Positions 1-33,346 of a DNA stretch of 33,346 nt are shown piece after piece (within the stretch, counting starts at the first letter, position 1; each line of letters begins with the position of its first letter). The notes below the pieces were generated by a model that saw nothing but the letters and a program-made list of their open reading frames with translations, was not told the DNA's origin and made no database searches. The position numbers and the translations under genes were made by a program. Source of the DNA: an uncultured archaeon (GTDB taxonomy: Archaea; Thermoplasmatota; Penumbrarchaeia; JASLWR01); the NCBI GenBank assembly GCA_964342815.1, contig CAYFHS010000030.1, forward strand, positions 1 through 33,346, written 5' to 3'.

Positions 1-210
1 TGCATCGACATATTCCGCGGGCCGTAGGTTTGCATCGACATATTCCGCGGGCCGTAGGTTTGCATCGACATATTCCGCGGGCCGTCAGGTTTGCATCGAC
101 ATATTCCGCGGGCCGTCAGGTTTGCATCCACGTATTCCGCGGGCCGTCAGGTTTGCATCGACGTACTCTCACAGGCTTTAAGGTTTGCATCCACGTATTC
201 CGCGGGCGTC
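1..210. repeat. Tandem array of 7 units of 30-32 bp (core TGCATCSACRTATTCCGCGGG), derived from the 3' end of the adjacent oxidoreductase gene
   Basis: Units start at 1, 31, 61, 92, 123, 154 and 186. Units 1-2 are identical (30 bp), units 3-4 are identical (31 bp), and the unit at 186 is the in-frame gene sequence. There are no unique spacers. Confidence 0.95.
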
Positions 211-1478
211 AAACTCCTGCAGCTCTCAATGAAAGCTTCCTTGGGATAGCAGTGGCTCAGCTCGATAAGTCTGCTCAGCGCCATTACGGGCAGCCCCTGC
301 TCTTTCAGACCTCGCTCAATATGGGTCGGTATGAATTTCAAATTGCGGTTCCATTCAGACAGCTCGCCGCGCAGGTCCTCAACAGCGATTACCATTGAAT
401 CCGATCCCATCTTTCGTAGATCCTCGCTTGTCTCCTTTAGTCCTTCTGAAGAGAGCAGCAGGAGATAATCCGGCACATCCATACCAGTATAGTCGATACG
501 GGTCGGGCTTATAATGGTTTCCGCAATCGAATGACCTGACTGTCGTGTAATTGGATAGGTATTTCTCTGTGTAGCATACAGCCCCGATAGAAGAGCGCCT
601 CCACCGAACATGCTAACTGCACTCTGAATCGCCTGACCCGCACTCCCGGCAACTTTTATCTTCATCATGGTTGTCAATCCCGATGTAAATCGCTGTGGGA
701 GGACAATGCGTTGGGAGGGACAACCCTCTAAGGGTTCAATGATCTTCTTTCGATATTCTTTCGAGAATTCGGGTCTTGAATTGACCTCCTTTACAGGTGC
801 TAGGTCGACTTCCTGCATGAGAGATAGAAGCCCATCTTCGGCCAGATCGTTCCGTTTACAATATGCACCAGGGCATGTCTCCCACACGTCGAGCAGCGAA
901 AAACCTTCGTGCAAGATGGCTTCATGGACCATGTCCGCCAGTTTATCGGAGTTGCCCTTTCCCACGGCAATCCGGCCAAGCCAGCTTCCGCGGCCAGCTC
1001 TTCCGAGACCGAGAACGTCCAGGGGAGCCTCGATGTTTCCCTGAGGGGTTGTTTCCGTTCTACCGCCCTCCGGAGTGGTTACCGACTGCTGGCATCCCGT
1101 CATCCCGTAATTGAAATTATTGGCTACAATAAGAGTTATACCAATGTTCCTGCGTGCCGCATTCACGATATGCGTGCCGCCAATACCGCAGCCGCCGTCG
1201 CCCATTAAAACGATGACATGCATCTCGGGTCGTGCCATTTTTATTCCGCTGGCATAGGTCACACTTCGTCCGTGCAGGCCGTGGAACGCATTGGTGAGAA
1301 AAAATCGATCCGCCAGTCCGATGCAGCCGATATCAGTCACGACAACTATCCTGTCACCAGGTACACCCAGGCGCTTTAATGCTGAGTTCAAAGCCGTCAA
1401 TACTTTCCAGTGGCCGCATCCTTTGCACCATTTCAGGTTCCCGACCTGTTTTATGTATTTCCTAATCTCCCCCTCCAC
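147..1478 (-). CDS. 2-oxoacid:ferredoxin oxidoreductase beta subunit (TPP-binding) fused to a gamma-type domain
   Basis: WCKGCG, DIGC, HGLHGRS, GDGG...GGTH TPP motif and NNFNYGMTG.Q.S.TTP, followed by a gamma-like IKVAGSAGQAIQS...Y domain. GTG start 2 bp after the alpha stop. The stop codon lies inside the terminal repeat. Confidence 0.9.
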   Translation of the reverse strand: MEGEIRKYIKQVGNLKWCKGCGHWKVLTALNSALKRLGVPGDRIVVVTDIGCIGLADRFFLTNAFHGLHGRSVTYASGIKMARPEMHVIVLMGDGGCGIGGTHIVNAARRNIGITLIVANNFNYGMTGCQQSVTTPEGGRTETTPQGNIEAPLDVLGLGRAGRGSWLGRIAVGKGNSDKLADMVHEAILHEGFSLLDVWETCPGAYCKRNDLAEDGLLSLMQEVDLAPVKEVNSRPEFSKEYRKKIIEPLEGCPSQRIVLPQRFTSGLTTMMKIKVAGSAGQAIQSAVSMFGGGALLSGLYATQRNTYPITRQSGHSIAETIISPTRIDYTGMDVPDYLLLLSSEGLKETSEDLRKMGSDSMVIAVEDLRGELSEWNRNLKFIPTHIERGLKEQGLPVMALSRLIELSHCYPKEAFIESCRSLTPAEYVDANLKACESTSMQT

Positions 1479-1480
1479 CG

Positions 1481-2608
1481 TCAGAACCCCCTCTCAATTA
1501 TTTCCCGTGGTGATAGTAACGTCGTATCCATCTTGGCTACCGAAACAACTTCAATTCCGGGATCGAATCTCCTTGTTAAGCGTTCAATTTCTCGAAGATA
1601 CTGGCCGAGATTCATTTCAGGTACGATCACCTTTCTGCAGCTTTTCAATGACGAACATATGGCATTTTCTGGTACGGGCCAGATCGAATTTATGACCAGG
1701 TGGGATATTTTCTTCCCTTTCTTGCGGAGTACGGTCACTGCCTCTCTGGCACTCCGAGCCACGATACCGTAGCTAATTAATAGCGTGTCAGCACCCTCCT
1801 CGAGGTCTTGCTCAACCAGTTCCAGCTCCCCTTTCCTGTTTTCGATCTTGCGGGCGAAATGCTCCATCATCACTCCGATCTCTCCAGGTCTCTTCGTTAT
1901 GAAACCGTCCTTATAGTGCATGGAGGTCGTGTACCGGACCATGCGTTTCCCACCGATATCGGACATTAATGGTATATCTCCGGGATTTTTGAAAAGATGA
2001 GGTACGAATTCTCCAGGCTCATCATTCACCCGCCTTCGATTCGCTATCTTCGGTATATTCAAAGCACCCAAATCGGTTCGTTCCCTAAGCTGCCCCAGCT
2101 CTTTGTTCGACATCAGAAAAACAGGTATCCTTAAACTCTCGGCAATATTGAAAGCGTGGATAGTCAACAAATAACATTCTTCAACAGTGGTGGGGGAAAG
2201 GGCCACTACGGGAAATCCACCGGATATGCCCCATCTGACGAACTGAATATCGCTCTCAGCGCCCTTGGTAGCAGATCCCGTAGCTGGTCCCTGCCGCTGC
2301 ACGTCAACGATCACAAGCGGTGTCTCTCCCATGATGGCCAGACCGATATTCTCGCTGTAAAGGCTTAAACCTGGCCCGCTGGTGGCGGTCATTGACTTCA
2401 ATCCGGCCATGCTGGCACCGATGCAGAAACCAATGGAAGCTATCTCGTCCTCACCCTGGAGCGCTAAGCCTCCGATCCTGGGGAGTTCACGTATCATTCC
2501 ATGAAGTATCGAGGAGGCCGGGGTTATGGGGTAACCGGCAAAGAATCGGCATCCGGCGTCTATGGCCCCCCTGACAACCGCTTCGTTACCTTCGAGATAT
2601 TCTATCAT
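1481..2608 (-). CDS. 2-oxoacid:ferredoxin oxidoreductase alpha subunit (KorA/VorA-like)
   Basis: GNEA..GA..AGCRFFAGYPITPAS, QGEDEIAS, TATSGPGLSL, VQRQGPATG, VPEMNLGQ. Start reassigned to ATG 2608 (MIEYLEGNE) because the longer ORF overlaps phoU. Confidence 0.92.
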   Translation of the reverse strand: MIEYLEGNEAVVRGAIDAGCRFFAGYPITPASSILHGMIRELPRIGGLALQGEDEIASIGFCIGASMAGLKSMTATSGPGLSLYSENIGLAIMGETPLVIVDVQRQGPATGSATKGAESDIQFVRWGISGGFPVVALSPTTVEECYLLTIHAFNIAESLRIPVFLMSNKELGQLRERTDLGALNIPKIANRRRVNDEPGEFVPHLFKNPGDIPLMSDIGGKRMVRYTTSMHYKDGFITKRPGEIGVMMEHFARKIENRKGELELVEQDLEEGADTLLISYGIVARSAREAVTVLRKKGKKISHLVINSIWPVPENAICSSLKSCRKVIVPEMNLGQYLREIERLTRRFDPGIEVVSVAKMDTTLLSPREIIERGF

Positions 2609-2615
2609 ATCCGCA

Positions 2616-3620
2616 TCACGCTTCGTCTTCCCGCGATATGAGATAGTTGATGGCGGTCTCGCAAACGTTGACACCGTAGAACCCGGTACGAAGAATACTT
2701 TCAATTATATATGCGAGTGAGACCGCCAGGTCACTATTCATGGTTTTCACATTCTCAAAAAGATCATCGCAATTGGATTTAAGCTCATCCATGATTTCGA
2801 TGCCCTTGTTCGCCTCGTTCACATCCTTTCTCTCAAGCCCCTTCATTCCGGAATCGATGATCCCTATGGAAGCTGCGCTGAGTCGGGATAGCTCACTAAC
2901 CAGGTTGGGATCCACCAGCTCCTCGATCCGGGTAATGTTGACAGCCATTTTGCATGCGTGGTCCGCGATACGTTCGATGAGCCTTGCAAGTAATAGATAA
3001 TAATGGCTTTCTACTAGAAAGCCCACGGATGTGCCAGGGCGTGGATTGCGTAGCATCGTACTGAATTGTTTGGATATCAGGTAATAGAGCCGGTCAACCT
3101 CGGCATCCCTGGATTTCACATCAAGGGCTAGATCGGCGTCCTTCTCTTCGAGGGCAGTAAGGGCGTCCTGGTGCATGCCTTTGGTAATCAGATACATCCT
3201 TTTAGTGCCCTTGGCCATAGATAGTTCGGAGGGGTCTATGAAATCCTGGATAACCACATTCTTCATGCTCTCCTCGATGATCTCCGGCCCTATCACGATC
3301 CTCGAGAACTCCCGGACCGTCTTCCGGAGCTTTGGGTCGAAACGTTCTTTGGAGTTCAGATTGATCAGCGAGTATCCGGAGATATATGCACCGATCAGTT
3401 TCCTGAGAAGATGGTCCGGTTTATCTCCGTCCACTGTAAAGGTCTTTTCATGAACCTCCTTTTTCTCTGTCCGATCCGGCTCCACCACCAAAGTTCCATC
3501 CCTCTGAGGGATTATCTTCAACGGATCTCCGCTATTAATTCCTCTCTCATGGACCCATTTTTTCGGGAGGGATACAATATACGTATTTCCTCCCGTTATC
3601 TGAACCTTTCTGGTTTCCAT
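2616..3620 (-). CDS. phoU: Archaeal phosphate uptake regulator (AbrB/SpoVT N-terminal domain + two PhoU domains)
   Basis: N-terminal RKVQITGGNTYIVSLPKKW (AbrB-type); PhoU repeats D.EVDRLY and ERIADHA; GAGGGA RBS. Confidence 0.9.
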   Translation of the reverse strand: METRKVQITGGNTYIVSLPKKWVHERGINSGDPLKIIPQRDGTLVVEPDRTEKKEVHEKTFTVDGDKPDHLLRKLIGAYISGYSLINLNSKERFDPKLRKTVREFSRIVIGPEIIEESMKNVVIQDFIDPSELSMAKGTKRMYLITKGMHQDALTALEEKDADLALDVKSRDAEVDRLYYLISKQFSTMLRNPRPGTSVGFLVESHYYLLLARLIERIADHACKMAVNITRIEELVDPNLVSELSRLSAASIGIIDSGMKGLERKDVNEANKGIEIMDELKSNCDDLFENVKTMNSDLAVSLAYIIESILRTGFYGVNVCETAINYLISREDEA

Positions 3621-3701
3621 ATAAATCCCTCATTCAAGAAATAACTCAAATTTATTTATTAATCAAATTCCCTAATAATTTCATCACCTTCAAGAAAATG
3701 T

Positions 3702-3723
3702 ATATATTATATATATAATATAT
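3702..3723. promoter_or_regulatory. Perfect 22-bp AT-only palindrome in the phoU/YkgJ divergent promoter region
   Basis: ATATATTATATATATAATATAT is its own reverse complement, with flanks AAATGT...ACATTT; it lies about 80-100 bp upstream of the phoU ATG. Confidence 0.5.
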
Positions 3724-4016
3724 GGTACATTTATAGAGTACTGAATTAAAATATATAGCCTTCCGGGTATTGACAATCCTAGGATCGTACCGCAACCTCT
3801 TATCCTAGCCCATTCCTAGGTCCGTATTCCTAAGGCCCGGAAAATTGAGTGTATTCATATGATCTTTCATCCAGAATGCGCTTGATTTATTATCTTTAAA
3901 CAAAAGCTTGTCAAAATTTCAATTGGATAATTGCAGTAATGATGAATTGGATAGAAAATGGTTATATATTTGGACGAATCAAAGGATATCAATTATTATG
4001 AGGGGATCTCATCTTC

Positions 4017-4628
4017 ATGTTATCGAGCAGCAAAGAATTGACAGGAGAAAAAAAAACCAGAAGAAAAGTTCGTAAAAGGAAGCGAATCCTAAAAAAGAGG
4101 GATTTCCCATCCCAAAAAGTCGTTTTCATAGATGGCAAGAGCTTCCATGCAAGCGCTAATAACGAAGACAGTGAGAAAATCCCTAACGATTTCGTACCTG
4201 TTACACCGGGAATGAGATGGAAATGCTTGATGTGTGGCAGGTGTTGTAATGGGAATTGGCAGATAAATCTCACTTGGAAAGAGTATGACCGCTTGAAAGA
4301 TGATTTACCCATTGAAACTGTTGTTCTGGATGAGTTTACAGGTGCTTCCCACCCATACTTCAGGATAACAGGAAGTTGCCCAGCGTTCAATATGGAAAAC
4401 CATAAATGCATCATTTATAACAAGAAAGTTTATACCTGTAATGCTTTTCCGTTCCTGATAGACCTTAAAAATGAATTACACATCACCAAATCTTGTGAGG
4501 GTTTCGGTCATGGCCCTTACATCGATATAGATGAGAAGATAACCGAACTTATTAAGTTGAAACTTAGAGCTGGAATGAAGGGATCTTTCCATAACAATTC
4601 CACCCAAAAAAATAAAACTCCAATGTAA
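4017..4628 (+). CDS. YkgJ-family (CxxCxxCC) Zn/Fe-S cluster protein with basic N-terminal extension
   Basis: CLMCGRCC, CPAF, CIIY..K...CNAFPF, CEGFG; GAGGGG RBS upstream. Confidence 0.8.
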   Translation: MLSSSKELTGEKKTRRKVRKRKRILKKRDFPSQKVVFIDGKSFHASANNEDSEKIPNDFVPVTPGMRWKCLMCGRCCNGNWQINLTWKEYDRLKDDLPIETVVLDEFTGASHPYFRITGSCPAFNMENHKCIIYNKKVYTCNAFPFLIDLKNELHITKSCEGFGHGPYIDIDEKITELIKLKLRAGMKGSFHNNSTQKNKTPM

Positions 4629-4764
4629 ACATTTGTAATTATTTTATTTAGCTAATAATTTAATTATATCGGCAGTAATCTTCGAATCAGGAAGCGAAAG
4701 AATCTGTAATGCACAGTTCCATAGAACAGAAAGTTTCTTCCTCAAGGGTTAACAAAAGTCGCGT

Positions 4765-5415
4765 TCACTCATTTTTCGGGACCTTTTCCCAATCAGCAAG
4801 AAACCTCTCGATCCCAATGTTCGTAAGCGGATGGCAAAGTAGCTTATCGATAATAGCCGGCGGAACTGTGGCGATGTGAGCGCCCAGCAGAGCGGCCTCA
4901 AGAACGTGTACCGGATGCCGTACCGATGCAACTATCACCTCTGTATCAAAATCGTAGTTATCGTATATCTCGAGTATCTCTTCAACCAGATCCATCCCCG
5001 TCTTGCTGTAATCGTCCAACCGCCCGATGAATGGAGACACATAAGTTGCGCCCGCTTTTGCCGCCAGCAGCGCCTGGGTGGCAGTGAAAATCAAGGTAAC
5101 ATTTGTCTTTATAGCCAGTTCCTTGCACATTTTCGTAGCCTTTAGTCCCTCTCCGGTCATTGGGATCTTAATAACTATATTCAGATGTATCTTCGACAGC
5201 TCCTTTGCTTCCTCCACCATCCCTTCGGCATCCTCTGAGACCACTTCCGCGCTGATGGGGCCGTCTACTATACTGCATATCTCTTCCACGACCTCGATAA
5301 AATCCCGTCCTTCCTTTGCAATGAGGGAGGGATTGGTTGTAACTCCGTCCACAATTCCCAGATCGTTCGCTTTTTTGATAGCTTCTATGTTTGCAGTGTC
5401 GATGAAGATTTTCAT
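4765..5415 (-). CDS. tal: Transaldolase (TalC/MipB-type, FSA superfamily)
   Basis: [25 protein letters not shown] (Schiff-base Lys), [15 protein letters not shown]. The Glu and Phe in these motifs indicate transaldolase rather than FSA. Start reassigned to ATG 5415. Confidence 0.95.
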
Positions 5416-5455
5416 GATGAACCGCCTCGCATTTATTCTACTATAAAATAAAATT

Positions 5456-6400
5456 TCATTTTCTCGCATGTACCCTTCTGGCACATTCAATGATGTTCTC
5501 CGTGGTAAGGCCGTATTTACTGAGAAGTTCCCTGCACCCACCACTTTGACCGAATACATCAGGGATACCGATCCTGCACATGGGAACGGGGGCCTTAACT
5601 GCCAGCACCTCCGCCACCGCCGAACTTAATCCGCCGATCTCGTTGTGCTCCTCAACCGTTACCACGGCACCGGTCTCCCTGGCTGCAATAACTATGGCGG
5701 CTTCGTCCAGAGGTTTTATGGTACTCATGTTGATCACTCTTACCTGAATTCCCTCATTCTCAAGAAATTCAGCGGCATCAAGAGCTCTTGACACCATCTG
5801 GCCCATGGCAATTATCGTCAGATCGTCACCATCCCGGACCGTCTGGGCCCTACCTATCTTGAATTTCATATTTTCATCGAAAATTACCGGGACAGGCGCC
5901 CTGCCCATCCGCAAGTAAACCGGACCTTTAAAATGCGCGATGGCTTCAACCGCTTTTGCGGTTTCCCAGTAATCCGCAGGAACTATAACAGTCATATTGG
6001 GCAGCAGTCTCATCAAACCCACGTCCTCGTTCATCTGGTGGGAAGCACCGTCACCGCCTACGGTAATGCCGGCGTGGGTGGCCACAATCTTTACGTTGAA
6101 TCCAGGGTATACTATGGACTGGCGTATCTGGTCATAAACCCTGCCGGTGGCAAACATTGCAAAAGTCGAGACAAAAGCTATTTTTCCTGATGCTGCAAGA
6201 CCCGCTGCAGCACCCATCATGTTCTGTTCCGCCACCCCGAAGTTGAAAAAACGATGAGGATATTTCTTTGCGAACCATCCGGTTCTCGTTGAACTGGACA
6301 GGTCCGCGTCGAGAACCACTATCTCCTCCATTTCGCCACCCAGGCGAAGCAATGTTTCACCATAAGCTTCTCTGCAGTGCCTGGACTCCCATTCAGTCAC
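5456..6400 (-). CDS. tkt: Transketolase, C-terminal (pyrimidine-binding) subunit
   Basis: [25 protein letters not shown]...G.DGASHQ, EEHN..GGL. GTG start at 6400 with GGAGGTGA RBS, overlapping the upstream stop. Confidence 0.95.
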
Positions 6401-7238
6401 AGGGTTCACCTCCCATACATTCCTTGATACCCCGTTCCAACTCATCGTTATTGGGAGGATTTCCGTGAAAACTTAATGAATGTTCCATGAAGGATACCCC
6501 TTTCCCCTTTACCGTATCGGCTATGATCATCGTCGGCTTTCCCTCATTGATGTCGCCTTTCTCGATTGCATCGATAATTTGTGGGAAATCATGCCCATCT
6601 ATGGTCAGCACATACCAGCCGAATGCTTCGAATTTGTCTACCAAGGGTTCGAGATCCATGATTTCGCTGGTTCTCCCGTCGATCTGGAGACCGTTCCGAT
6701 CAACGAAAGCGGTGATATTGTCCAGCTTGTAATGGCTGGCGGCCATTGCCGCTTCCCAGACCTGCCCGGAATCACATTCACCATCGCCAAGCAGAACGAA
6801 AATTCGGTGTTCTTTCTCGTCTAGCTTGGCAGCTAATGCCATACCTAAACCCACAGAGAGTCCCTGACCCAGAGACCCGGTGGACATCTCCACACCAGGT
6901 GTTTTTCTCATGCAAGGATGACCCTGTAATCGGGAATCAAGCTTTCTTAAGGTCAAAAGTTCCTCTATTGGAAAATATCCGGAAAGCGCAAGACATGAAT
7001 ATAGGGCGGGTGCCGCATGTCCCTTGCTGAGAACAAAACGATCCCGATCAATCCATTTCGGGTTGTCAGGCGACTGCCTCAGCCTGTGAAAAAAGAGCGT
7101 AACCAGAATATCTGCGGCCGACATGGAGCCTCCTGGGTGTCCCGAACCTGCTGCATTCGTTGATCTCATCACCCATACTCTTACCTGACTCGCCAGGTCC
7201 TCGAGTTTCTCTATCAGTTCACTTAGGTCCGTATTCAA
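6393..7238 (-). CDS. tkt: Transketolase, N-terminal (TPP-binding) subunit
   Basis: SGHPGGSMS, DRFVLSKGHAAP, LQGHP, STGSLGQG, GDGE...GQVWEA, N..QIDG, TVKGKG. TTG start. Confidence 0.95.
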   Translation of the reverse strand: MNTDLSELIEKLEDLASQVRVWVMRSTNAAGSGHPGGSMSAADILVTLFFHRLRQSPDNPKWIDRDRFVLSKGHAAPALYSCLALSGYFPIEELLTLRKLDSRLQGHPCMRKTPGVEMSTGSLGQGLSVGLGMALAAKLDEKEHRIFVLLGDGECDSGQVWEAAMAASHYKLDNITAFVDRNGLQIDGRTSEIMDLEPLVDKFEAFGWYVLTIDGHDFPQIIDAIEKGDINEGKPTMIIADTVKGKGVSFMEHSLSFHGNPPNNDELERGIKECMGGEPCD

Positions 7239-7530
7239 TTCGCCATCCCTCTAAAATCATATATATTTACTGAGAGAAATTTCGAGAACATCCGGAAACC
7301 ACTCTCCATCAACACCAAAAAAACTACAGAACCCGAGTTTCATACTGGACACCGTGGTCTCAAAGCCATATTTTCCCGTTCTCATGTAATAGCTCAAAGA
7401 GAGTCTAATAGTTGAATCGACGGATTCACTTTATGGTAAATAAATATTTAGACCGGATTTCATTATTCTATTAATTCAGAGGATTTGATCCCTTCAGAGT
7501 TCTGATTCCAAAACCTTATTTTGGAGTTCC

Positions 7531-8793
7531 TCAATGGTCTGTAACACGGGGAACCAATGCACTGCCTTTTGGCATTACCAAGACGCTTGCATCCCTTCCT
7601 TTAATCGACAGGGCCAATTCAAGTGCCTTCTCAATCGTTGAAACCGGTTCCATATGAAGTTTTCTTACAACTGAATTCTCGAGTGTAGTGACCAGAATTA
7701 CGCGGTATCTCTGAATCGCCTCTATGAATTTGGCAGTTTTCTGATACCCCAGCACGTATTTCCGCTCGATCTTTTCCAGTATCTCCAAGAGGTCTTCCGA
7801 AGATGAGAGAAGATCTGAAAAAGTTGTGTTGCCTATACCCTTTCTCGTGGCGCTGCAGAATATAAGTATTCCACCTTTTTTTAATGCCAATTTTGCATTT
7901 TCCATTGCCTTTTGTGATTGGTACAAGCTTATATCCATGGGGTATTCAGCCACCGTGATCACTATGTCGGCCTTCTCCTGAATCTCCTTTACGAAATATT
8001 TCCTGCATAATGGGATCCCTGCTTTTAGAGACGAGACGAGGCTGCCACCGAATGCCCCTGCAATATTTCCGCCGCAGTCTAGAACCAGCTGAATGGAATA
8101 AATATTCTTCTGTCCCAAAAACCCACATGCCTCCACCATATCCAGATGAACCGGATTCCCATCAATTTTAAGTATTGAAGCCTCTTTCATTAGCGAAAAG
8201 GAATGATTGGCCTCGATGGTTCGGTATGCGGAGTGACCAGGTAGAAAAGCTTTCCGTCCTCCGGTGTAACCGGCGAAATAATGAGGTTCTACTGAACCAA
8301 TGACCAAAATATTGGGAGCATTGCATAGTAATTTATCGAAAAGAACAGGAGTTCCCCTTGCTGTATCCCCCAGATTGATGTGGGCATTCATATCCATGGC
8401 ATCATGGATATGCAGGGACGGGCGTAATTCGGAATAACTTGCTCCCAAAAGAGATACGATTTCTTCCTCCGATGGGGCCTTGTGGCTCCCGGTAGCTATG
8501 GAGACCTCTACTTTTTTTATGGTACTCAGGAACGGCAGCAGTGCCTCGAGTACAACATATGAAGGGGTAGGACGGTTTGCATCGTTTATGACCACGAGAA
8601 CTTCATTCTGTTCCCCGGCATCCTCGAAAAAGGTTTCGAAACTTTTTTCCGGATCGGTTTCGATCATATTTTCGAATATATTCTCCGGACCAAGAGGATT
8701 CGGAGCACAATCGGGCTCAACAACACCCATAAGATTTTCTTCCGGTATATTAACGACCATTGTCGTTAGTCCGAACTCTATATCCAAGCTCAT
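7531..8793 (-). CDS. larA: LarA-family nickel-pincer-dependent racemase/epimerase (substrate unknown)
   Basis: NDANRPTP, ATGSH, EPHYFAGYTGGRK, NH, YQSQKA match the LarA catalytic and NPN-binding motifs. Start placed at ATG 8793 behind GGTGAT. Confidence 0.88.
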   Translation of the reverse strand: MSLDIEFGLTTMVVNIPEENLMGVVEPDCAPNPLGPENIFENMIETDPEKSFETFFEDAGEQNEVLVVINDANRPTPSYVVLEALLPFLSTIKKVEVSIATGSHKAPSEEEIVSLLGASYSELRPSLHIHDAMDMNAHINLGDTARGTPVLFDKLLCNAPNILVIGSVEPHYFAGYTGGRKAFLPGHSAYRTIEANHSFSLMKEASILKIDGNPVHLDMVEACGFLGQKNIYSIQLVLDCGGNIAGAFGGSLVSSLKAGIPLCRKYFVKEIQEKADIVITVAEYPMDISLYQSQKAMENAKLALKKGGILIFCSATRKGIGNTTFSDLLSSSEDLLEILEKIERKYVLGYQKTAKFIEAIQRYRVILVTTLENSVVRKLHMEPVSTIEKALELALSIKGRDASVLVMPKGSALVPRVTDH

Positions 8794-8999
8794 TGGGATC
8801 ACCGCGTGCGTTATCGACATTCTCGAATATAAATACCGCTGTCCTCAGGAGCGGTCCAGACCTAATAAAGAAAATATCACACGAATAAATTAATGCATAA
8901 TACCAATATTATCCATCATATGTCGGAAAAATAGAAGTTGTTTTTATAAAGGATGGCTCGTATTAGAACAATACTTTTTTTTTTATAAATGGTGGAAAA

Positions 9000-10328
9000 A
9001 TGGGCTCGGAAAACAGTAACGAACATGATGATATACGCGTGGGTTCCGCTGTTCGGATCATTACTGTTTTACTGGCGCTCGCGCTCATCATATCACTGTC
9101 TTCGGTAGTGTATTATTTATTCCTCGTCACATCGGTTTCCAACCTCACGGGAGAAGCGACGCTTGCGGGAACTTTCTACAACAGCAATGACCGTCGGGTT
9201 GAAGGGGTGCTGGTCCGCGTTGAAGGGACAGGTATATCCGGTTATACTGATGAAAGAGGTGATTACGAACTAAAAGGTGTTCCCGCAGGTGAGCAAACCA
9301 TTGTGTTCGAAAGAGGCGGATATCCGACCATTAAGGTCACCCAGCTGATCATTCCGGAAAATAAACTTAAAAGATACGATGTGGAAAATAACCGTCTTGA
9401 TATCCCGGACAATATCGTAGGCGGAGTTTTGGTTGACAAACCCCGACATCGATATCAATTTGATGAAAATAACTTGGAAGAGGCAAACCTGACTGCTAGG
9501 TTCCCCAAGAATCTTATTTCATATAATGCAACCGTTAGCCTTTACAATTCAACTATTATCTACCAAATAAGCGAAAACGGTGAATTTAACTTGACCGGAG
9601 TTTCACCCGGGCTCCTGCTTTTGAACATAACATTTAATGGAGAAACCGCACATGCGGTGGCATTATTGAAAGAGGGTAGTAACAATATCACCTTTAAAAG
9701 AGAACTTGACTTTTATGTGGATAGTTCCCTGGGTCCTGTGAACTCCAGTGAAGAGCTACCGCGGAAAGAAATCGGATTTAGGATCCTGGATATCGATGAG
9801 CAACCATTTCCCGAAGCAACTATTTTCATCCGGCCCCTGGTATACAATCCGATGAACATGACTATTTTGGACAATATCCCTTCTTATAAAGATGTACTGA
9901 AAAAACGAATTTTAAACTTAACTGAGAATGAAAAAATATCAATTATCGATGGGCATGTTTATAATATGGAAATTGCCGTTCCGGGTTACGTTAGCTTTTA
10001 TTTTGTCAACATGACCTACAACGGAACCGATCCAGTGAAGGCCCATCTCGAAACCAGCATCTCCCCCGTAGACTATAGATATTCTCTTTCCTGGTTCTGG
10101 ATCGTTATATTCTTCCAGGTGATTATGTCCGTCTTTATTGGTTTCAGTCTCAAAGCGGTCATATCCCGTGGAAAATTCGGACGCGTTATGACAGGGTGCA
10201 TTGCGGCCTTCGCCTCCAGCGCTTCATTACCACTGGCGGCCCTGATCATGCCTGTGGCCCACAACTGGATCCTTGGAGTGGCGGCTTTCGTTCTTCTCCT
10301 GATCAACAAAAAGAAGTTTTCCAAATAA
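9000..10328 (+). CDS. Membrane protein: N-terminal TM, carboxypeptidase-regulatory-like/Ig-like extracellular domains, C-terminal TM bundle
   Basis: Hydrophobic N-terminal helix, G.LV.VEGT...TDE.G.Y.L.GVPAG pattern, many N-x-S/T sequons, about 3 C-terminal TM segments. Confidence 0.7.
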   Translation: MGSENSNEHDDIRVGSAVRIITVLLALALIISLSSVVYYLFLVTSVSNLTGEATLAGTFYNSNDRRVEGVLVRVEGTGISGYTDERGDYELKGVPAGEQTIVFERGGYPTIKVTQLIIPENKLKRYDVENNRLDIPDNIVGGVLVDKPRHRYQFDENNLEEANLTARFPKNLISYNATVSLYNSTIIYQISENGEFNLTGVSPGLLLLNITFNGETAHAVALLKEGSNNITFKRELDFYVDSSLGPVNSSEELPRKEIGFRILDIDEQPFPEATIFIRPLVYNPMNMTILDNIPSYKDVLKKRILNLTENEKISIIDGHVYNMEIAVPGYVSFYFVNMTYNGTDPVKAHLETSISPVDYRYSLSWFWIVIFFQVIMSVFIGFSLKAVISRGKFGRVMTGCIAAFASSASLPLAALIMPVAHNWILGVAAFVLLLINKKKFSK

Positions 10329-10352
10329 TAGTCCGGATCGTGGGGAAAATCA

Positions 10353-11555
10353 GTGTCAGAAAATTCCAAGGGCGGGTCAGCACGAAATCCGAGAAAACCT
10401 GCAGTTAGATTCCTATTTTTTATAGTGATATTTCTCATCATCACTGCGATCTATGTTGCTTTTCATCTGTTCATCGCATGGATATTTATTATGACATTTT
10501 CGCTCAAAGGTGATTCTTCGAGTCTGATATACATCACCTCGGTATTTATCGGTCTCTTCACCATTATCGCTCAGATCGTATCACATTTCTACCATAGACG
10601 CCCTGTATTTCCAATATATCTTTTGTCCTCATTGCTAATTGGTATGACCCTGTATGCTTTCCTTACTTCCTTGGCCGTAGGATTGATACTGATACCGTGT
10701 CATATTACCGGTATATGGAGCAATTGGACATATCTTCCTTATGTATTACGCGGCATACTTGCAGGCGGGATAATAATACCTGTGCTTGCCGGCCTGGTGA
10801 ACGCTCGATCTCTAAGAATAAGACGAATTGAAATTCCAATGAAAAACCTCCACAGTGAACCGGTAAAAGTTGTATTTGTCAGCGACCTCCATCTGGGATT
10901 ACTTGTGGGTCGACGGAGACTTGAGAGGATCATTTCAGCACTTATGTCCGAAAGACCTGACCTCGTGTTGATCGGAGGAGACCTATACGATACCAGACCC
11001 AGGAACATAGCTCAGCTAACGGAGATTCTTAAACGGATCCCCATTATTGCACCCACTTACGCTGTTACCGGAAATCACGAATTCATAAACGGGATCGACG
11101 AATGCGTAAGCAGCATGAAAGAGATCGGTTTCAATGTACTTCGAGGTAGGGCCGTGATGGATAAAAAAACCGATATTCAAATTATTGGGGTGGATGACTC
11201 TTCGGGTCAATCGCCTTTCACATCAACAGGGTATTCTCTCAATAAACTCATGGCCGAGCTCGATCCTGGAAAACCCATTATCTTTCTCAACCATTCCCCT
11301 CTGGATTTTTTAAAGGTCAGGAAACTGGGAATCTCGCTGGAATTGAGCGGCCACACTCACGGCGGACAGCTTTGGCCATTAGGCTACATTACGAGATTGA
11401 TCTACAAAGACGGGGATCGGGGACTTATCACCAGGGGCAGTTCGCACCTTTATGTAAGCACGGGAGCGGGCACTTGGGGGCCGCCCCTGAGATTGGGTAC
11501 ATCTTCCGAGATATCTATATTGAATTTGATTTCTTGCAAGAAAGAAAAGAAATAA
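10353..11555 (+). CDS. Membrane-anchored metallophosphoesterase (YkuE/YaeI-like)
   Basis: About 4 N-terminal TMs, then SDLH, GGDLYD, GNHE, NHSP and GHTHGG calcineurin-like motifs. Confidence 0.92.
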   Translation: MSENSKGGSARNPRKPAVRFLFFIVIFLIITAIYVAFHLFIAWIFIMTFSLKGDSSSLIYITSVFIGLFTIIAQIVSHFYHRRPVFPIYLLSSLLIGMTLYAFLTSLAVGLILIPCHITGIWSNWTYLPYVLRGILAGGIIIPVLAGLVNARSLRIRRIEIPMKNLHSEPVKVVFVSDLHLGLLVGRRRLERIISALMSERPDLVLIGGDLYDTRPRNIAQLTEILKRIPIIAPTYAVTGNHEFINGIDECVSSMKEIGFNVLRGRAVMDKKTDIQIIGVDDSSGQSPFTSTGYSLNKLMAELDPGKPIIFLNHSPLDFLKVRKLGISLELSGHTHGGQLWPLGYITRLIYKDGDRGLITRGSSHLYVSTGAGTWGPPLRLGTSSEISILNLISCKKEKK

Positions 11556-11573
11556 ATTAAATCCATTAAGTGG

Positions 11574-13025
11574 GTGTCTGTGACTGCTATGTTAACCATC
11601 GTTTGGATGATGATGAAGGAAGAATTGCGCTTCCATACCAATTTCGCCTCAAAGGTGAGTTTTTTTCTATTTCCCATAGCGGCGGTACTTGGGGGTACTG
11701 TGGCCCCTATGGGATTACTTAATATTAGTTCCGACATCTCCTTCACCCAGCTAACCCTGTACATCCACATGGGTATATTCTTTTACGGTTTCTCCGTTGC
11801 GAGCATTACATTTTTCGGGAGAGAATATATCGAAAGGCAGTTCGGCCATGTCAATTTTCTCCTATCCACTCCGAAGAATCTGCCCTGGAGTTTTAAAAAA
11901 GCTTATGCGGCCTATTTCATTCACGACATTGGATTCTACCTTGGAATTACCCTTCTACCCCTAACCTTGGGCGGTCTCATTTCCTCATTCTTTATAGACG
12001 TGCATTACACCTATGTCCTGTTTTTCGCACTTGCGCTGTTTCTGTCTTTCAACCTCGGCATGGCCCTTTCATTCTTCTCCGCCGCAATATACTCCAGGGG
12101 AAGGAATGCTTTCGCCATCTATTTCGTACTACTGCTTGGAACAATGATCGCCAATCTCTATTACTTTGGCGAGGAACCCTTATATTTGATACCTTCGCAC
12201 AGTTTTCTCCTTCACGGTTCAATATGGCTTCTTGGTCTTACTATTTGCTATATTCTAGCGCTGTTCGGAATGGCATTGCTGTTTATCCAGGAACATTTGG
12301 AGATCAGGAACCGAGCGTTTACAACTGAACTTAGTTCTTTGATCCGGACCTTTCGAAGAGTCGGGAAATATTCAATCTTTCTCGCTAAAGAATGGTTGGA
12401 TCTCAAAAGGTCGAGAACAATATCGAAAATGCTCTTTTCCACAGTTATGCCAATGATTGTGATCACCGGGCTCTCATGGTTCATTGAAAGGGGGTTCAGC
12501 ATCTCGCTGGGCTTCAACATAATTTTTTACTCCGCCATGATAGGTTACTTCCAGGTCATCACATACAGTTGGCTTAATAATACCGATTCCGTTGACTACT
12601 ATGATTCGCTACCTGTAACGGTCTCCCAGGTCATTAAGACAAAAATACTGGTATGCGTTAGCATTGCTTCATGTATTTCCATCTTATTCGTAATACTCAT
12701 GTCGATCATGCTGAATCAGGCTCTTCTGCTTCTGCTGGCGCTTCCCGTTATGGTTGTAAATATATTCTATATTGTTACCGTTACCGCATATTTGACGGGG
12801 CTCCGGACGAACTCGGCTCTGTTTGATGTCAAGATACTTTCCAAGTTTAGCGCGTTCTCCATGATCCCACTCCTGTTCATTATGGTACAATCCAGACTCA
12901 TCTCGGATCACATGACCATCACCACTGTGACCATCGTCGGCATGTGTGTCATCATGGTAGGTGTGATTGTTCTCCTGTATAGAGGTATCGATCGCAAGTG
13001 GTCCGGAGTAGGGTTCATTTCATAG
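11574..13025 (+). CDS. Polytopic membrane protein, internally duplicated ABC-2-permease-like (start may be ATG 11589)
   Basis: About 12 hydrophobic segments in two halves, each opening with a xxKE motif (MMKEELR / LAKEWLD). Confidence 0.7.
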   Translation: MSVTAMLTIVWMMMKEELRFHTNFASKVSFFLFPIAAVLGGTVAPMGLLNISSDISFTQLTLYIHMGIFFYGFSVASITFFGREYIERQFGHVNFLLSTPKNLPWSFKKAYAAYFIHDIGFYLGITLLPLTLGGLISSFFIDVHYTYVLFFALALFLSFNLGMALSFFSAAIYSRGRNAFAIYFVLLLGTMIANLYYFGEEPLYLIPSHSFLLHGSIWLLGLTICYILALFGMALLFIQEHLEIRNRAFTTELSSLIRTFRRVGKYSIFLAKEWLDLKRSRTISKMLFSTVMPMIVITGLSWFIERGFSISLGFNIIFYSAMIGYFQVITYSWLNNTDSVDYYDSLPVTVSQVIKTKILVCVSIASCISILFVILMSIMLNQALLLLLALPVMVVNIFYIVTVTAYLTGLRTNSALFDVKILSKFSAFSMIPLLFIMVQSRLISDHMTITTVTIVGMCVIMVGVIVLLYRGIDRKWSGVGFIS

Positions 13026-13230
13026 TGATGTGTTGATAGTTTTAAATATGGAGATACCTTTATCCGGCACCATCCAAGAGATTCCGATATTTATGTCCTG
13101 GTATAGTACCCTCGATCCTATAGTATAGTGCGGGTGCATTTCCACCTCTTTGTCGTGCAGAGAATGGTAAACGGTAACCAAAACAGACATTTTTAATCGG
13201 ATTATCTATCCATCAAGGCAGTGGTTCGAT

Positions 13231-14352
13231 TTGATAAAAGAACGTCCAACATGGAAAATCAGGGAAAAGGAACACATCTCCCTTCATCCGAGGCTTGAGG
13301 AAAAGGTTATCGTTATCGGAGTGGGAGAAAAGGGTAGGGATGCTCTTGAGGAATTGAGGATGACCAAGGAAAATCCATTCACATCAACTTTCCAATATGT
13401 CAAAGCGCCAGGTTCAGCTCGTGGCAAAAAAAAACGGATGGATGATTCGGAACCGAATAAGGAATCCAGGTTCCGCCGTGATAATAATCCTATGGAAACG
13501 GCAGTTATCGATAATGAAAAAAATCTTGAATACAGTATGTCAAACTTATTTCCGGAAAATGATGAGATGATAGGGGACTCCCTTGAAACGAACACCGAAA
13601 ACTGGTTGGATCGCGCGCTTCTGGGAAGGAATCCGGCCTACACCAGGCTGAGGAACTTTGAACGGGACAAGGTAAAATGGGCAATGGATATGGTGAAAAA
13701 TTACGATACGTTGTTCATCCTGAGCGATCTTATGGACGAATCACTGGACATCTGTCTCCTTCTGGATGCCCTGGGTAACAAGACGGGGCGACGGGTCATA
13801 ATGTTCCTGATCCAATCGGATAGATACAAGGATATCTGGAATGTACAATTCCTCAATAAAAGGATACAGGAAGTGGCCATGTGTGCGGCGGGAACAATGA
13901 TAACCCCGCCAACAAAGTTTATAAATCTTCGCGGGTTACCCGAGATACTCCTGGCCTTATACGGAATGATACAATCCGCAAGTACGGTGAACATAGATCT
14001 TGCCGACATCAGGAACATAACCGGTTTCGGAAACATAGGAATGATGGGTGTTGGCCGAGGCGGGGGGTCTAACCGCACGAGAGAAGCGGTTAGAAAAGCG
14101 CTTTCCCACCCCATGCTGGATATCGACCTCGATGGTATCGAACGCGCCATCGTGCATGTGAACGGTGGTGAGGATATGACCATCGAAGAGGCCGAGAGCG
14201 CTTCCTATTACATATCAAAAAAGATACGTGAGGGAGCAAAGATCATCTGGGGAGCCAATGTTACCCCCGAGTTGAATGAACAGATCGAGATCGTCCTTCT
14301 CGTGGGTCTGACACCACACCAAGCACTGCTCCATCACTATGCTGGTACATGA
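13231..14352 (+). CDS. Divergent FtsZ paralogue with degenerate GTP-binding domain and conserved C-terminal domain
   Basis: C-terminal half matches archaeal FtsZ (VNIDLADIR, ALSHPMLDIDLDG, GGEDMTIEEA, IIWGA). N-terminal VIGVGEKG replaces VVGxGGAG, and there is no GGGTGTG signature. Confidence 0.85.
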   Translation: MIKERPTWKIREKEHISLHPRLEEKVIVIGVGEKGRDALEELRMTKENPFTSTFQYVKAPGSARGKKKRMDDSEPNKESRFRRDNNPMETAVIDNEKNLEYSMSNLFPENDEMIGDSLETNTENWLDRALLGRNPAYTRLRNFERDKVKWAMDMVKNYDTLFILSDLMDESLDICLLLDALGNKTGRRVIMFLIQSDRYKDIWNVQFLNKRIQEVAMCAAGTMITPPTKFINLRGLPEILLALYGMIQSASTVNIDLADIRNITGFGNIGMMGVGRGGGSNRTREAVRKALSHPMLDIDLDGIERAIVHVNGGEDMTIEEAESASYYISKKIREGAKIIWGANVTPELNEQIEIVLLVGLTPHQALLHHYAGT

Positions 14353-14380
14353 AAAAACATAATTACGGGAGATCATTGAT

Positions 14381-15628
14381 ATGAGACGAGCTACGGAAAA
14401 GGGGCTTATGATATCTTTTATCGGTTTCTTTGCCCAGATTTTTTTTCAATTTATTAGCCTATCGTATATGCAGTACCTATGCTGTCTTCAATTCACCGAC
14501 CTATTGATTCTGGTTGGCATCCTTTTTATTTACATGGGTAGGTTCGAATTCTCACAGAAACACCAGGACATGGCAAAATATTCCATAATTCTATTCATCG
14601 TTGTACAGATCGGGTTGTTCGCGCTGCCCTTCCTGGAGAGCAGCCCGGAAATTACCGCGGCCTCCAACGGTCTGAGGATCGCACTGGTTTTCCTAATCAA
14701 CCTGATGCTGATCTACCACATCACAAGTGAAAAAGGTAGGAACATACTCAAGGGTGCATTGGTCCTGGGGATAATTGGAGCCATTATTTTCGCGGTTCTT
14801 ATTATACCAATACTACAGGATGACGCTAGTGTCGACGAGGAAATGAAGGACCTGTTGGGCAAGGATGAAACCGTTGAAGTGCTTTTAGCGCCCAGCATCG
14901 CAAAGGAAGATTTCAAAGAGAATATCACGGAACTGAATGACAATAATATCCTTAGTTATGAGAATATATCGAGTAATTATGAAAAATGGAGGTTGAGTAT
15001 CGCAGAACTGAAGGTTGAAGGGGATAAATATTATGTGGATACGTCCCAGTATTACTCATATTTATATTTCGATGGAGGGAATGCGACCCCGGAGGACGTA
15101 GCAAACCTAAACGGGACAATAAACGATATATTGGGTGAGCTGAATGGATTGATAAAACAGCCGGACGATGAAATCACAATAATGTACAATAAAACACAGT
15201 ATCTGCAAAACAACATTACAATAAATCTCCATCGGATAAATAAAAATAATGAAAATATCGATAAAAAATCCACCGCCATCATTTTAATAGACAAAAGGTT
15301 GGACAATATTATGGAGCAGAACAAATACAAGCTCATCATAGTTCTTCCAACCCTTCTTTTCGGGATAATTTATTTCAGGACGCATAAAGCCGTAAAGGAA
15401 GAATTAAACAGACAGGAAGCTGAGATGAAAAAGAAGTTACTCAGTGAAGTTTCCGAAGAGGAAGAAGAAGATGAGGAGGAGGAAGACGATGACGAGGTTG
15501 AAGAAGAGAGAGTGCAGGAGATATCCAAAGAAAAGGAGATAAAAAGGAAGAAAACTCCTCCAAAGGGCAAGAAGAAAGGGGCCAAGATAATGGACCTTGA
15601 CGAGATCAGGAAAAAATATAACAAATAG
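14381..15628 (+). CDS. Hypothetical membrane protein (about 4 N-terminal TMs, large helical loop, 1 further TM, acidic then basic tail)
   Basis: Hydrophobic pattern, an E/D run and a K-rich tail; GGAG RBS; 28 bp after the FtsZ-like stop. Confidence 0.75.
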   Translation: MRRATEKGLMISFIGFFAQIFFQFISLSYMQYLCCLQFTDLLILVGILFIYMGRFEFSQKHQDMAKYSIILFIVVQIGLFALPFLESSPEITAASNGLRIALVFLINLMLIYHITSEKGRNILKGALVLGIIGAIIFAVLIIPILQDDASVDEEMKDLLGKDETVEVLLAPSIAKEDFKENITELNDNNILSYENISSNYEKWRLSIAELKVEGDKYYVDTSQYYSYLYFDGGNATPEDVANLNGTINDILGELNGLIKQPDDEITIMYNKTQYLQNNITINLHRINKNNENIDKKSTAIILIDKRLDNIMEQNKYKLIIVLPTLLFGIIYFRTHKAVKEELNRQEAEMKKKLLSEVSEEEEEDEEEEDDDEVEEERVQEISKEKEIKRKKTPPKGKKKGAKIMDLDEIRKKYNK

Positions 15629-15638
15629 GGGTGAACGG

Positions 15639-16568
15639 ATGGTAAGGCATCTTATTTCGATTCTGGATGTTGCGGACAAGATCACAGAGCTGCTGGACCT
15701 GGCGCTGGAGATAAAGGAAAAAACGAGAAACGGCGAGAGATATAAACCCATGGAAGGGCAGTCACTAGGAATGATATTCGAAAAGCCTTCCACCCGGACG
15801 AGGCTCTCCTTCGAGGTTGGTGCAGCACAATTAGGGGCCCAGGCCATCTACATGAGCAGGAACGACCTGCAGCTGGGGCGTGGAGAGACGGTATCGGATA
15901 CGGCGAGAGTAATGTCGCGATACCTGGATATAATCATGTACCGTGCATTCGACCATGAAAATGTTGTTAAACTGGCCGAGAACTCTACCGTGCCGGTGAT
16001 CAATGCACTTGACGACCTGGAACACCCCTGCCAGGCTCTGGCAGATCTTCTCACAATTTATGAGAAGAAGATCATGTTCCGAAATATCAAACTGGCCTTC
16101 ATAGGTGACGGGAACAATGTCTGCAACTCCCTTCTTCTGGGTGCGGCTGCAGTGGGGCTGGACATATCCGTGGCAACCCCGCCCGACCATGGTCCAAATG
16201 AAAAATTATTAAATGAAGCAAGAAAGATAGCGGAGAGAACCCATGCCGAGATACAGCTTACTGATTCACCCAAAGAAGCCGTCAAAGATGCAGACGTCGT
16301 ATATACCGATACCTGGGTATCCATGGGAGACGAGAAGGAGTCCGCTGGAAGATTATCCACCTTCGCTCCATACCAGATTAATGCGAAGATGGTTGGTCTC
16401 GCGGATGACGAGTACATATTCATGCACTGTTTACCGGCCCACCGGGGGCAGGAGGTCACCGACGAGGTGATTGACTCAATAAATTCTGTGGTATTCGATC
16501 AGGCCGAAAACAGGCTGCACGTGCAAAAGGCCATTATGGCATACCTGCTTGGACTGGTTGATATCTAG
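15639..16568 (+). CDS. argF: Ornithine carbamoyltransferase
   Basis: FEKPSTRTR, HPCQALAD, GDGNNV, YTDTWVSMG, FMHCLP. Start reassigned to ATG 15639 behind GGGGTGA. Confidence 0.96.
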   Translation: MVRHLISILDVADKITELLDLALEIKEKTRNGERYKPMEGQSLGMIFEKPSTRTRLSFEVGAAQLGAQAIYMSRNDLQLGRGETVSDTARVMSRYLDIIMYRAFDHENVVKLAENSTVPVINALDDLEHPCQALADLLTIYEKKIMFRNIKLAFIGDGNNVCNSLLLGAAAVGLDISVATPPDHGPNEKLLNEARKIAERTHAEIQLTDSPKEAVKDADVVYTDTWVSMGDEKESAGRLSTFAPYQINAKMVGLADDEYIFMHCLPAHRGQEVTDEVIDSINSVVFDQAENRLHVQKAIMAYLLGLVDI

Positions 16569-16597
16569 GAAATTTCAGATTTTTTTTCCCATAAGGA

Positions 16598-16812
16598 TTA
16601 ATCCAGGGTAATTTCTTACGTTTAGTTTTCCTCCTTTCCAGCCAGATCCATGGTAAGTTCTTCCTTGCCATTTTCCTATTTGGCAGCCATATCCTCGGTA
16701 GGTTCTTCCTTCTCGTCTTCAACCGTACCGGCCTCGTCAAGGGTTGGTTCTTCTTTCCCGTTTTCGTCCTTACCATCCTTATCCTTGGTAGGTTCATCCT
16801 TCTTCGGAAGGA
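16598..16812 (-). repeat. Degenerate coding repeat (K/D)EEPTxD, five copies, the last two lying beyond the archaeosortase stop codon
   Basis: In-frame translation: KDEPTKD..KEEPTLD..KEEPTED.AAK*ENGKEELTMD.AGKEEN*T*EITLD*. Confidence 0.7.
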
Positions 16813-17698
16813 CCAGTTCACCTTTGATTATCTTACCCTTATCCCTTTTGTGAAGGTCGAACAACGTAAACAGATTATCAAGAGCCTCCGGGAGAAGCTT
16901 GAACGTATAGATCACGATTCCTATAAGAACGAGAAATGAAAAACCCTTTCCCACCCAATTATGTGCGAAATCGAAGGCTTTATCTGTGATACCCAGAGTG
17001 ATATTACGTTCAGTCAAAAATATTATAGCAATATTACGGAACTGGTTGGCTACGTATATCACCGGGACTGTGATCAAAAATCCGTAGAACTTTCTTCTGG
17101 CATCCGCCTTTAAGAAGATATTGAAAACAGCGAAGAGGATCATTGCCTGAATGCCCGTGCAGGCGAGGATTATGGCGATACCACTACCGTTAAGAGGAAC
17201 ACTTGGACCAACATCAGCTTTGTAAATGATAGTTCCCAGATCAATTGGTACACCTTTCGGTTCATATCCCATCCAGTTCATAATCTTCATGGTCTGCCAT
17301 GCAGTGACATATACGATATATCCTCCCACAATCTGGACCCGCTCGATCATGAGATATAGAAAAGCGGTCAGTGCCGTCCCCTTAGCAGCCCAGTGCATAG
17401 CCGTGAGATATTCATGCCGCTTATGGTTAATGTACTCGTGATAGGCGAGATATCCGAAAACACCGATCCCCATCACCGTAAATATAGCATTGGTTGGATT
17501 TTTCTCCCAGGTGAGATATAGGACCGACCAGAATCCCCAGTACAGAGCATAAACCACATAACCGCACATCACGAGACCGTGCCGGATTCGGGGCCTGAAA
17601 AGATATCCGAGACCCATGCTCACAAGCCCTGCAAAAAGCCCAGCGTCCAATAGCCCTAGAAACGTAGAATACTGCAATTTATCGTTCCATCCATTCAT
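16676..17698 (-). CDS. artA: Archaeosortase A-like membrane transpeptidase with acidic C-terminal tail
   Basis: Multi-TM protein with IILACTGIQ (Cys), NQFRN (Arg) and AHN motifs of the exo/archaeosortase family. Confidence 0.88.
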   Translation of the reverse strand: MNGWNDKLQYSTFLGLLDAGLFAGLVSMGLGYLFRPRIRHGLVMCGYVVYALYWGFWSVLYLTWEKNPTNAIFTVMGIGVFGYLAYHEYINHKRHEYLTAMHWAAKGTALTAFLYLMIERVQIVGGYIVYVTAWQTMKIMNWMGYEPKGVPIDLGTIIYKADVGPSVPLNGSGIAIILACTGIQAMILFAVFNIFLKADARRKFYGFLITVPVIYVANQFRNIAIIFLTERNITLGITDKAFDFAHNWVGKGFSFLVLIGIVIYTFKLLPEALDNLFTLFDLHKRDKGKIIKGELVLPKKDEPTKDKDGKDENGKEEPTLDEAGTVEDEKEEPTEDMAAK

Positions 17699-17710
17699 TC
17701 TTATTAATTA

Positions 17711-17866
17711 TTAAAAAACTCCGGCCAAGGCGAGGACGAATACGATACCCCCCACGGTCAGGCTCAACATGGCGCCGATAAGCGCGGCAGTTACGAACAT
17801 ATGGAACTTTCTCGCTTTTTTCGGATCGGACAACCACTTTGAGATCACAGGATCGGGGTGATTCAT
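17711..17866 (-). CDS. Small (51 aa) membrane protein
   Basis: ATG 17866 behind GAGGA; C-terminal hydrophobic stretch; packed between atpD and artA. Confidence 0.65.
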   Translation of the reverse strand: MNHPDPVISKWLSDPKKARKFHMFVTAALIGAMLSLTVGGIVFVLALAGVF

Positions 17867-17876
17867 CAGGCATTCC

Positions 17877-18551
17877 TCATACCAGGCTCTCACCTAACAA
17901 TCTTTCTTCCTCCGCCCTCTGCCGCTCCATTATACTTTTAATCTTCTTTCTGCGGAAGAAATCTTCCCGCTCCCTCTCCTGAAGTCTCATTTCGATGTAC
18001 TTTTGGGTGGCCTTCAAGCGCGGTAGAAAAATATATTCGAGAGCGTTCACCCTGCGCTTTGTCTTTTCGATCTCAACCGCCAGCCTCTCGATGGATCCTT
18101 CGATCTCGGCCAGGTGAAATAGGTTTCCCATCACCTTGTTGAAATCATCAACAGCCTCATCCATGTATGCATTTGTATCAATAAGCGAATAATTTATCCC
18201 AAATCGATCCCCCGGGTTCCAGGCGAGTTTCGGTACCTTTACGCCCATGATATTAAGATGATTCAAGTTGATCCCCTCGAGAGGAGGGATCCCTTTCAAT
18301 GCCTCATTGAGGGAGTTCTCTCCCATTGTCATTTTCACTTTGGAAAGGGAAAGATACGAATCGGCTAGATCGGCGTTAACACTACGCCGTACCTTTGCTC
18401 TTTCCTTTATGATCTTCAAGAATTCCACCACGAGGGCGTCCCTTTTCTCACCCAGGAGTTTATGACCCTTTTCGGCCAACGCGGTCTTTTTCCTGAGCTT
18501 TAAGAGTTCCATTCGCGTGGGTTTTATGTTCTCCATAACCTCCGACGCCAT
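17877..18551 (-). CDS. atpD: A/V-type ATP synthase subunit D
   Basis: PTRMELLKL, GHKLL..KRDAL, MGVKVP, EIEKTKRRVNALE, LQEREREDFFRRK. Confidence 0.96.
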   Translation of the reverse strand: MASEVMENIKPTRMELLKLRKKTALAEKGHKLLGEKRDALVVEFLKIIKERAKVRRSVNADLADSYLSLSKVKMTMGENSLNEALKGIPPLEGINLNHLNIMGVKVPKLAWNPGDRFGINYSLIDTNAYMDEAVDDFNKVMGNLFHLAEIEGSIERLAVEIEKTKRRVNALEYIFLPRLKATQKYIEMRLQEREREDFFRRKKIKSIMERQRAEEERLLGESLV

Positions 18552-18694
18552 GTATGTGGATATGTTTTTTTAAGTATAAAATCGTTGGGTTCAGTTTGGC
18601 GATTTGATAATGCAAATTATTCATCCAGCGGGCGGTATCGGAGGGAAAAGAGTGTGGGATCACAGACCCGATCGAGCAAATCCATAAATCGGCC

Positions 18695-18841
18695 GACATA
18701 TGTCCATAATTACCATTGACAAATGGCTACTAACAACATTAATAAATATTCCTTTCTATCCCAACAAATGTTACCTTCTGCATTAGACAAATGTCCCAGC
18801 ATCTCATCGACAAATGTTCCTTTCACACCTCGACAAATGTC
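18695..18841 (+). repeat. Array of seven 10-bp pseudo-palindromic direct repeats (consensus GACAAATGTY) at 23-bp periodicity
   Basis: Copies at 18695 GACATATGTC, 18718 GACAAATGGC, 18741 AATAAATATT, 18763 AACAAATGTT, 18786 GACAAATGTC, 18809 GACAAATGTT, 18832 GACAAATGTC; spacings 23,23,22,23,23,23. Confidence 0.9.
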
Positions 18842-18896
18842 TTATGTTACAAACATATAGGTCTAATTTTACTTTCACTCACCCCCCCTATTAATC

Positions 18897-18921
18897 TTTA
18901 TATAATGACCAAACATTTGTC
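18897..18921 (+). promoter_or_regulatory. Putative TATA box followed by an inverted copy of the array motif
   Basis: TTTATATA at 18897-18904; AACATTTGTC at 18912-18921 is the reverse complement of GACAAATGTT. Confidence 0.65.
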
Positions 18922-18983
18922 CATTAGTCAGGGGTTTTCCGTTGCCTATGACCCATATGAAAAAGAAAAACGGGGTTGATATC

Positions 18984-19409
18984 ATGAAAGTACGGAAAAG
19001 CAAACAGAAACGAAAGAAATATAGAAGTTTAATAAAAGTCATTGAAGGAAATATTTCCGAAAAAATCCATCAAGATGAAGCAAAAATATTACTACACATC
19101 CTGATATACCATTTCGACGGTTTTACTCGCCAACAGCAAATAATAAACACATACATGTCGTTAAAGTATCACTGGGGCAATAAACGTACTTCGAGAGTTC
19201 TAAAAACACTAGCAGCAATTGACGTAATTGATCGCTGGAAGTCGGAATCCGATAATTGGACCTTGTTTTTCCTGGTCAAAGGTTTCATCGAAGAGTGTAG
19301 AAATAAAATTTATCTAGCCAGCTTCAATATTAAAGAGAGATTAAAACGTTATTATTCGGCAATCCTCGCCATCACCCGTATAAGGAAAATGGCTTTGGAA
19401 CCTGAGTGA
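18984..19409 (+). CDS. Basic hypothetical protein with winged-helix-like pattern
   Basis: ATG 18984 behind GGGGTTGAT (longest ORF starts at 18942). K/R-rich N-terminus, three predicted helices (EAKILLHIL / QQQIINTYMS / NKRTSRVLKTLAAIDVI) and a beta-wing-like segment (DRWK...WTLFFL). Confidence 0.6.
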   Translation: MKVRKSKQKRKKYRSLIKVIEGNISEKIHQDEAKILLHILIYHFDGFTRQQQIINTYMSLKYHWGNKRTSRVLKTLAAIDVIDRWKSESDNWTLFFLVKGFIEECRNKIYLASFNIKERLKRYYSAILAITRIRKMALEPE

Positions 19410-19484
19410 TTCAGGTATACATAATTTCCTTTACGAACGGGAATTAGATCCTTTCGATCTTAAGCTATCATGTTTAGATATCGA

Positions 19485-21278
19485 TTAATAAGGATCAAAC
19501 ACTACGATCTGGGTGGATTTTTCGTCGCTGTCAAACCAGTATAGCATTCCCCTTTTCGCGTCAATGAACTTGTAGGCGATTACGTCATTCCCAGCGCCCA
19601 CTATCTCATAAAGTACTTTATCAGAGCCGAGGCTGAGATTTAAATTATCATCCGCGCTGATCTGAACAGTCTTATTCGCACCGCCGCTGAGGTTTATCAC
19701 TTCATCCATAAACGACCCCACAATGATTCCATTGTCAAAAGCTCCTTCGAATCCCTCGTTGAAACGTATCTCTATAAGTGTCTGGTTTGTCTTGTTAAAA
19801 AGGAAATCAATTTTTCCATCCGTATAATATGCGATCCAGATGGTATTGTTTTCTTCCACCCGATATATCGGAGGACCATAAAGGTCAATTACTTTGTCCA
19901 TACCGTCTCCGATCATAACATAGTTCAACCCGATTCCTTCCTTAATATTAACGCTTGTATACGGTTGGAATACTACAATCTGGGTAACTGTTTTATTTAT
20001 ATCGAACCAATAAAGAATACCTTCGGGAGCATTGATAAACATATATGCGGTTGTTTTATTATCGGGGTCGATCTGTTCATAAAGAACCCGATCCACACCA
20101 TAAACCAAATTTTCACGACCATGTAAACTCACTTTCACGGTCTTCTCCGCATCCCCGTTTGCATTAATGATACTGGTTAAAGACGAACCGATCGAGAGTT
20201 GATTTATTGTCCCAAAATCAAAACCTTCGTTAAACCTGACCTCAAGCACTTCTTTTGTAACGTTATCTATGAGAAAATCAATTCCAGCAAGTTCATGATA
20301 AACCATCCAGATCGTGTCATTGGTCAGTACCTTTTCTTCTGGTTCACCCAACCAACCGAGTATCTTGCTCTCCATATCGCCCGAATGCATTTCACCGAGC
20401 CATTTCGAGGCAATATCATATTTCACCGGATAAGGGTTGAAGACCACTATCTGGGTTACATTTTCATCCGGACCAAACCAGAAAAGTATTCCCTTTTCAG
20501 CATGGATGAACTTTGAAAACGAAATCAAACCGTTTGCACCTATCTGTTGATATAACACTTTATCGCTACCGAATATATACTTATCCGATCCATCGCGGTT
20601 GGTTTTCAAGATTTTGTTTGCCCCTCCATAAGCATCAAGAACGGAATTCAGGTCGGTACCAATGGTTATCCCTGATTCTAAGTTGCCCTTAAAACCGGTA
20701 TTGAAGCGTATCTCGGTTATCTTCCCCGTTTGTTTAGATAAAAGAAAATCAATACCGTTCTTCTCGTGGTATTTCACCCAGATGAATGTATCGGTTTCGC
20801 TGCTGCTTTCGGGATCTCCGAAAACCTCTACGATCTTGGATAGCTCATCCCCGATCTGGATCTCATCGAGACCTTTGCCCTCAATAATTATCTTTTTCGC
20901 ATCCTCTTTTTTCTCCTCGTCCCCACCGAAGTAGACGAAACCAACGATTATTAGGGATGCTACTATACCTATGGCGATAAAAGTGAATATCACCCGTTTT
21001 ACCGAGGATTTTCCTTTAGCTCGTTTGGATATTTTCTCATCGGATAATTGTCTCATATATTCCTTGGAGATCTCTTCCGGCTCACCAAATTCCTCTATTA
21101 TTTTCTTGATCTCGCTCGATGATAATTCACCCTCATCGGAGCCTCGAGCCTGGTCAATCTTTTCAAACAGATGTCCTTCGATCTCCTGGACTATGGATTT
21201 TTTCTGCTTTCTATCAATCTGGGCAAGCTCATTTTCAATTTTTTTCAAATAGGATTGAATCTCTGGTTGCAATTTCAT
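19485..21278 (-). CDS. HAAS (DUF1700-like) membrane protein with three ~156-aa extracellular repeats
   Basis: N-terminal YLKKIENEL...EIEGHL...FGEPEEIS (HAAS), one TM, then three repeats each ending TQIVVF.PY; TAATG overlap with padR. Confidence 0.85.
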   Translation of the reverse strand: MKLQPEIQSYLKKIENELAQIDRKQKKSIVQEIEGHLFEKIDQARGSDEGELSSSEIKKIIEEFGEPEEISKEYMRQLSDEKISKRAKGKSSVKRVIFTFIAIGIVASLIIVGFVYFGGDEEKKEDAKKIIIEGKGLDEIQIGDELSKIVEVFGDPESSSETDTFIWVKYHEKNGIDFLLSKQTGKITEIRFNTGFKGNLESGITIGTDLNSVLDAYGGANKILKTNRDGSDKYIFGSDKVLYQQIGANGLISFSKFIHAEKGILFWFGPDENVTQIVVFNPYPVKYDIASKWLGEMHSGDMESKILGWLGEPEEKVLTNDTIWMVYHELAGIDFLIDNVTKEVLEVRFNEGFDFGTINQLSIGSSLTSIINANGDAEKTVKVSLHGRENLVYGVDRVLYEQIDPDNKTTAYMFINAPEGILYWFDINKTVTQIVVFQPYTSVNIKEGIGLNYVMIGDGMDKVIDLYGPPIYRVEENNTIWIAYYTDGKIDFLFNKTNQTLIEIRFNEGFEGAFDNGIIVGSFMDEVINLSGGANKTVQISADDNLNLSLGSDKVLYEIVGAGNDVIAYKFIDAKRGMLYWFDSDEKSTQIVVFDPY

Positions 21279-21646
21279 TATTTTACCTCCAGACTTTGAA
21301 AAATTCCGCTCAATATGTCACGTAAATTCCGCCAGGACTTTAAACCCTCCTGAAGCGCGGCCGTGCCCTGATCGGTTATCCGGTAGTATTTCCTAGGCGC
21401 GCCCTTCGGAGATTCACCAAGATATGAGGTCATGAATCTCTGTTTTTGAAGATATCTGAGAATCGGATATACCGTTCCTTCCTGAAATTTCAATCTTCCC
21501 TTGGTGGCAACGTTTAGTTTCTGGATAATCTTATATCCATATATCGGTTCATCACTACCATCAATTACATATAACGACAGCAGAGCAATAAAACCCGATC
21601 TCATTTCCCGCTCGAGCTTGTTTTTGAAATTCTCAACATTATCCAT
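21278..21646 (-). CDS. PadR-family transcriptional regulator
   Basis: YGYKI, GTVYPILRYL, RKYYRITDQG. Start reassigned to ATG 21646. Confidence 0.93.
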   Translation of the reverse strand: MDNVENFKNKLEREMRSGFIALLSLYVIDGSDEPIYGYKIIQKLNVATKGRLKFQEGTVYPILRYLQKQRFMTSYLGESPKGAPRKYYRITDQGTAALQEGLKSWRNLRDILSGIFQSLEVK

Positions 21647-21668
21647 TCTAACACCAAGAGATGCACAG

Positions 21669-21687
21669 TACATAGAAGTTCTATGTA
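21669..21687. promoter_or_regulatory. Putative PadR operator (perfect inverted repeat)
   Basis: TACATAGAA-G-TTCTATGTA, 23-41 bp upstream of the padR ATG and just downstream of a BRE/TATA-like CGAAAAGTATAATA on the minus strand. Confidence 0.8.
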
Positions 21688-21823
21688 TTATATGCCCCAA
21701 GGTATTATTATACTTTTCGGTTAATTTTATAAAAGTAAAATACCTATTTAAAATTAATTAAAAGAAATGGTAAAATAACGTAATTATCCACTTGTGAATT
21801 TGTTCTGTTGGACCGGATTACTT

Positions 21824-21841
21824 GACAAGTCACCACTTGTC
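21824..21841. other. Inverted repeat / hairpin downstream of the dCTP-deaminase-like gene
   Basis: GACAAGT-CACC-ACTTGTC: perfect 7-bp stem, with no U-tract next to it. Confidence 0.4.
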
Positions 21842-21869
21842 CTGTTTGGTGAGCCAGGATGGGTCACCT

Positions 21870-22316
21870 TTACTTCAGAATATACAGCGATGAAACCCGC
21901 GCATTTTCCTTGATATCGATACCCTGGGTTCCCACCATGAGGTGTATCTCCACCACTGACATGTTGCCGGTCACTATTCTCGGCGCGTGGAAGGCTCCGC
22001 TGTTCAGCAGCCTCGTGTGAGGTGAGATAATTCCTGCCAGGTTATCAAGCTCCAGCGATTCGTTGAACTGGATGAGATAGGTTCCGCCGGTAAGGTGCCA
22101 CCAACCGTACTCGTCCTCGGTCTCCTTCTTTTGAGGCGGGATCTCCTTTCTGGGTCGTATAATATGATCGCTGCCGCCGAAATCCACCGCGCCCTTTCCG
22201 GTTAAAAGAAAGATGTGTTTTACCGTCAAATCCAAATAATGATCGTTCTGCTGAGTATCCATGTGGATCGTATTCCCAATATGTGCGATTATCTCATTTC
22301 CTGCCATGAGTTCCAT
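21870..22316 (-). CDS. dCTP deaminase/dUTPase-superfamily protein (divergent)
   Basis: DLTV, G.VDFGGS, WWHL..GTY.IQFNE, IKENARVS resemble short archaeal dCTP-deaminase-like proteins. Start placed at ATG 22316 behind GGAGGGA. Confidence 0.65.
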   Translation of the reverse strand: MELMAGNEIIAHIGNTIHMDTQQNDHYLDLTVKHIFLLTGKGAVDFGGSDHIIRPRKEIPPQKKETEDEYGWWHLTGGTYLIQFNESLELDNLAGIISPHTRLLNSGAFHAPRIVTGNMSVVEIHLMVGTQGIDIKENARVSSLYILK

Positions 22317-22413
22317 AGACGTTCCCTCCATAATAGTATTAGTGGTAAACAAAACCGATACATATAACCTTTTCTATCACTCGGCACGCTCGGTAATGCA
22401 ACGACATTGGAAA

Positions 22414-23499
22414 TTATTCATTCGCTTCTTTGAACGTGGTCAGGAATTCAGCCAGGACCCGAACCCCTTCAACCGGCATGGCATTGTAAATGCTAGCTCT
22501 CATCCCACCTACGGATCTATGCCCCTTCAGTCCCACAAGGCCCCATTCCAGCGCTTCTTTCGCGCATTTCGATTCCAATTCCGAGGTCGTAAGGTTAAAG
22601 GTTACGTTCATCAGTGAACGGCTGTCCCTGGCGGTATAGCCCAGATAAAAACCGTCACTGGTATCGATGACGTCGTAGATGATCTTCGCTTTTCTCTTGT
22701 TGATCTTTTCCACGGCTGCCAGACCCCCCATCTCCTTTAGGTAATCCATTGACAGCTTGCAGATATAGGTCGTCCAACACGGTGGGGTGTTGAACATGGA
22801 ACCTTTGTCCACATGTGTTTTGTAACGCAGCATTGTGTGTATCTTCTCGCTGTGCTTTCCAACGAGATCGTCATGGATGATCACCACGGTAGTTCCCGCC
22901 GGACCAAGGTTTTTCTGCACTCCGGCGTAGATGAGATCGAATTTTTCGAAATCCATCACCCTCGACATGAAATCGGAACTCATATCACATACCATGGGAA
23001 CATCGCCTGGATCCGGGAAATCCTGCATCTCCGTGCCCCTGATGGTGTTGTTGCTTGTGCAGTGAAAGTAAGAGGCATCGGGATTCAAGCTATAGTCCCT
23101 GGGAATATACGAATATTTTTTATCCGCACTTGAAGCCACCACGTTGCAGCCGCCAAATATATTTGCCTCGATTATGGCTTTTTGGGACCATGTCCCCGTA
23201 TCCAGAATATCAGGAAGCTTTCCCTGGACCCAGAGGTTCATGGGGACCATGGCGAACTGAGTGCTGGCGCCGCCCTGTAAAAAAAGCACGTGATATTCTT
23301 CGGATAAACCATGAAGCTCCCTTACCAGGGCCTGGGCGTCTTCCATCACCTTGTCGAAATCTTTGCTCCTGTGAGATATCTCCATAATGGACATCCCCGT
23401 ACCATTGTAATCAAGAAGTTCATCCCTAGCTTTCTCCAGAACCGGACGAGGGAGAGTTGCGGGTCCTGCGTAGAAATTGTATATTTTTGTCATTTTCAT
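22414..23499 (-). CDS. serC: Phosphoserine aminotransferase (bacterial SerC type)
   Basis: NFYAGPATLP, MEISHRS, LFLQGGA, DMSSD, QKNLGPAG (PLP Lys), FNTPP, GHRSVGGMRASIYNA. Confidence 0.96.
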   Translation of the reverse strand: MKMTKIYNFYAGPATLPRPVLEKARDELLDYNGTGMSIMEISHRSKDFDKVMEDAQALVRELHGLSEEYHVLFLQGGASTQFAMVPMNLWVQGKLPDILDTGTWSQKAIIEANIFGGCNVVASSADKKYSYIPRDYSLNPDASYFHCTSNNTIRGTEMQDFPDPGDVPMVCDMSSDFMSRVMDFEKFDLIYAGVQKNLGPAGTTVVIIHDDLVGKHSEKIHTMLRYKTHVDKGSMFNTPPCWTTYICKLSMDYLKEMGGLAAVEKINKRKAKIIYDVIDTSDGFYLGYTARDSRSLMNVTFNLTTSELESKCAKEALEWGLVGLKGHRSVGGMRASIYNAMPVEGVRVLAEFLTTFKEANE

Positions 23500-23534
23500 G
23501 CCTCGTTTTGTTTTAGATGATTCCAAACAACTGC

Positions 23535-24896
23535 TTATTCCAATTTATTTATTGTAAAACCGGTGTATACCTTGGGATAAAAGAAGGTAGATTTTTGCGG
23601 CATTGTCTCGAAATTACCAGCAACGGCCTCCACCTCACTCACCTTTGTGGGATTCATGAAGAATACTGCCTGGGCTCCCCGGTCCACCATATCAATAGAT
23701 TCGCTCACTGCATTACCGATACCCTTAATATACTCCACGAATGACCCTCCGCCGATGGTACCTGCCGACAGTTTCTCCTTGTTAATCCCCAAGTACCGGT
23801 CAAGAATCAGGGTGTGCAGTATCGTGACGTCCAGTTTCTTCCATGCATCCGACTTTCCTACTATTCCATCCATGACACTTTCGTCCCGGAGAGACAGACC
23901 ATAGAAATTGCTGTCGTTTCCATAAATACCAAAGGAGTGCTTGGAGTGACCGAAATCCCTAGCCATGCCTGAGAACATCTCTTCCCGGGCCGTCGTTCCC
24001 GCTCCATAGCTGATAATGTCAAAATACTTTCTCAATTGCTCAATTAGAGAACTTATATCAAATCCTTCAATATGCTGAATCAGACGGTGAGTCGGAAGGA
24101 CAACCAAGCCGGGATTGGACATGTTCACAAAGGTCATCATTCGGTTTCCCGCGCTCTTCATTTCCGGGTTTTCCCTGCTGTAAGCCAATGCGGTCTTGTA
24201 TCTGTGATGACCGTCCGCGATAATAGCATAGTTGCCCGCCATGGCATTCGATATGTCACTAATATCGTTCTCATCCATTATCACCCACAGCTTGTGGGAA
24301 ACACCGAGATCATCATTTGCCACCATTACCGGTTCTTCTTCCATCTTTAAGGCCAAAATTCCATCGATTTTGCCAGCAGGATCGGGATAGATTACGAATA
24401 TCTGCCCAAAGTTAGACCGGGTCGCTCTTAAAAGGCTCAGTCGGTCCTCGATATCCTTCGGCAAGGTTTCCTCATGCTGCAGAACACCGGCGAATTTCTC
24501 ATCATCTCCATAATCAAGAGTACCAAAATCTTCAATTTCGATGAGACCAATGAAACCCCATCTCGTGTAATGGCGGTCCTGACAGTGAAAATCCTGTGCG
24601 TAAATGTAGAAGACTTTCTTTTCTTCTTGGATCAAAATCCCTCGGTCGATCCATTCGAGAAGGTGATCACTTGCCCTTGAATACTCATTGTTTTCCTTAT
24701 CATCCATATCGCACCTTTCGCCCTTTATTATATGTGAAATGTTGTAGGGTGAACGTGAGTGCAGACGTTTCACCAACTTTCCTTTGATTACGTCATAAGG
24801 AGGGGAGATCACATCCTTGAAATCGGAAATCATGTCGGCATTATACCGATAGCCTGTGAATGGGAGGACTCGTACCATATGGGCGCGTAATTTCAT
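23535..24896 (-). CDS. DUF1015-family protein (ParB/Srx-like fold)
   Basis: PF.GYRY, SPPYDVI, HEETL, IADGHHRYKTA, MPQKSTFFYPK...G. Confidence 0.9.
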   Translation of the reverse strand: MKLRAHMVRVLPFTGYRYNADMISDFKDVISPPYDVIKGKLVKRLHSRSPYNISHIIKGERCDMDDKENNEYSRASDHLLEWIDRGILIQEEKKVFYIYAQDFHCQDRHYTRWGFIGLIEIEDFGTLDYGDDEKFAGVLQHEETLPKDIEDRLSLLRATRSNFGQIFVIYPDPAGKIDGILALKMEEEPVMVANDDLGVSHKLWVIMDENDISDISNAMAGNYAIIADGHHRYKTALAYSRENPEMKSAGNRMMTFVNMSNPGLVVLPTHRLIQHIEGFDISSLIEQLRKYFDIISYGAGTTAREEMFSGMARDFGHSKHSFGIYGNDSNFYGLSLRDESVMDGIVGKSDAWKKLDVTILHTLILDRYLGINKEKLSAGTIGGGSFVEYIKGIGNAVSESIDMVDRGAQAVFFMNPTKVSEVEAVAGNFETMPQKSTFFYPKVYTGFTINKLE

Positions 24897-25057
24897 TTCT
24901 CCGATTAATAGGTTTTGTTATATTGTAATAAGTAGACAAATCTTCATGCGGGTATGTAGCTGTTTTCTTCTGAAAAATCCCATTTTTTCAGGTCATATTA
25001 TTTCAGCGTATACAAAAGAAAAAATATCGCTCCATCCTTGCCACAGCAGTGTGCCGA

Positions 25058-25312
25058 TTATCCGTGATAAATTTTCAATATCAGAACAATAAGTGCAAAT
25101 ATAAAAGTTATACCGTTGGCGACTATAAGAGGCAAATCACCGATCAACAGTCCATAAATAAACCAAAGTGAAACTCCGGTTGTAAGAACGATATACATTA
25201 ACAGTGAAATATCGTTAGTTTGTTTAGATTTTATCGTCTTTATAACCTGAGGAAGAAAAGCAATGGTGGTGCAAAAGGCTGCGATCAATCCAAGAATAGT
25301 GATCCAATTCAT
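25058..25312 (-). CDS. SemiSWEET / PQ-loop transporter
   Basis: 84 aa, three TMs, AF.PQ.IKT and DIS motifs, P...AN in TM3. Confidence 0.92.
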   Translation of the reverse strand: MNWITILGLIAAFCTTIAFLPQVIKTIKSKQTNDISLLMYIVLTTGVSLWFIYGLLIGDLPLIVANGITFIFALIVLILKIYHG

Positions 25313-25361
25313 GCATAACCCGTACAATAGTAATAAAAGAAATTGATCGACAATAAAAATT

Positions 25362-25595
25362 CTAGAACTGAGTTCCCATCAAGGTCTTGGTGTCCAATAT
25401 TCCGGGAATGGTCCGTATCTTGTACATGACAATATGGCCTACTACATTGAAATCTTCAGCTTCGATCTTTGCTATGATGTCGAATTCGCCAAAGAGAGGA
25501 TGATGTTCCACTATTTCGGGAATGGTCGATAGAGCGGAATGGATGTCGCGCTCTTTCATTGGTGCGATACTTATGAGAATAAAACCTACGGCCAT
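25362..25595 (-). CDS. Stand-alone Lrp/AsnC ligand-binding (RAM) domain protein
   Basis: 77 aa; E.H.LFGEFDIIAKIEA and IRTIPGILDT.T; no HTH. Confidence 0.88.
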   Translation of the reverse strand: MAVGFILISIAPMKERDIHSALSTIPEIVEHHPLFGEFDIIAKIEAEDFNVVGHIVMYKIRTIPGILDTKTLMGTQF

Positions 25596-25777
25596 GATAT
25601 CACTTCCGTGTTATTGTTACAAGATATTAATAAACCTTTCTGAAACTCAGTCAGGGTAGAGAAAAAGTCGATACTTCCCACAAGAATGTTCAAATTCACC
25701 CATAAATTATATTAATATTGAGTTGTATCTAAGATACGCTTAATAAAAGTGTCTTTACCAAATCCGGTGGTTATAAA

Positions 25778-26059
25778 ATGAAAAGAAGTGCAGTCGTCCT
25801 TATAATCATGCTCTTGCTGACAACGTTTCTATTACCTGCAGTAGCTGCAAAGGGCGGCGGCAGTGGTGGAGGAGGCGGAGGAGGCAGTTATCGGGGAGGA
25901 GTATATTACAGGAGCGGGGGAGGAGGTGACGATGATGATGATGATGATGAAGGGGACATAGGTGGAGGTATATTCTGCATCATTGCCATTGCGTTCGTCC
26001 TGCTCTTCGTTATTCTCATCATCGTGGCAGTGAAAAAGGCTAAGAATAAGATCAAGTAA
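25778..26059 (+). CDS. Small secreted/membrane-anchored glycine-rich protein
   Basis: Signal peptide ending AVAA, Gly-rich segment, D7 run, GGG + TM + basic tail. Confidence 0.75.
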   Translation: MKRSAVVLIIMLLLTTFLLPAVAAKGGGSGGGGGGGSYRGGVYYRSGGGGDDDDDDDEGDIGGGIFCIIAIAFVLLFVILIIVAVKKAKNKIK

Positions 26060-26061
26060 TA

Positions 26062-29000
26062 TTAAAGTCCATCGAAAATCTCCCTTACTCTTTCAGGCAA
26101 TTTTTCTTCCATATTTTTCTCGGATGAAGTAGATACTGTATTTTCATCTATTTTAGCTAAATACGGCTGCGTCACTTGATCTGCCTCAATTTGCCCAGAG
26201 GTCTCATTTGGAGGGTTCCCCGGACCGGAAACATCTAGCTCTTCGAAATCAGCAATGATCTCACCCATGATTTTCATAATATTCATTTTAGATTCACCTG
26301 CCGGTCCATTTTTTTCGGTCCCGGCGGCAGGTAGGCCATTGTCAGGAGAAACATGATCCTTGGCAATTCCTTTGTCTACATGCAATCTTGGAGAATCGAG
26401 GTCCGATGACGTGTTCCGCATGTTCTCATCCGAGGTGGATTTCAGGTCCTTATCCCCCGCTCCTATCAATTGGTCTATTATGGTACGGTTCTCAATCCTG
26501 CGGCGTTTAAAGCGGTGAACGATGACAATTCCAATGAATAACAGCACAAGGAATACAATAAGAGGATAGGTATAATAAAAAGGTTCAAGCAGAATTTCTC
26601 GTTCGAGATCATCGGTTGTACTCGACCTATAAATCTCTATGCGCTTGCTGGCCCCATCGTTTGAGCGATTATTATCCGTGATGACTGGTTTGACCAGATA
26701 GAAACCGGGGGAGTCGGGCATCCATATGACTTGACGAATATAGATATCCCCTGCCGCTACTCCAACGATATCGTGGAATAATTCCAATATTTCCGGTCCA
26801 CCAGTACCAATATTTTGAGAATCTTCTGCGTTATTATCCATAACTGCTCGAAGGACGAAGGTCACGTTTCCACCAATGTTGCCGCTGTTTTTGATGGTAA
26901 TGTTTATCATCACGAATTCGCCATAAACAACAATGGAAGGAAGGACAATATTCTCCACGTAAATATCCGAGTAATAAAGTATTTCATACTCTGAAATGTG
27001 CAAGTAGATCCATTGTTCATCCGTGTAGCCGTATTCGTCCCATACCTGGAAACTTATATTATGGGTGCCCGACGAAAGTGCGGTTGAAAAGGTGGAGTTT
27101 GCTCCTTCGTAAAGTAGGCCGTCCATGTCCGATGACCATCTCACGGTAATATTGTCATTATCGAGATCAAAGGCCCCTGAAATGAAGGATATAGGTGAAT
27201 GATTGTTGAAAACAGAGTCATCTTCTGGTGCCAGTATGACTGCTTGTGGAGGGTTATTTCGGTATATCGACAATAAATATTCATCCATTTCTGCAGCACT
27301 TATTACTTTTCCATCACTCACTTCAATTCTCAATTTGTACAGATCCTCCGGAATATCCGACAAGTTCCAGCAATATTCTCCCGTGTTCTCGGTATCCCTG
27401 ACGAGGAGCTGCCAATCACCACCCTTTGCTTGAAACCAAATCGTTATGAAAAGAATGTCTCCTCCATTGGGATCGGTAGCATTATAGCTTATCCAAATCT
27501 CTTCAGCGAAGCGGCCCTCCTGCGGATATTCGATTATAACAAGCGGAGGGAAGTTCAACTTGGGATGATGTATCGAAAAATCCTTTTCCATGGTATCGTT
27601 CACGTCCAGGGTCAGCGGTGATGAATCCGTAACAAATACCCTCAGGCGATAGGTGCTTGCGTTTTGATAAGCCGTCAGATCCAATGAGAAATTGAAAATA
27701 TTTCCAGATGTTCGGGTCTCATCTTCAGTCAGCCATGCAGTTGCGTTGGAAAACGTAACTCCACTGTCGTCACTGAGAGCCAACCTGAATTGCAGCGCTT
27801 CATCAGTGTCCTTATCGAAAGACCGCCAGCGGACCTCACAGTCACCGGAAAAGTTCTCACCCCCCTGTGGAGAGAGCAATTCAACGAAAGGTGTGTCAGG
27901 CCGGTTGATCTCAATAAAAATATGGGTTTTATCCTCGCGAGACAGACCCACACCATTGAAACCTATCACTCGTATATGGTATGAAGTATCTTCAGCGAGC
28001 GTGGAAGTATCCCAATACATCTGAAAAAAATTGGCCGTTGTCTCGTTCCGGCTCCCAATGAAGAAATATTTTGCGTTCAACTTATAATAGAAATCGACCC
28101 GGGAAATACCGGAAATACTATCTGATGCCGTCACCTTAATGGAAACGTTCCCATATAATTTATCTCCACCGGCGGGATACGCGAGGTCCACCGAAGGTGG
28201 GGAATGATCCAATAGGAATTCTCCGGTGCTGGACCAGTTGCCCCATGCGCCAATGGTATCCCTGGTGCTAATTCTCCAATACCAGATGCCGTCATCGAGT
28301 CCTGCGGGAGTCCATTGTGTAAGGGATGATTCCATGTCACCGCTGGTGAACTCAGGGGAAGTGAATTGTGGAGAATCGTCTATCTGGACGCAGAATGCAC
28401 CCTGATTCGGATCATCCCCGGGATTGAAGTTCCAGGAAAATACGGGAAGAGTCGAATTGAAGGACTGCATGTCGAGGGGGGTAAGTAACGTAGGAACTTG
28501 AGGGGGGTCCCCGGTCTCCACCCAGTACCAGAAAGACCAGTCTCCTTCATCCCGGTAATGAAATTTATCCACACCCATGTCCCCGGTATCACCGAAATTG
28601 TCCGATGGATCATGGACAACGGTAAACTGACCCAGATCGTCGTTCGAGAGCGGAGAGTCGTCATCCCATACGTGAACGTTTATGGTCAGGCTCTGGGACA
28701 ATGAAAGCTCTGAAAAAACAAATGTGTCAATGATCTTTTCGGCACCATTTGACAGCTCATAATAATCTTGCGGAGGAAAACGTGTCTCTTGACCGTTCAC
28801 ATCCACCGTAAAAAAAATTTCCACGTCATTATTTATTCCCCCGGTGTCCTCGCATTGACATCTTATTTTCCATACGAATAACCGAACACTCCTGGTTTTT
28901 GGCGAATCGTCAAAATTACGCATTGGATCATAAATGTTATTTTCAAATTGGAAGGGATCGGAATCGTATAAATCGACCGAAGCGCTTTTTTCATTAATAT

Positions 29001-29106
29001 TTGGAAAAGAATTCGGGAACAAAACAATGATGAGGGACATTAACACAATGAAATTTTTAATTATTACTCCGCACCTTCCATAGCCCGTTTTCATACTGAC
29101 ATGCAT
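26062..29106 (-). CDS. Large cell-surface protein (C2-like domain, multiple Ig/FN3-like and CARDB-like domains, TM, acidic tail)
   Basis: N-terminal hydrophobic leader; beta-rich repeats such as PP.V.L.YP, Y.IRV...D and NNPPQA.I..P; TM YPLIVFLVLLFIGIVIV followed by HRFKRRR. Confidence 0.8.
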   Translation of the reverse strand: MHVSMKTGYGRCGVIIKNFIVLMSLIIVLFPNSFPNINEKSASVDLYDSDPFQFENNIYDPMRNFDDSPKTRSVRLFVWKIRCQCEDTGGINNDVEIFFTVDVNGQETRFPPQDYYELSNGAEKIIDTFVFSELSLSQSLTINVHVWDDDSPLSNDDLGQFTVVHDPSDNFGDTGDMGVDKFHYRDEGDWSFWYWVETGDPPQVPTLLTPLDMQSFNSTLPVFSWNFNPGDDPNQGAFCVQIDDSPQFTSPEFTSGDMESSLTQWTPAGLDDGIWYWRISTRDTIGAWGNWSSTGEFLLDHSPPSVDLAYPAGGDKLYGNVSIKVTASDSISGISRVDFYYKLNAKYFFIGSRNETTANFFQMYWDTSTLAEDTSYHIRVIGFNGVGLSREDKTHIFIEINRPDTPFVELLSPQGGENFSGDCEVRWRSFDKDTDEALQFRLALSDDSGVTFSNATAWLTEDETRTSGNIFNFSLDLTAYQNASTYRLRVFVTDSSPLTLDVNDTMEKDFSIHHPKLNFPPLVIIEYPQEGRFAEEIWISYNATDPNGGDILFITIWFQAKGGDWQLLVRDTENTGEYCWNLSDIPEDLYKLRIEVSDGKVISAAEMDEYLLSIYRNNPPQAVILAPEDDSVFNNHSPISFISGAFDLDNDNITVRWSSDMDGLLYEGANSTFSTALSSGTHNISFQVWDEYGYTDEQWIYLHISEYEILYYSDIYVENIVLPSIVVYGEFVMINITIKNSGNIGGNVTFVLRAVMDNNAEDSQNIGTGGPEILELFHDIVGVAAGDIYIRQVIWMPDSPGFYLVKPVITDNNRSNDGASKRIEIYRSSTTDDLEREILLEPFYYTYPLIVFLVLLFIGIVIVHRFKRRRIENRTIIDQLIGAGDKDLKSTSDENMRNTSSDLDSPRLHVDKGIAKDHVSPDNGLPAAGTEKNGPAGESKMNIMKIMGEIIADFEELDVSGPGNPPNETSGQIEADQVTQPYLAKIDENTVSTSSEKNMEEKLPERVREIFDGL

Positions 29107-29222
29107 TTTTTTCCCGCCATTTATAGTATCGAAATGAGGAGATTCGGAATATATAATTCTTTTTGATTAAAAATTAGACGGATATAGTATAATCACTAAA
29201 TTAGAGAGCTTACGCTATCTTG

Positions 29223-29264
29223 AAAAATAAAAAATAAAAAAAAAAGGGTGAATGAATCACCCTT
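29223..29264 (-). terminator. Hairpin + U-tract terminator of the PKD protein gene
   Basis: Minus strand reads AAGGGTGA-TTCAT-TCACCCTT followed by long T runs, starting 10 bp after the stop. Confidence 0.8.
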
Positions 29265-29273
29265 ATTGCATTC

Positions 29274-32200
29274 TTAAAGCTCGTCTTCAAGACCTTCCAG
29301 AAGAGAATCGAAGTCATCTTCGTCGTCCAAGACATCCTCAGTTTCCTCGACAACCTCTTCTTCAACAGCTTCCTCGACTGCGGTATCCTCAACGGTTTCC
29401 TCAGCGACTTCTTCAACAGCTTCCTCGACTGCTTCAACTTCTTCCTCAACAGTCTCTTCAGCCACTTCTTCCACTGCTTCTCTCGCCGTTTCTTCCTCCG
29501 CAACTTCCTCTACCCCTTCTTCCACTGCAACGTCTTCGACTCCTTCCTCGGTTTCCTCCTCCGCAACTTCCTCCACAACTTCCTCGGTAACCTCTTCCTC
29601 CGCTCCTTCGACGATTTCGGATTCGCCGTCTGTCTCAACGAGATCTCCGGCAAATTCCTCACCGATCTCTTCCTCGATTTCTTCGCCTTCCAGCTCGCCA
29701 AGCTCCGCCTCAAGGTCTTCCACGTCCTCGGAAATTTCTTCCTCAACGTATTCTTCAACCTCTTCCTCGAATTCGACACCACAACCGGGGCAGGCCGCAT
29801 CGGTCTCGTTAACAAGACTGCCGCATTCCGGGCACTCGAACTGGACAACTTCAATCTCTTCCTCCACTTCCTCCTCCTCGAAGGCAACGCCGCAACCCGG
29901 GCAGACATCATCGGTCTCAGCAACCATTGATCCGCACTCCGGGCACTGGAATTCCACGACCTCTTCTTCGATTCCTTCGGAAATGATGCCCTCTTCCGGA
30001 ATCTCTCCTTCACCCTCCAATATCTCTTCTCCTTCCTCTTCCTCCTCTCCCTCGTACAGTTCTTCTTCCTCTTCGGGCTTTTTCCTCATCAGCAGGAACA
30101 CAACAACCAGGATCGCAATCACTACAACCACGGCAATAATGACATAGAGTAATATGCCGCCTTCTCCTTCAGCCGTTGTTGCGTATGTATTCTTGGTTGT
30201 GTCGTAGTTTGTCTCCAGCACGACATTTCCATCCTCGTCCTTGACAACAAGCTTATCACCAGTCTTAGGCGCAGGCATGTTTTTAAAGGTCGCCTTCCCG
30301 TCCTTATCGGTTGTTGCAGTGTATGGTGTGCCATCAACGGTTATGGTCACCTCAAGACCTTCTGCCGGGTTCCCGTCCTCGTCCTCGAAGACCTGAGGCA
30401 GCTCATAGGTTGCCAGTTTCTTTGGTTTCGCATCAACGTCGAAGGTTAGAGTATCCATATTTCCTGCTGCATCCGTTATAGTGAGAGTGACAGTATAAAT
30501 ACCGTCCTCGTCGAACTTGTGGCTGGCGGTTTTCGTCAGGTAATATGTCATATCGCCTTCAGGCGATTCGATGGTCCAGTTCCATACTGTAATCCCAACA
30601 TTGTCACTGCTTGCGGAAGCATCCAAATCCAGCGTATCTCCTGCATTTGCGTTGGCTCCGCCTGCTGCATCCTCGGAATCCACCGTTGCTTTTGCCATGG
30701 GTTTGACGTTATCCGAAACAGTTACATTGAAAGAATCCGTGGCAGTGTTACCCGCAGCATCCTCCACCGTCAAGGTAATGATGAAAACTCCCGGTGTGTC
30801 GAAAGTATAGTTCGCATCGGATCCATTGAGGCTCTGCACCCCTCCGTCGGTGAACGTCCAGGTGTATTTTACGATATCCACGTTATCGGAACTGCCCGCT
30901 CCATTGAAGAATATCTGGGCACCTATTGAACCCGTTTTATCGGCACCGGCATCAGCCTCGGGATCGGTTATGTCCGCTACAGTTATGGTCAGGTTGGCCT
31001 CATGGATATTTCCGGCCATGTCTATCACCTTCAGGAAGACCATAAAATCACCTGCATCTTCGATATTCAGGGTGATCTCCACACCATAGTATTTCTTGCC
31101 CATGAAGGTCCACGTGTAGTTATCGATGCCAACGTTGTCGGAACTATCAGAAGCATTCAGAGTGACGTTCTCACCTTGGTCGATAGTGACGTTAGCCCCC
31201 GGTACAGCCATCGGTGCTGTGATATCGGCCACTGTCACGGTGAGGTTGTCTGCGTGCCAGTTCTCCATTGCGTCGGTGATGTTAAGCCAAACGAGGTAAA
31301 CACCGGCATTGTGGAAGGTGAAGTTCACGGTGGATCCGTAAAGAACCACTTCGGCCCCGCCGTAAGTAAAGGTCCACGAGTAGTTCAATATAGCCACGTT
31401 ATCCCATGACAAGGTTGCGTTGAAAGTCACGTTCTGATGCTGCCCGATACTCTTGTCCGAACCAGCGTTGGCCACGGGGTCCGTATCGTCTGCCACTTCA
31501 TCCGGTACGGCTACAGGGTTATACGTATCGATAATGTTGCCGGCCGCATCCCTTGCATATATATGATATATAAAGGTCGTTGCGTTGGGAAGGACGTATA
31601 TGGTTCGGTTCCAGTAGTTACCGGTTGTGTGAGTAAGCTGCAGGGACTGATAGCCCATTCCATTGACGGAATAGTTCACGTATACTGCAAGAAGTCCTCG
31701 TGTATCCGTATTGTCCTGTATCCGGACAGATATAGTGTAATCCGCACCAGCAACCGGCGAACCCGCGGTGACATCACCCACGAATTCGGGTGGTATCGTA
31801 TCCACCACAGGTGTCGCAGCAGATTTAGTTGTGTCCTTCACATTACCAGCCGCATCCGATATTGAGAAGTTGTATCGGATACTTATGGCATCTGTTGCAA
31901 CTGTGATGGTTTTACTCCAGTTACCGTCACCATCATCGATCATAGACACAAGGGTATATGTGGCTCCACCGTCATAAGTATAGTTTAGGTACACCGAATC
32001 CACACCGATATTATCGGTCGCCTCACAGATTATTGTAAAGCTCTCCCCGGTCTTGGGTATGTCGGTGGTCAAATCATTTCCCACGGTGGGTACATCATCA
32101 TCGGTGATAGGGAGCCATATGCTCTGAGCGCTCTCATTTTGATTATCGGATGTATCATTGACCATGAAGTAATACTGAATCGTGGTCTGATTACCTAATA

Positions 32201-33346
32201 TCAGGATCGAGATACTCCATGTAGCACCATTACGGTTTGACACAAGCTCTTCCATCCATGCGCTACCACCATAGCGGTAATAGAAAAACACGGAGGTCAG
32301 GTTTATATTAATATTGTCGGTTATATCGATTTCGAATAAAGTGTTGTCCCCTGTGTTCAACGTTCCATTTTTCAGGTTCTCGAGCATTGGTTTGTCGTTG
32401 TCAGCCACACTCAGGTTATCCATGGCAGACTTGTCCATGTTCGCCACCGTATCGTTGAACCAGAAGAAGTACTCGATCCACATTGCGTAACTTGGGATCA
32501 TAATCTCTATTGTCCAATTATCACCTGTATTGTTGGTTACGGGCCAGTAGTAATTGGTCATGTTGTTTATGGTGAAATTGAACATCACCGAACCCACGGC
32601 CACGTTATCCGTAAGGTTGATGGAGAAGAAAGCCTTATCGCCCGTGGTCAAAGTATTGTTCCAGGCGGTTCCGGAAACAGGTGCGTCGATATCATTCACA
32701 AGCACCCACATTGTATCAGTTTTCCAATTTCCGGCTGCATCCGTGACATTCAATGTCACTGTGAAATTCCCTACATTCTGGAATGTATAATTAGGCATCA
32801 GACCATACAATGTCTTCGCTCCACCATCCGAGAAGGTCCACGTATAGTTGTTAACTCCGACATTATCCAAACTACCGCTGCCGTTGAATTCCACCAAATC
32901 TCTTTGATCCACCGTTTGGTCCAGGCCGGCGTCTGCAGTTGGGTCCGTGGTATCGTTCACAGTGATCTCTACCGTATCAGTGTGAGTGTTGCCCGCGGCA
33001 TCCATCGCCGTAAGGGTAACCACGAATACGCCAGCATTGTTGAAGGTGTAATTCGGGGTAGCTCCGTAAACCATCTGAGCGCCGCCGTCCGTGAAGTTCC
33101 AGGTGTAGTTGTCAACGGCCATGTTGTCCGTACTACCGCTGCCGTCGAAGGTCACAAGGTCACCCTGATCAACCGTTTGGTCGGGACCAGCATTAGCCAC
33201 CGGGTTAGTGGTATCGTTCACAGTGATCTCTACTGTATCAGTGTGTGTATTGCCTGCTGCGTCTTTTACAGTCAATGTAACGACAAACACTCCAGCATTG
33301 TTGAAGGTGTAATTCGGGGTAGCTCCGTAAACCATCTGAGCGCCGC
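29274..33346 (-). CDS. 5'-truncated PKD-repeat surface protein with TM, two cytoplasmic double-CxxC zinc ribbons and a very acidic tail
   Basis: Repeated P.A.AG.D..V.......FDGS.S.DN......YTW.F (PKD); TM GGILLYVII...RKK; CPECG..V...D..CPGCG twice. The frame is open to the window edge. Confidence 0.92.
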   Translation of the reverse strand, partial: GAQMVYGATPNYTFNNAGVFVVTLTVKDAAGNTHTDTVEITVNDTTNPVANAGPDQTVDQGDLVTFDGSGSTDNMAVDNYTWNFTDGGAQMVYGATPNYTFNNAGVFVVTLTAMDAAGNTHTDTVEITVNDTTDPTADAGLDQTVDQRDLVEFNGSGSLDNVGVNNYTWTFSDGGAKTLYGLMPNYTFQNVGNFTVTLNVTDAAGNWKTDTMWVLVNDIDAPVSGTAWNNTLTTGDKAFFSINLTDNVAVGSVMFNFTINNMTNYYWPVTNNTGDNWTIEIMIPSYAMWIEYFFWFNDTVANMDKSAMDNLSVADNDKPMLENLKNGTLNTGDNTLFEIDITDNININLTSVFFYYRYGGSAWMEELVSNRNGATWSISILILGNQTTIQYYFMVNDTSDNQNESAQSIWLPITDDDVPTVGNDLTTDIPKTGESFTIICEATDNIGVDSVYLNYTYDGGATYTLVSMIDDGDGNWSKTITVATDAISIRYNFSISDAAGNVKDTTKSAATPVVDTIPPEFVGDVTAGSPVAGADYTISVRIQDNTDTRGLLAVYVNYSVNGMGYQSLQLTHTTGNYWNRTIYVLPNATTFIYHIYARDAAGNIIDTYNPVAVPDEVADDTDPVANAGSDKSIGQHQNVTFNATLSWDNVAILNYSWTFTYGGAEVVLYGSTVNFTFHNAGVYLVWLNITDAMENWHADNLTVTVADITAPMAVPGANVTIDQGENVTLNASDSSDNVGIDNYTWTFMGKKYYGVEITLNIEDAGDFMVFLKVIDMAGNIHEANLTITVADITDPEADAGADKTGSIGAQIFFNGAGSSDNVDIVKYTWTFTDGGVQSLNGSDANYTFDTPGVFIITLTVEDAAGNTATDSFNVTVSDNVKPMAKATVDSEDAAGGANANAGDTLDLDASASSDNVGITVWNWTIESPEGDMTYYLTKTASHKFDEDGIYTVTLTITDAAGNMDTLTFDVDAKPKKLATYELPQVFEDEDGNPAEGLEVTITVDGTPYTATTDKDGKATFKNMPAPKTGDKLVVKDEDGNVVLETNYDTTKNTYATTAEGEGGILLYVIIAVVVVIAILVVVFLLMRKKPEEEEELYEGEEEEEGEEILEGEGEIPEEGIISEGIEEEVVEFQCPECGSMVAETDDVCPGCGVAFEEEEVEEEIEVVQFECPECGSLVNETDAACPGCGVEFEEEVEEYVEEEISEDVEDLEAELGELEGEEIEEEIGEEFAGDLVETDGESEIVEGAEEEVTEEVVEEVAEEETEEGVEDVAVEEGVEEVAEEETAREAVEEVAEETVEEEVEAVEEAVEEVAEETVEDTAVEEAVEEEVVEETEDVLDDEDDFDSLLEGLEDEL
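32940..33346 (-). repeat. 261-bp-period DNA repeat encoding tandem PKD domains
   Basis: 33031-33085 is identical to 33292-33346 (offset 261 nt = 87 codons); flanking segments differ largely at third codon positions. Confidence 0.88.

Follow-up and report, generated by a model that had tools for sequence, protein, structure and literature searches.

Iteron plasmids encode autoregulated Rep proteins, among them pPS10 RepA, R6K pi and P1 RepA. In the ParR-parC system of plasmid R1, phased short direct repeats lying around or before the promoter are bound cooperatively by the repressor that is encoded downstream. Repressors of the MarR/SarA type act at promoter-overlapping (pseudo)palindromic operators and are frequently autoregulated, and in archaea the classical position of a repressor, as in MDR1, LrpA and Phr, is between the TATA box and the transcription start. 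In the Lrs14 family of the Sulfolobales, the proteins are small, basic and of the winged-helix type; their elements follow the order H0-H1-(S0)-H2-H3-S1-S2-H4, and the last helix is long and bears a conserved cysteine (PMC11841832). Four to nine Lrs14 homologues are present per genome, they bind cooperatively to their own promoters and are connected with the stress response, and their binding to DNA lacks sequence specificity (PMC11841832).

The locus described here lies on contig C30 of an uncultured archaeon of the Thermoplasmatota (G000), the assembly of which consists of 4.35 Mb in 116 contigs with 45% GC and is 89% complete with 3% contamination. The whole stretch of DNA that was analysed, 33,346 nucleotides in length, is called the window. 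In it, an array of seven phased direct repeats precedes the gene for a 141-aa protein, and we regard the locus as probably an autorepressed winged-helix protein gene with a cooperative upstream binding platform, a reading that is drawn from the sequence.

The locus resembles the iteron plasmids in that direct repeats about two helical turns apart lie beside the gene of a winged-helix protein, and in that an inverted copy lies in the promoter, as in autorepression. It differs in that there are ten chromosomal copies and additional orphan arrays with no replicon context, a single winged-helix domain with a long helix in place of two winged-helix domains, no match to a Rep family, no identified unwinding element or initiator boxes, and a period of 23 bp instead of 22. 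With ParR-parC it shares a phased direct-repeat array preceding the promoter of a small protein's gene; however, no partner NTPase is present, the protein is of the winged-helix and not the ribbon-helix-helix type, the period is 23 and not 11 bp, and the module is multi-copy and chromosomal. The likeness to Lrs14 consists of the element order, the small size and basic character, the presence of several paralogues (10 here) and a conserved Cys in the last helix, whereas Lrs14 has no phased site arrays and belongs to the Sulfolobales rather than the Thermoplasmatota. Membership of the Lrs14 family would also imply an antiparallel coiled-coil dimer formed through the last helix, the structural model of the present protein being that of a monomer.

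The phased array

The array (18695-18841, forward strand) contains seven direct cores with the consensus G/A-ACAAATGT-Y-C and a period of 23 bp. The cores start at 18695 (GACATATGTC), 18718 (GACAAATGGC), 18741 (AATAAATATT), 18763 (AACAAATGTT), 18786 and 18832 (both GACAAATGTC), and 18809 (GACAAATGTT), the one at 18741 being degenerate with three mismatches. Direct reading of the region 18300-19500 gave core-to-core spacings of 23, 23, 22, 23, 23 and 23 bp and six spacers of 12-13 nt each. The preliminary description had reported seven GACAAATGTY-type cores at these positions and spacings, and the re-reading reproduced them, together with the exact sequences of the six spacers. The window contains 8 occurrences of the word ACAAATGT, where 1.31 would be expected, and a count of 8 was reached in 0 of 100 shuffles; four of the eight matches are in phase within the array and one is inverted at 18913-18920. 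A chance origin of the array is excluded. Tandem Repeats Finder, run on the window, did not report the array at 18695-18841, as is expected when conservation is confined to the cores. A second sample of that study yielded a DNA contig that covers 18493-18859 with zero differences.

The conserved unit, taken from 65 distinct units at 15 of the 19 loci examined in three genomes, was G/A-A-C-A-A-A-T-G-T-Y-C. In the same 65 units, the information content was 1.15-1.85 bits at core positions 0-8 and mostly less than 0.5 bits in the spacer, which upholds the earlier view of conserved cores with diverged spacers. On the top strand the spacers are strongly G-poor: among the 65 units, the number of G per spacer position has a median of about 7 (range 1-17). 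In all arrays, the spacers and the C-tract are C-rich and G-poor on the sense strand of the gene (here 18695-18890), and this bias may reflect the avoidance of stray half-sites.

Several side observations were made on the repeats of this region. Words similar to ATCACC and CACCTC occur in many spacers and are reminiscent of the 16S rRNA 3' end. GAACAAATGTTC looks like the LexA (Cheo) box of Gram-positive bacteria; this was taken as a coincidence, and the protein has no LexA-like domain. Unrelated to the 23-bp family, a tandem repeat of 30-31 bp occupies 1-211 at the start of the contig (6.9 copies, 89% identity). At 16625-16802, four copies of a repeat with a 45-bp period (66% matches) overlap the archaeosortase A gene (16676-17698, minus strand) at its 3' end.

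Promoter, operator and leader of the winged-helix gene

Downstream of the array, a promoter element common to replication and repair genes, termed box A (18867-18888, forward strand; TTTTACTTTCACTCACCCCCCC), is followed by the TATA box of the winged-helix gene (18897-18905, forward strand; TTTATATAA). An inverted core, GGACAAATGTTT on the minus strand (18911-18922), follows the TATA box ahead of the expected transcript start and constitutes a putative auto-operator. A conserved hairpin is present in the 5' UTR (18927-18952, forward strand), with the stem GTCAKGGG/CCYATGAC; according to the alifold consensus, 17 loci retain this stem, in part with compensatory changes. The hairpin loop UUUCCGUU is complementary to AACGGGG at 18969-18975, beside the ribosome-binding site, so that two alternative pairings are possible in the region 18927-18980; this suggests that the leader hairpin may serve as a translational control element.

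The order of array, box A (TTTTACTTTCACTCACCCCCC), TATA box, inverted core, 5' UTR hairpin and ATG was common to all ten paralogues of the genome, the arrays of which hold 2-13 cores. Their promoters carry box A (TTTTACTTTCACTC, then a C-tract) in one copy or in two copies 43 bp apart with GCCAGTAC between them, and their leaders proceed from the inverted core GRACATTTGTCC through the hairpin GTCATGGG ... CCCATGAC and AACGGGATTGAT to the ATG. The inverted core pattern was found in 15 of the 19 family loci, at 67-72 nt from the ATG in 14 of these 15, and the distance from the TATA box to the inverted core was 14-16 bp in every locus with a detected TATA-like hexamer (11 of the 15). The proximal box A precedes the operator by 41-49 bp in most loci. 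The last core and the operator are separated by a variable distance (80-140 bp, and 80 bp for the array at 18695-18841), which approximates 6 x 23 bp in no loci other than the five that have box A twice. Metatranscriptome contigs, from two runs of low depth, were all located over atpD (17947-18293), none of them reaching the array or the gene, and at this depth they have no bearing on whether these are transcribed.

Box A in replication and repair genes

The genome contains 32 copies of the exact 11-mer of box A, TTACTTTCACT, where about 2 would be expected, and outside the family the 11-mer sits 10-15 bp upstream of the TATA box. In G000, box A (TTTACTTTCACYSACCCCCC) was found upstream of the genes for MCM (L012), RadA (L016), a RadB-like protein (L017), an OB-fold Ssb-like protein (L011), UvrB (L018), the ExoVII large subunit (L020) and a tyrosine recombinase (L013), as well as several unnamed genes, and it marks a putative replication and repair regulon. 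The MCM promoter and the promoter at 18867 are nearly identical across about 40 nt, and one DNA contig runs from box A of this locus into the MCM leader. Box A is also present in genomes that do not carry the family (two copies in G002, three in G007 and one in each of six other genomes; 0-1 in controls), which indicates that the element predates the family and that some other factor reads it. A search of the literature for the box A word or for a promoter motif of archaeal replication and repair genes returned nothing relevant.

The same promoter with two box A copies, GCCAGTAC and C-tract was also observed at a gene for a 359-aa protein without a Pfam family (G000:C5:122925-124135, L010); this promoter has no core motif, and one core is found downstream of the gene, about 600 bp away.

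The 141-aa winged-helix protein

The gene at 18984-19409 (forward strand) encodes a 141-aa protein with a predicted winged helix and a long C-terminal helix, and its family has no Pfam or NCBIfam model. No family match was obtained in Pfam or NCBIfam (E<=0.01) or in PHROG, and the approximately 50 homologues are all without a name. Even an exhaustive profile search for the family yielded just a handful of clusters at 50% identity.

The AF2 model, built from 59 sequences, had a pLDDT of 92.9 and a pTM of 0.74. It consists of helices 2-23, 27-42, 51-62, 66-78 and 102-138 and strands 82-86 and 94-98, giving the order H-H-(b)-H-H-E-E-H, in which helices 51-62 and 66-78 are followed by the wing strands 82-86/94-98, as in a winged helix. 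The best match in VIA was the PerR DNA-binding domain (Z 10.9, rmsd 2.0, 84 residues), followed by the extended winged helix of TFE (9.8), MecI (9.5) and MarR-type proteins (8.6-9.3); 100 chains had Z>=8, and among the 50 matches listed nearly all were winged-helix domains. The top Foldseek matches were SarA, OhrR and MarR (E from 4e-4, probability about 1), and the top 50 were nearly all MarR/SarA chains with E of 4e-4 to 8e-3, with TM-scores of just 0.35-0.48. An earlier AF2 model from 28 sequences, which was replaced by the present one, had a pLDDT of 79 with the wing built as a helix, gave no Foldseek match at E<=0.001 and had a best VIA Z of 8.1 (Fur). On the basis of the final model, a winged-helix fold can be assigned to the protein with confidence.

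The protein may resemble MarR/SarA proteins (OhrR 1z91, MarR 3bpv, SarA 9ilk), its best Foldseek matches, in that the winged helix of the model lies between N- and C-terminal helices. Unlike them, it has no match to Pfam MarR or MarR_2 (E<=0.01), its TM-scores with them are low, its palindrome is just 10-12 bp long and its sites form multi-site 23-bp arrays. An hmmsearch with profile A1 against all PDB sequences (E<=10) returned two unrelated chains, the match to MgrA having just E=1, and no sequence homology to Lrs14 (e.g. 6CMV, Sto12a) was found in such a search at the same threshold. No Lrs14, Sso10a or TrmBL2 chain was among the matches listed by Foldseek and VIA, which is not evidence of absence. 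The preliminary description had named Sulfolobus AspA as an analogue; the protein is indeed a predicted winged helix, but no AspA match was found. Look-alikes in the ESM Atlas were generic wHTH and MarR-like clusters (0.92-0.94, fewer than 170 shared features) and serve as leads only. The idea of an Orc-derived domain was dropped, as the distant profile matches (E 1e-8 to 1e-4) were not Orc1/Cdc6 proteins; they are proteins that consist of a bare winged helix, or ATPases of the STAND/AAA_22 type matched in their C-terminal winged helix.

Residues W64, G65, N66, K67, R68 and T69 at the start of the recognition helix, residues of the wing, and C105 in the last helix are invariant across 28 homologues, and the invariance of the recognition helix at its start is in keeping with a core that does not differ among the three species. 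The protein probably forms a dimer; a homodimer prediction with two protein copies scored 0.00, which has no bearing either way.

Paralogues, other arrays and co-occurrence

A genome-wide search for the phased motif revealed at least 14 arrays with a 23-bp period in G000, ten of which precede paralogues of the 141-aa ORF, so that the present array is not unique. ACAAATGT was clustered at the 23-bp period in ten or more places, and a genome-wide chaining test detected 16 phased chains against 0 in the shuffled genome. The spacing in the chains was 23 bp in 83 cases, 24 bp in three and 22 bp in one, and 45-46 bp at skipped units. Some arrays have near-identical spacers, for example those of 12-18 units on C1, C9 and C14, and these look like recent expansions; in others, the present one included, conservation is confined to the cores.

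A tblastn search with the 141-aa ORF identified nine more copies in G000 with 50-70% identity. Phased cores were found upstream of all ten paralogues of this genome and at 12 or more of the 19 family loci across three species, the remaining loci having scattered cores only or truncated upstream DNA; similar arrays at homologous genes had been one of the proposed checks. Nine of these loci, from two other Thermoplasmatota species (L001-L009), all have box A, TATA box, inverted core and hairpin, and about half of them have phased cores. One paralogue, on C9 (G000:C9:54315-54822), is a pseudogene with one internal TGA and one internal TAA codon that keeps its array, two box A copies, TATA box and operator.

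Among 37 species-level genomes of the class, family copies were found in G000 (10 and the pseudogene), G001 (8) and G003 (2) and in no others. The phased pattern ACAAATGT-N14-16-ACAAATGT was detected in the same three genomes (44, 22 and 13 matches; 0-1 for the reversed control). Both the family and the pattern are absent from the other 34 of the 37, including G002, which belongs to the same family of species. Since the three carriers are close kin, this co-occurrence amounts to about one evolutionary event and does not count as 37 separate trials. In the family tree, seven of the eight G001 copies fall into two clades of their own, indicating lineage-specific expansions.

The strict 11-mer occurs 91 times in G000 against 9 in the control; 58 of these are in arrays and about ten in family operators, and the rest are near background. 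The system thus appears to target mainly itself, and no wider single-site regulon was seen in the genome-wide count. Some arrays stand without a family gene, box A or operator at their side: at least four in G000 and several in the other two species. The four in G000 (C9:73624-74069; C14:34057-34432; C14:55766-56288, which runs into an assembly gap; and C30:47752-47898) range from 7 to more than 20 units in size, and their spacers are nearly identical; that at C30:47752-47898 retains a decayed operator and a hairpin-like remnant and may therefore be the relic of a lost module. These orphan arrays mean that gene regulation in cis cannot be the full account and that arrays also exist as targets in trans.

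The ten loci have no neighbouring genes in common, and the upstream gene varies in identity and direction. The family gene is monocistronic, and in 8 of the 10 loci the next gene downstream is convergent, which suggests that the module stands alone.

The cassette and its neighbours

The whole cassette of array, promoter and gene (18602-19477, forward strand) spans 876 bp and is bounded by breaks in homology with the congeneric genome G003. The flanks 18313-18601 and 19478-19574 align with G003 at 89% and 82%, respectively, and the slot between them in G003 contains 920 unrelated bases with a 195-aa ORF (G003:C84:14091-15070, L051). The atpD genes of the two genomes are 96% identical, and the HAAS-domain gene has the same relative position, so this intergenic position appears to swap cassettes between close relatives. 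With a GC content of 34-39%, the cassette is AT-richer than its flanks (45-48%). It has neither terminal repeats, inverted or direct, nor a target duplication, nor flanks shared with other copies.

The local neighbours are atpD, artA, a gene for a HAAS-domain membrane protein, and PadR. Among the neighbours examined, no Rep, Orc/Cdc6, ParA, ParM, integrase or cas gene was present, in agreement with the earlier statement that no cdc6, parA or cas gene is adjacent. The window contains no tRNA, no Rfam match was obtained at the locus, and no relatives of the family were found on viral contigs.

Discussion

From the anatomy of the locus we infer binding, its stoichiometry, the direction of regulation and the role of the array as follows. 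The array would be the upstream binding platform of a self-contained regulatory module that is present in about ten copies in a marine Thermoplasmatota genome. The product, a winged-helix protein with an N-terminal helix and a C-terminal helix of about 37 residues and probably a dimer, would recognise the 11-bp pseudo-palindromic core. When bound to the inverted core between the TATA box and the start, it would block the recruitment of the polymerase, resulting in negative autoregulation. The seven same-sense cores, 80-220 bp upstream of the operator, would take up further copies of the protein cooperatively, and the array may act as a high-avidity sink or as a nucleation centre that sets the amount of protein needed before the promoter is shut down. 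The promoter would be driven through box A, the older element common to MCM, RadA, UvrB, ExoVII and the OB-fold Ssb-like gene, and for this reason the module should be expressed together with the genes of replication and repair. The preliminary description had also proposed a cooperative platform for the neighbouring winged-helix protein, and this part of its interpretation is borne out, as far as sequence can tell, by the phased cores at every paralogue of this genome and at 12 or more of the 19 family loci, the exact co-occurrence of motif and family in the 37 genomes and the inverted core in the promoter.

The main rival to this reading, kept in place by the orphan arrays, is an architectural one, which we consider possible but unlikely: the ten paralogues would be sequence-specific nucleoid-associated proteins, similar to Lrs14, that act on arrays across the chromosome by forming filaments or bridges, perhaps in replication or repair, and the promoter copy would provide dose feedback only. 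In its favour are the orphan arrays, which lack an adjoining gene and reach about 20 homogeneous units, the failure to see a wider single-site regulon, and the promoter element shared with MCM, RadA and UvrB. The element order of the model also equals that described for Lrs14, with many paralogues and an invariant Cys in the last helix (PMC11841832). On the other hand, there is no sequence similarity to solved Lrs14 chains, the DNA binding of Lrs14 is without sequence specificity (PMC11841832), and the placement of arrays along the chromosome is not readable in an assembly of 116 contigs. A more specific form of this idea, which we hold to be rather improbable, is that the ten paralogues and about 90 phased cores make up a chromosome-architecture system switched on together with MCM, RadA and UvrB. 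The helical rod of the dimer would span two adjacent cores, so that the protein itself would set the 23-bp (about 78 A) period, and rigid filaments or trans bridges would result, for example holding sister or homologous chromosomes during replication or recombinational repair. It is likewise doubtful that the 876-bp cassette is a selfish or mobile unit, the array of which serves copying or recombination and not regulation. The atpD-HAAS slot of the congeneric genome lacks the cassette and holds a different 920-bp insert, copy numbers of 10, 2, 8 and 0 are found across four species of the family, the G001 copies form clades of their own, and the cassette has a lower GC content than its flanks. 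However, the cassette has no terminal inverted or direct repeats, no flank sequence in common among copies and no linked transposase or integrase, viral contigs hold no relatives, and the paralogues are just 50-70% identical, so that no recent movement is visible.

The remaining proposals of the preliminary description each fail a defining feature and are not supported. The iteron-plasmid-like anatomy of direct repeats and inverted promoter copy suggested a cryptic integrated replicon, with the locus as its iteron-type origin of replication or its partition centromere. This is very improbable in view of the 14 or more arrays and the ten old, diverged paralogues, which lie in ordinary chromosomal settings among housekeeping genes and have no neighbours in common. 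The locus lacks an adjoining Rep-family initiator and viral or PHROG relatives, no Orc/Cdc6 or integrase gene is nearby, and the NTPase partner expected of a partition site, whether ParA, ParM or TubZ, is not encoded in the same operon. We attach hardly any probability to the proposals that short repeat-spacer RNAs are processed from a transcript of the array or that the array is an operator for the divergent atpD-artA genes, despite the strongly G-poor top strand of the spacers and a distance of 143 bp between the atpD start and the first core. The sole recognisable promoter is located downstream of the array, the cores of the array are 10-11 nt long, against about 23-50 nt for the repeats of CRISPR or similar RNA arrays, which have unique spacers and a leader promoter, its 12-13-nt spacers are too short for the known guide systems, near-identical spacers occur in several arrays, and neither an Rfam match nor a cas gene is present. 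As for atpD, its TATA region is conserved in G003, G001 and G002, where no array is present, which argues against an action of the array on atpD-artA, and among the ten loci the upstream gene differs in identity and direction.

Accepting the autorepressed module as the probable reading, the locus would be a clean natural case of a DNA-binding family that is packaged with its own phased array and operator, and it illustrates that an 'iteron-like' anatomy on a chromosome need not imply a replicon. In the literature on chromosomal iteron-like winged-helix modules, nothing relevant was found except the Lrs14 review (PMC11841832). As judged from the genomes compared, the module is known only from one small group of marine archaea, in which the family has expanded to about ten copies per genome. 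The locus provides a testable protein-motif pair for an unannotated family and, through box A, a first view of a promoter box of replication and repair genes in these archaea. The family may represent a sequence-specific counterpart to the non-specific chromatin proteins of the Lrs14 type.
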